NCBI GenBank assembly: GCA_934130595.1
Contig: CAKOYF010000008.1
Span: 2,229-66,228, forward strand
Length of the DNA stretch: 64,000 nucleotides
Reading direction: 5' to 3'
Origin: an uncultured Clostridia bacterium
Lineage (GTDB): Bacteria; Bacillota; Clostridia; TANB77; CAG-465
Shown here: positions 1 to 64,000 of the stretch, one piece after another
How positions within the stretch are numbered: position 1 is the stretch's first letter
Layout: each line of letters starts with the position of its first letter
Translations under genes and position numbers: made by a program
Notes under the pieces: generated by a model
The model's input: only the letters and a program-made list of their open reading frames with translations
What the model was told of the DNA's origin: nothing
Database searches by the model: none

Positions 1-153
1 GATGGAGAATTAACACAAGAGCTAATTGATGCAACTAATGAGTACAGTGAACTTGTTGCTATGAATCAAGTAGAGCAAATGAGAGAACAAAATGCTAAAA
101 ATTTAATGAATAAGTTTAACGATATGAAGATTCGTTTAACTATGAAGTCATAG
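1..153 (+). CDS. 3' end of a larger gene (start left of window); K/E/Q-rich helical C-terminus
   Basis: Frame 1 is open from base 1 to TAG 151-153 (...EQNAKNLMNKFNDMKIRLTMKS*). The stop overlaps the AGGAGG RBS (152-157) of the next gene, the same layout as the large/small pairs at 7953/9709 and 10299/12958. Confidence 0.5.
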   Translation, partial: DGELTQELIDATNEYSELVAMNQVEQMREQNAKNLMNKFNDMKIRLTMKS

Positions 154-162
154 GAGGCAATT

Positions 163-564
163 ATGCAAGAACAATATTATAATTTACCTATGGTAAGAGA
201 AAACTTTTTCTCAAGAAATTTAAAAAAACTTTTTCAAGGTTTCTTTAATATAAAAAGAAAAAAGAGAGACCAAAAAAGAGCAAGTATATTAGCTCAAAGA
301 GCAAAACTTAATAAAAATTCTACAGATACAGTGGCAGTTAGTGGAGTTCATCAAAGAGTAGATATATATGAGTTCCAGTCAATGTATAGAAGAGGAGAAA
401 TTTCCATTGAAAATATGAATGAAGATCAAAAATATGCGCTAATTAAGCTATTTGAAATGCAAAATGAAAGACTAAGAGCAAGCATACAAGAGCATAGAAA
501 GAACACAGAAGCATATAACATGGAAGTTGAAAGATTAAAAAAAGAATTAGATATAATAGGATAG
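163..564 (+). CDS. small helical protein, paralog of the C-type small proteins at 9709, 12958 and 59396
   Basis: ATG lies 5 nt after AGGAGG; 133 aa. YEFQSMYRRGEISIENMNEDQKYALIKLFEMQNERL aligns with the Y..I.EI...I..DI.(E/D)ED...L..L(F/Y)..E motif of the other three. A terminator follows. Confidence 0.6.
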   Translation: MQEQYYNLPMVRENFFSRNLKKLFQGFFNIKRKKRDQKRASILAQRAKLNKNSTDTVAVSGVHQRVDIYEFQSMYRRGEISIENMNEDQKYALIKLFEMQNERLRASIQEHRKNTEAYNMEVERLKKELDIIG

Positions 565-592
565 AGTACAAAAACTCTATCCTTTATTTTTA
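559..592 (+). terminator. intrinsic terminator
   Basis: GGATAGAGT / ACTCTATCC 9-bp stem with a 6-nt loop, then a T-rich run. Confidence 0.75.
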
Positions 593-639
593 TTCATTTT
601 ATTGATATAATACTATTATAAAATTTAGGAGGTGGCATT

Positions 640-1173
640 ATGAATGAAACATTAGAAAATATTTATACAAGAAGAAGTGTAAAAAAATATAAGGATGAGC
701 AAATTCCACAAGAAAAACTTGAGCTTATTTTAAAAGCTGGAGAATATGCAGCAAATGGAATGGGAGCACAGTCTCCAATAATGATAGTTGTACAAAATAA
801 AGAAACTATAGAAACTCTAAGAAAATTAAATTTAAGAGCAATGGGAAAAGAAGGAGAAAATATAGATCCATTTTATGGTGCTCCAACTGTAGTATGCGTT
901 TTAGCAAATAAAAATATTATGACTTATGTAGAAGATGGAAGTCTAGTAATTGGAAATATGATGATTGCAGCACATAGTCTTGAAATTGATTCTTGTTGGA
1001 TTCATAGAGCAAAACAAGCTTTTGAAACTTCAGAAGGAAAAGAAATAATTAAAAAAGCTGGTTATGATCCAGAAGAATATGTTGGTATCGGACATTGTAT
1101 TTTAGGATATAGAGACTGCAATTATCCTGTCGAAAAACCAAGAAAAGCAGATTATATTTCATATATTAAATAG
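640..1173 (+). CDS. nitroreductase family protein
   Basis: 177 aa; N-terminal IYTRRSVKKY (RRS.R/K motif). Size and overall pattern fit an FMN nitroreductase fold. GGAGGTGG RBS. Confidence 0.8.
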   Translation: MNETLENIYTRRSVKKYKDEQIPQEKLELILKAGEYAANGMGAQSPIMIVVQNKETIETLRKLNLRAMGKEGENIDPFYGAPTVVCVLANKNIMTYVEDGSLVIGNMMIAAHSLEIDSCWIHRAKQAFETSEGKEIIKKAGYDPEEYVGIGHCILGYRDCNYPVEKPRKADYISYIK

Positions 1174-1268
1174 TTTTTATTGACTAAAAGAAAATGGTAT
1201 GTTAGACTAGATAGCACATTGATAGTTATGTCCAGAAAAATGAATATATAAGGAGGTAGATAAAATAT

Positions 1269-3035
1269 ATGAAAAGAGAAGAAATAGACAATAAATACAA
1301 GTGGGATTTAAGTACAATTTACTCAAGTAATGAGGAATATGAAAAGGACTTTAACCAAGTAAAAGAAAACATTGGAAAATTCAAAAACTACAAGGAAGAT
1401 TTCTTAAATACTCCAGAAAGATTTTTAGAATTTATGGAGCTATACCAAAATACTAATAGAAAGCTTGAAAAACTTTGTATGTATTCACATTTAGCAATAG
1501 ATGTAGAACCAAAAAATGAATATATACAAATGCTTGAAGCAAATAACAGTGGACTATGTGATATGTATGTTAATGAAACTGTATTTGTAGAGTTAGAAAT
1601 TGGAAAGAATGAAGAAAAGATTAGAAAAATACTTGAAGATAAAAGATGTAGTAAATATGAAGTTATGATGAATCAAATACTAAGATATGTCCCACATAGA
1701 CTATCAGAAGAGGAAGAAGCAATTATTGGAATGGCTGGTAGTGCTATGAATTCATATAAAACTTATTCTTCAATAAAACTAGAGTATAAACCAGTAATAG
1801 TAGATGGAAAAGAATGTTTCTTAAATGATGAAACACAAAGAGAGTTCTTAAAAAATCCCAATGAAGATGTAAGAAAACAAGCTTATGAAAATATACATAA
1901 CGAGTATAAGAAGTTTTCTAATATTTTTGCTAATACATTAGAAGGAAAAATAAAGGAGGATGTTTTTTATTCAAAAGTAAGAAAATTTAAATCTCCTCTA
2001 GAAGCATCTGTATTTAATGATGAGGTAACACCAGATCTTTTTTATAAAATACTAGATGCAGCAAATGAAAAATATCATGGCTACTATATTGATTATTTAG
2101 AAGCATCAAAGAAGATTTTGAAAAAGGATAAATTGAATCCTTATGATTTGAGATTACCACTTGTTGAAAGCTCAAACAAAAAATATACTTTAGATGATGC
2201 TTTTAATCTAATATATGAAGCAACAGAAAATCTAGGAACAGAGTATAGAGAAGTGTTAGATAGAGCTAGAGATGAAAAATGGATAGATTATTTACCACAT
2301 TTAGGAAAGGCACAAGGAGCATATTCTTCAGGATGTTATGATACTAATCCATTTATATTAACAAGTTTTATATCAGATTTAGAATCAGTATTTACTTTAA
2401 TACATGAATTAGGTCATTCTGTTCATACATATTTTTCTACACATTACCAAGACTATATCTATAGTGATTATAGAATATTTGTTGCAGAAGTAGCATCAAC
2501 AGTAAATGAAAACTTATTATTAAACTTATTAATAAAAAAGGCAACAACAAAAGAAGAAAAAGCATATTTATTGTATAAAAAACTAGATGATTTTGTTGGT
2601 ACTTGTTATAGGCAACCATTTTTTGCAAATTTTGAAAATATAATACATGAAAAAGTGGTAAACAATGAAGGATTGTCTGCTAAAACATTAACAGATATTT
2701 ATGACGAGTTGACACAAAAATATTATTCAGACAAAGTAGAGAAGAATGATTTAGAAAAATATAAATGCTTTGCAATACCTCATTTTTACTATAATTACTA
2801 TGTATATAAATATACTATAGGAAATTGTGTAGCATCAGTAATTGCAAAGAAAATATCACAAGGAGATAAGGAGCAAATAAACAAGTATTTAACTTTCTTA
2901 AAATCAGGTTCATCAAAATCACCAGTTGAACTTTTAACACTTGCAGGAGTAAATCCATTAGAAGATAATTTATATAAAGAGGCTTTTGAAGGATTTAAAG
3001 AAGACCTAGAAGAACTTAAAAAAATAATGTTATAG
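1269..3035 (+). CDS. pepF: oligoendopeptidase F (M3B metallopeptidase)
   Basis: 588 aa; HELGHSVH zinc motif at the expected position; N-terminal KWDLS..Y pattern typical of PepF; AGGAGG RBS. Confidence 0.9.
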   Translation: MKREEIDNKYKWDLSTIYSSNEEYEKDFNQVKENIGKFKNYKEDFLNTPERFLEFMELYQNTNRKLEKLCMYSHLAIDVEPKNEYIQMLEANNSGLCDMYVNETVFVELEIGKNEEKIRKILEDKRCSKYEVMMNQILRYVPHRLSEEEEAIIGMAGSAMNSYKTYSSIKLEYKPVIVDGKECFLNDETQREFLKNPNEDVRKQAYENIHNEYKKFSNIFANTLEGKIKEDVFYSKVRKFKSPLEASVFNDEVTPDLFYKILDAANEKYHGYYIDYLEASKKILKKDKLNPYDLRLPLVESSNKKYTLDDAFNLIYEATENLGTEYREVLDRARDEKWIDYLPHLGKAQGAYSSGCYDTNPFILTSFISDLESVFTLIHELGHSVHTYFSTHYQDYIYSDYRIFVAEVASTVNENLLLNLLIKKATTKEEKAYLLYKKLDDFVGTCYRQPFFANFENIIHEKVVNNEGLSAKTLTDIYDELTQKYYSDKVEKNDLEKYKCFAIPHFYYNYYVYKYTIGNCVASVIAKKISQGDKEQINKYLTFLKSGSSKSPVELLTLAGVNPLEDNLYKEAFEGFKEDLEELKKIML

Positions 3036-3072
3036 CAAAAAAACAACACACTCTTTAGTGTGTTGTTTTCTT
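3036..3072. terminator. bidirectional terminator between convergent genes
   Basis: AAACAACACAC / GTGTGTTGTTT stem flanked by an A-run upstream and a T-run downstream. Confidence 0.75.
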
Positions 3073-3087
3073 GTATAAATTTAATTA

Positions 3088-3765
3088 TTATGAGTTTTCT
3101 TTGTAAATTTTACATGCATTAACAAAAGAATCAATTATTTTACAGCTAGGCTCATCATCTGTTCTTTCTGGATGCCATTGAACGCCAATATTAAAAAGCT
3201 TATCTTTCTTTTCTATTGCTTCAATTACATTATCAGATTTAGCACAAACAGTATAATCTCCAGAGTTGGGTACCATGTATCCATGAAGACTATTTACTTT
3301 AATTGAGTCTTTTTCTATTATGTCATGAAGCTTAGAATCTTTATATACTGTTACATCATGTACATACTCATCATCTGGCTTTTTGTGGCCTTCAACTTTA
3401 ATATTTACATTATCATTGCTATAATTACACATAATCTGCATTCCCATACATATTCCAAGTAGTGGCATATCTAGTTCATTTACTTTTTTGCAAATATATT
3501 TATCATAAAAATATATTCTATCTCCACCAGGCATTAAAATACCATCGCACATTTTTATTTGTGAATCAAGTATTTCTTTATCTGTATCAGTAAGAGTACT
3601 TTCTTTATTATTTATATATACCATATCTTTAGTAGGAAGTATTATAAGAGGAATACCACCTGCACGTAAAATATGTCTTCTTACATTTTCTAAAATACAA
3701 AGTACTTGTCTATTGTTATCTGTAATATATGGTCTTGCAACCACTCCAATTATTGGTCTTTCCAT
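3088..3765 (-). CDS. class I glutamine amidotransferase-like, gamma-glutamyl-GABA hydrolase family (peptidase C26)
   Basis: 225 aa; nucleophile elbow GICMGMQ and distal QWHPE motif. Confidence 0.8.
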   Translation of the reverse strand: MERPIIGVVARPYITDNNRQVLCILENVRRHILRAGGIPLIILPTKDMVYINNKESTLTDTDKEILDSQIKMCDGILMPGGDRIYFYDKYICKKVNELDMPLLGICMGMQIMCNYSNDNVNIKVEGHKKPDDEYVHDVTVYKDSKLHDIIEKDSIKVNSLHGYMVPNSGDYTVCAKSDNVIEAIEKKDKLFNIGVQWHPERTDDEPSCKIIDSFVNACKIYKENS

Positions 3766-3812
3766 TTAAATCACCGTAAATATTATACCACAAATTGACA
3801 AATTTTACTAAA

Positions 3813-4715
3813 TTATTTGTTAAAATATATTCCTTGGTATAAATTTTGTTCTTTTAATATTTTTTCTATACCATTTAAAACTAGCTTTTTATGTGAATTC
3901 CAAGAAGGAGCAACTAATATATCTTTAGGAGCATCACCACTAACTCTATGTATAACTATGTTAGGATTTATATGAGTTAATATATATGTAAGTGAGCTAA
4001 GGTATTCTTCTAAAGTCAGAGGAATATATTTTCCAGATATGTACATTTTATACAAGTAAGTATCTTTTGTAACATAGGTAGAATGTATTTTTAATCCTTG
4101 AATATTTAATGAATTTACAAAATCTACTGTATTTTTTACATCATCAAATGTTTCATTTGGTAGGCCTACCATTATATGAGTTATTACATCAATGTTGTAT
4201 TTATTTAGCAAAGAAACTGCATGTATAAAATCCAAAGAGGTATACTGACGATTTAAAAGTTTACCAGTTTCATCATTTGAAGTTTGTAAGCCAAGTTCTA
4301 CACAAACATAGTAGTTAGGTTTATATGAAGCAAGTAATTTAACAATTTCTTCATTAATACAATCTGGTCTTGTTGCAACTTGAATGCCAACAATTCTTTT
4401 ATCTATTAGAGCACTATCATATCTTTTTTTTAAAATATCAACAGGTGCATAAGTATTTGTAAAATTTTGAAAATATGCAATAAATTTATTTGCTCTTTGT
4501 CCGCGATAACTATTTAGATGATTTGTAACTTGCTCTGAAATATTTATTCTTTTTAAATGTTCACCAGCACCACGTTCACCACAAAATATACAACCACCAT
4601 GAGATTTAGTACCATCTCTATTAGGACAAGTAAAACCAGCATCTATGCAAATTTTTAAAGTTCTTTCTCCAAATTTTTCTTTTAAATAATTGTTTAATTT
4701 ATTATATCTTTCCAT
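3813..4715 (-). CDS. radical SAM protein, TIGR01212-like family
   Basis: 300 aa; CPNRDGT...GGCIFC cysteine cluster near the N-terminus and family-typical length. Confidence 0.8.
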   Translation of the reverse strand: MERYNKLNNYLKEKFGERTLKICIDAGFTCPNRDGTKSHGGCIFCGERGAGEHLKRINISEQVTNHLNSYRGQRANKFIAYFQNFTNTYAPVDILKKRYDSALIDKRIVGIQVATRPDCINEEIVKLLASYKPNYYVCVELGLQTSNDETGKLLNRQYTSLDFIHAVSLLNKYNIDVITHIMVGLPNETFDDVKNTVDFVNSLNIQGLKIHSTYVTKDTYLYKMYISGKYIPLTLEEYLSSLTYILTHINPNIVIHRVSGDAPKDILVAPSWNSHKKLVLNGIEKILKEQNLYQGIYFNK

Positions 4716-4810
4716 GAGAGATAGTATAGCAAAATTTTACATAAAAAACAATAAAATGATGAATAAATTAAAATTAAAGGAAAATAATACTATTAGGAGA
4801 TGATTAAAAA

Positions 4811-5017
4811 ATGGAAAAAGAATTTGGAAAAATAAAATGTAATGTTTCAAAATGTGTGCATAATTGTATAGATGATTCCACTTGTAGATTAAACTCTATA
4901 GTTGTATGTGAATGTATGAATGATGAAAAGAGCAGAAAAAAAGAAGATCAAACAGCATGTGGATCATATAATTATTGTGGAAATTTAAACAAAAGTGAAA
5001 TCTTAGGAGGAAATTAA
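4811..5017 (+). CDS. DUF1540 domain protein (Cys-rich)
   Basis: 68 aa; C.VSKCVHNC....C....I.V pattern; AGGAG RBS. Confidence 0.65.
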   Translation: MEKEFGKIKCNVSKCVHNCIDDSTCRLNSIVVCECMNDEKSRKKEDQTACGSYNYCGNLNKSEILGGN

Positions 5018-5040
5018 CAAAAAAGGCTAGCAAATTGCTA
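5013..5040 (+). terminator. intrinsic terminator
   Basis: GGCTAGCAA / TTGCTAGTC stem followed by TTTTTT. Confidence 0.8.
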
Positions 5041-5148
5041 GTCTTTTTTATATTTTAAAATAAATATTTATGTGCTTTATATACTTAAATTTAAGTTGCA
5101 AAATGCGCGTCTTAGTAATATAATATTATAAAAAAGGGAGCGTAAAAT

Positions 5149-6528
5149 ATGAATGATAAAATATTAAAATTTAAAGAAGAAATAAAAGGAAAGAAAGTTT
5201 CTGTAATAGGAATGGGCGTTAGTAACATTCCAGCAATAAAATATTTACAAAAATTAGGAGCATATGTTATAGGAAGAGATAAAAATGAAGAAGTTCCAGC
5301 TGGACTAAAAGGACTTGAAAATGTAGAATTTGTTTTAGGTAAAGATTATTTAAAAGGTCTTAAAGAATCAGATTACATTTTTAGATCTCCAGGAGTAAAG
5401 CCATCTACACCAGAAATAGTAGAAGCTGTAGAAAGTGGAGTAATATTAACATCTGAAATGGAAACATTTATTCATCTTACAGATGCAACAGTAATAGCCA
5501 TTACTGGTTCAGATGGAAAAACTACAACTACAACTTTAACATCATTGTTTTTAAAAGAAGCAGGAAAAACAGTTTATGTTGGAGGTAACATAGGAACTCC
5601 ATTATTAGATAAAGTTGAGCAAATAAATAAAGAAGACTATGTAGTATTAGAATTAAGTAGTTTCCAGCTTATGACAATGAAAGAAAAAATAGATAGAGCA
5701 GCAATAACAAATGTTGCACCTAACCATTTAGATTATCATAAAGATTATGAGGAATATATTCAAGCAAAATCTCATGTATTTAAAGGTCAAGATGAAAACG
5801 GTATTTTAGTTTTAAATGAAGATAATGAATTTACTCAAAGATATGAAAAAGAAGCAAAAGGAAAAATCAGAAAATTTAGTATAGAAAAAAGAGTAGAGCC
5901 TGGAGTATATTATAGTGATGGAAAAGTTATTTCTAATATTGGTGGAAAAGATGAAGAAATAATGGACGCTAAAGATATAAAAATAGTAGGAATGCATAAT
6001 GTTGCAAATGTATGTACTGCATCTTCTCTTGTAATAGATATTTGTGGAAAAGAAGCTATTAAGAAAGTAGCAATGACTTTTGGTGGCGTTGAACATAGAA
6101 TGGAACTTGTAAGAGAAATAGATGGAGTAAAATGGTATAACGATTCAATAGCAAGTAGTCCATCTAGAACAATAGCTGGTTTAAAAGCTTTTAATCAAAA
6201 AATAGTTTTAATTGCAGGCGGATATGATAAACATATTCCATATGATGTTATGGGACCATACTTAATGGATAAAGTAAAGCTAATGATTCTTGTTGGAACA
6301 ACAGCACCAAAACTAAGAGAAGCTGCTAAAAATGAAGCAAAATCTAGAGGCGTTCAAACAATGCCTATAGTTGAATTTGAAAATTTAAAAGATGCTGTAA
6401 AGTATGCAAAAGAAAATACAGCTAATGGAGATGTTGTAGCTATGTCTCCTGCTAGTGCTTCTTTTGATCTATACAAAAACTTTATGGTAAGAGGAGAATA
6501 TTTCAAACAATTAGTAAATGAATTATAA
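5149..6528 (+). CDS. murD: UDP-N-acetylmuramoylalanine--D-glutamate ligase
   Basis: 459 aa; Mur ligase P-loop GSDGKTTT; NVAPNHLDYH; C-terminal SPA.ASFD motif. Confidence 0.92.
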   Translation: MNDKILKFKEEIKGKKVSVIGMGVSNIPAIKYLQKLGAYVIGRDKNEEVPAGLKGLENVEFVLGKDYLKGLKESDYIFRSPGVKPSTPEIVEAVESGVILTSEMETFIHLTDATVIAITGSDGKTTTTTLTSLFLKEAGKTVYVGGNIGTPLLDKVEQINKEDYVVLELSSFQLMTMKEKIDRAAITNVAPNHLDYHKDYEEYIQAKSHVFKGQDENGILVLNEDNEFTQRYEKEAKGKIRKFSIEKRVEPGVYYSDGKVISNIGGKDEEIMDAKDIKIVGMHNVANVCTASSLVIDICGKEAIKKVAMTFGGVEHRMELVREIDGVKWYNDSIASSPSRTIAGLKAFNQKIVLIAGGYDKHIPYDVMGPYLMDKVKLMILVGTTAPKLREAAKNEAKSRGVQTMPIVEFENLKDAVKYAKENTANGDVVAMSPASASFDLYKNFMVRGEYFKQLVNEL

Positions 6529-6543
6529 AAAAAAGAGGAAAAA

Positions 6544-7776
6544 ATGGATGAAATACGTATAGCTAATAAAATAAAAAGTATTGGTGGAAAACTATATCTT
6601 GTTGGAGGAGCAGTACGAGATGAATTAATGGGAATATATCCACAAGATAAAGACTATTGTGTAACTGGAATATCTAAAGAGGATATAATAAAATCTTTTC
6701 CCGAAGCTAAAATAGTAGGAAAAGATTTTCCAGTATATATAATAGATGGATGTGAAGTAGCTCTTGCAAGAAAAGAACATAAAATAGCTAATGGATATAA
6801 AGGATTTGAAGTTGAAACATCAAAAGAAATTAATATAGTTGAAGACTTAAAAAGAAGAGATATAACAATAAATGCTATAGCTAAAGATATTTTAACAGAA
6901 GAAATAATTGATCCATTTGGTGGAATACAAGATATAAAAAATAAAATAATAAGAAGTGTTAGTAGTGCTTTTAAAGAGGATCCTTTACGTGTATATAGAG
7001 TAGCTAGATTTGCAGCAAAATTAGATTTTACTGTGGAAAAAGATACAATATATATGATGAAAAGCCTAAAAAATGAAATGAAGTATATAACTTCTGAAAG
7101 AGTATACGAAGAATTAAAAAAGGCACTTCAAACAGATAAACCATCTATATTTTTTAACATATTAAAGCAAGCAGGTGTTTTAGATGTACATTTTAAAGAG
7201 GTATATGATTTAATAGGAGTAGTTCAACCACAAAAATATCATCCAGAAGGTGATGTATATGCACATACAATGATTGTATTAGATAGTGTTTCTAAAAACA
7301 CACCAGATGTGAGTGTAAGGTTTGCAGCTTTAGTACATGATCTAGGTAAAGCTAAGACTCCTAAAGAAATATTACCACAACATATTGGACATGATGAAGC
7401 TGGAGTAGAATTAGTGGTAAATATGTGCAATAGACTAAAGCTTCCTACATTATGGAAAAAAAGAGGTATTGAAGTTTCAAAATATCACATGAAGGCAGGA
7501 ATATACTCTGGTATGAGACCATATAAAAAAGCTAAGTTTTTAAATATGCTAAATAGGACAAGCATAGGAATAAAGAATATGGAGTATATAGTAGATGCTG
7601 ATGATATGTTAAAAAGACCTAAAATCAGCATGTCTAATACTGCAAACATAATATTTAGCCGTGTAAATGGAAAGTCAATGATAGATAAAGGTATATCAGT
7701 AGAAAAAGTTGGAAAAGATGAATTTTTAAACAAGCTATATGAAGAGCAAGCAAAGATAATAAAAGAAATAGAGTAG
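6544..7776 (+). CDS. cca: CCA-adding tRNA nucleotidyltransferase with HD domain
   Basis: 410 aa; GGAVRD and RRDITINA polymerase-beta motifs; HD motif VHDLGK. Confidence 0.85.
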   Translation: MDEIRIANKIKSIGGKLYLVGGAVRDELMGIYPQDKDYCVTGISKEDIIKSFPEAKIVGKDFPVYIIDGCEVALARKEHKIANGYKGFEVETSKEINIVEDLKRRDITINAIAKDILTEEIIDPFGGIQDIKNKIIRSVSSAFKEDPLRVYRVARFAAKLDFTVEKDTIYMMKSLKNEMKYITSERVYEELKKALQTDKPSIFFNILKQAGVLDVHFKEVYDLIGVVQPQKYHPEGDVYAHTMIVLDSVSKNTPDVSVRFAALVHDLGKAKTPKEILPQHIGHDEAGVELVVNMCNRLKLPTLWKKRGIEVSKYHMKAGIYSGMRPYKKAKFLNMLNRTSIGIKNMEYIVDADDMLKRPKISMSNTANIIFSRVNGKSMIDKGISVEKVGKDEFLNKLYEEQAKIIKEIE

Positions 7777-7786
7777 AGGTGGATAT

Positions 7787-7942
7787 ATGGAAAAGAACAA
7801 AATTTTGAAAAAAATGATTGAAGACTTAGGAAATGTTACACAAGAGGAGATTGAAAAAGAAAAAGAGTATAAAGTATTAAAAGAAAGTGAACCTATAGAA
7901 TTTCTTGAAGCTTTAGTAGATTCAGAAGATGAAAAAGAGTAG
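7787..7942 (+). CDS. small acidic peptide (A-type, module copy 1), 51 aa
   Basis: Not in the ORF track (under 60 aa). ATG 7787 follows an AGAGGTGGA RBS; stop TAG 7940-7942. NVTQEEIEKEKEY..EPIEFLEALVDSEDEKE parallels the 45-aa ORF at 10156. Confidence 0.45.
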   Translation: MEKNKILKKMIEDLGNVTQEEIEKEKEYKVLKESEPIEFLEALVDSEDEKE

Positions 7943-7952
7943 GTGAAGTTAT

Positions 7953-9728
7953 ATGGCAAAGATTCAATTAACAAATGAAGAAAAAATAGTAAAGAAATAT
8001 TATGAAGAATTTGTAAGTAAAAGAAGAATAACAAGTATTTCTAAAAAAGAAGTTATAGAATTTTGTAATAACTATGCTAAAGAAGTATTAAAAAATACAA
8101 GATTTGAAAATGAGGTACTAGAGATAAAAGATGAAACTAGTAAAGGCGTTGCTGGTAGTATGGCTACAGCAGAAAACGGAAAAGCGTCAACTTTAAAAAT
8201 AAACTTTGAAGAGGTAGTAGGAAAAAATGGTTTTAAATCTAGAAATAAAGATGCAAAATTTAAAACTTTTGTAGAACTATTAGACACTTTAAATCATGAG
8301 ACTCAACATTATTTTCAAACAAAAGAAATACAAAATTTTAGAATCACAGCTAATGGCATGAAACTTTCAACAGGAATGGAAATTGTAAGAGAAAATATAG
8401 CATCTGCTGTAGAAAGAGATAAGTTTTATAGCTTAGAAGAAGGAAACTATAGTGACTTATATATAGAAGGTGATGCTAGAAGAAATGGAGCTATAAAAAC
8501 ATCAACTCAGCTACTAAGAATATTTCCTAAATTAGAAAGAAGTAGAAAAGAAACACTAATAAACAGAGTAGTAAATTCTATTGAAAGAGATAATGTAGAG
8601 TTTAATAAGCTAAAATATGATGGTAGTACACAAAAATATGATAGAGGAGACGTTACTAGTGCATATGTAGATGAATATATTGCATATAAACCAGAAAGTT
8701 TAGAGAGAAAAAAGTATAGTGTTTTAGCTTTTGAATATGGAGAAGATGGAAGTAGGTACTATTTTGATGAAGTGCTAAATATTAGAGATGATATATATGA
8801 AACTATAAAAAATAACAAAAAGATAACACCGGAAACTAGAAAAAATATGTATGAACAAGTGGATTCTGGTTTCTCACAGATTCTATATAATTCCTTAATT
8901 AGATCTAGTAAAGAGACAATAGTAGACATTCGTAGAAGAATTGGAGATAAAAGATTCATTAAAGAGCTAGATTACATACATGAAGGAAAGAAAAAAGAAA
9001 TTGCAGAAAAAGTTCAAAAATACAGACAGTATGATGAATTCTTTATGAAAAATAGAGATAAATTATCACAAAGAGGATTTAGTAAAATAGAAGAAAGACT
9101 AAATAAACTATATGCTAGTACTAAGTATGTTATCAAAAAAGATGAGTTAACAGGAGAAGAATACGATACAATTGAATCAGACCAAATTAAATTTCTTCAA
9201 AAATTAGGAGCAAAAATTATAGATACAAAAGGAAAATATCCAATGTTTACTCCTGAGGAAATAGAAGAAAATGATTTAAAAAGAAAAGAACAAAAAGCAA
9301 AATACAAAGAACAGATGAAAAGGGAGTTTGAGCAAAGAAAATTCGAACAATGCAAAAAAAGAGAAGCAAGAGAAAGAGCAATAAAAGAATTTAATAGACG
9401 TGAACATGCTAGAAAAATGAAAAATCCAATATATAGATTTGCATATAATATAAGAAAAACGATGGAAAATTCTAAAAGGAAAAAATTACCTCAAGGAGTT
9501 ACTCAAAATAAATATTTAGAAGAAGATTTAGTTCAAAAAAGAGATGAATTAAATCAATTAACTAATAGTAAAGATAATCTAGAAACTAAATATACAGACA
9601 TTCAAAAGGAAGCAGAAGAATTAATTGTAGAAGCTGAAAGTAAAGCATATCTAGATAAACAAGAAGTAAGAGAAAATGAAAAAAATATAAAAGAGGAGGA
9701 ACAAAATATTGGAAAAGGAAATATCTAA
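7953..9728 (+). CDS. large K/E-rich hypothetical protein (B-type, module copy 1) with HExxH motif
   Basis: 591 aa; AGGTGAAG RBS; no signal peptide. LNHETQHYF lies in the N-terminal globular part. The C-terminal 250 aa are lysine/glutamate-rich and coiled-coil-like. Confidence 0.8.
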   Translation: MAKIQLTNEEKIVKKYYEEFVSKRRITSISKKEVIEFCNNYAKEVLKNTRFENEVLEIKDETSKGVAGSMATAENGKASTLKINFEEVVGKNGFKSRNKDAKFKTFVELLDTLNHETQHYFQTKEIQNFRITANGMKLSTGMEIVRENIASAVERDKFYSLEEGNYSDLYIEGDARRNGAIKTSTQLLRIFPKLERSRKETLINRVVNSIERDNVEFNKLKYDGSTQKYDRGDVTSAYVDEYIAYKPESLERKKYSVLAFEYGEDGSRYYFDEVLNIRDDIYETIKNNKKITPETRKNMYEQVDSGFSQILYNSLIRSSKETIVDIRRRIGDKRFIKELDYIHEGKKKEIAEKVQKYRQYDEFFMKNRDKLSQRGFSKIEERLNKLYASTKYVIKKDELTGEEYDTIESDQIKFLQKLGAKIIDTKGKYPMFTPEEIEENDLKRKEQKAKYKEQMKREFEQRKFEQCKKREARERAIKEFNRREHARKMKNPIYRFAYNIRKTMENSKRKKLPQGVTQNKYLEEDLVQKRDELNQLTNSKDNLETKYTDIQKEAEELIVEAESKAYLDKQEVRENEKNIKEEEQNIGKGNI

Positions 9729-9939
9729 AGAAAAATACGAGAACATAAAGGAAATAAAAAATAAATGGGATAATAAAGAAATAGATATTACAGATATTCC
9801 AATAGAAGACAGAGAGCTATTAGTTAAACTATATGATATTGAAATAAAAAAGGTAAAAAATGAAATAGAAGAATTAGAAAATAAGATAGATAATTATAAA
9901 AAAAGAATGCAAGACGCAATACAATCTTTAAAGAAATAA
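9709..9939 (+). CDS. small helical protein (C-type, module copy 1)
   Basis: TTG start 9 nt after an AGAGGAGGA RBS, overlapping the last 20 nt of the upstream gene. 76 aa; YENIKEIKNKWDNKEIDITDIPIEDRELLVKLYDIEI and NYKKRMQDAIQSL match the 12958 ORF. Confidence 0.65.
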   Translation: MEKEISKEKYENIKEIKNKWDNKEIDITDIPIEDRELLVKLYDIEIKKVKNEIEELENKIDNYKKRMQDAIQSLKK

Positions 9940-9948
9940 TTAGATAGT

Positions 9949-10018
9949 AATAAAGAAAGAAAATTTGAAGTGAACCTTAAAAAGTGTACTTTAATTTATT
10001 CTTTCTTTATTTTTTTTA
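9949..10018 (+). terminator. putative terminator (long-loop hairpin)
   Basis: Perfect 13-bp AT-rich arms AATAAAGAAAGAA / TTCTTTCTTTATT with a 37-nt loop, then TTTTTTT. Confidence 0.4.
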
Positions 10019-10155
10019 TGTATATTACAATGCAGCTCAAGGTAGAAATCAACATAAATTTAACATTTATTAGCCAATATAAATATATTTAATTGTATAA
10101 TTTACTTTTTTATGGTAGTATAGAAGTATAGTATATAAAAAAGTGGAGGAAGTAT

Positions 10156-10293
10156 ATGAAAGATATAGATTATAAAAAAATTACTCAAGAAGATATAGAT
10201 AAAGGAAATAAATATTCAAAAGAGATTGAATATAGTCCATTAGATTTTGTAAAAGATTTATTTGAAGATAATAAAAAAGAAAAGGGTGAGTAA
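10156..10293 (+). CDS. small acidic peptide (A-type, module copy 2), 45 aa
   Basis: Not in the ORF track. ATG 10156 follows a GTGGAGGAAG RBS; stop TAA 10291-10293 lies 5 nt before the next start. ITQEDIDK...SPLDFVKDLFEDNKKE parallels 7787. Confidence 0.45.
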   Translation: MKDIDYKKITQEDIDKGNKYSKEIEYSPLDFVKDLFEDNKKEKGE

Positions 10294-10298
10294 TTAAT

Positions 10299-12995
10299 AT
10301 GGTTAGATTAAACAATGTAGAATCAGCAATGAAAAGGTTTTTAGAAATTGCATTAGACAATGAAATGGACAGGTATCAAAAAGAAGACCAACTTAATAGA
10401 AGCCTCGCAAATTTTGTAGATGAGACAATAAAGAAAAATTCTAATTTGGGAGAAAATACTCCTAGTGCAACAATAGATATAAAAGATGGTCATAGTACAC
10501 TTGCAGCAGGAGATCTTTTTCAATTAGAAATAGATTATAATGAATTTTTCAAGTCTAAAAATATTGAAGAAAAAATTGGAGATTTGTATAGCTTCTTTGC
10601 AGATGTAAATGATAGCATATATTATGCATATAAAGAAGATAAATGCGAAAACTTTGTATCTACAGAAAAAGAAAATGAGATTATAATAAATTCAGAGTAT
10701 GCCAAAGAAAAGATTACAGGCGGAAATAGAAGACTATCCTTGCAAACAACAGAAAATGCTCATCTTTTAACAATTACTCAGGCAAATAGGGTTGTATCAT
10801 CTTTAAACTTAAAAGACTATATTAAAGATGTTAAAGATGAAGATGTTGAAAGAATAAAAGAAGATTACAGAGATAGAATTGTTGAAAATGCTAAAGGGAC
10901 AATAGAGAAAATTGCAGATGAGTCTGGAAGAGATTTTGAACCAGAAAAAATAGTTTTAGATGATGAAGAACTATTCTTAGATCCTGCAGATACAGCAATA
11001 ATAGCAAATCCTGAATTAATAAAAAGATATCCTGTATTAAAACATGAATATAATGCAGATGGCTCTAGAAAAGAACTAGATGAACTTTTTGAAAGTGAAA
11101 AAAGTGAACTAGCAAGCATTGAAGAAAATTTAAGAGATAATGACAAAACAAAAAACGAATTAAAGGCACAAATAAAAAAAGCATATGCAAGCCTTAAATA
11201 TAAGTCATTTATTGATGCACTTCAAGAACCAGAAAAATTAAGAGATGTTGTACAAAGAGTTGGACCAGAAGAGGTATTAAACCAACTTACAGATATGGCA
11301 GCTAATATAAAAGATCAAAACAGACTTGAAGATAGTGTAGAAGACAAAGCTATAAAATACTTTAATCAAAAAGAAGCTGATACTATTTATGGCTTTAGTG
11401 ATAAAGCAATGGAAAACTTCATGGAGATGCTTGAAACAATTGAGCAAAGAAGAGAAGTAGAAGATAAAACAGTAGAAGCTATAAATGGTAAAAAGCAAAA
11501 GTTCCAAGATGAGATAATAGACGCATTGAAAAAAGAGCTAAATGATATCTCAAAACAAGTAGAAAGATATTCAGATGACGAAGTTAAAGAGGCAGATGAA
11601 GAAAGAAAAAAAGATAGAACAGGAATATTAACTAAAATAAAGAATTACTTAAAAAATAAAGAAAAAGAAAATACTCAAGAAGAACCTAAAAAAGAACCGC
11701 AAACAGATGTTGAGCCAAAACCAGATAAAGAGCCTCAAGAAGAACCAACTAAACATAAAGAAACAGATACTTCTAGCAGTCAAAATAATAAGGGAGAAAA
11801 AGGCGATCCTGGAAAAGATGGCCCAAAAGGAGATAAAGGTGATCCTGGTGAAAAAGGAGAACAGGGGGAACCAGGAGAAACTGGACCAAAAGGTGAACCT
11901 GGAAATGATGGTAAAGACGGCAAAGATGGTGAGCCAGGTAAAGACGGAGAGCCTGGTAGAGATGGTAAGGACGGAAAAGATGGCGAGCAAGGCCAGCCAG
12001 GAAAAGATGGAGAACCTGGAGGAAATACATACGTATACCACATTTATCAAAAAGACAAAGAAAAAGATATTTCAGAAGATGAAGAAAAAAACAAAGATGA
12101 AGAAAAAGAAACTGATGTAGATCCAAAGCCAAAAGAGCCAACAGATAACAAGGATGTTGAAGTAAAAGAACCTACAGTAGAACCAGTGACTGAACCTGTA
12201 CCAGATGAAAAAATAGAACCAGTTGAAGAACCTAAGGAAGATAAAAATGTAGAAATAGATTCAGAAGTTGAACCAGAAACTGAACCAAAATCTGAACCTG
12301 AAATTGAACCTCAAACTCAAGTAGAACCTGAGCCAACAGAAAATACAGTTACAGAAGATGAAAAAGATTTAGAGCAAGATAATACAGAAGTTACTATAGA
12401 AGATGAAACTACAGTACAAGAAAATCCTGTTGAAGACGAGGCTCCAAAAGTAAATGAGGAAGAACAAGCTACACAAGAAATCAAAGAGGATGAGCAAATA
12501 TCAGAAACTCCAAAAACAGAAAAGCAAATGCAACAAGAAATAATAGAATCTTTAATTAATCATTTAGAAGAGAATAATAGAAATGAGCTAGAAAAATATG
12601 AACAAGAACTAAATCAAAAAGTAGATGATATTATAGATAAACTAGATGTTAGTAAATATTCAATGGAAGAATTAGCAAAAGCTAAAGAGCATTTAGAACA
12701 AAGAGTAAAAGAAGATGTAGAAGCTAAAAGAAAAACACAACTTGAATATTTAGATCAAATAAAAGAATCTATGTATGGTCAAGTTGCAAGACAAGAAAGA
12801 ATACAAGAATTAAATGCTTTAATAGAAGAAAAGGCAGAATTAGTAAGAAAAATCAAAGAAAAAGATGTACTTATTAAATCAATAGAAAATGATACTGCTA
12901 AATCTTTAAAAGAAGTTGAAGATGAAATTAGTAAATTAGAAGAGGAAAGAAATAGTCTTGAAAATAAAAAGGGGGAAGGAACAATTGGTAGATAA
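10299..12995 (+). CDS. large collagen-like repeat protein (B-type, module copy 2)
   Basis: 898 aa; GGGTGAG RBS; no signal peptide. The N-terminal globular part is followed by K/E-rich helices, 25 G-X-Y triplets, E/P-rich spacers, and a C-terminal coiled coil. Confidence 0.85.
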   Translation: MVRLNNVESAMKRFLEIALDNEMDRYQKEDQLNRSLANFVDETIKKNSNLGENTPSATIDIKDGHSTLAAGDLFQLEIDYNEFFKSKNIEEKIGDLYSFFADVNDSIYYAYKEDKCENFVSTEKENEIIINSEYAKEKITGGNRRLSLQTTENAHLLTITQANRVVSSLNLKDYIKDVKDEDVERIKEDYRDRIVENAKGTIEKIADESGRDFEPEKIVLDDEELFLDPADTAIIANPELIKRYPVLKHEYNADGSRKELDELFESEKSELASIEENLRDNDKTKNELKAQIKKAYASLKYKSFIDALQEPEKLRDVVQRVGPEEVLNQLTDMAANIKDQNRLEDSVEDKAIKYFNQKEADTIYGFSDKAMENFMEMLETIEQRREVEDKTVEAINGKKQKFQDEIIDALKKELNDISKQVERYSDDEVKEADEERKKDRTGILTKIKNYLKNKEKENTQEEPKKEPQTDVEPKPDKEPQEEPTKHKETDTSSSQNNKGEKGDPGKDGPKGDKGDPGEKGEQGEPGETGPKGEPGNDGKDGKDGEPGKDGEPGRDGKDGKDGEQGQPGKDGEPGGNTYVYHIYQKDKEKDISEDEEKNKDEEKETDVDPKPKEPTDNKDVEVKEPTVEPVTEPVPDEKIEPVEEPKEDKNVEIDSEVEPETEPKSEPEIEPQTQVEPEPTENTVTEDEKDLEQDNTEVTIEDETTVQENPVEDEAPKVNEEEQATQEIKEDEQISETPKTEKQMQQEIIESLINHLEENNRNELEKYEQELNQKVDDIIDKLDVSKYSMEELAKAKEHLEQRVKEDVEAKRKTQLEYLDQIKESMYGQVARQERIQELNALIEEKAELVRKIKEKDVLIKSIENDTAKSLKEVEDEISKLEEERNSLENKKGEGTIGR
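11793..12023 (+). repeat. collagen-like G-X-Y triplet array (25 uninterrupted triplets)
   Basis: GEKGDPGKDGPKGDKGDPGEKGEQGEPGETGPKGEPGNDGKDGKDGEPGKDGEPGRDGKDGKDGEQGQPGKDGEPGG, read in the frame of 10299. Confidence 0.9.
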
Positions 12996-13233
12996 TGATT
13001 ATAAAAGAATAGAAGAAATAAAATTAGGTATAGATAATAATACAATTTTACCTGATGATATATCAGATGAAGATTTACCACTTGTTAATGCTCTTTTTAA
13101 GTATGAAGTGTTTTTAGCAAGAGATGAATTGAAAAAGAAAGATGAAATCTTAAATGATTATAAACAAAGAATGCTTAATGCTATTGAATATTTAAGAAAT
13201 AAGAATACAAATAGCAGTCCAAAAACAACATAA
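12958..13233 (+). CDS. small helical protein (C-type, module copy 2)
   Basis: ORF overlaps the end of 10299. The likelier start is TTG 12985, 5 nt after GGGGGAAGG. YKRIEEIKLGIDNNTILPDDISDEDLPLVNALFKYEV and DYKQRMLNAIEYL align with 9709. Confidence 0.6.
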   Translation: MKIKRGKEQLVDNDYKRIEEIKLGIDNNTILPDDISDEDLPLVNALFKYEVFLARDELKKKDEILNDYKQRMLNAIEYLRNKNTNSSPKTT

Positions 13234-13256
13234 TCTAATAATTTTCAAGATTTTTG

Positions 13257-13285
13257 TTGACAAAATTAAATACAGCGTGTATAAT
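13257..13285 (+). promoter_or_regulatory. sigma-A-type promoter of the ylxM-ffh operon
   Basis: TTGACA (13257-13262), 17-nt spacer, TATAAT (13280-13285). Confidence 0.65.
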
Positions 13286-13320
13286 ATGTGTAAAGTTTAA
13301 AAGCTTTACACATTTTTTTA
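13286..13320 (+). terminator. intrinsic terminator of the upstream module, abutting the ylxM promoter
   Basis: ATGTGTAAAG / CTTTACACAT 10-bp stem with an 8-nt loop, then TTTTTTT. Confidence 0.65.
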
Positions 13321-13329
13321 GGTGATTAT

Positions 13330-13650
13330 ATGGATAAAAATATTGAGTTTTCTATGTTGTATGATGTTTATGGAAAACTACTTACAAAGAAACAACAAGA
13401 AATTTTCGAAGAATATTATTTATACAATTTATCTTTAAGAGAAATTGCAGAAAATAAGAATATTTCATATCAAGCTGTAAGAGATAGTATTAAATCTAGT
13501 GAACAGACTCTTATGAATTTTGAAAATATAACTCATACATTAGCTCTTATTGAGAGAATGGAAAAAGCATATAACCTTTGTGATTGTGAAGACTTAAACA
13601 AGAAAAGACAACAACTTAAGAAATTACTAAAAAGTGAGGATGATATATAA
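13330..13650 (+). CDS. ylxM: YlxM/UPF0122 putative DNA-binding protein
   Basis: 106 aa; sigma-70 region-4-like HTH (LSLREIAENKNISYQAVRDSI); conserved position immediately upstream of ffh. Confidence 0.85.
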   Translation: MDKNIEFSMLYDVYGKLLTKKQQEIFEEYYLYNLSLREIAENKNISYQAVRDSIKSSEQTLMNFENITHTLALIERMEKAYNLCDCEDLNKKRQQLKKLLKSEDDI

Positions 13651-14984
13651 TGTTTGACAGTCTTTCAGATAAATTACAAAATGTAATGAAGAAAATTAAA
13701 GGGCAAACAAGAATCTCAGAAAAAGAACTAAAAGAAATGCTTAGAGAAGTAAAACTTGCACTTCTTGAAGCAGATGTTAACTATAAAGTAGTAAAAGATT
13801 TTGTAGCGTCAATTGAATCTAAAGCTTTAGGTGAAGATGTAATGAAATCATTAACACCTGGACAACAGGTTGTTAAAATAGTAAGAGATGAGTTGACAGA
13901 GCTTTTAGGAGATACAAATTCTGGACTTAATTTTTCTTCAAATCCACCTACAATTATAATGTTGGTTGGACTACAAGGAAGTGGTAAAACAACTCTTTGT
14001 GGAAAATTGAGTAATTATTTAAGAAAACAAGGCAAGAAACCATTTATGATTGCTTGTGATGTATATAGACCAGCAGCTATAAAACAACTGCAAACACTAG
14101 GAAAAAGCTTAGGTGTAGATGTTTATAGTGAAGAAGATAATAAAGATGTAGTAGCAATAGCTAAAAATGGTATTAAAGCTGCACAATCTAAATTATGCAA
14201 TGTTGTATTAGTAGATACAGCTGGTAGATTACAAATAGACGATGCATTAATGGAGGAACTTGTTGAGTTAAAAAAAGCTATAAGACCTCATGAAATAATG
14301 CTTGTAATTGATGCTATGGTAGGTCAAGAAGCAGTAAATGTTGCAAAAGACTTTAATGAAAAACTAGGAATTGATTCTATTACAATGTCAAAATTAGATT
14401 CAGATTCTAGAGGTGGTGCAGCACTTTCTGTTAAGAGTATCACTAAAAAACCAATTAAATTTGCTTCAGTTGGTGAAAAACTTAGTGATTTAGAGCCTTT
14501 CTATCCAGATAGACTTGCATCTAGAATATTAGGTATGGGTGATGTACTATCTATTATAGATAAAGCAGAAGAAGCATATGAAGAGGAAGAAGCTATAGAG
14601 CTTGAAAAGAAAATAAAGAAAAATGAGTTTACATTAGATGATTATTTAGCACAAATGAAGAAAATTAGAAAAATGGGCTCATTTAAACAATTACTTGCTA
14701 TGATTCCTGGAATTCCAAAGGAAATCAAGGATATAGAAATAGATGAAAAGCAATTACTTAGAATAGATGCAATAATAACATCTATGACAAAAGAAGAAAG
14801 AAAAAATCCAAAGATTTTGAATGCTTCTAGACGTCAAAGAATTGCAAAAGGAAGTGGAAACACTGTTCAAGATATCAATAGATTTATAGATCAATTTGCA
14901 CAAATGCAAAAAATGATGAAATCTATGATGAATGGTAATGGAAAATATCCAAAAATACCAGGAATGAACAATCTATTTAAATAA
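13650..14984 (+). CDS. ffh: signal recognition particle protein Ffh
   Basis: 444 aa; GLQGSGKTT, DTAGR, and a Met-rich C-terminal M domain. Confidence 0.95.
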   Translation: MFDSLSDKLQNVMKKIKGQTRISEKELKEMLREVKLALLEADVNYKVVKDFVASIESKALGEDVMKSLTPGQQVVKIVRDELTELLGDTNSGLNFSSNPPTIIMLVGLQGSGKTTLCGKLSNYLRKQGKKPFMIACDVYRPAAIKQLQTLGKSLGVDVYSEEDNKDVVAIAKNGIKAAQSKLCNVVLVDTAGRLQIDDALMEELVELKKAIRPHEIMLVIDAMVGQEAVNVAKDFNEKLGIDSITMSKLDSDSRGGAALSVKSITKKPIKFASVGEKLSDLEPFYPDRLASRILGMGDVLSIIDKAEEAYEEEEAIELEKKIKKNEFTLDDYLAQMKKIRKMGSFKQLLAMIPGIPKEIKDIEIDEKQLLRIDAIITSMTKEERKNPKILNASRRQRIAKGSGNTVQDINRFIDQFAQMQKMMKSMMNGNGKYPKIPGMNNLFK

Positions 14985-15023
14985 AAAAATGATATTTATT
15001 TCACTGTAAGGAGGTGAAACTTA

Positions 15024-15266
15024 ATGGTAAAAATCAGATTAAGAAGAGATGGTGGTAAAAAATCTCCATACTATACAATCGTTGTTGCAGATTCTAGATA
15101 TCCAGCTGATGGAAGATTCATTGAGAAAGTAGGAACATACAATCCGATGACTGAACCAGCAGAACTTAAAGTAGATACTGAAAAAGTAGCAGAATGGATT
15201 AAAAAAGGAGCTAAACCAACAGATACTGCTATGGCTCTTATTAAAAAAGCAGGATTAGAGATATAG
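15024..15266 (+). CDS. rpsP: 30S ribosomal protein S16
   Basis: [21 protein letters not shown] signature. Confidence 0.95.
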
Positions 15267-15278
15267 GAGGCAAGAAGA

Positions 15279-15527
15279 ATGTATAAAAATTTATTAGAAT
15301 ACATAGTAAAAAATCTTGTTACTTATCCAGAAAAAATCGAAATTTCCGAAGTTGAAACAGAGGGAAGAATTGTTTTAAAGCTAAAAGTAGCAAAAGAAGA
15401 TATGGGTAGAATAATTGGTAAAGAAGGAAGAATAATTCGTTCTATAAGAGAAATTATCTATGCATATGCTGCAAAAGAATCAAAGAAAGTATCTGTCGAT
15501 GTTGAAGAAGTAAAGGAGAACGCTTAG
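15279..15527 (+). CDS. KH-domain RNA-binding protein (UPF0109/YlqC)
   Basis: 82 aa; GRIIGKEGRIIRSIR KH motif; conserved position between rpsP and rimM. Confidence 0.85.
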   Translation: MYKNLLEYIVKNLVTYPEKIEISEVETEGRIVLKLKVAKEDMGRIIGKEGRIIRSIREIIYAYAAKESKKVSVDVEEVKENA

Positions 15528-15531
15528 GCTT

Positions 15532-16035
15532 ATGCAGGGTGTTTTAATTGGACAGATCGTAAATGTACATGGTATTAAAGGTGAAGTCAAAGTATACCCA
15601 TATACTGATGATATAGATAACTTATGTAAAAAAATTAAAAAAATATATTTTAATGAAAATCTAAGCGAAGGGTATAAAGCATCATGTAGAATTCAAAAGA
15701 ATATGCTTCTTATGAAAATACAAGGTGTTGATACTGTAGAAAAAGCTGAAGATTTAAGAGATAAGTATATATATATTTCAGAAGATGCTCTAGATAAATT
15801 GGAGAAAGATAGTTATTATGTAAAAGATTTAATAGGATGTGAAATAATAGACATTAAAGATAATAGTCTAGTAGGAACATTAAATTATATATTTAACACT
15901 GGAGCAAATGATGTATATGAAGTTATAACTTCTGAAGATACCAAAATATATTTGCCTGCTATAAAACAAGTGATAAAAAAAGTGGATATAAAAACAAGAA
16001 AAATCTATGTTGAAATTATGGAAGGATTAATATAA
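15532..16035 (+). CDS. rimM: 16S rRNA processing protein RimM
   Basis: 167 aa; G.I...HGIKGEVKV N-terminal motif; operon context. Confidence 0.9.
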   Translation: MQGVLIGQIVNVHGIKGEVKVYPYTDDIDNLCKKIKKIYFNENLSEGYKASCRIQKNMLLMKIQGVDTVEKAEDLRDKYIYISEDALDKLEKDSYYVKDLIGCEIIDIKDNSLVGTLNYIFNTGANDVYEVITSEDTKIYLPAIKQVIKKVDIKTRKIYVEIMEGLI

Positions 16036-16036
16036 T

Positions 16037-16726
16037 ATGAAGATTATTGTGTTAACACTTTTTAAAGAAATGTTTGAACCTTTTGTTAGTACAAGTATAA
16101 TTAAAAGGGCAATAGAAAAAAAGATAGTTTCAATAAAGACAATAGATATTAGAGATTTTACAGAGGATAAACATAATAGAGTAGATTTTCCTCCATATGG
16201 TGGTGGAAGTGGTATGATAATGTCTGCAGAACCTTTAGCTAAAGCTATAGATTATTCTTTAGATTTGCTAAAAGATGATGAAAAAGATGTTGAAATCATA
16301 TACATGTCACCTAGAGGAGAAGTACTTAATTATAATCTTGCACATGAGCTTTCAAAAAAAGAAAGTAACTACATAATTATATGTGGTCACTATGAAGGAA
16401 TAGATGAAAGAGTATTGGAAGAATACAATGTAAAAGAAATTTCTATTGGAGATTATGTGCTTACAGGTGGAGAACTTGCATGTCAAGTTTTAATGGATAG
16501 TGTTATTCGTTTAATACCTGGAGTAATAAGTGGAGATTCTTTAAAAGAAGAATCACATACTACAAACTTGCTTGAGTATCCTCAATATACTAAGCCATAT
16601 AACTTTAGAGGAAGGCTAGTTCCGGATGTATTAATATCTGGACATCATAAAAAGATAGCAGAGTATAGAAAAGAAGAATCTGTAAGAATTACAAAAAAAT
16701 TTAGACCAGATCTTTTAGATAAATAA
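16037..16726 (+). CDS. trmD: tRNA (guanine37-N1)-methyltransferase
   Basis: 229 aa; [11 protein letters not shown] and [12 protein letters not shown] motifs. Confidence 0.95.
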
Positions 16727-16754
16727 TTCCAAAATAAAGGAGGGAAAATTAATA

Positions 16755-17102
16755 ATGAATATAATAAATGCTATAGAAAACGAATATAAAAGAGAAGATG
16801 TTGTACCTTTCAAAATAGGTGATACAGTAGATGTACACATCAGAATTAAAGAAGGAAACAAAGAAAGAATCCAAGTTTTCACAGGTACAGTTATAAAACG
16901 TCAAAATAGTGGTTTAAACGAAACTTTCACAGTAAGAAAAATATCTTATGGTGTTGGTGTTGAAAAAACATTCCCAACTCATTCACCAAGAATTGCAAAA
17001 ATCGAAGTTAAAAGAGTTGGTAAAGTTAGACGTGCTAGATTATACTACTTAAGAGATAGAGTAGGTAAAGCTGCTAAAACTAAAGAAAAAATAGAAAAAT
17101 AA
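16755..17102 (+). CDS. rplS: 50S ribosomal protein L19
   Basis: 115 aa; F..GD.V.V...I.EG.KERIQ.F.G.VI signature. Confidence 0.95.
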
Positions 17103-17120
17103 TTAGTAGTGTATATAGTA

Positions 17121-17160
17121 AGCTCCCAGTGAATTAACTTTAATCAACTGGGAGTTTAAA
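17121..17160 (+). terminator. operon terminator (hairpin, short T-run)
   Basis: CTCCCAGT / ACTGGGAG stem with a 16-nt loop, followed by TTT. Confidence 0.55.
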
Positions 17161-17193
17161 TATATATTACAATTTATTTTAATAGGAGGTAAT

Positions 17194-17850
17194 ATGTCTA
17201 ATACTACAGTATATTTAATAAGGCATTCTGTTAGGTATAATATAGGAGATATAATACAAGATTATAATACAACTCAAGATAAGACTTTAAGAAATGAGAA
17301 AATTATATTAACTCCAGAAGGCGAAAAAAGAGCTGAGATACTAAGTACAGAGCCTGAACTTCAAAATATTGATGTTGCATACGCTAGTAATATGGTTAGA
17401 ACTCTTCAAACTGCAAAATATTTACTTGAAAAACAGCATTTGAAAATAAATATTGATGAGAGATTTGATGAAAGAAGAGCCGGAAAACCTAATGATGACA
17501 TTTATCCAAATTGGTTTGAATTGCAATATAAAGATGAAAAATTCAAAACCGAGGGTGGAGAAAGCCAACTAGATGTAAGAAAAAGAGTTACAGAAGCTTT
17601 TAATGAAGTAGTGAGTAAAAATAGAGGAAAAAGGATAGCTATTTTTGCACATGGCTATGCTATAACATTTTTCCTATTACAATGGTGCAAGTTAATAGAT
17701 GTTAATCAAAATCAACATTTAACTTTTTCTTTTAAGGATGAAGTAATTTTTGATAAAAAAATAAATGCACCAGAAGTATTTAAATTGACAGTAGATGACA
17801 AAAATCAACCTATAAAAATAGAGTTAATAGAGTTTGATAATTTAAAATAA
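17194..17850 (+). CDS. histidine phosphatase (phosphoglycerate mutase-like) family protein
   Basis: 218 aa; N-terminal LIRHS (RHG-type motif) and distal FAHGY histidine. Confidence 0.75.
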   Translation: MSNTTVYLIRHSVRYNIGDIIQDYNTTQDKTLRNEKIILTPEGEKRAEILSTEPELQNIDVAYASNMVRTLQTAKYLLEKQHLKINIDERFDERRAGKPNDDIYPNWFELQYKDEKFKTEGGESQLDVRKRVTEAFNEVVSKNRGKRIAIFAHGYAITFFLLQWCKLIDVNQNQHLTFSFKDEVIFDKKINAPEVFKLTVDDKNQPIKIELIEFDNLK

Positions 17851-17880
17851 TGATGTATAATATATGGTAGGTAAAAGATT

Positions 17881-18216
17881 ATGAAACATGAGATGAGATT
17901 GCATGATGATCCTTTTAATAAAATAAAACAAGGAACTAAGAAAATTGAAATAAGACTTAATGATGAAAAGAGAAAAAGTATAAATATTGGAGATACAATT
18001 GAATTTACTAATAGAAAAACTTCTGAAAAGATGTTAGTAAAGGTAAATGGATTGTTTAAATACTCAAACTTTGAAGAACTATATAAAAATTGGGATAAAG
18101 TTATACTTGGATATGATGAAGATGATATAGCAGACCCAAAAGATATGGAAGAGTATTATTCAAAAGAAGAACAAGAAAAATATGGAGTCTTAGCAATAAA
18201 AATAGAAAAAGTATAA
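17881..18216 (+). CDS. ASCH domain protein
   Basis: 111 aa; N-terminal F..I..G.K..E.R pattern and size typical of ASCH/PUA-like fold proteins. Confidence 0.6.
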   Translation: MKHEMRLHDDPFNKIKQGTKKIEIRLNDEKRKSINIGDTIEFTNRKTSEKMLVKVNGLFKYSNFEELYKNWDKVILGYDEDDIADPKDMEEYYSKEEQEKYGVLAIKIEKV

Positions 18217-18253
18217 TTTGAAATATTGTATATTAAAGAAGGAAGTGAGAAAG

Positions 18254-19135
18254 ATGAATGAAAATAAATTAAATATTAACTGGTATCCAGGTCACATGGT
18301 AAAAGCACAAAATGATATAAAATCTGTAATAAAATTAATAGATATAGTAGTAGAAGTATTAGATGCAAGAATACCTTTATCTAGTTGTAATCCAATAATA
18401 GATGACTTAGCAAAAGATAAGCAAAGAATAGTAGTATTAAACAAGGCAGATTTAGCAGATGATACTGCTACAGAAAAATGGATTAAATATTTTAATGAAA
18501 ATAAAAATACATCTTGTATAGCTGTTAATTCATCTGTTCCACAAGATATAAAAAGAATAATAAGTGAAATTGTAAAAAAAGGACAAATAGCATATAAAGA
18601 TAAAGTATCATCTGTATCAATAGACTATAAGCCAATATACAGAGTTTTAATAGCAGGAATTCCTAATGTTGGTAAATCAACTATAATAAACAAAATAGCA
18701 AAACGTAATGCAGCAGATGTTTCAAATAAGCCAGGAGTTACTGTAAGAAAACAATGGATAAGAGTTCAAGATAATATTGACTTGCTTGATTCACCCGGCC
18801 TTTTGTGGCCGAAGTTAGATGATAATAATGCAGGTGAAAAACTTGCATTAACAGGAAATATAAAGCAAGAAATATTAGACTTAGAAAGCTTAGCTTGCAT
18901 AGGAATAGAGTATCTACTTAAAGATGAAAAATATAAAGAAATGTTTTTAGAAAAGTACAAAATAGATGCTTTAGATATTGAAGATTTAGACTCATACGAT
19001 ATCTTAGAAATTTTAGGAAGAAAAAGAGGATGTTTAATGTCTGGAGGAAGAGTCGATACACAAAAGGCATCAAAGATATTTTTAGATGAGTTAAAAGCAG
19101 GAAAGATAGGAAAAATAAGTCTAGAAAATATATAA
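18254..19135 (+). CDS. rbgA: ribosome biogenesis GTPase A (YlqF/RbgA)
   Basis: INWYPGHM; circularly permuted order NKADL then GIPNVGKST then DSPG. ATG 18254 after AAGGAAGTGAG is preferred over the track start at 18218. Confidence 0.88.
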   Translation: MNENKLNINWYPGHMVKAQNDIKSVIKLIDIVVEVLDARIPLSSCNPIIDDLAKDKQRIVVLNKADLADDTATEKWIKYFNENKNTSCIAVNSSVPQDIKRIISEIVKKGQIAYKDKVSSVSIDYKPIYRVLIAGIPNVGKSTIINKIAKRNAADVSNKPGVTVRKQWIRVQDNIDLLDSPGLLWPKLDDNNAGEKLALTGNIKQEILDLESLACIGIEYLLKDEKYKEMFLEKYKIDALDIEDLDSYDILEILGRKRGCLMSGGRVDTQKASKIFLDELKAGKIGKISLENI

Positions 19136-19155
19136 TTTGGAAGGATTTGAGAGTT

Positions 19156-20592
19156 ATGGATAATAAAGAGTACGTAAAAGACTTAACAAAAATGGAAGAC
19201 GATTTTGCAAAGTGGTATACAGATATTGTTTTAAAATCTGAATTAGTAGACTATGCACCAGTAAAAGGATTTATGGTAATGAGACCTTATGGTTATGCTT
19301 TATGGGAAAATATTCAAAAAGTATTAGATACTAAATTTAAAGAACTAGGTCATCAAAATTGTTATTTTCCATTGTTAATACCAGAATCAATGTTAAATAA
19401 AGAAAAAGAGCATGTAGAAGGATTTGCTCCAGAAGTTGCTTGGGTAACACATGGTGGAGAAAAAGAACTAGAAGAGAGATTATGTATAAGACCAACATCT
19501 GAAACAATAATTTGTACTATGTATTCAAAATGGTTACATTCATATAGAGAATTACCATTTAAATATAATCAATGGGCAAATGTAGTTAGATGGGAAAAAA
19601 CAACAAGACCATTCTTAAGAACAGCTGAATTTTTATGGCAAGAAGGTCATACAATCCATGCTACAGCACAAGAAGCAATGGATGAGACTTTAATGATGCA
19701 TAAAGTTTATGCAGATTTCTTAAAAGATTATTTAGCTATTCCAGTAATAATGGGACAAAAATCTGAAAAAGAAAAATTTGCAGGTGCTGAAGCTACATAT
19801 ACAATAGAAGCTATGATGCATGATGGTAAAGCTTTACAATCTGGTACTTCTCATTATTTTGGAAATCATTTTGCAAAAGCTTTTGATATAAAATTCCAAA
19901 ACAAAAATGGTGAAATGGAATATGCTTACCAAACATCATGGGGAATGACAACACGTGTTATAGGTGGACTAATTATGGTTCATGGAGATAATCGTGGATT
20001 AAAAATGCCACCAAGAATAGCTCCAACTCAAGTTGTAATTGTTCCTATAGCACAACAAAAAGAAGGAGTTTTAGACAAAGTATACGAATTAAAAGAAAAA
20101 TTAGCTGGAAAATATCGTGTAGAAGTAGATGACAGAAAAGAAGTAACACCAGGATTTAAATTTAATCATTGGGAACTAAGAGGAATTCCAGTAAGAATTG
20201 AAATTGGACCAAGAGATATTGAAAATAATCAATGTATATTATTTAGACGTGATACTCTTGAAAAAGAAACAGTATCTTTAGATGAATTAGACGAGAAAAT
20301 AGCATTTTTAATGGAAGACATTCAAGCAAATATGTATAAAGCAGCTGAAGAAAACTTTAAGAGTAGAACATTCTATGCTCATGATTTTGAAGAATATAAA
20401 AAATTATTCTCAGAAAGAGAAGGATTTGCTAAAATTATGTGGTGTGGATGCAGAGAATGTGAAGATAAGATAAAAGAAGAAAATTCAACTACAATTAGAT
20501 GTATACCATTTGAAGAGGATAAGTTCCAAGATGTATGTTCTATTTGTGGTAAAAAAGCAAAACATATGGTTTATGCAGCAAGACAATATTAA
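19156..20592 (+). CDS. proS: proline--tRNA ligase (short, archaeal/eukaryote-like type)
   Basis: About 478 aa; class II motifs (RPTSET, FLRT.EFLWQEGH); C-terminal Cys cluster. ATG 19156 is preferred over TTG 19147. Confidence 0.92.
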   Translation: MDNKEYVKDLTKMEDDFAKWYTDIVLKSELVDYAPVKGFMVMRPYGYALWENIQKVLDTKFKELGHQNCYFPLLIPESMLNKEKEHVEGFAPEVAWVTHGGEKELEERLCIRPTSETIICTMYSKWLHSYRELPFKYNQWANVVRWEKTTRPFLRTAEFLWQEGHTIHATAQEAMDETLMMHKVYADFLKDYLAIPVIMGQKSEKEKFAGAEATYTIEAMMHDGKALQSGTSHYFGNHFAKAFDIKFQNKNGEMEYAYQTSWGMTTRVIGGLIMVHGDNRGLKMPPRIAPTQVVIVPIAQQKEGVLDKVYELKEKLAGKYRVEVDDRKEVTPGFKFNHWELRGIPVRIEIGPRDIENNQCILFRRDTLEKETVSLDELDEKIAFLMEDIQANMYKAAEENFKSRTFYAHDFEEYKKLFSEREGFAKIMWCGCRECEDKIKEENSTTIRCIPFEEDKFQDVCSICGKKAKHMVYAARQY

Positions 20593-20603
20593 AAATAATA
20601 AAA

Positions 20604-20630
20604 AAGGAGTATCGCAGATACTTCTTTTTC
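20604..20630 (+). terminator. intrinsic terminator
   Basis: AAGGAGTATC / GATACTTCTT stem (one G-U pair) with a 3-nt loop, then a T-run. Confidence 0.7.
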
Positions 20631-20636
20631 TCATTT

Positions 20637-21446
20637 TTGGGAGGTTTTACAAATTTGGACAAAATACATTTTTTGTGGTTACAGAAAATATCAAGCATAA
20701 ATAAAAAATTGAATTTAGAAAAGTATATAAATGAAATATATAAATATAATGAAGATATAATTGAAGCATTTAATAATACAAAAAGTATTTTAAAAGATAG
20801 TAATTTGGATTTGAGTATAGTAGAATGTCTTTTAGATAAAAATATAATTGAAAATACTAAATTTGAATATAATAATATAATAAAAAGTGGATATAAGATT
20901 GTTACAATAGAAGATAGAGAATATCCTAGAAAAATGCTTGAAAATAAAAAAGGACCATTTTGTTATATAGCCAGCTGTAATATAGATCTTAATAATAAGA
21001 ATGTATGTATATATTATAATGATTATTTTTCAAAATATGCTAAAAATTTAGTATCATATTTTGGTAAAATAGCATGTGAGGAAAATGCAAATGTATTAAC
21101 ACAATATAAAAATTCTAAAATAGAGTGTCTAAATATATTATCTTATGAGGATATGAAGTCTAATATTATTTTGCCTGAAAATAAGTACATTTTTTTACCA
21201 TTTTTTAATATAGAAGAGTTTGAATTATATTTGATTGATATACTAGTTATAGTAGAAGCAAGGTATGAAGAAAAAATAATAAAGCTTGTAGATGAAATGG
21301 CTAAAAGTGCAAAAGAAGTACTTGTAGTTCCATCAACTGTTTTTAATAAAAATAGTTATTTTTCGAATTATTTAATTAAACAAGGAGCAGATGTATTGCT
21401 AAATAAGTGGGACTTAAAATTTGTACTAAAGAGGCTAATCAGTTGA
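20637..21446 (+). CDS. divergent DprA/Smf-like protein (core motif degenerate)
   Basis: 269 aa. YPRKMLENKKGPF and LVIVEA...(V)VPSTVF....SNYLIKQGADVL resemble the DprA Rossmann domain, but the SG.A.GID segment is absent. The start is uncertain (TTG 20637 or TTG 20655 after GGAGGT). Confidence 0.4.
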   Translation: MGGFTNLDKIHFLWLQKISSINKKLNLEKYINEIYKYNEDIIEAFNNTKSILKDSNLDLSIVECLLDKNIIENTKFEYNNIIKSGYKIVTIEDREYPRKMLENKKGPFCYIASCNIDLNNKNVCIYYNDYFSKYAKNLVSYFGKIACEENANVLTQYKNSKIECLNILSYEDMKSNIILPENKYIFLPFFNIEEFELYLIDILVIVEARYEEKIIKLVDEMAKSAKEVLVVPSTVFNKNSYFSNYLIKQGADVLLNKWDLKFVLKRLIS

Positions 21447-21498
21447 CAATTTTTTTTGTTCATTATATAATTTAAACTATGAAAAGAGGAGAAAAAAT

Positions 21499-22347
21499 AT
21501 GAGCGAAAAGGACCTAGAAAAGCTAGAAAATAGTAGCGTTAGTAATAGAAGTGGAAATATAGATGAAACTAAAAAAGAAAAAACAAAAAAGAAAAGCGTG
21601 TTAAGTAATATTATCTCTATAATTATTCTTTTGGCGTGTATTGCAGGACTTATATATTCTGGAAGTAAACTATATAATTGGGTTATGAATAATATAAAGA
21701 GTAATAAAGTAATTACACAAATTAATGATATAGCTGGTGTTTCAGATATTACCAAAGATGAAAATCCAGGAGCAGAATTTGGACTAAATTTTGAATCGTT
21801 AACAGCATATAACAGTGATATAGTTGGATGGATTAGAGTACCAGGTACATCAATTAGTTATTCTTTAGTACATGCAGAAAATAATAACAAGTACTTAAGA
21901 CATTCAATTGATGGAACATATAACGAATTTGGATGGCCATTTTTAGACTATAAAAACACACCAGATTTCACAGATAAAAATACAGTAATATATGGGCATA
22001 ATATAGTTAGTGGATTAATGTTTGCAGATCTTTCCTACATATACAATGGAATATTAGGAAATGATGTTGAAATAGATATATACAGAAAAGATTATAGATT
22101 GTTAAAATACAAAGTATTTTCAACATATATAACAGATCCAGAATCATATTATCTAACAACATATTTTTCAAATGATGATGCATACAGTACATATTTAAGT
22201 ACAATGATGTCAAGAAGTGTTAGAAACTTCAATCAAACAGTTGGAGTAGATGATACAATATTAACACTTTCAACTTGTACATCTGATGCTAAAAGAAGAA
22301 TAGTAGTGCAAGCAAAATTAGTTTCAAATACAGAAATGCCTAGATAA
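21499..22347 (+). CDS. class B-like sortase
   Basis: 282 aa; N-terminal TM anchor; YGHN...G.MFADL; catalytic TLSTC; distal RR.VV. Confidence 0.85.
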   Translation: MSEKDLEKLENSSVSNRSGNIDETKKEKTKKKSVLSNIISIIILLACIAGLIYSGSKLYNWVMNNIKSNKVITQINDIAGVSDITKDENPGAEFGLNFESLTAYNSDIVGWIRVPGTSISYSLVHAENNNKYLRHSIDGTYNEFGWPFLDYKNTPDFTDKNTVIYGHNIVSGLMFADLSYIYNGILGNDVEIDIYRKDYRLLKYKVFSTYITDPESYYLTTYFSNDDAYSTYLSTMMSRSVRNFNQTVGVDDTILTLSTCTSDAKRRIVVQAKLVSNTEMPR

Positions 22348-22358
22348 TAATTTAAAAA

Positions 22359-22391
22359 GGTGCATACTAGAAATTAGTGTGCGCTTTTTTT
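22359..22391 (+). terminator. intrinsic terminator
   Basis: GGTGCATACTA / TAGTGTGCGC stem (two G-U pairs), then TTTTTTT. Confidence 0.7.
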
Positions 22392-22462
22392 ACAAAATTT
22401 TGTAAAAATATTTACAAAGAAATTATAATATTATATAATTAATATCCTGTAAAAGAGGGGAG

Positions 22463-23593
22463 ATGAAGCTTTTGCAGAGACTTCAGTTTGATTCTGGAGA
22501 GGAAATTTCTAGAAAAGAGTATTTAAAAAGAAAAAAAAGAAATTCTAAGCTTCTAAGAAAAAGAAGTAAGATAACATATATATTAATGGCTACTTTTATG
22601 GCACTAGCAGTGTATATAATAGTACAAGTTTTCATTTATAGAAAGTATAATAATTTTAAATATACTTTAGGCGAAGGTGTAAATGATCAAGCTGTATACA
22701 ACATATACTTTGTAACAGAAGGATACACATATGATCCTGTATATTCAATAAGCTCAATTTCATCATTAGGACAAGATGAAAAATCTATATTACCATCTAG
22801 TAATATATCTTCTGTGATTGTAGATGAAGATTACTTGTATGGAGTAAGAAAAGGTGTAATTTGCAAAATAAACAAAAGTAATTATGATATAGAAGAACTA
22901 GTAAATGATGATGTAAAAAAATATATAAAACATAATAATATTATTATATATACTTCAACAGATGAGCAAAAGTTAAAAGCATATAATATTGAAAATGCTG
23001 CTGTTACTGACTTTGATATTTCAAATGTTGAACAAATTCTTGCAAATGATAATAATGTTTTTGCTATAACACATACTACTAGCGAGAAATCTATGTATAG
23101 ATTTGATTACAGTGGACAAGGTAAGACTAAAATATCTGGAGATAATAAAGTTGCTTATGCAATAGAAGATAATGGAACAATTTATTACATAAATAAGAGT
23201 GATTCAAATAAAATATACAAAATGGATACAAATGGCGAAAATGCATCTAGTCTTGGGGATATAAAAGGAATTAGTACTAGTGGACAAGTAAAACAAACTA
23301 ATGGTCAAAGATGTATGTTTGTAAAAAATAATATGTTATACTTTATAAATTCTGAAGACGAAGATAGCTTATGGTCTTATGATTTATCTAGTGGAGAAAA
23401 AGAAAGAATTATTTCTGCATCAATTGAAATTCTTCAAAATATAGATAATACTGTTTTTTATAAAATAGATAATGAAATGGGTGTATATTTGTATAACTAT
23501 GATACAAAATTTATGTCTTTAATAACAAAAAGAAGAGTTAAAGAATTCGTAATAGATACATATACAGATGTTGTACAAGAAGATAAAATATAA
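22463..23593 (+). CDS. membrane-anchored DUF5050-like beta-propeller protein
   Basis: 376 aa; single TM (ITYILMATFMALAVYIIVQVFIY). Repeated IYY(I/T)N..D...(I/L)YK.D..G blades are typical of DUF5050. Confidence 0.6.
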   Translation: MKLLQRLQFDSGEEISRKEYLKRKKRNSKLLRKRSKITYILMATFMALAVYIIVQVFIYRKYNNFKYTLGEGVNDQAVYNIYFVTEGYTYDPVYSISSISSLGQDEKSILPSSNISSVIVDEDYLYGVRKGVICKINKSNYDIEELVNDDVKKYIKHNNIIIYTSTDEQKLKAYNIENAAVTDFDISNVEQILANDNNVFAITHTTSEKSMYRFDYSGQGKTKISGDNKVAYAIEDNGTIYYINKSDSNKIYKMDTNGENASSLGDIKGISTSGQVKQTNGQRCMFVKNNMLYFINSEDEDSLWSYDLSSGEKERIISASIEILQNIDNTVFYKIDNEMGVYLYNYDTKFMSLITKRRVKEFVIDTYTDVVQEDKI

Positions 23594-23717
23594 AAATAGT
23601 AACTGTTAAGAAATTATATTGAAACATAAATGATATAAACAAGCTAAAAACTATATAAATGTTGCTTTAAAAATTTATATAATGTATAATTATAGTGACA
23701 GTAATAGGAGGTAATTT

Positions 23718-23996
23718 ATGAAAAACAAATTAAAATTTGGAGTGCTTGCCGCAGTTATGGGAATAGTTATGAGCTGTCAAACTTTTGCTGTTGTATATGA
23801 ACCAAACCTTGACGTAGATATTAATGTGGATAGAACAGAAGCTTTAGATGGAGAAGATGTTGTAAATAAAATATTAGATTTATATAATAGTGGAAAGATT
23901 TTAACAGACGAAGAATTAGCTGAATATGATTTAGATCATAATGGTATAGTAGATGCTAATGACGCTGCAGTAGCATTAGATAGTATTAATAATTAG
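23718..23996 (+). CDS. small secreted dockerin-like / EF-hand Ca-binding protein
   Basis: 92 aa; signal peptide (KFGVLAAVMGIVMSCQTFA). Two loop-helix segments: DINVDRTEALDGEDVVNKIL and DLDHNGIVDANDAAVAL. Confidence 0.55.
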   Translation: MKNKLKFGVLAAVMGIVMSCQTFAVVYEPNLDVDINVDRTEALDGEDVVNKILDLYNSGKILTDEELAEYDLDHNGIVDANDAAVALDSINN

Positions 23997-24012
23997 AAAA
24001 AATATAATGAGA

Positions 24013-24038
24013 AAGAAGGAGTATTCCTTCTTTTTTTC
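24013..24038 (+). terminator. intrinsic terminator
   Basis: AAGAAGGA / TCCTTCTT stem with a GTAT loop, then a T-run. Confidence 0.8.
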
Positions 24039-24107
24039 GTTATAATTAGTTACATATTTATTTAAAGAGTTACTATTTTGAAAATGTTTGTATTTTTTGT
24101 TAATTCC

Positions 24108-24136
24108 TTGAATTTAGAGGCTTTTTGTAATATAAT
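24108..24136 (+). promoter_or_regulatory. sigma-A-type promoter
   Basis: TTGAAT, 17-nt spacer, TATAAT. Confidence 0.55.
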
Positions 24137-24171
24137 ATGTATATGTTTATGCCTTTTGAAAGGTGGAAGTT

Positions 24172-25053
24172 ATGAAAAAAGTAAAACTAGTATATAATTC
24201 TATTGCTGGTCAAAGTAAATTTACATATTTTCTAGATAGTGTAATAGAAAAATTTATGCAAAATGACCTAGAAGTTGTAATATATAGAGCAGGTCAAAAA
24301 GATAATTTAGAAGAATTTTTAAAAAATTCAGATAACGAGGAATTGTATGGAATTATTGTGGCTGGAGGTGATGGTACTCTAAATAAAGTAGTTACAATAA
24401 TGATGAAGTATAATATAAAAACACCTTTAGGTGTCATTCCTGCTGGAACTTCAAATGACTTTGCAAGACATATAAATATGCCAAATAGCTATGTAGAATC
24501 TGTTGAAAAGATTTTAAAAAATAACGTTGAAAGTGTGGACGTAGGAAAAGCAAACGAAAAATATTTTATTAATGTTTGCTCAGCTGGATTATTCACAAAT
24601 TCTTCTCAAAAAGCAGATCCAGACTTAAAAAAGACATTAGGAAAAGCTTCTTATTTTATAACTGGTGCAAAAGAATTATTTAAATTTAGACCTTTTAGTG
24701 TAAGGATAAAAACAGACAGTGAAGAATTTTTAGAAAAAATAAATTTATTTATTATATTTAATGGAAGTAGTGTTGGAGGAATGAAGTATTTATCTTCAGA
24801 TTCTAGCATACAGGACGGATTATTAGATTTAATAGTAATTAAAAATTGTAGTCTTCATGAAGTTACAAGACTACTTGCAAAAGTACTTTCTGGAAACTTA
24901 GAAGATAAAAATATAATATATAGAAAAACCAAAAGTGTAGTAATTGAAAAGTTAAGAGGAAAATGTGATAGACCAGATGTCGATGGTGATGAAGGTCCAG
25001 ATTTTCCTATGAATGTTGAATGTGTAAAAGATGCAATAAACATGTTTTTATAA
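24172..25053 (+). CDS. diacylglycerol/lipid kinase family protein (YegS/DagK-like)
   Basis: About 293 aa; GGDGTLN motif and P.GT.NDFAR motif. ATG 24172 after AAAGGTGGA. Confidence 0.85.
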   Translation: MKKVKLVYNSIAGQSKFTYFLDSVIEKFMQNDLEVVIYRAGQKDNLEEFLKNSDNEELYGIIVAGGDGTLNKVVTIMMKYNIKTPLGVIPAGTSNDFARHINMPNSYVESVEKILKNNVESVDVGKANEKYFINVCSAGLFTNSSQKADPDLKKTLGKASYFITGAKELFKFRPFSVRIKTDSEEFLEKINLFIIFNGSSVGGMKYLSSDSSIQDGLLDLIVIKNCSLHEVTRLLAKVLSGNLEDKNIIYRKTKSVVIEKLRGKCDRPDVDGDEGPDFPMNVECVKDAINMFL

Positions 25054-25072
25054 AAAAAATGGAGGTGAAATC

Positions 25073-26203
25073 GTGATAGATACTAAAAAGATAAAAAAAG
25101 AAATGCTTAAAAGTGAGAAAATACTTGGAAAACATGCTTGTAGGTCAAAAGATGCAATAAGAGAACAAGAGCAAGACGAAGATATAAGATTAGAATTTGC
25201 AAGAGATGTAGATAAGATAATACATTCTTCTTGTTATACTAGATATATGTCTAAAACTCAAGTGTTTGTTGAGCCTTTAAATGATCATATATCTACACGA
25301 ATGACACATGTTCAATATGTATCTAAAGCTGCAAGAACAATAGCTAGAGCTTTAAGATTAAATGAAGATTTGTGTGAAGCAATTGCATTAGGACATGATG
25401 TAGGACATACTCCATATGGTCATTTTGGAGAGAGTATATTAAATAAGATATCTAAAACTTACAATGACGGAAAATGTTTTGCACATAATTTAAATAGTGT
25501 GAGAGTTTTTACAGTAACAGAGAAAAAAGGAAATACTACTAATTTAACATTACAGGTATTAGATGGAATAATGTGCCATAATGGAGAATTTGTACAAGAA
25601 AAGTACATGCCTAATAGGAATAAGACATTTGAAACTTTATATAAAGAATATGAAGAATGTCTTAAAAATGAAGAGATGATCAAGCGACTGATACCTATGA
25701 CTTTAGAGGGATGTGTAGTTAGAGTATCAGATATAATAGGATATATTGGAAAAGATATAGATGACGCTAATCGACTCGGAGTTTTTAATAAAGAACTTTT
25801 ACCTGAAAATGTAAAGAAATATTTAGGTACAGAAAATACACAAATAATGAATAGTATTATAGTTGATGTAATAAAAAATAGCTATAATAAAGATTATATA
25901 TCAATGTCTAAAGAAGTGTATGAAGCAGTAAAAACATTGAAAAAGTTTAATTATGATAACATATATTATCAAGCTATAACACAAGAAGACAGAGCAAGAT
26001 ATACAAAAACAATAGAAACACTATATAGTGTATATAGTCGTGCATTAGATTTAGAAGATAAAAAAAATGATATATATAAATTGTACTTAAATAATATGAG
26101 CGAAGAATACTTAAAAAACAACAGTGATTCACAAAAAATAATAGATTACATATCAGGAATGACAGATAATTATTTACAAAGACAATATGAGAAATATAAG
26201 TAG
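25073..26203 (+). CDS. dGTP triphosphohydrolase-like HD-domain protein
   Basis: 376 aa; FARDVDKIIHS..Y.R...KTQVF and TRMTHV; GHDVGHTPYGH HD motif. GTG start after GGAGGTGA. Confidence 0.85.
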   Translation: MIDTKKIKKEMLKSEKILGKHACRSKDAIREQEQDEDIRLEFARDVDKIIHSSCYTRYMSKTQVFVEPLNDHISTRMTHVQYVSKAARTIARALRLNEDLCEAIALGHDVGHTPYGHFGESILNKISKTYNDGKCFAHNLNSVRVFTVTEKKGNTTNLTLQVLDGIMCHNGEFVQEKYMPNRNKTFETLYKEYEECLKNEEMIKRLIPMTLEGCVVRVSDIIGYIGKDIDDANRLGVFNKELLPENVKKYLGTENTQIMNSIIVDVIKNSYNKDYISMSKEVYEAVKTLKKFNYDNIYYQAITQEDRARYTKTIETLYSVYSRALDLEDKKNDIYKLYLNNMSEEYLKNNSDSQKIIDYISGMTDNYLQRQYEKYK

Positions 26204-26222
26204 TAAGGAGAGATAATAGATT

Positions 26223-28643
26223 ATGTATGATAAGAGTATAGATAAAAAATGGCAAAAAATATGGGAAGAAAAAAATTGTTTTCATGCTGTAACAGGTGAA
26301 AAAGATAAGAAGAAATTTTATGCCTTAATAGAATTCCCATATCCTTCTGGAGCAGGATTACACGTAGGACATGCAAGAGCATTTATGGGTATGGAAGTGC
26401 TTTCAAGAAAGAAAAGAATGGAAGGATACAACGTATTATTTCCAATAGGATTTGATGCTTTTGGACTTCCAACAGAAAACTATGCTATGAAAAAGAACAT
26501 TCATCCAAGAATTGTAACAGATAACAATATAGCAACATTTACAAAACAATTAAAATCAATAGGATTCTCTTTTGATTGGGATAGAGTTATAGATACAACA
26601 GATCCTAAGTATTATAAATGGACTCAATGGATTTTCTTAAAATTATTTGAACATGGACTTGCATATAAAGATAAAACATATGTAAATTATTGCCCTAAAT
26701 GTAGAGTAATATTAGCTAATGAAGAATCACAAGGTGGAGTTTGTGATAGATGTGATAGCGAAATTGTTCAAATGGAAAAAGAAGTTTGGATGCTTAAGAT
26801 AACAGATTATGCAGATAAACTATTAGAAGGATTAGATGAAGTAAACTTCCCACCTAGAGTTAGACTAGAACAAGAAAATTGGATTGGAAGATCTTATGGT
26901 GCAGAAATAGATTTTAAAGTAGATAAAAAAGAAGATATATTAACTGTATATACAACAAGACCAGATACAATTTATGGTGTTACATATATGGCTATAGCAC
27001 CAGAACATCCTTTACTTGAAAAATATAAAGATGAAATAACTAATTATGATGAAATCTTAAATTATAGAAAAGAAGCTGCTAAGAAAACAGAATTTGAAAG
27101 AGTAGAGCTTGCTAAAAATAAAACTGGTGTTAAAGTAGAAGGCTTAAACATTGTTAATCCAGTAACTAAAAAAAATGTTCCATTATGGGTTACAGACTAT
27201 GTTATGATGGGATATGGTACAGGAGCAATAATGGCTGTTCCAGCTCATGACACTAGAGACTTTGAGTTTGCTAAAAAATTTGGAATAGATATGATTCAAG
27301 TTGTAGCAAATAAAGAAGGAGAAAAGGTAGATTTAGATAAAGAAGCTTACACAGATATTGAAGACGGAATAATAGTAAATTCTGAAATGTTGAATGGACT
27401 ATCTGTTAAAGAAGCAAAAACTAAAATTACAGAATACTTAGAAGAAAACCATATCGGAAAGAGCAAGAAGAACTATCACATGAAAGATTGGGCTTTTGCA
27501 AGACAAAGATATTGGGGAGAACCAGTACCAATTATTAAATGTCCACATTGTGGTTTAGTACCTCTAAAAGAAGAAGATTTACCATTAGAGTTACCAGACA
27601 TTAAGGACTTTGTACCTGGAGAAGATGGAGAATCACCACTTGCTAAAGTAGATTCATGGGTAAATGTAAAATGTCCTAAATGTGGAATGGATGCAAAAAG
27701 AGAAACAGATACAATGCCACAATGGGCTGGATCATCTTGGTATTTCTTAAGATACATGGATCCACACAACGATAATGCTTTAGCATCAAAAGAAGCTTTA
27801 GATTATTGGAAACAAGTAGATTGCTATAATGGTGGTATGGAACATGTTACAAGACACTTGATTTATTCAAGATTTTGGCATAGATTCTTATATGATATAG
27901 GTGTAGTACCAACATCAGAACCATATGCAAGAAGAACTACACAAGGTTTAATACTTGCAGCGGATGGAAGTAAAATGTCTAAATCTAAAGGAAATGTTGT
28001 TAATCCAGATGATATAGTACAAGAATATGGTGCAGATACATTAAGAACATATATATTATTTATTGGGGATTATGGAATGGCTGCTCCTTGGTCTGAAAAT
28101 GGAGTAAAAGGTGCTAAAAAATTCTTAGATAGAGTAATGAGAATAGAATCATTAGTAACAGATGAAAACATAGAATCTAAAGAATTAGACAGAGAATTAA
28201 ATATAACTATAAAGAAAGTAAGTCAAGACTATGAAGAAATGAAATATAATACAGCAATAGCTGCAATGATGAGCTATGTAAATGTATTATATAAACAAGA
28301 TAAAATAAGCAAAAAATATGTAAAACCATTATTACAAATTTTAAATCCAGTTGCTCCTCACGTAACAGAAGAGTTATGGCAAAAAATAGGATTAGAAGGA
28401 TACATATTTGAAAGTAAGTGGCCAGAATATGATGAATCAAAAATGGTTGCTGATGAGATAGAAATACCAGTTCAAGTAAATGGAAATGTAAGATATAGAA
28501 TTACAGTACCATCTGATGCAGATGAAAAAACAATAGAAAAAGTTGCTAAAGAATCACCAGCATTAGCTAATTATTTAACTGGAAAAGAAATAAAGAAAGT
28601 AATTGTAATCAAATCTAAGATTGTTAATATTGTAATAGGTTAG
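26223..28643 (+). CDS. leuS: leucine--tRNA ligase
   Basis: 806 aa; class I HVGH (HIGH) and KMSKSKGN (KMSKS) motifs. Confidence 0.95.
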   Translation: MYDKSIDKKWQKIWEEKNCFHAVTGEKDKKKFYALIEFPYPSGAGLHVGHARAFMGMEVLSRKKRMEGYNVLFPIGFDAFGLPTENYAMKKNIHPRIVTDNNIATFTKQLKSIGFSFDWDRVIDTTDPKYYKWTQWIFLKLFEHGLAYKDKTYVNYCPKCRVILANEESQGGVCDRCDSEIVQMEKEVWMLKITDYADKLLEGLDEVNFPPRVRLEQENWIGRSYGAEIDFKVDKKEDILTVYTTRPDTIYGVTYMAIAPEHPLLEKYKDEITNYDEILNYRKEAAKKTEFERVELAKNKTGVKVEGLNIVNPVTKKNVPLWVTDYVMMGYGTGAIMAVPAHDTRDFEFAKKFGIDMIQVVANKEGEKVDLDKEAYTDIEDGIIVNSEMLNGLSVKEAKTKITEYLEENHIGKSKKNYHMKDWAFARQRYWGEPVPIIKCPHCGLVPLKEEDLPLELPDIKDFVPGEDGESPLAKVDSWVNVKCPKCGMDAKRETDTMPQWAGSSWYFLRYMDPHNDNALASKEALDYWKQVDCYNGGMEHVTRHLIYSRFWHRFLYDIGVVPTSEPYARRTTQGLILAADGSKMSKSKGNVVNPDDIVQEYGADTLRTYILFIGDYGMAAPWSENGVKGAKKFLDRVMRIESLVTDENIESKELDRELNITIKKVSQDYEEMKYNTAIAAMMSYVNVLYKQDKISKKYVKPLLQILNPVAPHVTEELWQKIGLEGYIFESKWPEYDESKMVADEIEIPVQVNGNVRYRITVPSDADEKTIEKVAKESPALANYLTGKEIKKVIVIKSKIVNIVIG

Positions 28644-28661
28644 AAATCAAAGGTGATATAT

Positions 28662-30110
28662 ATGAGTTTTTTTAATGAGTATAGGGACATTATAATAGAG
28701 GTAATTAAAGCAGCTATAGTAGCTATAGCTGCAATCCTCGTATATATTATATGTACCAGAGGAAAAAGAAAAAAAGAAAAAAGTGTAAAAAAACAGGCAT
28801 ATACAGATGAACTTACTCAAAAAGGAAATAGATATTTGTTTTATTTAGAACTAGATAAATTAATAGAGCAAGATAAGAATTTAGCAGTTTGTTTTATGGA
28901 TTTAGATGGATTTAAACAAATAAATGATGCACTAGGTCATGATATTGGAGATGAAGTGCTAAAAGCTGTTTCATGTAAGTTTGATGAATCATTACCAAGT
29001 AATGCAAAGGCATATAGACTTGGTGGAGATGAATTTGCTATAGTTATTAGCCAAATAAGTAGTAAAGAAGAAGTTATATTAATACTTGAAAACTTAAAAA
29101 ATAATATGGCAAAACCAGTTGTCATAGAAAACAATACAATTTCTATAGAGTATAGTTTAGGAGTAGTACTTGCGCTCGATGAAAGATATTCTAGAAAAGA
29201 TTTAGTAAACTACGCAGATAATGCTATGTATTATATTAAAGAGCATGGTGGAAATGATTATTATTTCCATAATGAGAGTCTTAAAGCTCAACTTGAAAAT
29301 AATGTAAAAATGGAAAATGATTTAAAGAAAGCTTATCAAAACAAAGAGTTTGGAATAGAGTTACAGCCAAGAATAAATGCTAATGATACATCTAAGATTG
29401 GATTTGAGGCTTTATTAATATGGAATCATTCTGTACTTGGATGTCTTGATGCTGCATACTTCATTACTCAAGCTGAAATGATGGGACTTACAATAAAGTT
29501 AGATGAATTTGTATTAAAAGCAGTTTGTGAGAAAATATTGTATTTTAAAGATAAAGGATATAATAATGTTCAAATAGCAGTAAATATATCACATAAAAAT
29601 GCATTTAAGAAAGAATTTGTTGATACAATATGTGACATTATTTCATCATATAATTTACCAGAGGGCAGTTTACAAATTGAAATGACTGGTAACTTAGAAA
29701 TATCTAGATTTGAAACATATAAAAATATGTTTGAAAGATTAAAAGAACTTGGTGTAGATATAATAATTAATAATTTTGAAATTAACCAAGAAGCATTAGA
29801 GATATTTGCTGAATTACCTATTGATGAAGTTAAAATTAGCTCTAGTTTATTATCTAGTGAAAAGATAAATGAAAAAGTATTTTTAGATTTAATAAATTTA
29901 AGTAAAGATTTAGGATATAAAGTAATAGTTGGTAGAGTAAATGATGATAAAAAACTAGTTAAGGCAATAACAGATAATGCAGATAAGATTCAAGGAAACT
30001 TTTTATTTAAAAAGATGGACGAAAATCTAGCTGAAGAAGTATTAGCAAACTATGGAACTTATAGATTAAGAATTGATGAAATTATAGTTAATGCAAAAAA
30101 GATGTATTAA
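28662..30110 (+). CDS. membrane-anchored GGDEF-EAL protein (c-di-GMP turnover)
   Basis: N-terminal TM; RLGGDEF motif; ELQPR...FEALLIW EAL-domain start. ATG 28662 after AAAGGTGA is preferred over GTG 28653. Confidence 0.85.
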   Translation: MSFFNEYRDIIIEVIKAAIVAIAAILVYIICTRGKRKKEKSVKKQAYTDELTQKGNRYLFYLELDKLIEQDKNLAVCFMDLDGFKQINDALGHDIGDEVLKAVSCKFDESLPSNAKAYRLGGDEFAIVISQISSKEEVILILENLKNNMAKPVVIENNTISIEYSLGVVLALDERYSRKDLVNYADNAMYYIKEHGGNDYYFHNESLKAQLENNVKMENDLKKAYQNKEFGIELQPRINANDTSKIGFEALLIWNHSVLGCLDAAYFITQAEMMGLTIKLDEFVLKAVCEKILYFKDKGYNNVQIAVNISHKNAFKKEFVDTICDIISSYNLPEGSLQIEMTGNLEISRFETYKNMFERLKELGVDIIINNFEINQEALEIFAELPIDEVKISSSLLSSEKINEKVFLDLINLSKDLGYKVIVGRVNDDKKLVKAITDNADKIQGNFLFKKMDENLAEEVLANYGTYRLRIDEIIVNAKKMY

Positions 30111-30133
30111 TTTAAAAAAAGAGTAAAAAACTG

Positions 30134-30162
30134 TTGACAAATATAACAACTTAAGTTATAAT
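30134..30162 (+). promoter_or_regulatory. consensus sigma-A promoter of tRNA operon 1
   Basis: TTGACA (30134-30139), 17-nt spacer, TATAAT (30157-30162). Embedded in a 15-nt perfect inverted repeat (30131-30145 / 30163-30177). Confidence 0.8.
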
Positions 30163-30183
30163 TATATTTGTCAACAGGTAAGT

Positions 30184-30259
30184 GGGCGCTTAGCTCAGTT
30201 GGGAGAGCATCTGCCTTACAAGCAGGGGGTCACAGGTTCGAGCCCTGTAGTGCCCACCA
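30184..30259 (+). tRNA. tRNA-Val(UAC)
   Basis: Hand-folded cloverleaf: acceptor GGGCGCT/AGTGCCC, anticodon loop CTTACAA, T-loop GGTTCGAGCC, encoded CCA. Confidence 0.92.
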
Positions 30260-30269
30260 CTTATTTATT

Positions 30270-30346
30270 GGCCTGGTAGTTCAGTTGGTTAGAACGCTAG
30301 CCTGTCACGCTAGAGGTCGTGGGTCCGAGCCCCATCCAGGTCGCCA
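30270..30346 (+). tRNA. tRNA-Asp(GUC)
   Basis: Acceptor GGCCTGG/CCAGGTC, anticodon stem CTAGC/GCTAG with loop CTGTCAC, encoded CCA. Confidence 0.92.
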
Positions 30347-30367
30347 CTTTTTTTTTACCGATTTTTC

Positions 30368-30443
30368 GGTCAGATAGCTCAGTCGGTAGAGCAGGGGACT
30401 GAAAATCCCCGTGTCGGGGGTTCGATTCCCTCTCTGACCACCA
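30368..30443 (+). tRNA. tRNA-Phe(GAA)
   Basis: Acceptor GGTCAGA/TCTGACC, anticodon stem GGGGA/TCCCC with loop CTGAAAA, T-loop GGTTCGATTCC, encoded CCA. Confidence 0.92.
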
Positions 30444-30447
30444 AGAT

Positions 30448-30474
30448 AGTACTCCATTAAGGAGTACTTTTTTG
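30448..30474 (+). terminator. intrinsic terminator of tRNA operon 1
   Basis: GTACTCC / GGAGTAC stem, then TTTTTT. Confidence 0.8.
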
Positions 30475-30638
30475 TTGTTGGACCAATTGTAAGAAACTTG
30501 TTTAGACTTATGTTTAAAAGCCAAATAAAAGAATAATTTAAAATATTTATTAGTATTAGCTTTTTTCTTGCTATTTAATAAATACTATGATATAAAAATG
30601 TATATAAAAAATATCATTTGAAAGTGAGGAAACATAGT

Positions 30639-31031
30639 ATGAAATTTTATATAGGATCAAGTATGAAAAACTTTAAGGCAGTAGATTATTATACAAAAGT
30701 TTTAAAGGAAAACAATTGGGAGCACACATATAATTGGGTTGAAAATATAGACAAAGATGAAAAGTTTGATGATTTAGCTAATTATGCAAAATGTGAAAAA
30801 GATGCTATAGAAAAAAGTGATGTGGTAATCATATTGTTACCAGCAGGTAGAGGAACACATGTTGAACTAGGACTTGCACTAGCATACGGAAAAAAAGTAT
30901 TTTTATGTGCAGAAGATAAAGAAGAATTTAGCATAGAAAATACAGTTGCATTTTACGAGCTAGAAAGTGTAGAAAAATTAGTAGGAACACCAGAAGAAAA
31001 CTTGAAAAAAATTCTTGAATTAAAAAAATAA
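30639..31031 (+). CDS. nucleoside 2-deoxyribosyltransferase-like fold protein
   Basis: About 130 aa; SDVVIILLPAGRGTHVELGLALAYGKKVF resembles the G..E.G.A.A.GK motif of that superfamily. ATG 30639 after GTGAGGA. Confidence 0.45.
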   Translation: MKFYIGSSMKNFKAVDYYTKVLKENNWEHTYNWVENIDKDEKFDDLANYAKCEKDAIEKSDVVIILLPAGRGTHVELGLALAYGKKVFLCAEDKEEFSIENTVAFYELESVEKLVGTPEENLKKILELKK

Positions 31032-31044
31032 AGTTAATATAGTA

Positions 31045-31070
31045 AGCACCATATTTTATGGTGCTTTTTG
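31045..31070 (+). terminator. intrinsic terminator
   Basis: AGCACCAT / ATGGTGCT stem, then TTTTT. Confidence 0.8.
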
Positions 31071-31129
31071 TCATTTAGTAGTCATTTGTACCTGTTATAA
31101 TATTAAGTATAAAAAGGTAGTGATAAGAT

Positions 31130-31831
31130 ATGAAAACTTGTATTAATGGTATAAAAATAATAATTTTCTCTTTTTTGTGTATGATAGTGTATTATATTGT
31201 TTGTGGATATAATATGTATAGCAGTGCTTTAGAAAATGAACCACTAGATACTAAAGTTATGCAAATAAAACAAAAACAAAATTACACTAAGCTTTCAGAA
31301 TTACCACAGATTTATCTTGATGCTGTTGTTGCAGTAGAAGACCATAGATTTTTCAGACATAATGGAATAGACATTATATCTATAGTAAGAGCAGGTTTAA
31401 ATGATATAAAGGCAATGTCTTTTGTTGAAGGTGGGAGCACTATCACTCAACAACTTGCTAAAAATATATATTTTAGCCAGAAAAAAGAAATAACAAGAAA
31501 GATAGCAGAAGTGTTTATGGCTTTTAAAATAGAGAAAAATTATACAAAAGAAGAAATATTAGAACTGTACATAAATACAGCTTATTATGGAAATGGGTAT
31601 TATAGCCCTAAAGAGGCCTGCTTAGGATATTTTAACAAGGAACTAATAAATATGACTGATGATGAAGCAATAATGCTTGTAGGAATACCTAATGCTCCAT
31701 CTGTGTACAATCCTAAAGTCAATATGCAACTTGCAAAACAAAGACAAATGCAAGTGATTAAGAAGATGATAATGTATGGATATTTATCTCAATATGAGGC
31801 AGATAAAATTTTAAACCAAAATGATATATAA
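31130..31831 (+). CDS. monofunctional peptidoglycan glycosyltransferase (GT51)
   Basis: 233 aa; TM anchor; EDHRFFRHNGID, GGSTITQQLAKN and RKI.E motifs; no transpeptidase domain. Confidence 0.88.
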   Translation: MKTCINGIKIIIFSFLCMIVYYIVCGYNMYSSALENEPLDTKVMQIKQKQNYTKLSELPQIYLDAVVAVEDHRFFRHNGIDIISIVRAGLNDIKAMSFVEGGSTITQQLAKNIYFSQKKEITRKIAEVFMAFKIEKNYTKEEILELYINTAYYGNGYYSPKEACLGYFNKELINMTDDEAIMLVGIPNAPSVYNPKVNMQLAKQRQMQVIKKMIMYGYLSQYEADKILNQNDI

Positions 31832-31835
31832 TTGA

Positions 31836-31864
31836 TTGACAAAATACTACAATTATTGTATTAT
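31836..31864 (+). promoter_or_regulatory. sigma-A-type promoter of prs
   Basis: TTGACA, 17-nt spacer, TATTAT. Confidence 0.55.
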
Positions 31865-31948
31865 AGTCTCGACTTTAAAATTTTAAAAAATCTACTTAAA
31901 TTAAGTAGACTGGCATCTTAGAAAAAAATTTTTTAAGGAGGAAAGAAT

Positions 31949-32899
31949 ATGAATGATATTAAAATTTTTTCATGCAATTCTGCTGAGGACTTTACAAAAG
32001 AAATATGCGAGTATTTAGATTTACCACTTGGTAAAATAAATATTATGAAGTTTAAAAATGACAACACTTTTGTACAAATACTAGAAACAGTAAGAGAAAA
32101 GGATGTTTACGTTGTTCAAACAACTAAGCCTCCAGTAAATGAAAGAGTTATGGAGTTATTAATAGTAATTGAAGCTTTAAAAAGAGCATCTGCAAGAAGA
32201 ATTAATGTGGTTTTACCATATTATATTTATTCTCGTTCAGACAAAAAGGATCAACCAAGAGTACCAGTTACAGCTAAGTTAATAGCTAAGCTTTTAGAAG
32301 CAGCAGGTGCTACAAGAGTTATAACTTGTGATTTGCATAATCCAGCAATTCAGGCTTATTTTGATATTAACTGTGATAGAATATCTGCACAGGGAATTTT
32401 ACAAGAGTATTTTAAAAATAAAAACTTAAAGAATATGGTTGTTGTAGCAACAGATGCAGGAAGTTCTAAAAAAGCATATAAATACTCTAAATATTTAGAC
32501 TGTCCTATTGCGTTAATAGATAAAAGAAGAAACGGAAATGACGATAAGGCTATAGCAACTAATGTTATAGGTGAAGTAAGAGGCAAACAGGCAATAATTT
32601 TTGATGATGAAATAGACACAGCAGGCTCAATCATTGAGACAGCTAGAATTCTTGAAGAAAATGGTGCAAGTGAAATATATGCAGGATGTACTCATGGAAT
32701 ATTATCTGCAGATGCAGTAGACAGAATAGAAAAATCTCCAATAAAAGAACTTGTTATTACAAACACGGTACCATTAGATGAGAAAAAGAAAATAGATAAA
32801 ATAAAAGTATTATCTATTGCACCTTTATTTGCAGAATCGATAAGAAGAATAAATGAAGGCAAACCATTAGGTGAATTATTAACAATTGAAAAAGAATGA
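31949..32899 (+). CDS. prs: ribose-phosphate pyrophosphokinase
   Basis: 316 aa; DLHN..IQ.YF and IFDDEIDTAGS (PRPP-binding loop). Confidence 0.93.
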   Translation: MNDIKIFSCNSAEDFTKEICEYLDLPLGKINIMKFKNDNTFVQILETVREKDVYVVQTTKPPVNERVMELLIVIEALKRASARRINVVLPYYIYSRSDKKDQPRVPVTAKLIAKLLEAAGATRVITCDLHNPAIQAYFDINCDRISAQGILQEYFKNKNLKNMVVVATDAGSSKKAYKYSKYLDCPIALIDKRRNGNDDKAIATNVIGEVRGKQAIIFDDEIDTAGSIIETARILEENGASEIYAGCTHGILSADAVDRIEKSPIKELVITNTVPLDEKKKIDKIKVLSIAPLFAESIRRINEGKPLGELLTIEKE

Positions 32900-32932
32900 A
32901 AGAAGCTCTTAAAAGGGCTTCTTATTTTTTTT
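32900..32932 (+). terminator. intrinsic terminator
   Basis: AAGAAGC / GCTTCTT stem, then ATTTTTTTT. Confidence 0.75.
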
Positions 32933-33011
32933 ATAATAAAAAAGAACAGCAATAGTTGTAATAATATATTTTAAATGGTAGAATATGTTATATGTAAAGG
33001 AGAGATTTTAT

Positions 33012-33689
33012 ATGAAAAAGTTTTCAAATATTCTATGGGGAGTAATACTTATTGCTATAGGAATAATATGGGGCTTAAACGCAACAGGTATTGCCAAAAT
33101 AAACATCTTTTTTGAAGGATGGTGGACATTATTTTTAATAATTCCAAGTATAATTGGAATTATAGAAAAACCTAAAGATTCATCTGGATATATTTTTCTT
33201 GCAATAGGTGTTATATTACTTTTAGGTGCAAGAGATTTAATTTCTTTCGAAATAATTGGTGAGTTAATTTTCCCTATAATCTTAGTATTAATAGGTGCTG
33301 GAATAATATTTAAAGATACAATTAATGGGGAAGTTTCAAAACAAATTGCAAAGATAGATAAAAATGGTACAGAAATATATACATCAACTTTTTCAGATAA
33401 TAAAATAAAATTATCTGGAGATGAGTTTAAAAATGCAAAACTAGATGCAACTTTTGGAAGTATAACATTAGATTTATCTGAATGTAATATTCAAACTGAT
33501 GGAGTTATAACTGCAAGTGCTATATTTGCAAGCATAGATATAATTGTTCCTAAAGATGTAAAAGTAAAAGTAAAATCTACTGGTATTTTTGGAGCAACAG
33601 ATAACAAAATAAAAAATACTAATATAGAAGGAGCAAAAACAATCTATGTAGAGAGTTTAGCTTTATTTGGAGGAGTGGATATAAAGTGA
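33012..33689 (+). CDS. LiaF-like cell-wall-stress membrane protein (DUF2154-like C-terminus)
   Basis: Four predicted TM helices, then a beta-rich tail ending FGG.DIK. ATG 33012 after AAGGAGAG. Confidence 0.6.
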   Translation: MKKFSNILWGVILIAIGIIWGLNATGIAKINIFFEGWWTLFLIIPSIIGIIEKPKDSSGYIFLAIGVILLLGARDLISFEIIGELIFPIILVLIGAGIIFKDTINGEVSKQIAKIDKNGTEIYTSTFSDNKIKLSGDEFKNAKLDATFGSITLDLSECNIQTDGVITASAIFASIDIIVPKDVKVKVKSTGIFGATDNKIKNTNIEGAKTIYVESLALFGGVDIK

Positions 33690-34531
33690 CAACATTTCAA
33701 AAAATTGTAAAAGCTGCAGCAATAGCTTTAGCTATATTTATAATATTTACCATGGTTTCTACAATTCTTAGTATTACATTTACAATTTTTGGAGGAAATT
33801 TATTATTTAATTTAATAGGTCAAAATTCAGAAATTGTTACAGTTAACGAAGAAAAAATAGAAAACGTTTTTGATATTGAGCAGGTGAGAAACTTAAATAT
33901 AAATACAAGCATAGAAAATGTAGAAATACTTAGAGGTGAAAATGAATTTAGAGTTGTTGCAGAAAATATAGCAGGAAAATATAAATGTGATGTAACAGAT
34001 GAAACATTAAACATCCAAAGTAAAGTGGATAAAAAAGTAAATATAAATGGCCAAAGCAAAATAAAGATATACATTCCAAAAGATTTTGTATTTGATAGTG
34101 CTAAAGTAAAATTAGGACTTGGAGATACAGATATAGAGAGTCTAGCTGCTCAAGATTTATCTATTGAATGTGGAACAGGAAAACTAGATATAAAATACTT
34201 AGAAGCTCAAGAATCATGTGATATATCATGTGGAGTAGGAAAAGTAGATATACAAAATGCAAATTTATCTAATCTACAGCTTGAGGCTGGAGTTGGAAAA
34301 TTAGACATTTCTTCAGCTTTAAAAGGACAATGCGATATTGAAGCAGGAGTTGGAGAACTAAATTTTAGAATATTAGAATTTAACGAAGAAGACAGTAAAA
34401 TTTTGATAGATAAAGGAATAGGAGCATTTAATGTTAATGGAAAGAGTACTTCTTTAGAAAAAATAGGAAACGGAACTAATACAACTATAAAAATAGAAGG
34501 CGGCGTTGGCGCTATCAATTTAGAATATTAA
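33686..34531 (+). CDS. DUF4097-like putative adhesin/beta-helix protein (LiaG-like)
   Basis: 281 aa; TM anchor; repeated G.GKLDI / GVGELN beta-helix rungs. Overlaps the upstream stop by 4 nt. Confidence 0.6.
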   Translation: MTTFQKIVKAAAIALAIFIIFTMVSTILSITFTIFGGNLLFNLIGQNSEIVTVNEEKIENVFDIEQVRNLNINTSIENVEILRGENEFRVVAENIAGKYKCDVTDETLNIQSKVDKKVNINGQSKIKIYIPKDFVFDSAKVKLGLGDTDIESLAAQDLSIECGTGKLDIKYLEAQESCDISCGVGKVDIQNANLSNLQLEAGVGKLDISSALKGQCDIEAGVGELNFRILEFNEEDSKILIDKGIGAFNVNGKSTSLEKIGNGTNTTIKIEGGVGAINLEY

Positions 34532-34538
34532 TTGTAAT

Positions 34539-34582
34539 GTGAAAAATACTTGAAATATTTGAATTTCAGGTATTTTTTCTTG
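34539..34582 (+). terminator. intrinsic terminator
   Basis: About 16-bp stem GAAAAATACTTGAAAT / ATTTCAGGTATTTTTC (one G-U pair), then a T-run. Confidence 0.75.
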
Positions 34583-34629
34583 AAAAAAATATTTGTTAAT
34601 GTTATCATTTTGATATAAGAGGTAAGACA

Positions 34630-35658
34630 ATGGATAATAAATCAAGAAAAGGATTAAAAAGAAGAAGTAGTATTATAACTATACTTATAGTTTTAATATT
34701 ATTAGCAATTGCTGCATTTATAACTATTAAATTAATAGATAATAATAGTGAAAAAAGCGAAAAAGAAGAAAAAGCGTACATTACAAACTTGGATGAAGAA
34801 GATAAAATCCAATATGAATATTCAAAAATCAGTAATGAATTAAAAGGAATGTATGCATTTGGAATATCACAAGACAAGCTAGTAGGTGTGGTAAGTAAAG
34901 ATAAGTATGTTGATATTGTATCAATAGACCCAACAAAAGAATATGATTACAATTATAGTAAAGGAAAATTATACTTATTAGAAAAAGAAAGTGGCAAAAT
35001 AACTGTATATGATTTAAAAGAAATAGGTAAAGAAGAACAAGTAATAGAATTAAATTGCAAGGTTGAATCTTTTGAATTATATAATGATAATGTATACTAT
35101 ATATCAGATAATAAACTTTTTAAATATAATAATGATGGTGTAGAAGAAGTATTTGAAAATGTTACTTCTAAAAATTTTGTAATAAAAAATGATACTTTTT
35201 ATTTATGCAAAGATGGAAATCTTATAAAAAGTGATATGGAAAAAAATGAAACTGTATTAGATAATGATGCAACAGAGGTATATTATTATAATTATTATGA
35301 AAGAGATAGATTAATATATGATACTACTCAAGACAATGAAAACTTATTTAAAAACATATACAATTTCTATACAGGAGATATTATAAATTCTATAAAAAAT
35401 GATACATATTTTGTACCATATTCAGCTTCAAATTATATTTATACAACTTTAGATAATAAAAATGTTATAATAATTGAAAAATCTGGTATGAGTGAATACT
35501 TATATAAGTCACAATCTGAAATAAAAAGCATAAACTTATATAAAGAAGGATACATTTCTATAAAAAATGACGAAAAAGAGACAATTATTAGTTTAGAAAC
35601 ATATAAAGAAATAGAAGATAACATAAATGATTTATATAATATAAAATATTTGAAATAA
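34630..35658 (+). CDS. membrane-anchored DUF5050-like protein (paralog of 22463)
   Basis: 342 aa; TM (IITILIVLILLAIAAFITI); blades such as VYYISDNKLFKYNNDG and FYLCKDGNLIKSD. Confidence 0.55.
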   Translation: MDNKSRKGLKRRSSIITILIVLILLAIAAFITIKLIDNNSEKSEKEEKAYITNLDEEDKIQYEYSKISNELKGMYAFGISQDKLVGVVSKDKYVDIVSIDPTKEYDYNYSKGKLYLLEKESGKITVYDLKEIGKEEQVIELNCKVESFELYNDNVYYISDNKLFKYNNDGVEEVFENVTSKNFVIKNDTFYLCKDGNLIKSDMEKNETVLDNDATEVYYYNYYERDRLIYDTTQDNENLFKNIYNFYTGDIINSIKNDTYFVPYSASNYIYTTLDNKNVIIIEKSGMSEYLYKSQSEIKSINLYKEGYISIKNDEKETIISLETYKEIEDNINDLYNIKYLK

Positions 35659-35704
35659 TGTAGGAAAATACTACAAATTTAAGATGTTTTTTTACAAAAA
35701 AGTC

Positions 35705-35733
35705 TTGACAAACTAACACTCATTAGGTATAAT
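35705..35733 (+). promoter_or_regulatory. consensus sigma-A promoter of tRNA operon 2
   Basis: TTGACA (35705-35710), 17-nt spacer, TATAAT (35728-35733). TCTTGACA is mirrored by TGTCAAGA at 35740-35747. Confidence 0.8.
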
Positions 35734-35752
35734 AGTACATGTCAAGATGAGT

Positions 35753-35828
35753 GGGCGCTTAGCTCAGTTGGGAGAGCATCTGCCTTACAAGCAGGGGGTC
35801 ACAGGTTCGAGCCCTGTAGTGCCCACCA
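35753..35828 (+). tRNA. tRNA-Val(UAC)
   Basis: Identical to 30184-30259. Confidence 0.92.
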
Positions 35829-35838
35829 CTTATTTATT

Positions 35839-35915
35839 GGCCTGGTAGTTCAGTTGGTTAGAACGCTAGCCTGTCACGCTAGAGGTCGTGGGTCCGAGCC
35901 CCATCCAGGTCGCCA
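35839..35915 (+). tRNA. tRNA-Asp(GUC)
   Basis: Identical to 30270-30346. Confidence 0.92.
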
Positions 35916-35936
35916 CTTTTTTTTTACCGATTTTTC

Positions 35937-36012
35937 GGTCAGATAGCTCAGTCGGTAGAGCAGGGGACTGAAAATCCCCGTGTCGGGGGTTCGATTCCCT
36001 CTCTGACCACCA
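35937..36012 (+). tRNA. tRNA-Phe(GAA)
   Basis: Identical to 30368-30443. Confidence 0.92.
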
Positions 36013-36025
36013 AAATATAACTTAT

Positions 36026-36101
36026 GCGGGAATAGCTCAGTTGATAGAGCGCTGCCTTGCCAAGGCAGAGGTCGCGGGTTTGAGCCCCGTTTCCCGCTCC
36101 A
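36026..36101 (+). tRNA. tRNA-Gly(GCC)
   Basis: Acceptor GCGGGAA/TTCCCGC, anticodon stem CTGCC/GGCAG with loop TTGCCAA, encoded CCA. Confidence 0.9.
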
Positions 36102-36192
36102 TTTTTTATATTTATAAAATGTTATTTATGACATTTTATTTTTTTAGAAAAATTGTGAATAAATTTAACATTTTATAATATAATTTACTAAT

Positions 36193-36266
36193 GGCAACTT
36201 AGCCAAGCGGTAAGGCACGGGTCTGCAACACCCTGATGATCGGTTCGACTCCGATAGTTGCCTCCA
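36193..36266 (+). tRNA. tRNA-Cys(GCA)
   Basis: Acceptor GGCAACT/AGTTGCC, anticodon loop CTGCAAC, T-arm ATCGG-TTCGACT-CCGAT, encoded CCA. Confidence 0.88.
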
Positions 36267-36278
36267 TTAGTTTAAGAA

Positions 36279-36314
36279 GTGATATAAAACTGTAAAGTTT
36301 TATATCACTTTTTT
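36279..36314 (+). terminator. intrinsic terminator of tRNA operon 2
   Basis: GTGATATAAAAC / GTTTTATATCAC 12-bp stem, then TTTTTT. Confidence 0.85.
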
Positions 36315-36451
36315 GCTTTTAAAAGCATAAGAATATATTATGTATATAATAGTTACAATTGCATTACAAATATTGTTAATTCTTGTAAATAATGATAAAA
36401 TTTGTGTATATACGATACGGATAATACAATGAGAGCCTTGAGGGATGATAT

Positions 36452-39400
36452 ATGGAAAATAATACAAGAAAAAAGAGCATTAGTATAATAGTAATAGGAA
36501 TTATACTAACAGCGATAATCTTTAATAAAAATAACATAATATATAATGTTCAGAATATAAAAAATAATAATGCAATGGCAACTAATTATGATAATGTAAC
36601 AGATTTTCAAAATGCTAGATGGAAAGAAATACAAAATAATATTTTTGGAGAAAATGTAGCTGGTTCTGTTACAGATACAGCCTTAGCAACTGCAAATGTT
36701 GTTCAAGGAAACCAGTATTTTAATTGGGCAAGTTTAGACAGTAAAACTATAATGCCTTGGGATGGTAGTAAGAACAAAAGTGATGGTACTGAATATACTG
36801 ATGCTGATTTTTATAATAACGGAGCGTTAGAGGAAGAAACTGTAACCTATACTACTACAATTACAGAAGGAGTAAAAAGCACTAGAACAGTAAAATATCA
36901 AGTATACAATGTATATAATGCTAACCAATTAAGATACGTTTTAGAAAGTAAGGCATCAACGCAAGAAAATAAAAAGATATATATAAGAAATGATATAGAT
37001 TTAGCCGGATATAATAATGTTTTATGGAGCTCTATTTCTGTAAATAATGGTGAAATGTATATTGAAGGAAATGGACATACAATATACAATTTAAATTCTA
37101 ATACTAGTGGTATATTTTCAACAATAAATAGCTATATGACAATATTAAATTTAAATATAGAAAATATAAAAATAGTGTCTGGACGTGATAGTGTATCTCC
37201 TTTAGGACAACCTAATGCAAAAGGAATAAGATTTGAAAATGTACATGTAAAAAGTGGATTTATTCAATCATCTGCAAGTAATGCGGCTGGATTCATGTCA
37301 AGACCACACTCAGTAAATGCTTTTGTAAAAGATTGCTCATCTTCAAATTTGTATTTGTATGGAGCAGGTGAGCATACATCTGGATTTAGTGGATGTATAT
37401 GTCCTTCTCAAGCAGGAAATGGTGGCGGATATGGCGTAAAATATACAGTAGATTATCCCGAGCAACCAGAAGCACTGTTTGGAAATAACTCTACATCTTT
37501 AAATACAGCAAGTTCTAAGTATCCGTTTTATATATTAGATTGCTATTCTATAGATTGTGAGATATTTGCAACTAAAGGTCATGCTGGTGGACTTATTTCT
37601 TGTATAGATAGTGGTATTATATGTAAAAATTCTTTCTCTAACAATTCAATTTATGGTGAAGGACAAGTTGGTGTAATAATGGGCTGTCAAGTCGCAGCTT
37701 CAAAAACACCATTATATGATGATTCAAATAAACAGACAGTTAACTGCTACTTTGAAAACTGTTATTCATCAGGAGTTGTTGAAGGAAAAAATGCAATTGG
37801 CGGATTTATGGGTGCAGATAATGACACCGCAGCAGCTACTATATATAAAAATTGTTATTCAACATCTATGGTTGGAATGGATTATTCTGGAAACAAGGTT
37901 GGAGGATTTATTGGAGAAACAACTAATACTGCAAGTACAACAATAGAAGGATATGGCACAGTAAAAGGTGTTCTTATGATTAACTGCTACGCAGCAGGAG
38001 AAGTAGGAAATATAAGTACTTCTACAGATTTAAGTGTTGCTAAAAGTAAAAGAATCGGTGGATTTATGGGTTCATATTCAAGTGTAGATTACTTAAATAT
38101 TTTTAATTGCTTTTATGATAAACAAACTACAGCTATGAGAAAAGTTGCAGTTGGACTTGAGGGTAATAATGGTACATGTCAATTAAAAGGATTAACAGGT
38201 GTATATACTAAATCATCTGAGCTAAAGAATGTTCAAGGATTAACAGATGTAGATATGCAAGATGGAAGTGCTTGGCTATATAGAACTGGGTATTATCCAC
38301 AACTAAGAATTTTTACGGATTTAGCATTAGATAATTTTAGCAATAATGAATTAGTAGAGAGTTATTCTACAGCATCAGCAGCAACTGTATTCCTAAATCA
38401 TTGGGATACACTAATGAATGAAAATGGAAATATAGAAAATAATAAAGAGTCAGCAGATATATATGACACTATTAGAGACATAACTTCATCATTTGAGTTT
38501 ACAAGTAATGGAAATTCAAACTCAGCTGGATATGATTTAACATGGGAAGTAGATAGTGAAACAAATAAAATAAAAGGATACGTTGAAAAACTAAATATAA
38601 CTCAAGAAGATGGTTCAGTAAAAGACGTGTCAGTGCTATCTATTAAAAATCCTGTAAAGAACAAAACAGATAGTGCAAACTTTGGATTAGATGTATCAGA
38701 CATATATAAGTGTTATGATTTCGCACCAGGAAAATCTTGGGTAAAGATAATCGTTGAAAATACATTAGGAAATAATGTAATAGGAACAAGAAAACTAAGA
38801 CTTTTACCTACAGCATATATAGACGCAGGTAATTATACAGAAATTTCACTTGTAACAGATAACGACAATAGTGAAGATGTTACACAAAATAAAGTAAAGA
38901 TAGATGGAATAGATGAAATACAAAATAGCTATTTCCATGCTCAAGACACAATGTATGTAATAACTGATTCAGATAAACTTGCAGATAATAAAGTTGTTTA
39001 TCCAGGACAAGTAGTATCTCAAAATAAATCTGAAACAAATCTATTTGCTTTGTGGAATAGATATCCTTCAGATTTAAATTCAACACAAGCAACAAGTAAA
39101 AAATTTGATAAAATGTATGCTCAAGCTTTACTAGGTAATTCTAAAGACAGCGGGTTAGCTAAAGTTGAAGTATATAGCTTAGGAGTTGCATATCGTTCTA
39201 TTCAAACAGATGATGGAGAAGTAACAGTTCCTGTAATAAATTATGATGAAGAAAAAAGAATAACATCAGATGCATTAAATGATCAAAAATGGAGAGGTGA
39301 AAAACTCTTTACGACAGAAGATGCTGGATGGTATGAATTAAAATATTACTGGAGATTAAAAGATGGTAGATATCTTACAGATAGCAAAATTGTTGTAATA

Positions 39401-42400
39401 AAAGGCAATGAAATATCAGCAACATTAAATAATAATATAATTAAAGGTGAACAAGACTATAATGATGAAAATTTAAAAATTACCCCAGATATAAAACAAA
39501 ATACAGAAAATTTTGGAGACTTAAAAATAGATTATGCAAGACAAGAAGAAGAAAAAAGAAATGTAAAAACATCAATTAATGAAAATGGTACTGTTGAAAA
39601 AAGTATAAAAATAAGAGAATTTGTAGATGATGAATTAATAGCTGGATGGAAAAATGATGATAGGTATACACTAAAAGAATTAAAGGTGGAAATTAGTAGA
39701 GATGGAGCAGCTTGGGTAAGCCTTCCAATAAATTTAGAGGATTCTAGTGAAGCACAATATACTTACGCAAATCAAAACTGGCAAGTAAAACAATATACAG
39801 ATACTAAACAATATTATATAGATCCAACAGGTGACCCTATAGAAATAACACTAAATGCTAAACTAATAAAAGATCCAAGTACAGAAAATGATTATGTAAA
39901 ATTTAAATTTACATCAGATAGTGAAGAGACAACAGATCTTGTAACAAATAGTAACATTAGAGTAACTGCTACTTTTGTTCCTGTAGATAAAATAAAAGTA
40001 GATAAAAAATGGGAAGATGATGCAAATAAAGAAGGCTTAAGACCAGAAAACATAACTTTAGTTTTAAATGGTAGTGATGGAAGTAGTTATACTCAGCAGA
40101 TAAGCGGAGATAGTAATACAGATATAAATTGGAGTTATACTTTTGAAGTACCTAAGTATAGTGAACAAGAACAGGAAATATCATATACTTTAGATGAAAA
40201 AAGCACTTCAGATATATATGAAAAACAAATAGATGAATCTAGCAATACAATAGTAAACAAGATAATAAAATATAACATTAAAACCAAAGTTGATGGTATT
40301 GGAGGAAGTATTTCTGGACAAAATCAAGACTCATATGAGGAAGTAGTAAAAGGACTTGATTCTACCAAAGAAATTGTAATAACTCCGGATGATGGGTATG
40401 AAATAGAAAGTATAAAAATAAATGGAGTAGAACAAGAACTACCAAATAAAAGAGATCAAGAATATACATTGCCAATACTAAAGAATGTAACAGAAGATAA
40501 AGAAATAATTGTAAAATTTAGAGAAAATAGAGTAAATATTAATGTAACTAAAAAATGGGTAGATAATGAAAATGAAACATTAAAGAGGCCAACAAATATA
40601 AAATTAGTAGTAAAAAATAAAGAAGAAGTAGTAGCTCAAACTGTAATATCAACAGAAAATGATACACAAAGCTATACATTCCAAAACTTACCTAAATATG
40701 ATAACGAATCAAAAGAAATTATATATACAATAGATGAAGAAGAAGTAAATAGTGGCGATTTAAAATTTTATACTAAGCAAATAAATGGAAGTACAATAAC
40801 AAATACATTTACAGTTCCAGATGAAAAGGTAAATGTAGATTTCAAAAAAGTATGGCAAGATAATGAAAATGAGAACAACAAACGACCAACAAGCATAATA
40901 GCACAAGTAAAAAAAGGAACTGAAGTAATAAAGAGTGTTACTTTAACTGGAATTACTAGTACATGGAATTATACATTTCAAAACTTACCTAAATATGATA
41001 GCTTAGGCAATGAGATAACATATGAAATAGATGAGCAAGAAGTAAATGAAGGCGAGTTAAAATTCTACCAAAAAAATATAGATAATAGTACTAACACAAT
41101 AACTAATATATTTACAGTTCCAGAAGAGTATATAGAAATCATATCTCAAAAAGAATGGAAAAATGAACCAAATACTAATAAAAGACCTCAAAGCGTTGTA
41201 ATACAAGTAAAAAATGGAGGAAGTGTAGTAAAAGAACAAGAAGTAAGTGCAGATACTGATTGGAAGACTACTTTTAATGGGTTACCAAAGTATAACTTAC
41301 AAGGAAATGAAATTACTTATACAATAGATGAAAAAGAAAAGGATACTGATGACCTTAAATTTTATGAAAAGGCTATAAATAATAGTACATATACAATAAC
41401 CAATACATTTAAGGTACCAGATGAAAGAGTTGAATATCAAGTAATAAAAAAATGGGAAGATAATTCAAATATTGCTAAAAAAAGACCACAAAATATAATA
41501 GTAGATCTATATTCTAATGGAAAGGTTATAAGAAATCAACAAATAGCTACATTAGAAGATGAAAATACATATACATTTGAAGATTTACCAAAATATGATG
41601 AAAATGGTGAAAGTATAAAATATACAGTAGATGAAAGAGAAACAAATGAAGGTGAATTGTATTTTTATAATAAGAGTATAAATGGAAATATAATAACAAA
41701 TACATTTACAGTTCCAGATGAAAAAATAAATGTAGAAGTTAAAAAGATTTGGAATGATAATTCTAATGAACATCAAAAAAGACCTGAGTCTTTAAAATTA
41801 GTACTAAAAAGCGGTGAAAAAGTAGTATCACAAAGTACAATACAGACAAATGGAAATCAGCAAGTATATGAATTTAAAGATTTAACTAAATATAATGAAT
41901 TAGGAAATGAGATAAAATATACAGTAGATGAAGAAGAAATAAACGAAAATGACTTAAAATTTTATACTAAAGAGATAGATAATGCTACAAATACAATAAC
42001 AAATACTTTTAAAGTGCCAGAAGATAAGGTAAATGTTGTAGCTAAAAAGGTTTGGCAAGATGATAGTAATGCATCAAAGAAAAGACCAAAAAGCATATAT
42101 TTAGATTTATATGCAGATGGTAAAAAACAAGTAAGTCAACAAATAACAACTTTAGAAGATGAAAATATATATACTTTTGAAAATCTAGCCAAGTATAATG
42201 AAGCTGGAAATGAAATAAATTATAGTATAGATGAATCAGAAATAAATGAAAATGATTTAAAATTTTATACTAAGCAAATAAATGGCAATACAATAACAAA
42301 TACATTTACAGTTCCAGATGAAAAGGTAAGTGTAACAATTGTAAAAAAATGGGTAGATAACTCTAATGAGAATAATAAAAGACCACAAAATTTAAAATTA

Positions 42401-45400
42401 GTCGTAAGAAAATCTGGAGAAGAAGTTGCTAGTCATGTAATTACAACTGAAAATGATGAAGAAAGATATATATTTGAAAATCTTCCTAAGTATAATGAAC
42501 AAGGCAATGAAATAAATTACACAATAGATGAAGAGGAAGTAAATGATGGAGACTTAAACTTTTATACTAAACAAATAAATGGTGAGACAATAACAAATAC
42601 ATTTACAGTTCCCGCAGATAAAGTAACATTAAAGGCATCTAAAACATGGAATGATAATAATGATTTTGCTAAAAAAAGACCAAACAGTGTAATTGTGGTT
42701 GTTTTAAATGGAGAAGAACAAGTACAAGAGAAAACTTTAAATGAATCAAATGATTGGAAATGCTCATTTAAAGATTTACCTAAATATGATAGTAATGGAG
42801 CAGAAATAAAATATACATTAGCTGAAAAAGAATCTACATTAGGAGATTTATACTTTTATGAAACTGAAGTGGATAATACAAATATTAAGTTAAAAAATAC
42901 TTTTAGAGTTCCAGATGAAAAGGTAAGTGTTCCTGTAACAAAAATATGGGAAGACAATTCAAATGTAGCTCAAAAAAGACCGAGTAGCATCATAATAGAC
43001 TTATATGCTGATGGAGTCTATAGCAAGAGTTATACAATATTAGATACATCTAGTGATACTCAAAATTATACTTTTGAAAATTTACCTAAGTATAATGAGT
43101 TAGGAGATGTTATAACTTATACAGTAAATGAAAGAGAAGTAAATAAAGAAGATCTGAAGTTTTATTCTAAAAATGTAAATGGTTATACAATAACAAATAC
43201 ATTTACTGTACCAGATGAAAAAGTAAGTGTTCCTATAACAAAAATATGGGAAGATAATTCAAATGCAGCTCAAAAAAGACCTAACAGTATTCTATTAAAA
43301 TTATATGAAAATGGTAAATTTATTAAAAATTATGTTTTAACTGATACTAAATTATCAGATACACAAAGTTATATTTTTGGAAATCTTGCAAAATACGATA
43401 GCTTAGGAAATGAAATAAGTTATACAGTAGATGAAGAAGAAATAAATGAAGGAGATTTAAAATTCTATTCAAAAGAGGTAGACAACACTACTAATACACT
43501 AACAAATAAATTTGTTGTGCCAGAAGAAAAGACATCATTTACAGTTACTAAAATATGGAATGATGATAACAATAAGGCTCAAAAAAGACCTAATAGTATA
43601 CTATTTGAATTATATGCAAATAATTCATACGTTAAAGAATATTTGTTAACAAATACTAACGTAAATTCTCAAAGTTATACTTTTGAAAATCTTCCCAAAT
43701 ATGATGATTTAGGAAATGTAATATCATATACAATAGATGAAAAAGAAGAAAATGAGGGAGACCTTAAATTTTTTTCTAAAAATATAAATGGAAATGTAAT
43801 AACAAATACATTTAGAGTACCAAGTGAAAAAATAGATATTACAGCTAAAAAGATATGGAGCGATAATAGTAATAAAAATAACAAGCGTCCTACTAGTATA
43901 ACTTTAGATTTATATGCAAATGGTGTATATAGTCAAAGTACAACTATTCAAAATGTAAAAGATACTGATAGTCAAACATATACTTTTAGTGGACTATTAA
44001 AATATGATAGTTTAGGTAATGAAATAAATTATACAATAGATGAATCAGAGACTGCAGTAGGAGATTTGAAGTTCTACACAAAGAGCATAGATAATTCTAA
44101 TAAAACAATAACAAATAGCTTTACAGTTCCAGATGAAAAAGTTAGCTACACAGTAACAAAAATATGGAATGACAATAACAATAAAGCACAAAAGAGACCA
44201 AGTAGTATAGATATAATATTAAAAGCAAATGAAAAAGAGTATAAAAGAGCAACAATTGAAGTTTCTAGTAGTAGTCAGCAAAATTATATATTTGAAAATT
44301 TACCAAAATATAACCAATCAGGAGATGTTATAGTATATTGGGCAGATGAGGCAGAAACTAAAACAAGAGATTTGTATTTTTATACTAAAAACATAGATGG
44401 TAATGTAATAACTAATACATTTAATGTGCCAGACGAGAAGATAGAATGTCAAGTTACTAAAAAATGGGTAGACCAAACACCATTAAGAAGACCAGATCAA
44501 ATTAGATTGGTATTAAAAGATGAGTTGGGTAATAAGGTAGATAAAACACTATTAAATACTCAAAATGACTCTAGTGTTCAAACATATATATTTAAAGAAC
44601 TAGCTAAATATGATGAGTTAGGTAACTTAAAAAAATATACTGTAAGTGAAGAAGAAGTAAATACAAATGATCTTTATTTCTATAATTCAAGTGTAGATGA
44701 AAGTACAAATACCATAACTAATACATTTGTGTTACCAGAAGATAAGATTGATATAAATGTAACAAAGGTATGGGATGATAATGACAATAAAGCAAGAAAA
44801 AGACCATCAAGCATTATAATACAAATTAAAAATGGAGATAAAGTAGTAAAATCTCAAAAAGTTACAGCTTTAATGGAGTGGACTTTTAATTTTACTGATT
44901 TGCCAAAATACGATGAAGTAGGAAATGAAATAGCATATATTATAGATGAAGCAGAAGTAAATGTAGATGATTTAAAATTCTATAAGAAAACTGTAGACTA
45001 TGATACAAACACTATAACAAATACTTTTTCAATACCAGAAGAGCAAACTAGTATCACTATAACTAAAACATGGGAAGATGAAAAAGATAAATATGCTAAA
45101 AGACCAGAAGCAATATTAATAGATGCTAAAAATGGAACTGCTGTTGAAAAGACTTATGAATTGTCTAAAGATAGTACAGATGATGAAATATGGACAGCTC
45201 AAATAGATGGATTATCTAAATATAATGAAAATGGAGATATAATAAGATATACAATAGATGAAAGAGCTAAAAAAGCAGGAAGTTTATTACCATATACAAA
45301 ACAAGTAAAAGGATATAATATAACAAATACTCTTAAGTTTTATAATATAACTACTCAAGTTGATGGGGATGGTGGAAGTATATCAGGACAAGATGAAGAT

Positions 45401-46204
45401 TGCTATGAAAAAGTAGTATATTCTGGAAGTACATCTAAAGATATAATTGTAACGCCAGACAAAGGATATAAAATTTCATCAATTAAAATTAATGGAAAAA
45501 ATATAGAATTTAAAGTAGATGAAAATGGTTCATATAAACTAGAAGAAATAAGTAATGTAACAGAAGATAAAAACATAGTAGTTAGTTTTGAAAAAATAGA
45601 TAGTAAAGTATTAGTAAAACATGTAACTGAAGATGGACAAGAATTAAAACAAACAGAGGTAATAGAGGGAAAATATGGCACAGAGTATAAAACTAGTGCT
45701 TTAGATCTTCCAGATTATGATTTAGTATCCTTACCAGAAAATGCTAGTGGAACTATGAATGAAGAACAAATTATAGTTACTTATGTGTATAAACTAGTAA
45801 AGGGAAAAATAATAGTTACTAAAGTAGATAGTAAAGATGAAAATACATTGTTAAAAGGTGCTATATTTAAAGTAGAAAAGCTAACAGAAGAAGATACAAT
45901 AGATGATCAATTTGAAAAACTAGAAATTGAGACAGGTGAAGATGGAAAAGCCGAATTTTCAGATTTAGCTATTGGAAAATACAGAGTAACTGAAGTAAAA
46001 GCGCCAGATGGCTATGAACTATCAAGAGAATACCTAGATGTTGAAATAACAAAAGAAAATAGAGAACAAGAAATTAAAGCAAGTAATAATTTAAAATTAA
46101 TCTTACCTCAGACTGGAGGAAAAAATAGAGCTATATTAATATCAGCATTAGGAATAACTATTATGGTATTGTCTTTTGCAGTACTTAAAATAAAAAAGAA
46201 GTAA
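36452..46204 (+). CDS. giant LPXTG-anchored surface adhesin (3250 aa)
   Basis: N-terminal signal/TM. The roughly 1150-aa N-terminal region carries GLUG-type motifs (HAGGLIS, NAIGGFMG, NKVGGFIGE, KRIGGFMGS). It has 17 Cna-B-type repeats (KKW.DN.N...KRP...LPKY...G.EI.YT.DE), two roughly 85-aa insert domains (TPD.GY.I.SIKING), a MucBP-like domain, a SpaA-like domain (GKYRVTEVKAPDGYEL), LPQTGG at 46103-46120, a hydrophobic tail, and KIKKK. Confidence 0.93.
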   Translation: MENNTRKKSISIIVIGIILTAIIFNKNNIIYNVQNIKNNNAMATNYDNVTDFQNARWKEIQNNIFGENVAGSVTDTALATANVVQGNQYFNWASLDSKTIMPWDGSKNKSDGTEYTDADFYNNGALEEETVTYTTTITEGVKSTRTVKYQVYNVYNANQLRYVLESKASTQENKKIYIRNDIDLAGYNNVLWSSISVNNGEMYIEGNGHTIYNLNSNTSGIFSTINSYMTILNLNIENIKIVSGRDSVSPLGQPNAKGIRFENVHVKSGFIQSSASNAAGFMSRPHSVNAFVKDCSSSNLYLYGAGEHTSGFSGCICPSQAGNGGGYGVKYTVDYPEQPEALFGNNSTSLNTASSKYPFYILDCYSIDCEIFATKGHAGGLISCIDSGIICKNSFSNNSIYGEGQVGVIMGCQVAASKTPLYDDSNKQTVNCYFENCYSSGVVEGKNAIGGFMGADNDTAAATIYKNCYSTSMVGMDYSGNKVGGFIGETTNTASTTIEGYGTVKGVLMINCYAAGEVGNISTSTDLSVAKSKRIGGFMGSYSSVDYLNIFNCFYDKQTTAMRKVAVGLEGNNGTCQLKGLTGVYTKSSELKNVQGLTDVDMQDGSAWLYRTGYYPQLRIFTDLALDNFSNNELVESYSTASAATVFLNHWDTLMNENGNIENNKESADIYDTIRDITSSFEFTSNGNSNSAGYDLTWEVDSETNKIKGYVEKLNITQEDGSVKDVSVLSIKNPVKNKTDSANFGLDVSDIYKCYDFAPGKSWVKIIVENTLGNNVIGTRKLRLLPTAYIDAGNYTEISLVTDNDNSEDVTQNKVKIDGIDEIQNSYFHAQDTMYVITDSDKLADNKVVYPGQVVSQNKSETNLFALWNRYPSDLNSTQATSKKFDKMYAQALLGNSKDSGLAKVEVYSLGVAYRSIQTDDGEVTVPVINYDEEKRITSDALNDQKWRGEKLFTTEDAGWYELKYYWRLKDGRYLTDSKIVVIKGNEISATLNNNIIKGEQDYNDENLKITPDIKQNTENFGDLKIDYARQEEEKRNVKTSINENGTVEKSIKIREFVDDELIAGWKNDDRYTLKELKVEISRDGAAWVSLPINLEDSSEAQYTYANQNWQVKQYTDTKQYYIDPTGDPIEITLNAKLIKDPSTENDYVKFKFTSDSEETTDLVTNSNIRVTATFVPVDKIKVDKKWEDDANKEGLRPENITLVLNGSDGSSYTQQISGDSNTDINWSYTFEVPKYSEQEQEISYTLDEKSTSDIYEKQIDESSNTIVNKIIKYNIKTKVDGIGGSISGQNQDSYEEVVKGLDSTKEIVITPDDGYEIESIKINGVEQELPNKRDQEYTLPILKNVTEDKEIIVKFRENRVNINVTKKWVDNENETLKRPTNIKLVVKNKEEVVAQTVISTENDTQSYTFQNLPKYDNESKEIIYTIDEEEVNSGDLKFYTKQINGSTITNTFTVPDEKVNVDFKKVWQDNENENNKRPTSIIAQVKKGTEVIKSVTLTGITSTWNYTFQNLPKYDSLGNEITYEIDEQEVNEGELKFYQKNIDNSTNTITNIFTVPEEYIEIISQKEWKNEPNTNKRPQSVVIQVKNGGSVVKEQEVSADTDWKTTFNGLPKYNLQGNEITYTIDEKEKDTDDLKFYEKAINNSTYTITNTFKVPDERVEYQVIKKWEDNSNIAKKRPQNIIVDLYSNGKVIRNQQIATLEDENTYTFEDLPKYDENGESIKYTVDERETNEGELYFYNKSINGNIITNTFTVPDEKINVEVKKIWNDNSNEHQKRPESLKLVLKSGEKVVSQSTIQTNGNQQVYEFKDLTKYNELGNEIKYTVDEEEINENDLKFYTKEIDNATNTITNTFKVPEDKVNVVAKKVWQDDSNASKKRPKSIYLDLYADGKKQVSQQITTLEDENIYTFENLAKYNEAGNEINYSIDESEINENDLKFYTKQINGNTITNTFTVPDEKVSVTIVKKWVDNSNENNKRPQNLKLVVRKSGEEVASHVITTENDEERYIFENLPKYNEQGNEINYTIDEEEVNDGDLNFYTKQINGETITNTFTVPADKVTLKASKTWNDNNDFAKKRPNSVIVVVLNGEEQVQEKTLNESNDWKCSFKDLPKYDSNGAEIKYTLAEKESTLGDLYFYETEVDNTNIKLKNTFRVPDEKVSVPVTKIWEDNSNVAQKRPSSIIIDLYADGVYSKSYTILDTSSDTQNYTFENLPKYNELGDVITYTVNEREVNKEDLKFYSKNVNGYTITNTFTVPDEKVSVPITKIWEDNSNAAQKRPNSILLKLYENGKFIKNYVLTDTKLSDTQSYIFGNLAKYDSLGNEISYTVDEEEINEGDLKFYSKEVDNTTNTLTNKFVVPEEKTSFTVTKIWNDDNNKAQKRPNSILFELYANNSYVKEYLLTNTNVNSQSYTFENLPKYDDLGNVISYTIDEKEENEGDLKFFSKNINGNVITNTFRVPSEKIDITAKKIWSDNSNKNNKRPTSITLDLYANGVYSQSTTIQNVKDTDSQTYTFSGLLKYDSLGNEINYTIDESETAVGDLKFYTKSIDNSNKTITNSFTVPDEKVSYTVTKIWNDNNNKAQKRPSSIDIILKANEKEYKRATIEVSSSSQQNYIFENLPKYNQSGDVIVYWADEAETKTRDLYFYTKNIDGNVITNTFNVPDEKIECQVTKKWVDQTPLRRPDQIRLVLKDELGNKVDKTLLNTQNDSSVQTYIFKELAKYDELGNLKKYTVSEEEVNTNDLYFYNSSVDESTNTITNTFVLPEDKIDINVTKVWDDNDNKARKRPSSIIIQIKNGDKVVKSQKVTALMEWTFNFTDLPKYDEVGNEIAYIIDEAEVNVDDLKFYKKTVDYDTNTITNTFSIPEEQTSITITKTWEDEKDKYAKRPEAILIDAKNGTAVEKTYELSKDSTDDEIWTAQIDGLSKYNENGDIIRYTIDERAKKAGSLLPYTKQVKGYNITNTLKFYNITTQVDGDGGSISGQDEDCYEKVVYSGSTSKDIIVTPDKGYKISSIKINGKNIEFKVDENGSYKLEEISNVTEDKNIVVSFEKIDSKVLVKHVTEDGQELKQTEVIEGKYGTEYKTSALDLPDYDLVSLPENASGTMNEEQIIVTYVYKLVKGKIIVTKVDSKDENTLLKGAIFKVEKLTEEDTIDDQFEKLEIETGEDGKAEFSDLAIGKYRVTEVKAPDGYELSREYLDVEITKENREQEIKASNNLKLILPQTGGKNRAILISALGITIMVLSFAVLKIKKK
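40529..45335 (+). repeat. in-frame tandem array of 16 Cna-B-type repeats (about 285-300 nt period); a 17th copy lies at about 39977-40270
   Basis: Repeats were counted from the recurring K(K/I)W.D..N...KRP motif. Blocks of 60 nt or more are near-identical at DNA level, e.g. around 40760-40830 and 42258-42330. Confidence 0.85.
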
Positions 46205-46228
46205 ATTTTAAAATTTGCTTCTTTTTTT
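46195..46228 (+). terminator. intrinsic terminator
   Basis: AGAAGTAAATTT / AAATTTGCTTCT stem (one G-U pair), then TTTTTTT. Confidence 0.8.
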
Positions 46229-46262
46229 CCAAAAACTTACAGAAAAAATAATGCAAAAACTA

Positions 46263-46291
46263 TTTACTTAAATTTATTTTAATGCTACAAT
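46263..46291 (+). promoter_or_regulatory. promoter of the candidate structured RNA
   Basis: TTTACT, 17-nt spacer, TACAAT, with TG at -15/-14 (TGCTACAAT extended -10). Confidence 0.5.
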
Positions 46292-46297
46292 ATATGT

Positions 46298-46464
46298 AGA
46301 TAGAGAAAACGAATTATATGAAAATCTACAAGCATATGATACGGGAGTCAGGAATTTTACGGTTTGTGTTGAATACTCTATTTTTGAGGATCCTAATGGC
46401 TAGTAACAAGACACCCACCTTTACAAAAGGGTTTTATCATTATATAGTTATCTCTATCTTTTTT
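46298..46464 (+). ncRNA. candidate structured RNA of unknown class (about 165 nt), or a leader of 46503
   Basis: The predicted 5' end AGATAGAGA (46298-46306) pairs perfectly with TCTCTATCT (46451-46459), which is followed by a U-run. Further imperfect pairing links 46308-46321 with 46440-46449. The interior is locally GC-enriched (ACGGGAGTCAGG, GAGGATCC, ACACCCACC) in an AT-rich genome. Confidence 0.4.
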
Positions 46465-46502
46465 ATGTTATAAAAATAAAATTATGTCTACTAGGAGGCT
46501 TT

Positions 46503-46847
46503 ATGATAAAATATATAATGGACTTAAAGAAGTTAGATAACAAGGAAAAAGAATTGGTAGATAGAGCTTTAAGAAAACTAGAAAATCAAATTAATGTTAT
46601 TGAAAGCACTGGAACACCATTCGAAAAGATTTTTAATAATGATAGTATAAAATATGACATACTTGGAAAAAGCTTTTATACATACAAATTTGTGGCTGAA
46701 AATTCATCACAAATACGTATATTATATAGATTTGTTAGAAAAGAAGATAATACATATGATTTAGAATGCCATAAAGTAGAAGTAAAAAGAAGAAGTGGAA
46801 AAGAATATATAAAAAAATTTGAACACTATGTAAAGCAATATGATTGA
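46503..46847 (+). CDS. RelE/ParE-superfamily-like protein (orphan toxin-like)
   Basis: 114 aa; AGGAGG RBS. FYTYKFVAENSSQIRILYRFVRKEDNTYDLECHKVEVKRRSGKEY tracks the E. coli RelE segment CYKIKLRSSGYRLVYQVIDEKVVVFVISVGKRERSEVY (recalled from memory). Confidence 0.4.
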   Translation: MIKYIMDLKKLDNKEKELVDRALRKLENQINVIESTGTPFEKIFNNDSIKYDILGKSFYTYKFVAENSSQIRILYRFVRKEDNTYDLECHKVEVKRRSGKEYIKKFEHYVKQYD

Positions 46848-46915
46848 AATATTATTTAGATTTGTGTTAAAATAGATAAAAAAATAATATAAATTGTAGT
46901 ATAAGGAAGTCGGAT

Positions 46916-47449
46916 ATGAAAAAAGTATATATTATATTAACTAACAGTGGCAGTCTTCTTTCAAAAGTAATAAAGTTTTATACTAAAAAAGAGTATACAC
47001 ATGTTTCTATATCACTAGATAGAGGATTAAGAAAAATGTATAGTTTTGGAAGACTAAAGGCATACAATCCTTTTATTGGTGGATTTGTTCATGAAAGCAC
47101 AAATCATGGTACTTTTAAAAGATTTAAAAATACAACAACATGTATTTTTTCTATTGATGTAGAAGAAGAGGAATATGAGACAATAAAGCAAACTATAAAA
47201 GAATTTAAAAGGCAAAGAAGAATATATAAATTTAATATAATAGGATTATTTGCTGTAGCAATACATCTAAAGCTTAGATTTAAGAATTCTTTTTATTGTG
47301 CTGAATTTGTAAAAGAGGTGTTGCAAAGGGCAAATGTAGCACCAGATCTACCTAAAATAATAAAACCAGAAGATTTTAGAAAAATGGAAAATATTAGTGT
47401 TATATATCAAGGAATGCTTAAAGATTATAGTATACGTGATAGTGCATAA
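46916..47449 (+). CDS. permuted papain-like (YiiX/YaeF, C92-like) NlpC/P60-superfamily protein
   Basis: 177 aa; His-before-Cys order: YTHVSI near the N-terminus and FYCAEFV about 110 aa later. Confidence 0.5.
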   Translation: MKKVYIILTNSGSLLSKVIKFYTKKEYTHVSISLDRGLRKMYSFGRLKAYNPFIGGFVHESTNHGTFKRFKNTTTCIFSIDVEEEEYETIKQTIKEFKRQRRIYKFNIIGLFAVAIHLKLRFKNSFYCAEFVKEVLQRANVAPDLPKIIKPEDFRKMENISVIYQGMLKDYSIRDSA

Positions 47450-47458
47450 TCATCAAAG

Positions 47459-47490
47459 AAAGAGAGAATTAAAAAATTCTCTCTTTTTTG
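47459..47490 (+). terminator. intrinsic terminator
   Basis: AGAGAGAATT / AATTCTCTCT stem, then TTTTT. Confidence 0.8.
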
Positions 47491-47544
47491 CTTTACTTTT
47501 TAAGTAAAATGAAATAAAATTTTAAATAAAAGGAGAGGTTTAAC

Positions 47545-49320
47545 ATGGATGATTTTGAAAATAAATATGGAAATTTTAGTTTTGACTCTAGAGGTATTCA
47601 TCGTTCAGCAGATGATGCAAGAGGAAAAATAGATGAATTAATGAATGATGAAGAACTTAAAGAAGCTCTTCGTAAGATGAAATCTAAACCAGAAGAAAAG
47701 AGTTATGTAACACCTGGCGCAACAGCTAAAGAAGTTGCAAGCTCATCAGGTAAAGGATTGGACATAAAATGCTTCATAGATCCAGATGCTGGAGAGAAAT
47801 ATCCAGAGGAACTAAGAAGATTAGATTTAGAATGTATATATATAGGATTACTTTTAAACAATCCGCCTGCAATAAGTATGTATTACTTTGTTTCAAGTCT
47901 TTGTTTATTTGCAGATCCTAGAATGATAAATATATATAAAGGCGTATTATTTACAGAAGGTGAAGCATATGCTCCAGCAATTGCAAAAGAAAACTTTAAC
48001 TTTGCAACAGAATCAGGAGATGTATATACACTAAAAAACGAGTTAAAAAAAGCTACAGCAAATGAAAATTATGATTTTGAAAAAGTTTATACAGAACTAA
48101 AGAAAATATTTATATTAAGAAAGGCATACAATGGTATTCCAATAAAAGAAATAAAGGATAAAGTTGCAGCAATTACCAAATATGAATTATATGATCAAAT
48201 GACAGCAGATGAAGTAGAAGCAGCTATTGAACAAATTACGGCTACAGCTAAGTTTAAAAGTGCTGTTTTAAATGATGGACTAACTAGTTTTATTACTAAA
48301 GGAAACAATTCGCTAACAAATGGATTAGATATCCCATTTAGAATACTTTCTTCTGTTTTTAAAGGCGTAAGACTTGGAGAAACAATGGCTTTTGCAATGC
48401 CTTCTAACTCAGGAAAATCTAGATTTACTACTGTACTTGCAGCATATATAGCTTTTATTCATAAGAAAAAAGTATTAATAATTTCTAATGAGATGTCAGA
48501 AGAAAAAATTAAACTATGTTTAGCAACAACAATACTAAATAATGCTCAAATACAAAATTTACATGGTCAAAAGGTTAGAAAAACAGAAAATGAAATACTA
48601 GAATTTAAATACAGACCAGATGATCCAAATGCAGTAAAGGTAGATGAAGATGGATTTATTCTAAAAGAAGAGGGAGAGACTCATGAGGCTTTTGTAGAAA
48701 GATTAAGAAAAGTATCTAGTGAGTTTAATATGGTAACAAAAGCTACTGATTGGTTAGATAATGAATTAAATAATTCAATTTACTTTATTAATATTACAGA
48801 CCACACAAATGACGAGCTAAAGAAAGTTATAACAAATTATTACTATAGATATAAAATTCAATATATGTTCTATGATACTTTAAAAACTGATACAGCAAAC
48901 ATTGGTAATGGTGAAGAAATAAAGAAAACAGCAACTATATTATCTAATTTAGCTCAAAACTTAGGAATATTTATATGTTCTTCTTTACAACTTACAGAAA
49001 CTGCAACACTTCCAATTAACTTAACAGTTAATGATTTAGCAGTAAGTAGAACTGTAAAAGAAGTTTTAGATACATTAATGTTAATAAAACAAATACATAA
49101 TGAAAATTTAGAAGATTATGAATATTCAGATGAAGAAGTAGATACTAAATATTATGACTTAGAAAGATTTAAAGATCCAAATGTTAGATACTATGCATGT
49201 GTAGTAGATAAAAACAGAGCGGGTTCAAAACCTAAAGTAGTGTTTAGATTAAATCTTGCATATAATGAATGGTTTGAACTCGGATATTTAAGACTAAAAA
49301 CAGGCAAAGAAGGAAAATAA
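47545..49320 (+). CDS. divergent DnaB-family helicase-like protein
   Basis: 591 aa. It has a DnaB N-domain-like segment ([15 protein letters not shown]....[12 protein letters not shown]), a P-loop [35 protein letters not shown], and a terminal DKNRAGSKP (compare KQRNGPTG). The QL.R arginine is replaced (QLTE). Confidence 0.6.
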
Positions 49321-49343
49321 AAACATATTATTTGGAGGAATAT

Positions 49344-51728
49344 ATGAATAAAAGAAATACAGAAATAACAGATAATGAAGTTGAATTAATAGATAAATAT
49401 GTTAGAGCAGCTAATTATTTATCTGCTTGCCAATTGTATCTATTAGACAATCCGTTATTAAAAAGACCATTAAAAATAGAAGATGTAAAAAGAAAAATTG
49501 TTGGACATTGGGGAACTGTACCAGGACAAAATTTTATCTATGCACATCTAAATAGAATGATAACCAAATATGATTTAAATATGATTTATGTATCAGGTCC
49601 AGGACATGGAGGAAACGCAATAGTTTCAAATGTATATATGGAAGGTACATATAGTGAAGTATATAAAGATATAACAGAAGATGAGGAAGGACTAAAGAAG
49701 CTTTTTAAACAATTTAGTTTTCCTGGTGGAATATCATCTCACGTTGCTCCAGAAACACCTGGATCAATAAATGAGGGAGGAGAGTTAGGATATAGCTTAG
49801 CACATTCTTTTGGAGCTGTACTAGACAATCCAGATTTAATAGTTGCATGTGTAGTTGGAGATGGAGAAGCAGAGACAGGTCCACTTGCAACATCATGGCA
49901 ATCTAATAAGTTTATAAATCCTAAAACTGATGGAATAGTATTACCAATACTACATTTAAATGGATATAAGATAGCAAATCCTACTGTTTTATCTAGAATT
50001 TCTGAAAAAGAATTACAAAGCTTTTTTATAGGCTGTGGATGGAAGCCATATTTTGTTGAAGGCAGTGATATGAAATTAATGCACAAAGAAATGGCAAATG
50101 TTCTAGAAAATGTAGTAGCAGATATACAAGAAATAAAAGAAAAGGCTAAAAATGATGAGCTTTCTCAAAGACCATTTTATCCAATGATTATATTAAGGAC
50201 TCCTAAGGGATGGACTGGTCCAAAGTATGTTGATGGAAAGATGATAGAGAATTCTTTTAGAGCGCATCAAGTTCCAGTTCCTATTTCAAGAGAGGAACCA
50301 CAAAATTTAAAAATACTAGAAGAATGGTTAAGAAGCTATCATCCAGAAGAGCTTTTTGATGAAAATGGTAAGCTATTACCTCAAATAAAAGCACTTGCAC
50401 CTAAAGGAAATCGTAGAATGGGTGCAAATCCAGTAGCAAATGGTGGATTACTTTTAAAAGATATAAAAGTTCCAGAGCTTAGAAACTATGGTGTAGAAGT
50501 AGAAGTGCCAGGAAAAATAGTAGCTCAAGATATGATGGAATTAGGAAATTATGTAAGAGATGTAGTAGCATGTAATAAAGAAAATAGAAACTTTAGAATA
50601 TTTGGACCAGATGAAGCATTATCTAATAGATTAAATTATGTGTTTGAAGATACTAATAGACAATGGAATGCAACAAAGTATGATACAGATGAATTTTTAA
50701 GTAATGATGGAAGAGTAATAGATTCAATGCTTTCAGAACATTTATGTGAAGGATGGTTAGAAGGTTATTTATTAACAGGAAGATATGGATTTTTCCATAG
50801 TTATGAAGCTTTTGTAAGAATAGTAGATTCAATGGCATCTCAACATGCAAAATGGCTAAAAGTAACAAGACAACTTCCATGGAGAAAGGAAATAGCATCA
50901 TTAAACTATATTTTAAGTTCACATATTTGGCAACAAGATCACAATGGGTATACACATCAAGATCCTGGATTTTTAAATCATATAGTTACTAAAAAACCAG
51001 ATATTGTTAGAATGTATTTACCACCAGATGCAAATTGCTTAATAACTTGTTTTGATCATTGTATAAAAACAAAAAATGAGATAAATGTTATTGTTGCATC
51101 TAAACATCCAAGACCACAATGGTTAAGCATGAACGATGCAATAGAACATTGTAAAAAAGGTATTGGAATTTGGAATTTTGCAAGTACTTTTCCAGAGTCT
51201 GAGCCAGATATAGTAATGGCATGTTGTGGAGATACTCCAACTCTTGAAACAATAGCTGCGGTATCAATACTAAAGAAAAATTTTAAAGATTTAAAAATTA
51301 GAGTGGTAAATGTTGTAGATTTAATGAAATTACAACCAGACTCAGAGCATCCACACGGATTATCTAATGAAGAGTATAATAAATTATTTACAAAAGAAAA
51401 ACCAATAATTTTCGCATTTCATGGATATCCAAATCTAGTAGAACAATTAATGTATAAAAGAGAAAATAGAAATGTATCAGTTCATGGATATTTAGAAGAA
51501 GGAACAATTACTACTCCTTTTGATATGCGTGTTCAAAATAAACTTGATAGATTTAATCTTGTAATAGATGCATTAAATTATTTACCAGATTATGACGGAA
51601 AAAATGAAGAGCTAAAGAAATGGTGTGAAAATAAATTAATTGAGCATGGAAAACATATAAGAGAATACGGAATAGACATGGATGAAGTAAATAATTGGAC
51701 ATATGAAGAATCTTTTAAAGAGCTATAG
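49344..51728 (+). CDS. xfp: xylulose-5-phosphate/fructose-6-phosphate phosphoketolase
   Basis: About 794 aa; [15 protein letters not shown] and GDGEAETGP motifs. ATG 49344 after GGAGGA is preferred over TTG 49332. Confidence 0.93.
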
Positions 51729-51747
51729 TTATATACTATAGCTCTTT
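51717..51747 (+). terminator. hairpin overlapping the xfp stop (weak U-run)
   Basis: AAAGAGCTATAGT / ACTATAGCTCTTT 13-bp perfect stem with a 5-nt loop. The downstream T-run is interrupted. Confidence 0.5.
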
Positions 51748-51797
51748 CATATATTTTATATGAAAGATGAAAAATTTGTGAAAATATTGTAAGGCTG

Positions 51798-51826
51798 TTG
51801 ACAAAATGTAAACTGAGTACTAGAAT
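51798..51826 (+). promoter_or_regulatory. sigma-A-type promoter of the marR-ABC operon
   Basis: TTGACA, 17-nt spacer, TAGAAT. Confidence 0.65.
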
Positions 51827-51864
51827 ATTTATGTAAGGCAGCATACAAAATCAGGAGGTGAACG

Positions 51865-52347
51865 ATGGAAAAAAGAGTACTATATCAAATAAAGACATTA
51901 GATAAGCTAATATTTAGAGCATTAATGGGAGATGTTGGATTTGATGAAAAGAGAATAGAGGAGATAAAGAAAAATAAGGTTATTACTCCAACTCAAATGT
52001 ATATTATTTCATATATATTAAAATCACCAGAAGGAGAAGTTGAGCAAAAAGATTTAGAAAAAGTGCTAAACTTACGAAGAGCCACAGTTTCAGGTGTACT
52101 ACATACTATGGAAAAAAACGACTTAATAGTTAGGATAACTAATGAACTTGATACTAGAAAAAAGAAAATTAGATTAAATCCTAAAGCAGAAGAAATTTTT
52201 TGTGAAAACAGAAAAAATTTCGAAAAATTAGAAAAAATAGTAAGAAAAGATATTGAAGAAGAAGATTTAGAAGTTTTTTTTAGAGTAGTAGAAAAAATGA
52301 AACAAAATATAAAGAGTAATGAAAATATTTTAAAAAAGGAAGGATAA
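51865..52347 (+). CDS. MarR family transcriptional regulator
   Basis: 160 aa; winged-HTH segment LRRATVSGVLHTMEKNDLIVR...D.R.K. Confidence 0.85.
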   Translation: MEKRVLYQIKTLDKLIFRALMGDVGFDEKRIEEIKKNKVITPTQMYIISYILKSPEGEVEQKDLEKVLNLRRATVSGVLHTMEKNDLIVRITNELDTRKKKIRLNPKAEEIFCENRKNFEKLEKIVRKDIEEEDLEVFFRVVEKMKQNIKSNENILKKEG

Positions 52348-52354
52348 GCAATAT

Positions 52355-54118
52355 ATGTTAAAATTATTAAAAAACTTAAAGAAAAGAGATTGGATTTTGG
52401 CATTTTTCTGTATATTTTTTATAATAGGGCAAGTATGGCTTGAGTTAAAAATGCCAGATTATATGTCTGCAATAACAAGATTAGTTCAGACAGAAGGTAG
52501 TCAGATGAGTGATATTATAACTAATGGTGCATATATGCTAGGATGTGCATTAGGAAGTTTAATACTTGCTGTATTTGCAGGATACCTTGCATCTACAGTA
52601 TCATCAGATTTTTCAATGATTACTAGAAAAAAGATTTTTGATAAAGTAGAAAATTTAAGTTTACAAGAAGTAAAACAATTTTCAACTAGTAGTTTAATTA
52701 CAAGAACAACAAACGATATTACACAGATACAAATGGTAGTATCAATGGGATTACAACTTATGATAAAAGCTCCTGTAACTGCTGTATGGGCAGTATTAAA
52801 AATATTAAATAAAGGATGGCAATGGAGTTTAGCAACAGGTATTGCAGTTGTAATACTACTTACTGTTATTTCTATACTTACAGCAGTAGTTATTCCAAAA
52901 TTTAAAGTTGTTCAAAAATTAATTGATAGAATAAATGGTGTAACACGTGAAAACTTAAATGGAATTAGAGTTGTAAGAGCTTTTAATGCAGAAGAATATC
53001 AAGAAGAAAAGTTTGAAAATGTAAATACAAAGCTTACTAATCAACAAATATTTAACCAAAAAGCTTTTGCCTTTTTACAACCAGTAATGAATATGGTTAT
53101 GCATACATTAACACTTGCAATATACTTTATTGGTGCGTATTTGATACAAGCAGCTTTAATGTCACAAAAACTTACTTTGTTTAGTGATATGGTAGTATTT
53201 AGTTCATATTCAATGCAAGTAATAATGTCATTCTTAATGCTTGCAATGATATTTATGATGTTACCAAGAGCAGAAGTATCAGCAGAGCGTATTAATGAAG
53301 TTTTAGATACAGATATAAATATAAAAGATGGAAAAGTATCTAAAGGAAAAGCTGATCAAGAAGGCACAGTAGAATTTAAAAATGTATCTTTTAAATATTC
53401 AGACGCAGATGAGTACTTACTAAAAAATATTAGCTTTAAAGCAAATAAGGGAGAAACAATAGCATTTATTGGTTCTACAGGAAGTGGAAAATCTACTTTA
53501 ATAAACCTAGTGCCTAGATTTTATGATGCAACTGATGGAGAAGTATTAGTAGATGGTGTAAACGTAAAAGAGTATAAGCTAGAAGAACTATATAATAAAA
53601 TAGGATATGTACCACAAAAAGCTGTTATGTTCAATGGAACAGTTTCAAGCAACGTTTCATATGGAGATAATGGAAAAGGCAATAAATCAAGTAAGAATAT
53701 TAAAGAGGCAATTAGAGTAGCACAAGCTACTGAATTTGTTGAAAAAATGGAGAACACTTATGATGCACATATTGCTCAAGGTGGAACAAATGTATCTGGT
53801 GGACAAAAACAAAGACTTGCAATAGCAAGAGCAATAGCAAGAGATCCAGAAATATACATTTTTGACGATAGTTTCTCAGCACTAGATTATAAAACAGACG
53901 CAGTACTAAGAAAAGAGTTAAAAAAATATACTAAAGATGCAACATGTTTAATTGTAGCACAAAGAATAGGTACAATTATGAATGCAGATAAAATAATAGT
54001 TTTAGATGAAGGTGTAGTAGCAGGAATAGGAACTCATAAAGAATTACTTAGAAACTGTGAAGTATACCAACAAATAGCTTTATCTCAATTAACAAAGGAG
54101 GAATTAGAAAATGGCTAA
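52355..54118 (+). CDS. ABC exporter, fused permease/ATPase subunit 1
   Basis: 587 aa; six TM region; Walker A GSTGSGKST; signature VSGGQKQR; Walker B IYIFDD. Confidence 0.9.
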   Translation: MLKLLKNLKKRDWILAFFCIFFIIGQVWLELKMPDYMSAITRLVQTEGSQMSDIITNGAYMLGCALGSLILAVFAGYLASTVSSDFSMITRKKIFDKVENLSLQEVKQFSTSSLITRTTNDITQIQMVVSMGLQLMIKAPVTAVWAVLKILNKGWQWSLATGIAVVILLTVISILTAVVIPKFKVVQKLIDRINGVTRENLNGIRVVRAFNAEEYQEEKFENVNTKLTNQQIFNQKAFAFLQPVMNMVMHTLTLAIYFIGAYLIQAALMSQKLTLFSDMVVFSSYSMQVIMSFLMLAMIFMMLPRAEVSAERINEVLDTDINIKDGKVSKGKADQEGTVEFKNVSFKYSDADEYLLKNISFKANKGETIAFIGSTGSGKSTLINLVPRFYDATDGEVLVDGVNVKEYKLEELYNKIGYVPQKAVMFNGTVSSNVSYGDNGKGNKSSKNIKEAIRVAQATEFVEKMENTYDAHIAQGGTNVSGGQKQRLAIARAIARDPEIYIFDDSFSALDYKTDAVLRKELKKYTKDATCLIVAQRIGTIMNADKIIVLDEGVVAGIGTHKELLRNCEVYQQIALSQLTKEELENG

Positions 54119-56492
54119 TCAAGAAAGAAACAGTACTAGACCTCAAAGACATGGACCAATGAGAGGACCAGGTGGCGGAATGGGTGCTCCAGGAGAAAAA
54201 GCTAAAGATTTTAATGGTGCTGTTAAAAGATTATTTAAAGAATTAAATAAATTTAAAGTATTAATGGCTGTTTCTTTAATTCTTGCAGCTGTAAGTGCAG
54301 TTATAACAATTCTTGCACCAGATAAGCTAACTAGTTTAACAGATAGTATATCTGAAGGACTTGTTGTTAATAAAGATGGTCTACAAGAGATAATAAGTGT
54401 ATCATCAGAAGGCCTAAATCAAGAAAAACTTCAAAGCGTTATGCCACAAATACTTAATCTTAACATAGATACGCAAAAAGTTATGCAAATAATGAGAAAT
54501 GAAAGCATATCATTAGAAGATAAGCAAGCATTCCAAGAATTTATTAAAAGTATTTCACAAAGTAATGATAATATATTTAAAAAGATTGGAGAGTTGCCAG
54601 AAGATATATTAACTCAAATATTACCAGAATCTGAATACGAAAATATAACTGTAACAACACAAGATAAAATTGAACTTTTAAATGCTTTAAAAAGCGAAAA
54701 TGCAGATAATATTAAAGATATAACTTTACCAGATAGTATTATTCAAATACTATTTAGTGATACTACTATAGATAATGTAGAAGTATCTGCAAAAGATCAA
54801 TATGAATTCTTAAAAATAGCAAGTTCTTTAGGAGAAAATGTTACTGCTAGCCAGTTATATGAAAAAATAGATCAAATGCCAGCTAGTGTACAAGAAATAG
54901 TTAAACCTAATATGGATATTCAAAAAATAAGAAATATAGCTTTGGTATTACTATGCATGTATTTTGCAAGTGCTATGTTTGGATTTATCCAAGCTTTAGC
55001 AATGACAGATGTAGCAAACAAATTTGCTAAACAATTAAGAAGTAATATTTCTAAAAAAATAAATAAATTACCACTTAGTTATTTTGATCAACATGAAACA
55101 GGAGATATATTATCTAGAGTCACAAATGATGTAGATACAATAGCTCAGTCAATGAACCAATCACTTGCATCATTAGTTACTAGTACAGTACTATTTATAG
55201 GCTCTATAATTATGATGTTCTATACAAACTGGATATTAGCACTGACTGCAATAATATCAAGTTTAATTGGATTTGTAGGAATGATATTTATACTAAATAA
55301 ATCTCAAAAATACTTTACTGCAAGACAGGTAGAACTTGGAAACTTAAATGGACATATTGAAGAGATATATTCTGGTCTTAATGTTGTAAAAGTATATAAT
55401 GGTAAAAAACAAGCTGATGAAGAATTTGATAAATTAAATAAAAAAGTATGTGATAGTAACAGAAAAAGCCAATTCTTATCTGGTTTAATGCAACCACTTA
55501 TGGGATTTATTGGTAACTTTGGATACGTAGCTGTTTGTATAGCTGGTGCTTTACTTACTATGAATGGAAATATATCATTTGGTGTAATTATTGCATTTAT
55601 TGTATATGTAAGATTATTTACAAATCCACTTTCTCAAATTGCACAAGCTATGACTTCATTACAATCAACAGCAGCTGCAAGTGAAAGAGTTTTTGAATTC
55701 TTAGATGAAAAAGAAATGTCAGATCAAAAAGATGCAACTAAAAAACTAGATAAATCAAAGGTAAAAGGAAAAATAGAATTTGAAAATGTTGTATTCCAAT
55801 ATGACAATAACGATAAACCAACTATTAAGAATTTCACAGCAACAGCTTTACCTGGTCAAAAAGTAGCAATAGTTGGTCCAACTGGTGCTGGTAAAACAAC
55901 AATGGTAAACCTACTTATGAAATTCTATGAAATAAATTCAGGAGATATAAAAATTGATGGAGTATCAACTAAAGATCTTACAAGAGAAAATATCCATGAT
56001 TTATTTACAATGGTTTTACAAGATACATGGTTGTTTGAAGGAACAATAAAAGAAAACATTATATACAATAGAAAAAATATAACAGATAAACAAATTGTTG
56101 AAGTTTGTAAAGATGTTGGAATAAATCATTTCATTAAGACATTACCAAATGGATATGATTCAAAATTAAATGAAAATGATGGAATTTCATCAGGACAGAG
56201 ACAATTATTAACAATTGCTAGAGGAATGCTTGATGATGCACCTTTCTTAATACTAGATGAGGCAACATCAAACGTTGATACAAGAACTGAAGAATTAGTT
56301 CAAAAGGCAATGGATAAATTGACAGAAGGTAGAACTTCATTTATAATTGCTCACAGATTATCTACAATAAAGAATGCAGATTTAATTCTTGTTATGAAAG
56401 AAGGAAATATAATAGAGCAAGGAAACCATGAACAACTTATGGCTAAAAATGGAGCATATGCTGAGTTATACAATTCTCAATTTGAATTATAA
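54111..56492 (+). CDS. ABC exporter, fused permease/ATPase subunit 2, with a large TM1-TM2 insertion
   Basis: 793 aa; overlaps the upstream gene by 8 nt. Walker A GPTGAGKTT; signature ISSGQRQL; Walker B FLILDEATS. About 190 aa (residues about 82-272) lie between TM1 and TM2. Confidence 0.9.
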   Translation: MANQERNSTRPQRHGPMRGPGGGMGAPGEKAKDFNGAVKRLFKELNKFKVLMAVSLILAAVSAVITILAPDKLTSLTDSISEGLVVNKDGLQEIISVSSEGLNQEKLQSVMPQILNLNIDTQKVMQIMRNESISLEDKQAFQEFIKSISQSNDNIFKKIGELPEDILTQILPESEYENITVTTQDKIELLNALKSENADNIKDITLPDSIIQILFSDTTIDNVEVSAKDQYEFLKIASSLGENVTASQLYEKIDQMPASVQEIVKPNMDIQKIRNIALVLLCMYFASAMFGFIQALAMTDVANKFAKQLRSNISKKINKLPLSYFDQHETGDILSRVTNDVDTIAQSMNQSLASLVTSTVLFIGSIIMMFYTNWILALTAIISSLIGFVGMIFILNKSQKYFTARQVELGNLNGHIEEIYSGLNVVKVYNGKKQADEEFDKLNKKVCDSNRKSQFLSGLMQPLMGFIGNFGYVAVCIAGALLTMNGNISFGVIIAFIVYVRLFTNPLSQIAQAMTSLQSTAAASERVFEFLDEKEMSDQKDATKKLDKSKVKGKIEFENVVFQYDNNDKPTIKNFTATALPGQKVAIVGPTGAGKTTMVNLLMKFYEINSGDIKIDGVSTKDLTRENIHDLFTMVLQDTWLFEGTIKENIIYNRKNITDKQIVEVCKDVGINHFIKTLPNGYDSKLNENDGISSGQRQLLTIARGMLDDAPFLILDEATSNVDTRTEELVQKAMDKLTEGRTSFIIAHRLSTIKNADLILVMKEGNIIEQGNHEQLMAKNGAYAELYNSQFEL

Positions 56493-56502
56493 TATATTAT
56501 TA

Positions 56503-56541
56503 AAAAAGTAGCACTTATATTAGAAAGTGCTACTTTTTTTG
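56503..56541 (+). terminator. intrinsic terminator
   Basis: AGTAGCACT / AGTGCTACT stem, then TTTTTTT. Confidence 0.8.
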
Positions 56542-56561
56542 TGTAAGTTTTGTGAACTTCA

Positions 56562-56590
56562 TTGACTACTTATGTAAACTATGGTAAAAT
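56562..56590 (+). promoter_or_regulatory. sigma-A-type promoter of the atypical gene
   Basis: TTGACT, 17-nt spacer, TAAAAT. Confidence 0.55.
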
Positions 56591-56654
56591 GCAATCAGGC
56601 TTTGGTTGAATAGTATGATTTATAATTAGATTATATGTAAGGAGGAATATGCTA

Positions 56655-57254
56655 ATGAAGAAAGTCAGAATCGAACAAGGAAGCTTAATTGCCTATATTG
56701 AACACTCTGATGTTGAACTTTTAGTAGATACTAAGGAGGTAGTTCCAAAAACTTTTTGGGAGGAGGAATCCATGAAAAATGGAGGCTGTGATCAAGACGG
56801 ATATTATCGTATATCCAATTTGAGTAATGTAAATTACATCAAGTCATCACCGTTTATTCCAAATGTGGATTATCTTTCTAAGCTTAGCAGGCAGGAAGTC
56901 GCAAGAATGGCTCATGAAGCCGCGTCTAACAACAGGAAACTAGTTGAGATACTAGGTAAACTGTACTCTAGGATTTCACTAGAAGATAATGAGGTAAAAG
57001 CCTTAGAGGACAATGTGGCGTTAAGAGATGACGTTACAAGTGAGTTACAAAAGAAAGCTTTTGTGACAGACGATTTTTCTCAGGAGGCAAGATTTTTAGC
57101 TGTTGAAGAGGCAGTCATAAGACAGTCTAAGCACTATGAAGAAAGCTTGAGTGAGTATTTGAAAACACTTGCTCCAAAGAGTAAGGAGGATGAGCCTAAA
57201 AAACTCACTAAGAAAAGAAGATCTTTAAGGAGTCTGTTCAAATTAGACAAGTAA
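56655..57254 (+). CDS. hypothetical protein with atypical (GC-richer) composition
   Basis: About 199 aa; ATG 56655 lies 8 nt after GGAGGA (the track start 56649 is too close to the RBS). It uses AGG, CTG, GCC, GCG and GTG codons that are rare in neighbouring genes. It has its own promoter and terminator, and I recognise no motif. Confidence 0.7.
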   Translation: MKKVRIEQGSLIAYIEHSDVELLVDTKEVVPKTFWEEESMKNGGCDQDGYYRISNLSNVNYIKSSPFIPNVDYLSKLSRQEVARMAHEAASNNRKLVEILGKLYSRISLEDNEVKALEDNVALRDDVTSELQKKAFVTDDFSQEARFLAVEEAVIRQSKHYEESLSEYLKTLAPKSKEDEPKKLTKKRRSLRSLFKLDK

Positions 57255-57274
57255 GCAAAACTTGTAAACCCACA

Positions 57275-57305
57275 AAAGAGAGAAATTAATTTTTCTCTCT
57301 TTATT
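57275..57305 (+). terminator. intrinsic terminator
   Basis: AAAGAGAGAAA / TTTCTCTCTTT stem. Confidence 0.7.
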
Positions 57306-57354
57306 CACGTAAAATTTAACTTATACATATAATGATAAAAGGAGGTAACATTAT

Positions 57355-57846
57355 ATGTATAATGAATATAATAAATATGGATATTATTATGGATATCCAA
57401 GATGTAATAGAAATAATACTGTTGTAGACGATGAACTAATATCTTTAGATAAAGCTGTTGAGGGAATTTTAAACTCAATTAAAAACGAAAAAGAGGATGA
57501 GGTGTTTTACACTAATCTAATAGAAATGGCACCAGATGATGCTAAAGATATTATATCAAGTATTAGAGATGATGAGACAAGACATAATGAAATACTAAGA
57601 TTTGTATATAGTAATATAACAGGAGAAGTTGCTAAAAATAGTGATGAAAATGTTCAGAAGCAAGAAATGACATATGCAGAAGGATTAGAAAAGGCATTTT
57701 TTGATGAGATAGCAGCTGTGAAAAAATATAGAAGAATAATGGGCGCTATGCCAAATACTAAACTACATACATTATTAATGTCAATCATGACAGATGAATT
57801 ACGTCATGCATCACTATATAACTATTTAATACATAAAAATCATTAA
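57355..57846 (+). CDS. ferritin-like (rubrerythrin-family fold) protein with Tyr-rich N-terminus
   Basis: 163 aa. Two E..H pairs (DETRHNE, DELRHAS) plus upstream glutamates fit a four-helix di-iron pattern. The N-terminus is YNEYNKYGYYYGYP. Confidence 0.6.
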   Translation: MYNEYNKYGYYYGYPRCNRNNTVVDDELISLDKAVEGILNSIKNEKEDEVFYTNLIEMAPDDAKDIISSIRDDETRHNEILRFVYSNITGEVAKNSDENVQKQEMTYAEGLEKAFFDEIAAVKKYRRIMGAMPNTKLHTLLMSIMTDELRHASLYNYLIHKNH

Positions 57847-57913
57847 AAAATAATAAGATAGAAACAAGTAAAGTAGCAAAATGTCGCTTTATATGTTTCT
57901 GTCTTTGTTTTTA

Positions 57914-57942
57914 TTTACAAAGATTATTTGATGTTATATAAT
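57914..57942 (+). promoter_or_regulatory. sigma-A-type promoter of trxA
   Basis: TTTACA, 17-nt spacer, TATAAT. Confidence 0.6.
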
Positions 57943-57974
57943 AATGTATAGCAATTAACAGAGGAGGAAGTAGA

Positions 57975-58292
57975 ATGTTAAGACATGCAAATGAAGAAGA
58001 TTTTAATAAAAAATTAGATGAATCAAGTAAAGTTGTATTAGTAGATTTTTTTGCAACTTGGTGTGGACCATGTCAAATGTTATCACCAATACTAGAAAAA
58101 ATCTCAAACTCAAGAGTAGATTTTGATATAATAAAAGTAGATGTTGATGAAGCAAGAAAACTAGCTGAAAAACTAGGCATTGAAGTTGTTCCAACAATGT
58201 TTATATATAAAGATAAAAAGCCTGTAAGAAAAATTGAGGGTGTATTAGATGAAAATGAAATAATAAATATTATGGGTGAATATATAGATTAG
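57975..58292 (+). CDS. trxA: thioredoxin
   Basis: 105 aa; WCGPC active site; V.TM.IY pattern. Confidence 0.92.
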   Translation: MLRHANEEDFNKKLDESSKVVLVDFFATWCGPCQMLSPILEKISNSRVDFDIIKVDVDEARKLAEKLGIEVVPTMFIYKDKKPVRKIEGVLDENEIINIMGEYID

Positions 58293-58305
58293 GGAGTAGA
58301 TGCAC

Positions 58306-58503
58306 ATGAAAGGATACATAGTAAATCCAGATAAGAAATATGTTGAAAAAATAATAGAGGGAATTTATAGAAAAGATGGACATTGTCCATGTAGAATAAA
58401 TGTAGATGATACAACATTGTGTCCATGTGACGAATTTATAGAAAAAAAGATATGTAGATGTAAATTATATGTTCCTATAGATAAAGATTATGTAACAAAA
58501 TAG
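58306..58503 (+). CDS. ferredoxin-thioredoxin reductase catalytic-subunit-like Cys-rich protein
   Basis: About 65 aa; CPCR......CPC........C.C spacing resembles the FTR catalytic chain. ATG 58306 is preferred over 58300 on RBS spacing. Confidence 0.55.
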   Translation: MKGYIVNPDKKYVEKIIEGIYRKDGHCPCRINVDDTTLCPCDEFIEKKICRCKLYVPIDKDYVTK

Positions 58504-58603
58504 TAGAAAAATGATGAAAAATGTGTATAAAAACAATTTATCAATATAAGTGTTGAATATTTTTAATTGATGTGATACACTCTTGTGTATAAGAGGTGTT
58601 TAT

Positions 58604-59395
58604 ATGCGTTTATATAATCTTGATGATAAAATTACGAATAAGTCATACGAAGTATTAAATAGTCATATAGAAGATCAAAGACAAATCGACACAATAAGAG
58701 TAAGTGAGATAAGAAACCAGTGCAAAGATATATTACAAAGACATGGAATTTTTGAAGATAGAAAAAATGGTGCAATATATCAAGCTATGGAAAAAGAACT
58801 AGGAAATCTTGAAAGAAATATAGATTACTTTAATGAATACTATTTTGAGGAATTTACTAAAAGTAGAATAGATTTGGGTATTGAAAATATAACATCTAAG
58901 ATAGATAGTCTAGAGCAAAATATAGAATTTGTATATGAAGATGATACTAATAAATATAATAAGGCAAATAGTGAACAAAATATAAAAAATATGCTATTTA
59001 CATTTTTTGAGAGTTATAAAAATAACACTATAAATCTACTTTTAAAGTCTGGATATAGTCCTAATATGGTTGAAGATATAGAAGAAGATATATTAGAATA
59101 TGTTACTTCAAAATCTTCTGATGTATTAACTGAAAAAATATCTAGAGATAGAATAAAAACATTAGATTCACTAAGTAAAGGGTTAAATGAGATTTCTGTT
59201 AGTGCAATTAATGAAGCAGAAGCAAGATTTTATTGTGAGTTAAATGGACAAGTATTTGATGATTTAAAAGAAAAAAGAGATAGTATACGAAAAAAAGCGC
59301 AAAGACTTGAAGAAATAAGAATGCAGATATCAAGTTTAGATTTAAAAGCAAATGAGTTAACAAAAGTTTCAAATGATGAAAGGATACTTTTATAG
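58604..59395 (+). CDS. hypothetical helical protein (possible short B-type module member)
   Basis: About 263 aa; ATG 58604 after AGAGGTG; K/E/N-rich with a coiled-coil-like C-terminus. It abuts the next gene. Confidence 0.6.
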   Translation: MRLYNLDDKITNKSYEVLNSHIEDQRQIDTIRVSEIRNQCKDILQRHGIFEDRKNGAIYQAMEKELGNLERNIDYFNEYYFEEFTKSRIDLGIENITSKIDSLEQNIEFVYEDDTNKYNKANSEQNIKNMLFTFFESYKNNTINLLLKSGYSPNMVEDIEEDILEYVTSKSSDVLTEKISRDRIKTLDSLSKGLNEISVSAINEAEARFYCELNGQVFDDLKEKRDSIRKKAQRLEEIRMQISSLDLKANELTKVSNDERILL

Positions 59396-59764
59396 GTGGC
59401 TATGATGAAAAACACAAGGAGTTTGGCAGTTGTATCTGAAGAAAGCCTTATAACTAAAATTATTAGAAGTCTTAAGAATTTCTTAAATATAAAAAAAGAA
59501 AGTAAAGAAGAAAATACCAATAGAAGAGCAACAGTAATAAAAACTGAAAAAATTGAAAGAAGAGCTTCTAAAAATATTACATTGAATGATTTAAATAATC
59601 TAGAAAATAATATATCTAAAAATATCGATTACATAAATGAACTTGATGAAGATGAGCTAGATTCATTAGATGAGTATTATGACTTTAGAATAAATGAGTT
59701 AGAATCAATTTTAAATGATAAAAAATCAAAGTATTTTAAGTTAATTTCTTCTAGGAGAATATAG
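59396..59764 (+). CDS. small helical protein (C-type motif, fourth paralog)
   Basis: GTG/ATG start immediately after the upstream TAG. NIDYINELDEDELDSLDEYYDFRINELE matches the (E/D)ED...L..L(F/Y) motif. Confidence 0.55.
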   Translation: MAMMKNTRSLAVVSEESLITKIIRSLKNFLNIKKESKEENTNRRATVIKTEKIERRASKNITLNDLNNLENNISKNIDYINELDEDELDSLDEYYDFRINELESILNDKKSKYFKLISSRRI

Positions 59765-59766
59765 GT

Positions 59767-59798
59767 AAAAATACCATACATTTTGTATGGTATTTTTT
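59767..59798 (+). terminator. intrinsic terminator
   Basis: AAATACCATAC / GTATGGTATTT stem, then TTTT. Confidence 0.8.
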
Positions 59799-59890
59799 CG
59801 GTTACACTTTATCATAAATAGATTAAAATTATATTACAAAGTAGAAATTAATATTGCGTTTATGCTATAATCAAATCAAGAGGTGTTAGT

Positions 59891-60523
59891 ATGATAGAAG
59901 ATTTTAAAGTGTTATGCCATAGTGCAATAAGGATAGCAGCAGACAACAAAGTAATATATATAGACCCTTTTGGTATAGATGAAGAATACAATGATGCAGA
60001 CTACATCTGTATAACACATGCGCATTATGATCATTTTTCACCAGATGATATTTTAAAAGTTAAAAATGATAATAGCATTATTCTTATAACTGAAGATATA
60101 TATGTAAATGTGTTAAAAATGGGATTTAAGGAAAATAAGATAGTTATTGTAGATCCTGGAAAAAAATATAATATAAATGGATTATATGTAGAGACTATAA
60201 ATGCATATAATATTGGAAAAACTTTTCATCCGAAAGAAAATGGTTGGGTAGGATATATTTTAAATTTTGAATATGAAAGAGTATATATTGCAGGAGACAC
60301 AGATATAACACCAGAGGCGTTAAAAGTTAAATGTGACTTAGCTTTTTTGCCAGTTGGAGGAACATATACAATGGATTATGCAGAGGCAGCTAAACTTGCA
60401 AACGCTATAGAACCAACAATTGTTGTACCAATTCATTATGGAAAAATTGTTGGAACACAACAAGATGCTAGAAACTTTAAATGCCTATTAAATAATAAGA
60501 TAGAATGTAGAATAATGATATAA
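59891..60523 (+). CDS. MBL-fold metallo-hydrolase
   Basis: 210 aa; ITHAHYDHF motif and distal GD.D and H residues. Confidence 0.8.
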   Translation: MIEDFKVLCHSAIRIAADNKVIYIDPFGIDEEYNDADYICITHAHYDHFSPDDILKVKNDNSIILITEDIYVNVLKMGFKENKIVIVDPGKKYNINGLYVETINAYNIGKTFHPKENGWVGYILNFEYERVYIAGDTDITPEALKVKCDLAFLPVGGTYTMDYAEAAKLANAIEPTIVVPIHYGKIVGTQQDARNFKCLLNNKIECRIMI

Positions 60524-60535
60524 TGGAGGTATTAT

Positions 60536-61570
60536 ATGTTTTATAATCAAGAAGATGAAGAAAATTTTTTATCAGATAAAAAAGTAGGAGAAGCTAGTAA
60601 TTCAGATGTTCCTAGAAGAAGAGGAGGAGCATATCAGGAAAAAGTTATTGTAGAAGAAAAACCAGAGCCACAACAAGTAGAACAAGAAGAAAGTGAGTCT
60701 AATGTGTTTGGAACAGTAGTATTAGTTATAGCTTTAGTGGTGGTAATAATTGCAGCAATTATACTTTTTAAAGTTTTTACATCAAGTGGTAATGAAAATA
60801 ACAATAGTAATTCTTCAAATAATCAATCACAAAGTACAACAAAAGATAATGGCTCAAGTGGAAAAAATAACTCAGGCTCTGATAGTCTTGCAATATCTAG
60901 CCTAAGTGATATGTACAATGCATATGATGTTAGTATAAAAAGTGTTGTGCATGTAAAAGGCGGCAATTTTTATAATAACAATGAAAAAATAAAAGGCGAT
61001 AAAGCTTATGTAGAATATAAACAAATATCTGGACTAAAAGATAAATCTAAAGAAGAAAAGATAAATGAAAAACTAAAATCATTAGTAGTAGACCTTTATG
61101 ATAAAAACTATCTAGGAGATAAAGACACTTTATTTATAGATGTACATACAAAACTAAGTGTTAACTTTAATACACTTTCATATTTAGTTATTAAAACATA
61201 TGAAGACATTGATGGTAATAGAAAAGACGAAAAGGTTATAGGATATAATATAAGATTAGATAATTTAGAAGAAATAAAATTTGAAGATTTATTTACAGAT
61301 AATGCTAATATAAAAGAAATGTATTCGAGCTATGTTAAAGGCAAAGTGTCAGCTTTCTATTTTGATCCAAAAACAATATATGTATATGATAGCAGTATGA
61401 ATGAAAGCAAGATAGATATGTCTAAAAATTATACTAAGATTGCAATATACAACAGATATAAAGATGATACAAATGTATTTACATCTGCAGCAAAAACTCA
61501 AAAAGTCTTTACAATACTAAATACAACAGTAAGTGAAGAAACTCCAGATAGAGATTTTGAACAAAATTAG
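60536..61570 (+). CDS. membrane-anchored protein with low-complexity N/S linker and DUF4163/DUF3298-like ectodomain
   Basis: 344 aa; TM (VVLVIALVVVIIAAIILF). VEYKQISGLKDKSKEEKINEKLK resembles the YP.isGl....kiN motif. Confidence 0.5.
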   Translation: MFYNQEDEENFLSDKKVGEASNSDVPRRRGGAYQEKVIVEEKPEPQQVEQEESESNVFGTVVLVIALVVVIIAAIILFKVFTSSGNENNNSNSSNNQSQSTTKDNGSSGKNNSGSDSLAISSLSDMYNAYDVSIKSVVHVKGGNFYNNNEKIKGDKAYVEYKQISGLKDKSKEEKINEKLKSLVVDLYDKNYLGDKDTLFIDVHTKLSVNFNTLSYLVIKTYEDIDGNRKDEKVIGYNIRLDNLEEIKFEDLFTDNANIKEMYSSYVKGKVSAFYFDPKTIYVYDSSMNESKIDMSKNYTKIAIYNRYKDDTNVFTSAAKTQKVFTILNTTVSEETPDRDFEQN

Positions 61571-61607
61571 AATGATACTAAAAAAATTACCTTAATTTAT
61601 ATTTTTT

Positions 61608-61642
61608 AAAACATACTAGACTAAAACTAGTGTGTTTTTTAT
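61608..61642 (+). terminator. intrinsic terminator
   Basis: AAAACATACTAG / CTAGTGTGTTTT stem, then a T-run. Confidence 0.75.
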
Positions 61643-61664
61643 TTGTTTTCTTAGGGTAAAAAAG

Positions 61665-61693
61665 TTGAAATCTAGGTAAAATAAGGGTATAAT
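61665..61693 (+). promoter_or_regulatory. sigma-A-type promoter
   Basis: TTGAAA, 17-nt spacer, TATAAT. Confidence 0.6.
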
Positions 61694-61725
61694 TTTAAAA
61701 AAATATAAAGAGGAGATAAGGTGTT

Positions 61726-62196
61726 ATGCAAGAAAAAACAAATGTAATGAGAATATTAGATAGTAGAAAAATAGAGTATAAACCACATTGTTATGAAGAT
61801 AGTGATGCAATAGCTGGAAAAGATGTTGCACAAGTTTTAGGAGAAAATCCAGAACAAGTTTTTAAGACTCTAGTTACTAGAGCACATAGTGGAAATTACT
61901 ATGTATTTGTTGTACCAGTTGCAAAAGAATTAGATCTTAAAAAAGCAGCTAAAAGTGTAAATGAGAAAAGTATTGATATGATAAAACAAAAAGAGCTATT
62001 GCCACTTACAGGGTACATACATGGTGGATGTTCACCAATAGGAATGAAAAAATTCTTTAAAACAGTAATAGATGAAACTTCTAAAAACTTCGAAACAATT
62101 TATATAAGTGCTGGAAAAGTAGGATATCAAGTAGAATTAAAATTACAAGATTTAGAAAAAGTAATAAGAATAAATACAGCAGATATAACAAAGTAG
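61726..62196 (+). CDS. ybaK: Cys-tRNA(Pro)/Cys-tRNA(Cys) deacylase YbaK/EbsC family
   Basis: 156 aa; TNVMRILD N-terminus; KTL and GY.HGG.SP.G motifs. Confidence 0.85.
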   Translation: MQEKTNVMRILDSRKIEYKPHCYEDSDAIAGKDVAQVLGENPEQVFKTLVTRAHSGNYYVFVVPVAKELDLKKAAKSVNEKSIDMIKQKELLPLTGYIHGGCSPIGMKKFFKTVIDETSKNFETIYISAGKVGYQVELKLQDLEKVIRINTADITK

Positions 62197-62205
62197 GTGG
62201 AAATT

Positions 62206-63153
62206 ATGAAAATAAGAGAAGATGTATATAATGAATTTTGGTATTTTGCAAGTGAACGTCAAAAGATATGGTATAAAAAAATGATAGGTAAAAATCCGCC
62301 ATATACAGATGATCCAATTTTACAAGAATATAAGTTCTGTAATGCATATAGAGTATTAGATAGACTTTCTCAATACTTGCTTAAAAATGTAATATATAAT
62401 GGAAAAGAATACTCGGACAAAGATATGATATTTAGAATAATATTATTTAAAATTTTCAATAAAGAAGATACATGGGAGTATTTGATATCTGAGTTTGGAG
62501 ATATAACATTAGATAATTTTTCTTTTTATGCGTATGATAATGCACTAAGAAAATATAAAGAAAATGGAAATAAGATATATAATGATGCGTATATATCTTG
62601 TGCAAATAAAGCTTATGGTTATGATTTAAAACATCAAAATCATTTAGCATTATTAGAAGAAATGTTTTTAAAAGATAAAATATATAATAAAATAAAAAGT
62701 GCAAGTTCAATGGAAGAATTCTTTAATATTTTAAAGTCATATCCGCTTATAGGAGATTTTATGGCTTATCAGCTAGCAACAGACATAAACTATAGTGATG
62801 TGGTAGATTTTTCAGAATCTTCATTTACTATTGCAGGACCTGGAGCAAAAAGAGGAATAGAGAAATGCTTTGAAGAGTTTAAAGATGAATCTTATGAAGA
62901 TATAATTAAATATATGTATTCAATTCAAGAAGAGGAGTTTAAAAGATTAGGGCTAGAGTTTATTAAAATAGGAAACAGAAAGCTACAGCTTATAGACATT
63001 CAGAATCTTTTTTGTGAAACAGATAAATACCTAAGAGAAAAAAGACCGGATTTAAAGAGTAATAGAGTAAGAATAAAGAAAAGATATGTACCTAAAAGTA
63101 GCAAAATTGAATACACTTTTCCTAAGAAATGGAATATAGAAGATTATGAATAG
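62206..63153 (+). CDS. homolog of the putative DNA base-hypermodification (alpha-glutamyl/putrescinyl thymine pyrophosphorylase-like) family
   Basis: About 315 aa. N-terminal W.F..ERQKIWYKK..GKNPPYTDDPILQEYKFCNAYRVLDRLSQYL matches my memory of that family's signature (ER..I...G.p.PWT.D.IL....F.N.YR..DR.SQYL). ATG 62206 after AGGTGGA. Confidence 0.4.
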   Translation: MKIREDVYNEFWYFASERQKIWYKKMIGKNPPYTDDPILQEYKFCNAYRVLDRLSQYLLKNVIYNGKEYSDKDMIFRIILFKIFNKEDTWEYLISEFGDITLDNFSFYAYDNALRKYKENGNKIYNDAYISCANKAYGYDLKHQNHLALLEEMFLKDKIYNKIKSASSMEEFFNILKSYPLIGDFMAYQLATDINYSDVVDFSESSFTIAGPGAKRGIEKCFEEFKDESYEDIIKYMYSIQEEEFKRLGLEFIKIGNRKLQLIDIQNLFCETDKYLREKRPDLKSNRVRIKKRYVPKSSKIEYTFPKKWNIEDYE

Positions 63154-63817
63154 TATGATAGAATATACTCTAGTTAGAAAAAGAATTAAGAATGTATACA
63201 TTCAAATAAAAGATGGAAAAGTTATTGTAAAAGCTCCATATAGTATCAGTAAAAGTAAAATAGATGAGTTAATTTCACAAAAGAGAGATTGGATAAGTAA
63301 AAGAGTTTTAAAAAATCCACCAGAAAGAAAAATAGATACCATAGATAAAAATTATATATACATTTTAAATAATAAGATTAATATTAAATATCAAAAACAT
63401 AGTAAGAGTAATATAATAGTAAATTTAGATGAAAATACATGTATTGTAATGTTACCACAATCATTTGTAAACTCCAAAGAAAATGCAGCAAAAGTAAATA
63501 AAAAAATAGATAATGAACTAAAAAAATTAGCAAACAAATATATAATGAATGCAATGGAAAAATATATAGCTTTAACAGGATTAACTCCTTGTGAAATAAA
63601 AATAAGAAAGTTTAAATCGATATGGGGAAATTGTTCTAGCAAAAAAGTAATAAAAATCAATCAAAATTTAATTCATTATGGAATAGATCAAATAGAATAT
63701 GTTTGTTTACACGAAATAACACATTTAAAATACATGAATCATCAAAAGAAATTTTGGAACTTTGTCAAAAAATATATGCCTAATTATAAGGAAATTTCTA
63801 GTGAACTAAAGCAATAG
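63146..63817 (+). CDS. DUF45/YgjP-like (M48-related) metal-dependent hydrolase
   Basis: 223 aa; overlaps the upstream gene by 8 nt. WGNCS....I..N and HEITHLKYMNHQKKFW (HExxH...H..FW). Confidence 0.8.
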   Translation: MNSMIEYTLVRKRIKNVYIQIKDGKVIVKAPYSISKSKIDELISQKRDWISKRVLKNPPERKIDTIDKNYIYILNNKINIKYQKHSKSNIIVNLDENTCIVMLPQSFVNSKENAAKVNKKIDNELKKLANKYIMNAMEKYIALTGLTPCEIKIRKFKSIWGNCSSKKVIKINQNLIHYGIDQIEYVCLHEITHLKYMNHQKKFWNFVKKYMPNYKEISSELKQ

Positions 63818-63871
63818 TGTTGAACTAAATTGTTTTTTAATATATAATCAAGAAAAAAGGGGGAATATAAT

Positions 63872-64000
63872 ATGAAAAATAAGATACTAAAAGTAGCACT
63901 GTTAGTACTAGCTATTGTTATTATTGTTGTATTGGCTGTATTAGGAGTAACAAGACTAATAGATAAAAAGCCAGATGCATCAGTTAAATCTTTTGTAGAA
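63872..64000 (+). CDS. 5' end of a membrane-anchored or secreted protein (continues past window)
   Basis: ATG after a GGGGGA RBS; MKNKILKVALLVLAIVIIVVVLAVLG hydrophobic N-terminus. Confidence 0.5.
   Translation, partial: MKNKILKVALLVLAIVIIVVLAVLGVTRLIDKKPDASVKSFVE

Follow-up and report, generated by a model that had tools for sequence, protein, structure and literature searches.

Two diverged tandem copies of a three-gene module with a zincin-like domain and a collagen-like paralogue in an uncultured gut Clostridia lineage

Minimal-core gluzincins such as the SprT/Wss1-like proteins, ImmA/IrrE (M78), M48 and M34 (lethal factor/PPEP-1) present their HExxH motif on a long helix that follows a small beta-sheet. 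The helix carrying the Glu reads ExxA(D/N/E) in M48, M78 and M34, and in M34 a Tyr stands 6 residues ahead of this Glu. The peptidase domain of flagellinolysin is also a gluzincin. Among fibrous proteins, fibre/chaperone pairs consist of a large fibrous protein and a small coupled gene, and a number of collagen triplets that varies between strains is a feature of BclA. BclA forms trimeric collagen-like nap filaments (PMC10470788), and flagellinolysins are proteolytic flagellins (PMC5595980). Here we have analyzed a stretch of 64,000 nucleotides from an uncultured Clostridia bacterium (hereafter the window), in which positions 7787-13233 hold two paralogous, translationally coupled modules in tandem, each with the gene order A-B-C (Table 1). 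They are ancient, diverged duplicates of an unannotated three-gene unit found in an uncultured gut Clostridia lineage.

The initial annotation of this DNA had proposed a tandem duplication, and the comparisons by BLASTP, hhalign and HMMs bear it out for all three pairs of proteins. Pairwise BLASTP within the window detected the similarity of A1 to A2 (E=1e-5), B1 to B2 (E=5e-8) and C1 to C2 (E=7e-9, 35% over 66 aa), and the profiles of the B1 and B2 families aligned over 437 columns with an hhalign probability of 100% (E=3.3e-40). Searched against 3802 ORF fragments, an HMM built only from A1 sequences recovered all the A2 ORFs (E 2e-7 to 6e-3), and its sole extra match was the A peptide of a distant locus (L013). 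In the same way, an A2-only HMM recovered the A1s (E 7e-15 to 8e-5) and a C1-only HMM recovered all the C2s (E 5e-17 to 2.5e-9). The motifs conserved are (D/N)(F/L)xx(I/V/L)T(Q/E/D)E(E/D)I(E/D)...Y...(E/Y)..(I/L).(D/E)(L/F)(L/V)(K/E)A(I/L)V(E/D) in A1 and Y.RI..IK..F(E/D)...I...DI..(E/D)D......Y..(E/Q)I.........I..YK.RM..AI..L in C1. No DNA-level repeat was found between modules 1 and 2, which indicates that the duplication is old. All six ORFs were found where they had been placed, including the two A peptides below 60 aa and the TTG starts of both C genes. For C2 the mechanical ORF opens at 12958, and the start given here is the one on which the orthologue alignment and the gene calls of five conspecific contigs agree; the C1 orthologue of L002 has an ATG at the aligned start position. 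Neither signal peptides, already reported as lacking in B, nor membrane segments were detected in the module proteins. B1 and B2 are of opposite charge (pI 9.1 versus 4.5).

Table 1. Coordinates of the two modules, their parts and the associated signals, counted from the first nucleotide of the window.
Feature	Position	Strand	Description
sigma-70-like promoter	5096..5124	+	TTGCAA-17-TATAAT, 5' of murD, after a terminator at 5019-5049
A1	7787..7942	+	51-aa acidic peptide, pI 4.5
B1	7953..9728	+	591 aa, basic, pI 9.1; zincin-like N-terminal domain, then long helical tail
B1 N-terminal domain	7953..9008	+	aa 1-352; AlphaFold2 pLDDT 94.3, pTM 0.91
HETQH (HExxH)	8295..8309	+	aa 115-119; invariant in B1 orthologues
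EGDAR (ExxA[R/N])	8466..8480	+	aa 172-176; start of helix 170-190; candidate third zinc ligand
P.L..EYN.DG(S/T)(R/K)K motif	8715..8762	+	aa 255-270; YSVLAFEYGEDGSRYY in B1
B1 C-terminal tail	9252..9725	+	aa 434-591; three long predicted helices, 47% charged
RBS of C1	9692..9700	+	AGAGGAGGA, within the last codons of B1
C1	9709..9939	+	76-aa helical protein, TTG start, 20-nt overlap with B1
promoter-like site	10060..10089	+	TTAACA-18-TATATT, in the 216-nt gap 5' of A2; weak
A2	10156..10293	+	45-aa acidic peptide, pI 4.9; A1 paralogue
B2	10299..12995	+	898 aa, very acidic, pI 4.5; catalytically degenerate B1 paralogue (by sequence)
B2 region homologous to B1	10302..11654	+	matches B1 residues 4-461 (hhalign 100%, E=3.3e-40)
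DSIYY	10611..10625	+	aa 105-109, at the HExxH position; HExxH lost
collagen-like run	11793..12026	+	aa 499-576; 26 uninterrupted Gly-X-Y triplets
acidic spacer	12027..12533	+	aa 577-745; Pro/Glu/Lys-rich, pI 4.05, low complexity
B2 C-terminal tail	12534..12992	+	aa 746-898; proline-free, 44% charged
RBS of C2	12971..12979	+	GGGGGAAGG, within the last codons of B2
C2	12985..13233	+	82 aa, TTG start, 11-nt overlap with B2; C1 paralogue
ylxM-ffh promoter	13257-13285		perfect TTGACA-17-TATAAT; abuts the terminator
intrinsic terminator	13286..13313	+	hairpin and T-run; closes the unit, sequence conserved in relatives

Translational coupling had been deduced from C starts lying inside the last codons of B on strong RBSs, and among 16 B-to-C junctions that were compared 15 show this arrangement, with GGAGG 7-10 nt 5' of the C start, within B's last codons, and an overlap of 11-20 nt. 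At the remaining junction (module 2 of L008) the following ATG, preceded by the same RBS, was read as the C start. The gaps from A to B ranged from -1 to 12 nt. Transcription through murD, cca and module 1 probably starts at the promoter 5' of murD, and no terminator was found from there to position 13286; module 1 follows cca, in agreement with the co-transcription suggested before. The second copy does have an upstream region of its own, with a weak promoter-like site ahead of A2 (such sites are rarer across the whole region than in shuffled sequence), and ends at the terminator already assigned to it.

In the AlphaFold2 model, the N-terminal domain of B1 is laid out as two helices, three strands (56-60, 68-71 and 79-83), a long helix (99-127) that contains the HExxH motif in this pLDDT-94 structure, a helix starting with ExxAR and a helical subdomain. 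The residues H115, E116, H119, E172, D174, A175 and R176 are invariant across the B1 orthologues, and a near-invariant Y166 lies 6 residues upstream of E172. Of the 44 members of the family, 36 have both motifs, even where identity has fallen to 16-20%, and 7 B2-like members have lost the two together. The best-kept motif of the family is P.L..EYN.DG(S/T)(R/K)K, present in both B1 and B2. Searches of Pfam, NCBIfam and PDB sequences gave no match of B1 to a characterised peptidase, and there was no PDB fold match to its N-terminal domain at E<0.001 (the best by Foldseek had E 0.15 and TM ~0.2). The top 50 structural matches in BFVD were enriched in models of this kind, with 8 SprT-like, 2 IrrE, 1 M48 and 1 zinc-metallopeptidase, all local (90-200 residues, rmsd ~3-6 A for the shortest SprT-like ones) and singly non-significant (E 0.3-1). 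This domain looks like a new zincin-like domain, with putative zinc binding and proteolysis. The initial annotation described the N-terminus of B as globular, and the HExxH plus ExxA[R/N] layout was not noticed there. The tail of B1 conserves a basic motif, H.RKMKNP(L/I)YR..YN.

The paralogue B2 has lost the equivalent of ExxAR as well as HExxH and, judging by its sequence, would be a pseudo-enzyme with its catalytic residues gone. Its collagen-like run matches Pfam PF01391 (E=1.3e-15, 57 bits, cut-off 27) and, partially, the NCBIfam models SclA/SclB/Lcl (1e-8 to 1e-10). No family had been recognised for A, B or C, and this stands for A, B1 and C, which have no relatives in Pfam, NCBIfam, PHROG, PADLOC or PDB, but not for B2. 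Similarly, the description of B as K/E-rich and coiled-coil-like is right for the charged tails, but B2 also contains the collagen run and an acidic Pro/Glu-rich spacer. Over six strains the indels in the run were always of whole triplets, 1-4 at once, and the triplet register is maintained under selection. The run is missing from the B2 of L008, L009 and L010, and thus is not essential to the module. The spacer contains EP-x-x repeats and is length-polymorphic like the run. The tail that follows is probably helical or coiled-coil, to judge from its composition and from the tail of B1, although no homology between both tails was detectable even if their C partners are homologous. Two known kinds of protein were compared with B2 and do not match it. 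In BclA-type exosporium glycoproteins the collagen region has a short N-terminal segment for exosporium anchoring on one side and a C-terminal globular trimerisation domain on the other; the B2 run instead lies between a dead-zincin head of 450 aa and an acidic spacer with a charged tail, and a BclA-related match in Pfam or NCBIfam is absent. For a phage tail fibre or tape measure with its chaperone, homology outside the collagen repeat and a phage context are both absent.

Each of the eight related genome types examined has the double module at the same place, with murD(/cca) on one side and ylxM-ffh on the other. The site belongs to a series of essential genes, namely murD, cca and ylxM-ffh-rpsP-rimM-trmD. 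It was confirmed in L001, L002, L004/5/7, L008, L009, L010 and five conspecific contigs; the contig of L006 breaks off downstream of C1, where just the beginning of another gene remains. A1 is fused in frame to the C-terminus of cca in L004/5/7, L006, L009 and L010. The small ORFs are conserved at the protein level in the relatives, and hundreds of public contigs have gene calls for them. Distant B subfamilies are found as A-B-C (L013), as B then C (L015, C HMM 7.5e-13) and as C-x-B (L011). Overall the B family is restricted to a tiny clade, with just 56 representatives among 1.84 billion protein clusters. Within the species all module parts are under purifying selection, with pN/pS values of 0.08-0.29 (A1 0.29, B1 0.08, B2 0.09), and in the window's own species the cassette varies very little. 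In the conspecific haplotypes L001 and L002 the flanks were 98.4% identical (MurD 99%, Ffh 100%) versus ~66% for the cassettes where alignable, with the module order swapped and protein identities of 46% for B1, 51% for C1 and 32% for C2. Between species, B2 showed 25-37% identity versus 93-98% for Ffh. The cassette is hypervariable or exchanged between conspecific strains, and evolves far faster than its neighbours.

The reading that we favour, tentatively and at somewhat less than an even chance, is a protease/pseudo-protease pair specific to this lineage, whose members bear long tails, helical or collagen-like, and have small partners dedicated to them. Each module would provide a translationally coupled set of three proteins synthesised in the cytoplasm, with B as the core, a new zincin-like domain fused to a long helical tail. 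E172 on the ExxA[R/N] helix is the candidate third zinc ligand, and B1, with all catalytic-type residues kept, is predicted to be most likely an active zinc metallopeptidase. In this genome B2 would have gained a stalk of collagen triple helix together with an acidic Pro/Glu spacer, and should thus form an elongated trimer. C, small and helical, would be a partner dedicated to B and produced along with it, perhaps binding or capping the C-terminal helices of B, and A, made just before B, might act as chaperone or inhibitor of the N-terminal domain. The basic B1 and the acidic B2 are plausibly the enzymatic and structural subunits of one elongated assembly. Since the cassette evolves fast and is swapped whole between conspecific strains, we infer that this assembly may be exposed to diversifying selection (at the cell or spore surface, through phage or host contact). 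The initial annotation had suggested a structural or assembly system (spore surface, cytoskeletal scaffold or appendage), which may hold. The collagen stalk, the variable triplet number and the hypervariability are compatible with a fibrous exposed structure, and the module proteins may form such a structure under diversifying selection. A more specific version, which we consider unlikely as it stands, is an unknown kind of fibrous cell or spore surface structure assembled without a Sec signal and built by both modules, with B2 as spacer or adhesin, B1 as enzymatic head, A and C as chaperones, and cassettes exchanged under phage or host pressure. Against a surface role count the housekeeping row and the sigma-70-like promoter, which fit an intracellular one equally well.

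A position on the spore is also improbable, but has several points in its favour. B2 would be a BclA-like collagen filament of the exosporium nap or an appendage, B1 a spore-associated protease, and A and C assembly or anchoring partners; assembly in the mother cell would explain the missing signal peptide. The collagen-like run without such a peptide, the polymorphism in triplet number between strains and the hypervariable cassette all fit, and the distant B homologue of L015 lies 3.4 kb from the gene of the sporulation protease YabG (Peptidase_U57). However, the N- and C-terminal domains of BclA and other exosporium families found no match in Pfam or NCBIfam, the run is absent in three relatives, and the locus is preceded by murD-cca and a sigma-70-like promoter, with no obvious sporulation promoter. 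Besides, none of 30 ORFs scanned matched a sporulation family (of the 34 largest in the window, those outside the module and the named flanks). The scan of window ORFs found no secretion system, sporulation or appendage genes linked to the locus, nor any T7SS family; A, B and C had no WXG100/LXG match in Pfam, and a conserved W-x-G is absent from the C alignment.

The fixed spot in an essential-gene row in every relative would fit a protease complex or scaffold inside the cell with a housekeeping or regulatory role, to which we assign a similarly low probability. B1 would then be a cytoplasmic regulatory metallopeptidase whose basic tail possibly binds nucleic acid or envelope, B2 a pseudo-enzyme with a regulatory role, and A and C would act as modulators. 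The absence of export signals, the strong purifying selection on B1 within species and the fusion of A1 to the C-terminus of cca in five genome types agree with it. Nevertheless, identities of 25-46% beside neighbours at 93-100%, and cassette swaps within a species, are unusual for housekeeping complexes. The family is limited to a tiny clade, and neither a collagen triple helix nor a Pro/Glu spacer is known to have an intracellular regulatory role.

Much less probable is a conflict system (anti-phage defence or of toxin/antidote type) with the protease as effector and the small acidic proteins as inhibitors. A hypervariable cassette between conserved core genes, a protease-like effector domain with a degenerate paralogue and small acidic co-translated partners would suit it. 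Yet the PADLOC models gave nothing below E=0.04 with any of the six proteins, no integrase or mobile-element marker is nearby, searches of IMG/VR, GenBank phages and plasmids yielded no relatives, defence effectors do not typically have collagen and spacer regions, and the locus is fixed in every clade member instead of patchy. Finally, a prophage remnant encoding a tail-fibre or tape-measure-like protein with a downstream assembly chaperone is effectively refuted: the arrangement of a large fibrous protein with a small coupled gene behind it does recall such pairs and the B2 run matches PHROG tail-fibre families (best 1.1e-17), but these matches cover the Gly-X-Y run alone (aa ~490-578), PHROG gave no meaningful match for A, B1 or C, B and C match no tape-measure/chaperone pair, IMG/VR, GenBank phages and plasmids hold no relative, and both flanks keep the synteny of core genes and lack other phage genes.

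Returning to the protease/pseudo-protease pair, the resemblance to gluzincins lies in the HExxH on a long helix after a small beta-sheet, in the downstream Glu-starting helix of B1 with its ExxA(R/N) context (and its Tyr, placed as in M34) and in structural matches, local and weak, to models of SprT-like, IrrE and M48 proteins. B differs from them by the absence of a Pfam, NCBIfam or PDB sequence match and of a significant fold match, by the spacing of 52 residues from HExxH to Glu in B1, with an inserted helix, and by a domain of ~350 residues that has an extra helical subdomain with the P.L..EYN.DGSRK motif and is fused to a helical or collagen tail of 150-550 residues. B2 shares with BclA and the streptococcal Scl1/Scl2 an uninterrupted Gly-X-Y run with a strain-variable triplet count, and with BclA the lack of a signal peptide. 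Unlike in both, its stalk has a dead-zincin head of 450 residues on one side and a charged tail free of proline on the other, and is missing from some orthologues; the N-terminal anchoring segment and C-terminal globular domain of BclA were not detected, and compared with Scl there is neither LPXTG anchor nor signal peptide. Flagellinolysin offers a likeness of concept only, a metallopeptidase domain in a protein of Clostridia that polymerises via helical regions; B has no flagellin N- or C-terminal domains, its peptidase domain is N-terminal and not inserted, the sequences are unrelated and flagellar genes are absent nearby. The small helical C, directly downstream of an elongated B and coupled to it, recalls FliC-FliS, FliD-FliT and phage tail fibre-Tfa, although C (76-91 aa) matches none of their chaperone families and its binding to B is putative. 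The exchange of whole cassettes in the proposed surface structure can in turn be likened to that of S-layer or flagellin cassettes.

The locus carries an uncharacterised module of three genes, which was duplicated in tandem long ago and has been conserved since. The module encodes a small acidic peptide (A), a large protein (B) and a small helical protein (C). The six genes lie where the initial annotation had placed them, and the pairing of A with A, B with B and C with C that it had proposed is borne out by pairwise BLASTP and by family-level HMM and hhalign comparisons. Within the window the similarities were modest but real (E=5e-8 for B1/B2, 7e-9 for C1/C2 and 1e-5 for A1/A2). At the family level, the B1 and B2 profiles aligned over 437 columns (hhalign probability 100%, E=3.3e-40), and an HMM built only from A1 orthologues recovered every A2 among 3802 six-frame fragments (2e-7 to 6e-3), its sole other match being the A peptide of a distant B-homologue locus, L013. 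In the same way, the A2-only HMM recovered the A1 peptides (7e-15 to 8e-5) and the C1-only HMM every C2 (5e-17 to 2.5e-9). A DNA-level repeat between the modules was sought and is absent, so the duplication is ancient and a recent DNA duplication is ruled out.

The small ORFs A and C are genes. Their proteins are conserved in every relative examined, and hundreds of public contigs carry gene calls for A1 and C1. Among six conspecific strains, pN/pS was 0.29 for A1, 0.08 for B1, 0.20 for C1, 0.09 for B2 and 0.23 for C2, and A2 was invariant. The A ORFs of less than 60 residues are thus real, as had been proposed, and chance similarity between non-genes is ruled out by the profile comparisons, the conservation in relatives and pN/pS. 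The overlap of the C start with the end of B, on a strong RBS, turned out to be general: of 16 junctions between B and C that were examined, 15 have a GGAGG 7-10 nt 5' of the C start, within the last B codons, and a B-C overlap of 11-20 nt. At the remaining junction (module 2 of the related contig L008, read by eye) C starts at the next ATG with the same RBS. C mostly starts with TTG; several relatives have an aligned ATG instead. For C2 the mechanical ORF opens at 12958, upstream of the start at 12985 (82 aa) indicated by orthologue alignment and by gene calls in five conspecific contigs. Spacing from A to B goes from -1 (TAATG) to 12 nt.

Positions of genes, signals and accompanying features (L numbers, related or distant contigs)
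Feature	Positions	Strand	Basis or remark
A1	7787-7942	+	ORF listing
B1	7953-9728	+	ORF listing
C1	9709-9939	+	ORF listing; TTG start
A2	10156-10293	+	ORF listing
B2	10299-12995	+	ORF listing
C2	12985-13233	+	ORF listing; TTG start
Terminator before murD promoter	5019-5049		consensus scan
Promoter TTGCAA-17-TATAAT, 5' of murD	5096-5124		consensus scan
Promoter-like site, 5' of A2	10060-10089		consensus scan
Sigma-70 promoter TTGACA-17-TATAAT, for ylxM-ffh	13257-13285		consensus scan
Terminator hairpin, 3' of module 2	13286-13313		consensus scan
Conserved promoter-hairpin segment	13257-13313		
cca-A1, separate ORFs	6544-7942		
cca-A1, fused	L004 5953-7374; L006 6614-7990; L009 3725-5095; L010 6584-7987		
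Exchanged cassettes	L001 7810-13188; L002 4417-9907		
Gene of 199 aa, C2 to ylxM	L004 12812-13411; L005 10557-11156; L007 13411-14010		weak RyR-domain match
ORFs overlapping B2 collagen region	11649-12050; 11707-12120; 11773-12141; 11780-12043		antisense/+1 frames
YkuD-type gene	L014 3273-4385; L017 326-1435		
Protein of 133 aa	163-564; L001 2005-2406; L007 160-564		
Sortase gene	21499-22347		
tRNA Val-Asp-Phe triplets	30184-30443; 35753-36266		
Surface protein of 3250 aa	36452-46204		
Protein of 318 aa	62197-63153		PF18723

In the window, with a G+C content of about 28%, the modules sit between murD-cca and ylxM-ffh-rpsP-khpA-rimM-trmD, and the identical slot holds the double module in all related contigs; cca is missing from this site in two of them, L001 and L002. 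The transcription signals come from consensus scans only, and these agree with the initial reading that copy 1 goes with cca and that copy 2 has its own upstream region and ends at the terminator behind it. No terminator was found by these scans across cca, A1, B1 and C1, so module 1 is probably co-transcribed with murD-cca. The promoter of ylxM-ffh is a perfect sigma-70 consensus ending one base before the module 2 hairpin; its transcript would begin inside the 5' arm and would therefore escape termination. Relatives conserve this segment, and their gene calls for ylxM at times include it as an extension of the N-terminus. In one sublineage a further gene stands between C2 and ylxM. In five related genome types A1 is in frame with the C-terminus of a CCA-adding-enzyme-like protein (456-473 aa versus 410), which has an internal Met with an RBS-like AAGAGGAG just 5' of it; A1 is a separate ORF in the window, L001, L002 and L008. 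The arrangement may reflect a fusion/fission event or a nested start.

The module is rare. Relatives of B1 were found in 4 of 185,579 GTDB species genomes, all four of them MAGs named 'uncultured Clostridia bacterium', and when 1.84 billion protein representatives were searched exhaustively by HMM, the B family came to only 56 members. For C there are 99 clusters, and Pfam domains are absent from all of them. The window's species is present in human-gut metagenomes, Hadza among them. No match to A, B1 or C was found in Pfam, NCBIfam, PHROGs, PADLOC or PDB sequences, which leaves three protein families (A, the B N-domain and C) outside these resources; the earlier statement that no family could be recognised stands for A, B1 and C and fails for part of B2, which matches collagen (PF01391).

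In the B1 alignment, N114-H115-E116-x-x-H119-x-x-Q122, F158-Y159, G164-N165-Y166 and E172-G-D174-A175-R176 are invariant. HExxH and ExxA[R/N] are both present in 36 of 44 family members, at identities down to 16-20%, and were lost together in seven, including the window's B2, whose HExxH position reads N-D-S-I-Y-Y. From the alignment of 44 sequences, AlphaFold2 predicted B1 residues 1-352 very confidently (pLDDT 94.3, pTM 0.91), as two helices, strands 56-60, 68-71 and 79-83, a long helix (99-127) that bears HExxH, another helix (170-190) starting at E172, and a helical subdomain. Strands followed by an HExxH helix and a Glu helix are the zincin/gluzincin layout. Foldseek against the PDB gave nothing significant for this domain (best E 0.15, TM about 0.2); a metallopeptidase, MATCAP, appeared in the domain-only search at a level too weak to use (probability 0.25-0.30, TM 0.2). 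The full-length B1 search returned only helical-repeat and designed-protein noise, and the B profile, run against PDB sequences, met nothing beyond coiled-coil noise and a ferritin match (E=0.09). Among the top 50 BFVD matches there were eight SprT-like, two IrrE, one M48 and one 'zinc-binding metallo-peptidase' model, all local (90-200 residues) and each non-significant, the shortest SprT-like ones with an rmsd of about 3-6 A. From the motifs, the predicted fold order and these weak matches, we read the B N-domain as a new, very divergent zincin-like family, in which B1 is probably catalytic and B2, having neither motif, a pseudo-enzyme. The most conserved motif of the family, P.L..EYN.DG(S/T)(R/K)K (residues 255-270 of B1), is part of the helical subdomain and is kept in B2, so the shared function of this subdomain would be other than catalysis.

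The B tails had been described as K/E-rich and coiled-coil-like. This holds for B1 (pI 9.1), with three long predicted helices (434-489, 492-509 and 523-587) and 47% charged residues, and only in part for B2 (pI 4.5). After about 450 residues homologous to B1, B2 continues with an unbroken run of 26 Gly-X-Y triplets, which matches PF01391 at E=1.3e-15. An acidic spacer rich in Pro, Glu and Lys (pI 4.05) follows, and then a highly charged C-terminal tail of 150 residues without proline. Among six strains of the window's species B2 varied from 875 to 905 aa, with all indels either in the spacer or in the Gly-X-Y run before it, where the changes were of whole triplets only; a real triple helix needs the triplet register to be kept. 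Collagen runs of 8-21 triplets were found in B2 of L001, L002 and L004/7, and none in B2 of L008-L010. The four ORFs of 87-137 aa overlapping the collagen region were rejected as genes and read as by-products of Gly-X-Y codon periodicity. Homology between the C-terminal tails of B1 and B2 was undetectable (hhalign probability 2.4%), so recognition of a conserved B tail motif by C1 and C2 is unsupported.

Among distant relatives, L013 has the order A-B-C with an 11-nt overlap, L015 has two small genes, B and then a 63-aa C (C HMM 7.5e-13) with YabG nearby, and L011 has C, a small gene and B. The small upstream peptide varies among subfamilies and the B-C linkage persists, indicating that B and C are the conserved core. 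A YkuD-type L,D-transpeptidase gene lies directly beside two distant B homologues (P0059 and P0068), which could reflect shared contig ancestry or a functional cell-wall link. A conserved 133-aa protein lacking Pfam matches showed weak C-HMM matches (E 7e-5 to 5e-4), probably through coiled-coil composition and not homology.

Between species, the flanking genes are 93-98% (Ffh) and 73-90% (MurD) identical; in the cassette, the double module as a whole, the values were 42-70% for B1, 41-83% for C1 and 25-37% for B2, one close pair excepted. The clearest case is that of L001 and L002, effectively one species by their sequences (MurD 99%, Ffh 100%, flanking DNA 98.4% identical over 4.4 and 4.6 kb). 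Their cassettes share about 66% DNA identity where alignable, their proteins are 46% (B1), 51% (C1), 42% (A2) and 32% (C2) identical, and the order is reversed in L002, with A2-B2-C2 first, an arrangement that L003, an independent contig, confirms. The left breakpoint coincides with the stop codon of murD. The right one falls in the last C gene, within its conserved 3' end, and suggests that recombination ran through this segment. Whole-cassette replacement inside a conserved frame is typical of surface-antigen cassettes; by this analogy the replacement points to diversifying selection, and in this human-gut bacterium the whole cassette resembles a variable or antigenic locus in its behaviour. 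In the species of the window itself the cassette is stable and under purifying selection.

Each module would be produced as an equimolar A-B-C set, in which acidic A may escort or inhibit the N-terminal domain of B and C may bind its C-terminal helices. Of the two B proteins, B1 would have zinc peptidase activity and B2 would be a trimeric pseudo-peptidase with a collagen stalk; the one basic and the other acidic, they may assemble together into an elongated structure meeting external selective pressure. A spore surface structure is a rival explanation; sporulation, secretion and flagellar genes were absent from the 30 window ORFs scanned, and a 64-kb sample is uninformative in this respect. 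An intracellular regulatory protease or scaffold is another. As first annotated, the B proteins lack signal peptides, and hydrophobic segments are equally absent from B1 and B2 (maximum KD19 0.74); an intracellular location would imply an unusual use of the collagen triple helix, and surface exposure a new means of display, in uncultured gut Clostridia, of a protease together with collagen-like fibres. A conflict system is a third rival, of which the known defence systems are rejected for lack of a PADLOC match. A phage remnant, with a tail-fibre or tape-measure origin (or the tape-measure/chaperone pair considered at the outset), is rejected, A, B1 and C having no PHROG match and searches of IMG/VR, GenBank phages and plasmids having found no relative.

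Other features of the window deserve mention. The 318-aa protein matches PF18723, the 5-hmdU DNA kinase helical domain, very strongly and over its full length (E=1.7e-102); this is a family of phage thymidine hypermodification and unexpected in a chromosomal stretch. The 3250-aa surface protein has 17 Cna_B repeats with MucBP and SpaA domains, a sortase gene is found elsewhere, and a similar giant adhesin lies 5' of murD in L006, L008 and L010. The tRNA triplet Val(TAC)-Asp(GTC)-Phe(GAA) is present in two copies separated by 5.6 kb, whose Rfam scores are identical; tRNA-Gly and tRNA-Cys come after the second.

The module is a set of new protein families built from known kinds of parts, with a putative divergent zincin-like core that would have split into an enzyme and a pseudo-enzyme, a collagen stalk that varies between strains and hypervariability of the cassette as a whole. 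B1 and B2 would form a clean natural pair of enzyme and pseudo-enzyme, in which the dead copy gained a structural collagen stalk, and the N-domain joins a zinc-peptidase catalytic signature to a predicted fold that has no global match among solved structures. As to known peptidases, Y166...E172-x-x-A of B1 presumably resembles the Glu-helix motifs of M34 and M48, a likeness that we take as a lead and not as a test.

Follow-up and report, generated by a model that had tools for sequence, protein, structure and literature searches.

The 6S-1 RNA (BsrA) of Bacillus subtilis is ~190 nt long and lies next to the gene for YrvM, a ThiF-family protein; in Escherichia coli the 6S gene, ssrS, precedes ygfA. 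By mimicking an open promoter, 6S RNAs sequester RNA polymerase. Suzuma (2002) places the B. subtilis RNA, as BS190, in the aspS-yrvM spacer. The cycle through which 6S RNAs act is established (PMC8876501, PMC4793215, PMC3923129), and RNAs of the Firmicutes 6S-1 type possess, while free, a hairpin within the 3' central-bubble strand (3'-CB hairpin) and, once pRNA has been made, a collapse helix (PMC8876501). A survey of lactic acid bacteria recognized atypical 6S loci through synteny, promoter, terminator and a relaxed search, with a relaxed second search being required for 54 genomes, and found a GG at pRNA positions 4 to 6 to be conserved (PMC8414754).

We analyzed a 64,000-nt stretch of DNA from an uncultured Clostridia bacterium, here called the window, and conclude that positions 46298 to 46460 (+ strand) are very probably the 6S RNA gene (ssrS, Bacillus bsrA/6S-1 type) of an uncultured, ~28% GC lineage of gut Clostridia. 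Searching Rfam at gathering thresholds gave nothing in the RNA region and only tRNAs in the window. A permissive local Rfam search covering 46150 to 46560 returned a single meaningful match, to RF00013 (6S/SsrS), which spans the full RNA (46298 to 46460, model positions 1 to 187) at 28.2 bits and E = 5e-4; the gathering score of the family, 46.4 bits, is a curation cut-off and not a biological feature. The Rfam alignment places GGGAGUC and CACCCACCU of the window on the conserved GGGAGcC and CACCCACCU that flank the central bubble. The 11 further homologous loci with a recorded 6S match likewise match 6S (11/11), and no Rfam family other than 6S gives a full-length alignment to the RNA in 12 of the 12 loci with a recorded match. 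The initial annotation had described a structured RNA of unrecognized class while remarking on its resemblance to 6S RNA; the second thought was right and the first was wrong.

The scores of the homologs against RF00013 run from ~24 to 48 bits (L066, 44.2; L064, 40.4; L015, 37.8; L065, 37.4; L123, 36.5; L040, 32.7; L026, 32.5; L116, 32.4; and L038, 23.6 bits), with one locus, L027, above the gathering score at 48.0 bits, so that members of the family fall on both sides of the curated cut-off. The L027 RNA has the conserved core motifs in common with the window RNA, and an in-house covariance model, R1, matches L027 at 154 bits and the window at 46296 to 46467. Through these common motifs and strong model matches the window RNA is tied to an above-threshold member, and sequence comparison shows it to be homologous to 6S RNA. 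In L027 the RNA lies between a ThiF-family gene upstream (best NCBIfam match TcdA) and sigK downstream, an arrangement that resembles the B. subtilis aspS-yrvM locus and fits orthology to 6S-1, for this single locus. The TcdA-like ThiF gene is found directly upstream in L027 only, and the clade of the window has a different, internally conserved neighborhood. The sporulation sigma factor gene just downstream of the L027 6S gene (2783 to 3484) is SigK-like at 282 bits, so at least this member of the clade carries such a gene.

The RNA is thus a divergent, AT-rich 6S RNA lying below standard annotation thresholds and not a new RNA class; it reveals no new kind of RNA and opens no long-standing question. 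In contrast to 6S-1, the 6S RNAs of this clade are very AT-rich, so that most members fall under the Rfam gathering score, and the window RNA is shorter, at ~163 nt. In being missed by standard covariance-model thresholds they resemble the weakly scoring or atypical 6S RNAs of low-GC Firmicutes such as Weissella (PMC8414754), but unlike the Weissella type they clearly retain the canonical structure, with covariation support. The RF00013 gathering score misses nearly all 6S genes of this clade, and the alignment (A7) and model R1 could be used to annotate 6S in its MAGs, adding 6S annotations for an uncultured, very AT-rich clade of gut Clostridia sampled from human, mouse, rabbit and ruminant sources.

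Relatives were collected with two scans, both on exact motifs of this RNA, so that conservation of those motifs is partly due to ascertainment. A search of 185,579 species genomes with CCCACCTTTACANAAGGGTTTT gave 22 stretches, each from a different assembly and with one match per genome, a count that refers to copies with the motif, since a divergent second copy would be invisible to the search. All 22 are species-level MAGs labeled as uncultured 'Clostridia bacterium' or 'Clostridiaceae bacterium', the named sources among them being the guts of sheep, water deer and rabbit ('Lapin'). Scanning metagenomes for GAAAATCTACA-N(10-13)-GGGARTC, the 5' motif, gave 11 true homologs among the 80 listed of 120 stretches, the remainder being mostly chance matches. 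The protein of 114 aa encoded downstream of the RNA gave a further route: it belongs to a narrow family of 57 clusters, on contigs from gut metagenome assemblies and MAGs, and the RNA is present upstream of those homologs with at least 72% protein identity, where it is 80 to 88% identical to that of the window. Promoter, ends and core of the RNA are kept at fixed spacing in 24 related loci.

The gene has its own sigma-A/sigma-70-type promoter (46263..46291, + strand), like 6S-1, composed of a -35 element TTTACT (46263 to 46268), a 17-nt spacer and an extended -10 element TGCTACAAT (46283 to 46291) with TG at 46283 to 46284 and TACAAT at 46286 to 46291. The extended -10 promoter, initially proposed to start transcription near 46298, was borne out by the sequence and by a promoter scan, which also lists this site with its TG marked. 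The scan found 18 promoter-like sites in the region against 11.6 +/- 3.9 expected, and such sites are frequent in DNA of 28% GC; the stronger point is that TTTAC(T/A)-17-TGnTAnAAT or a near variant stands at a constant distance from the closing stem in 24 of 24 genome-derived homologous loci. At the other end, the first nine nucleotides, AGATAGAGA (46298 to 46306), are perfectly complementary to TCTCTATCT (46451 to 46459) with TTTTTT next, exactly as had been noted, and the U-run (46459-46465, + strand) continues the 3' arm of the closing stem. The transcript probably ends within this U-run, up to ~46465. The 3' arm and the U-run look like an intrinsic terminator, and in most members of the clade, unlike in 6S-1, the closing stem meets the U-run directly and so resembles the RNA's own terminator. 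In one group of loci (L026, L028, L041, L043 and L045) a separate terminator ~15 nt downstream, a GC-rich hairpin with a U-run, takes the place of this U-run. The GC enrichment of the core that had been pointed out is real and modest, 0.32 in the RNA region versus 0.19 to 0.25 in neighboring spacers. Upstream, the gene for a 3250-aa adhesin ends in an intrinsic terminator read from its sequence (46192..46228, + strand), with a hairpin of AAAGAAGTAAA and TTTGCTTCTTT followed by a T-run, which overlaps the adhesin stop codon at 46202 to 46204. Inverted repeats I4 and I11 lie over this area, and the permissive Rfam search gave only generic hairpins there (mir-1252, psbA-3'UTR). As judged from its sequence, this terminator insulates the RNA from upstream transcription. 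The picture of a self-contained unit running from promoter to terminator and closed end to end as a rod is upheld by the conserved promoter and terminator and by covariation in relatives.

The same region contains an ATG-initiated open reading frame of 51 codons (46318 to 46473), and conservation of a 51-aa protein was named at the outset as one of the findings that would undo the RNA interpretation. When the frame was followed through the alignment, it was cut to 12 to 20 codons in 21 of 24 homologs, its start codon was AAG in three and TTG in five, and single-base indels fell inside it. Its substitutions track base-pairing and not codon structure, and the product has no Pfam or PHROG match. 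The ORF is therefore not the conserved element, and the likelihood that the region encodes a protein is close to nil. Together with the promoter and terminator, these comparisons establish the 6S locus as an independent non-coding gene.

As a single sequence the window RNA is unremarkable: its fold energy has z = -1.49 and 18 of 200 shuffled versions reach an equally good fold, so its single-sequence features lie within chance and the case rests on comparison with relatives. We drew a rod of 43 base pairs from the Rfam alignment and the fold, built model R1 from it and aligned all members to R1. Across 33 distinct sequences, 94.4% of the cells of the rod hold standard pairs, against 44 to 49% when the 3' partners are slid by one to three columns; 21 of 43 pairs show compensatory double changes, against 2 to 10 for the slid versions; and the covariation score is 0.226, against 0.026 to 0.057. 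None of 500 shuffles reaches any of the observed measures for these sequences, and a set of 23 sequences gives the same structural picture. Since fitting to a model biases an alignment in its favor, an unfitted MAFFT alignment analyzed with RNAalifold served as a check, and it independently recovers the closing and terminal stems, with double changes in 10 of 29 pairs. The check for covariation in relatives that had been recommended at the start supports the rod on comparative grounds.

Like 6S-1, the rod consists of a closing stem, a large central bubble and a terminal arm. The closing stem (helix 1) is formed by its 5' arm (46298..46310, + strand), with AGAUAGAGA and AAC, and its 3' arm (46447-46459, + strand), with GUU and UCUCUAUCU; the AAC/GTT extension brings the end pairing to a 13-nt arm with 92% complementarity (inverted repeat I5). 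Ten of 12 pairs in this stem show compensatory changes, as in GGUAACAG/CUGUUGCC of the L026 group and GAGUCAGCAG/CUGCUGACUC of L027. Further inward, where imperfect pairing had been anticipated, a P2-like helix (helix 2), the equivalent of P2 in 6S-1 and adjacent to the central bubble, joins 46315..46326 (+ strand; UAUAUGA and AAAUC, part of the predicted pRNA template) with 46430..46444 (+ strand; GGUUUUAUCAUUAUA). It is 92% paired with a compensatory change in four pairs, and these bases are also paired in the alignment to the Rfam 6S model. The terminal arm (46343..46416, + strand; helices 3 to 6) has at its base GGG.GUC (46343-46349) paired with GAC.CCC (46410-46416), with a G-C to A-U swap at 46347/46412, then an internal stem of 46358-46364 with 46398-46405, in which 6 of 7 pairs show compensatory changes, and apical pairs at 46371-72/46391-92 and 46376-78/46386-88. 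The strongest evidence from covariation is that for the closing stem and the internal stem of the terminal arm. The pairs proximal to the bubble and the stem of the 3'-bubble hairpin barely vary and so carry no covariation evidence.

In its unconstrained minimum-energy fold the window RNA has a local 5' hairpin (46313 to 46320 with 46333 to 46340) in place of the P2-like helix. As a functional structure this hairpin was rejected, with 73% of cells pairing and one pair covarying. A separate variation is seen in L025 (143 to 327), which has an insertion of ~18 nt in the apical loop of the terminal arm, seemingly a local duplication of GTTGAATACTCTGTAT; the apex hence tolerates a change of length and the bubble does not.

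The central bubble has a 16-nt 5' strand (46327..46342, + strand; UACAAGCAUAUGAUAC) and a 13-nt 3' strand (46417 to 46429), with GGGA.yC and CCCACCU on its flanks as in 6S-1. The 3' strand and its hairpin (46417..46431, + strand) read CCUUU-ACAA-AAGGG, and the CCTTT/AAGGG hairpin already picked out in the sequence pairs 46418 to 46422 with 46427 to 46431 in the minimum-energy, centroid and RNAalifold consensus folds. Each core motif was checked in the set chosen on the other motif. In 23 distinct sequences selected on the 3' motif only, GAAAAUCUACA (46320 to 46330) is invariant, and GGGArUC is conserved too; the sequences collected through the 5' motif retain CCCACCU...AAGGG..UUUAUCA. In this second set the bases of the hairpin stem are kept bar one, as is the UUUAUCA strand, and the loop varies (ACAA, ACAC, ACAU, AGA, AUAU, AUAUA). 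GGGAG.C and CACCCACCU also agree with the Rfam consensus. A small hairpin of 5 to 6 bp is predicted to be pre-formed in the 3' bubble strand of the free RNA, as in 6S-1, unlike the 9-bp hairpin of E. coli 6S, which forms only after pRNA synthesis (PMC8876501). G46430 and G46431 are common to this 3'-CB hairpin and the P2-like helix, so the two pairings are mutually exclusive there.

A candidate for the central bubble collapse helix of 6S-1, in which the distal part of the 5' bubble strand would pair with the 3' strand of the neighboring helix, is also present: AUGAUA (46336 to 46341) can pair with UAUCAU (46435 to 46440) in 21 of 23 sequences. In the L026 group an A-U to U-A swap in this pairing is mirrored in the competing 5' strand, a three-way co-variation. 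When folding was carried out with the template blocked, the helix formed in L025 and L027 and not in the window or L032. The evidence for refolding into a collapse helix is suggestive.

The overall architecture is that of an open-promoter mimic, as in E. coli 6S (SsrS), and by analogy we infer that the window RNA binds RNA polymerase and directs pRNA synthesis. The large central bubble of the rod would mimic an open promoter and fill the active site of the housekeeping RNA polymerase holoenzyme, and sigma-A-dependent transcription would be damped on nutrient depletion. On outgrowth, polymerase would take the 5' bubble strand as its template; the invariance of GAAAAUCUACA suggests that the pRNA probably starts opposite C46329, and the product would begin 5'-GUAGAUUUUC, being predicted as 5'-GUAGAUUUUCAUAU. 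The growing pRNA would unwind the adjacent helix (46315 to 46326 with 46430 to 46444), and the freed 3' strand could pair again, either as AUGAUA/UAUCAU with the distal bubble or in a stabilized CCUUU/AAGGG hairpin, with release of the polymerase. Such release driven by the pRNA through refolding of the 3' bubble strand is presumed here as for E. coli 6S (PMC8876501). As a compact 6S variant found in nature, in which a refolding switch of the 6S-1 type has a clear candidate, the RNA may interest those who study the 6S mechanism.

A bolder version of this scheme, which we regard as unlikely, is that the RNA is a streamlined 6S in which the closing stem is also the intrinsic terminator and the ends are unprocessed, with UAUAUGA and AUAUGAUA acting as a two-state switch and with a link to the toxin-like and helicase genes nearby. 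If so, the doubling of closing stem and terminator would yield mature ends without processing; the near-repeat UAUAUGA / AUAUGAUA, with both copies complementary to one 3' strand, would be a hard-wired switch for pRNA-driven release; and the frequent association with the HigB-like 114-aa gene and with a conserved DnaB-like helicase could reflect a functional tie of 6S to growth arrest or replication.

A second possibility is that this is a specialized 6S-like paralog, as 6S-2 is in Bacillus, or a re-purposed descendant of 6S, the canonical 6S lying elsewhere. The RF00013 scores that fall mostly under the gathering score would agree with this, as would the predicted pRNA, which, unlike that of 6S-1, has no GG at positions 4 to 6 where the GG noted in PMC8414754 is conserved, and our view covered 64 kb of the genome of origin and, for the other genomes, short loci. 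Against it, a single copy per genome (one copy carrying the motif) was found across 22 species, one ortholog (L027) scores above the gathering threshold, the bubble strands are strongly conserved, as expected of a working 6S, and low-GC Firmicutes often have 6S genes that score below threshold (PMC8414754). Neither the window nor any locus examined contained a second copy of the RNA. We therefore consider the paralog quite improbable, and take the gene as very probably the 6S gene of its lineage.

Given that the RNA lies 43 nt upstream of the 114-aa gene (46503 to 46847, + strand) on the same strand, it had also been suggested to be a cis-acting leader of that gene, and the frequent retention of the pair in relatives and short complementarities between the 3' part of the RNA and the start region of the gene (I6, I13) could be read in this way. 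However, the RNA has a conserved promoter and terminator of its own, ends in a stem and U-run with no supported alternative anti-terminator, and matches no riboswitch family in Rfam, at gathering or permissive thresholds. More directly, L025, L034, L038 and L044 lack the 114-aa gene next to the RNA, the 177-aa gene that otherwise comes next standing directly after the RNA in L025 and L034 and ~1.3 kb downstream in L038 and L044. None of six window neighbor proteins tested, the 114-aa protein included, was found in L026, L027, L028, L041, L043 or L045, and the Pfam-annotated neighbors in L027 and L043 are different genes from those of the window. Conversely, the RNA was not found beside 114-aa homologs at 50 to 63% identity. 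With the gene missing beside the RNA in several loci and distant copies of the gene standing without the RNA, the proposal of a riboswitch or attenuator is refuted for practical purposes and we give it very little probability, leaving the 6S gene as an independent unit.

The complementarity between the RNA and the gene start is an observation of its own. It joins the 3' part of the RNA at 46432 to 46449 (TTTTATCAT, CATTATATAGTT) with 46503 to 46520 (ATGATAAAA, AAATATATAATG), the start-codon region of the 114-aa gene, in two swapped blocks (I13 and I6). It may have arisen by chance in AT-rich DNA, or it could occlude the start codon in read-through transcripts.

The 114-aa protein gave no match in Pfam, PHROG, NCBIfam, PADLOC or PDB sequence searches. 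Its confident AlphaFold model (pLDDT 87) has its best fold match in the HigB2 toxin of the RelE/ParE superfamily, a weak one (E = 0.016, TM ~0.5), so that the 'RelE-like' label first given to it is possible and is not established. No obvious antitoxin partner was identified. Distant homologs occur in mobile-element-like contexts with PcfJ, CHAT, ClpP and transposase.

The neighbors of the RNA (phosphoketolase, MarR, ABC transporters and tRNAs) appear chromosomal, and a BLAST search of the locus against phage and plasmid collections gave no match. An origin from a mobile element by way of paralogous cassettes elsewhere in the window, raised by matching ORF lengths (177 aa and 588/591 aa), was rejected: the proteins are unrelated, and the window holds no second RNA. 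As read from the related sequences, the ancestral order in the clade is the 342-aa gene, the tRNA array, the RNA, an optional 114-aa gene, the 177-aa gene and the gene for a DnaB-like helicase. This synteny from the tRNA array onward differs from that of lactic acid bacteria (rarA/uspA, PMC8414754). Among the neighbors examined by Pfam there was no homolog of 5-formyltetrahydrofolate cyclo-ligase (ygfA).

In the window a gene for a 3250-aa LPXTG-anchored surface protein (36452 to 46204, + strand), with many Cna_B repeats and MucBP and SpaA domains, separates the tRNA array from the 6S gene. In related species that place is taken by a small gene or is empty, so the adhesin seems to be an insertion or expansion particular to this lineage. 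The L003 metagenome contig has the adhesin gene split into pieces of 2661 aa and 565 aa. The tRNA cluster is itself duplicated (30184 to 30440 and 35753 to 36263), with three tRNAs scoring identically in both copies, and the two clusters flank a segment of ~5 kb that includes the 342-aa gene; L038 has a similar arrangement of two arrays around a homologous 342-aa gene.

Downstream, the 177-aa protein (46916 to 47449, + strand) has a faint YiiX/permuted-papain-like match, and the 591-aa protein (47545 to 49320, + strand) has a weak match to DnaB_C (Pfam E = 3e-7; PHROG DnaB-like helicase, 2e-25) and may be either the replicative helicase of the clade or a domesticated phage-type helicase. Across species the helicase is 69 to 92% and the 177-aa protein 54 to 76% identical, and both are syntenic with the 6S gene. 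In the independent metagenome assemblies behind L001 to L006, the region lies on contigs of 68,961, 68,990, 69,087 and 69,278 bp and on one of 104 kb; the near-equal lengths, together with the chromosomal-looking gene content, suggest a recurrent assembly break at a repeat and not a circular element.
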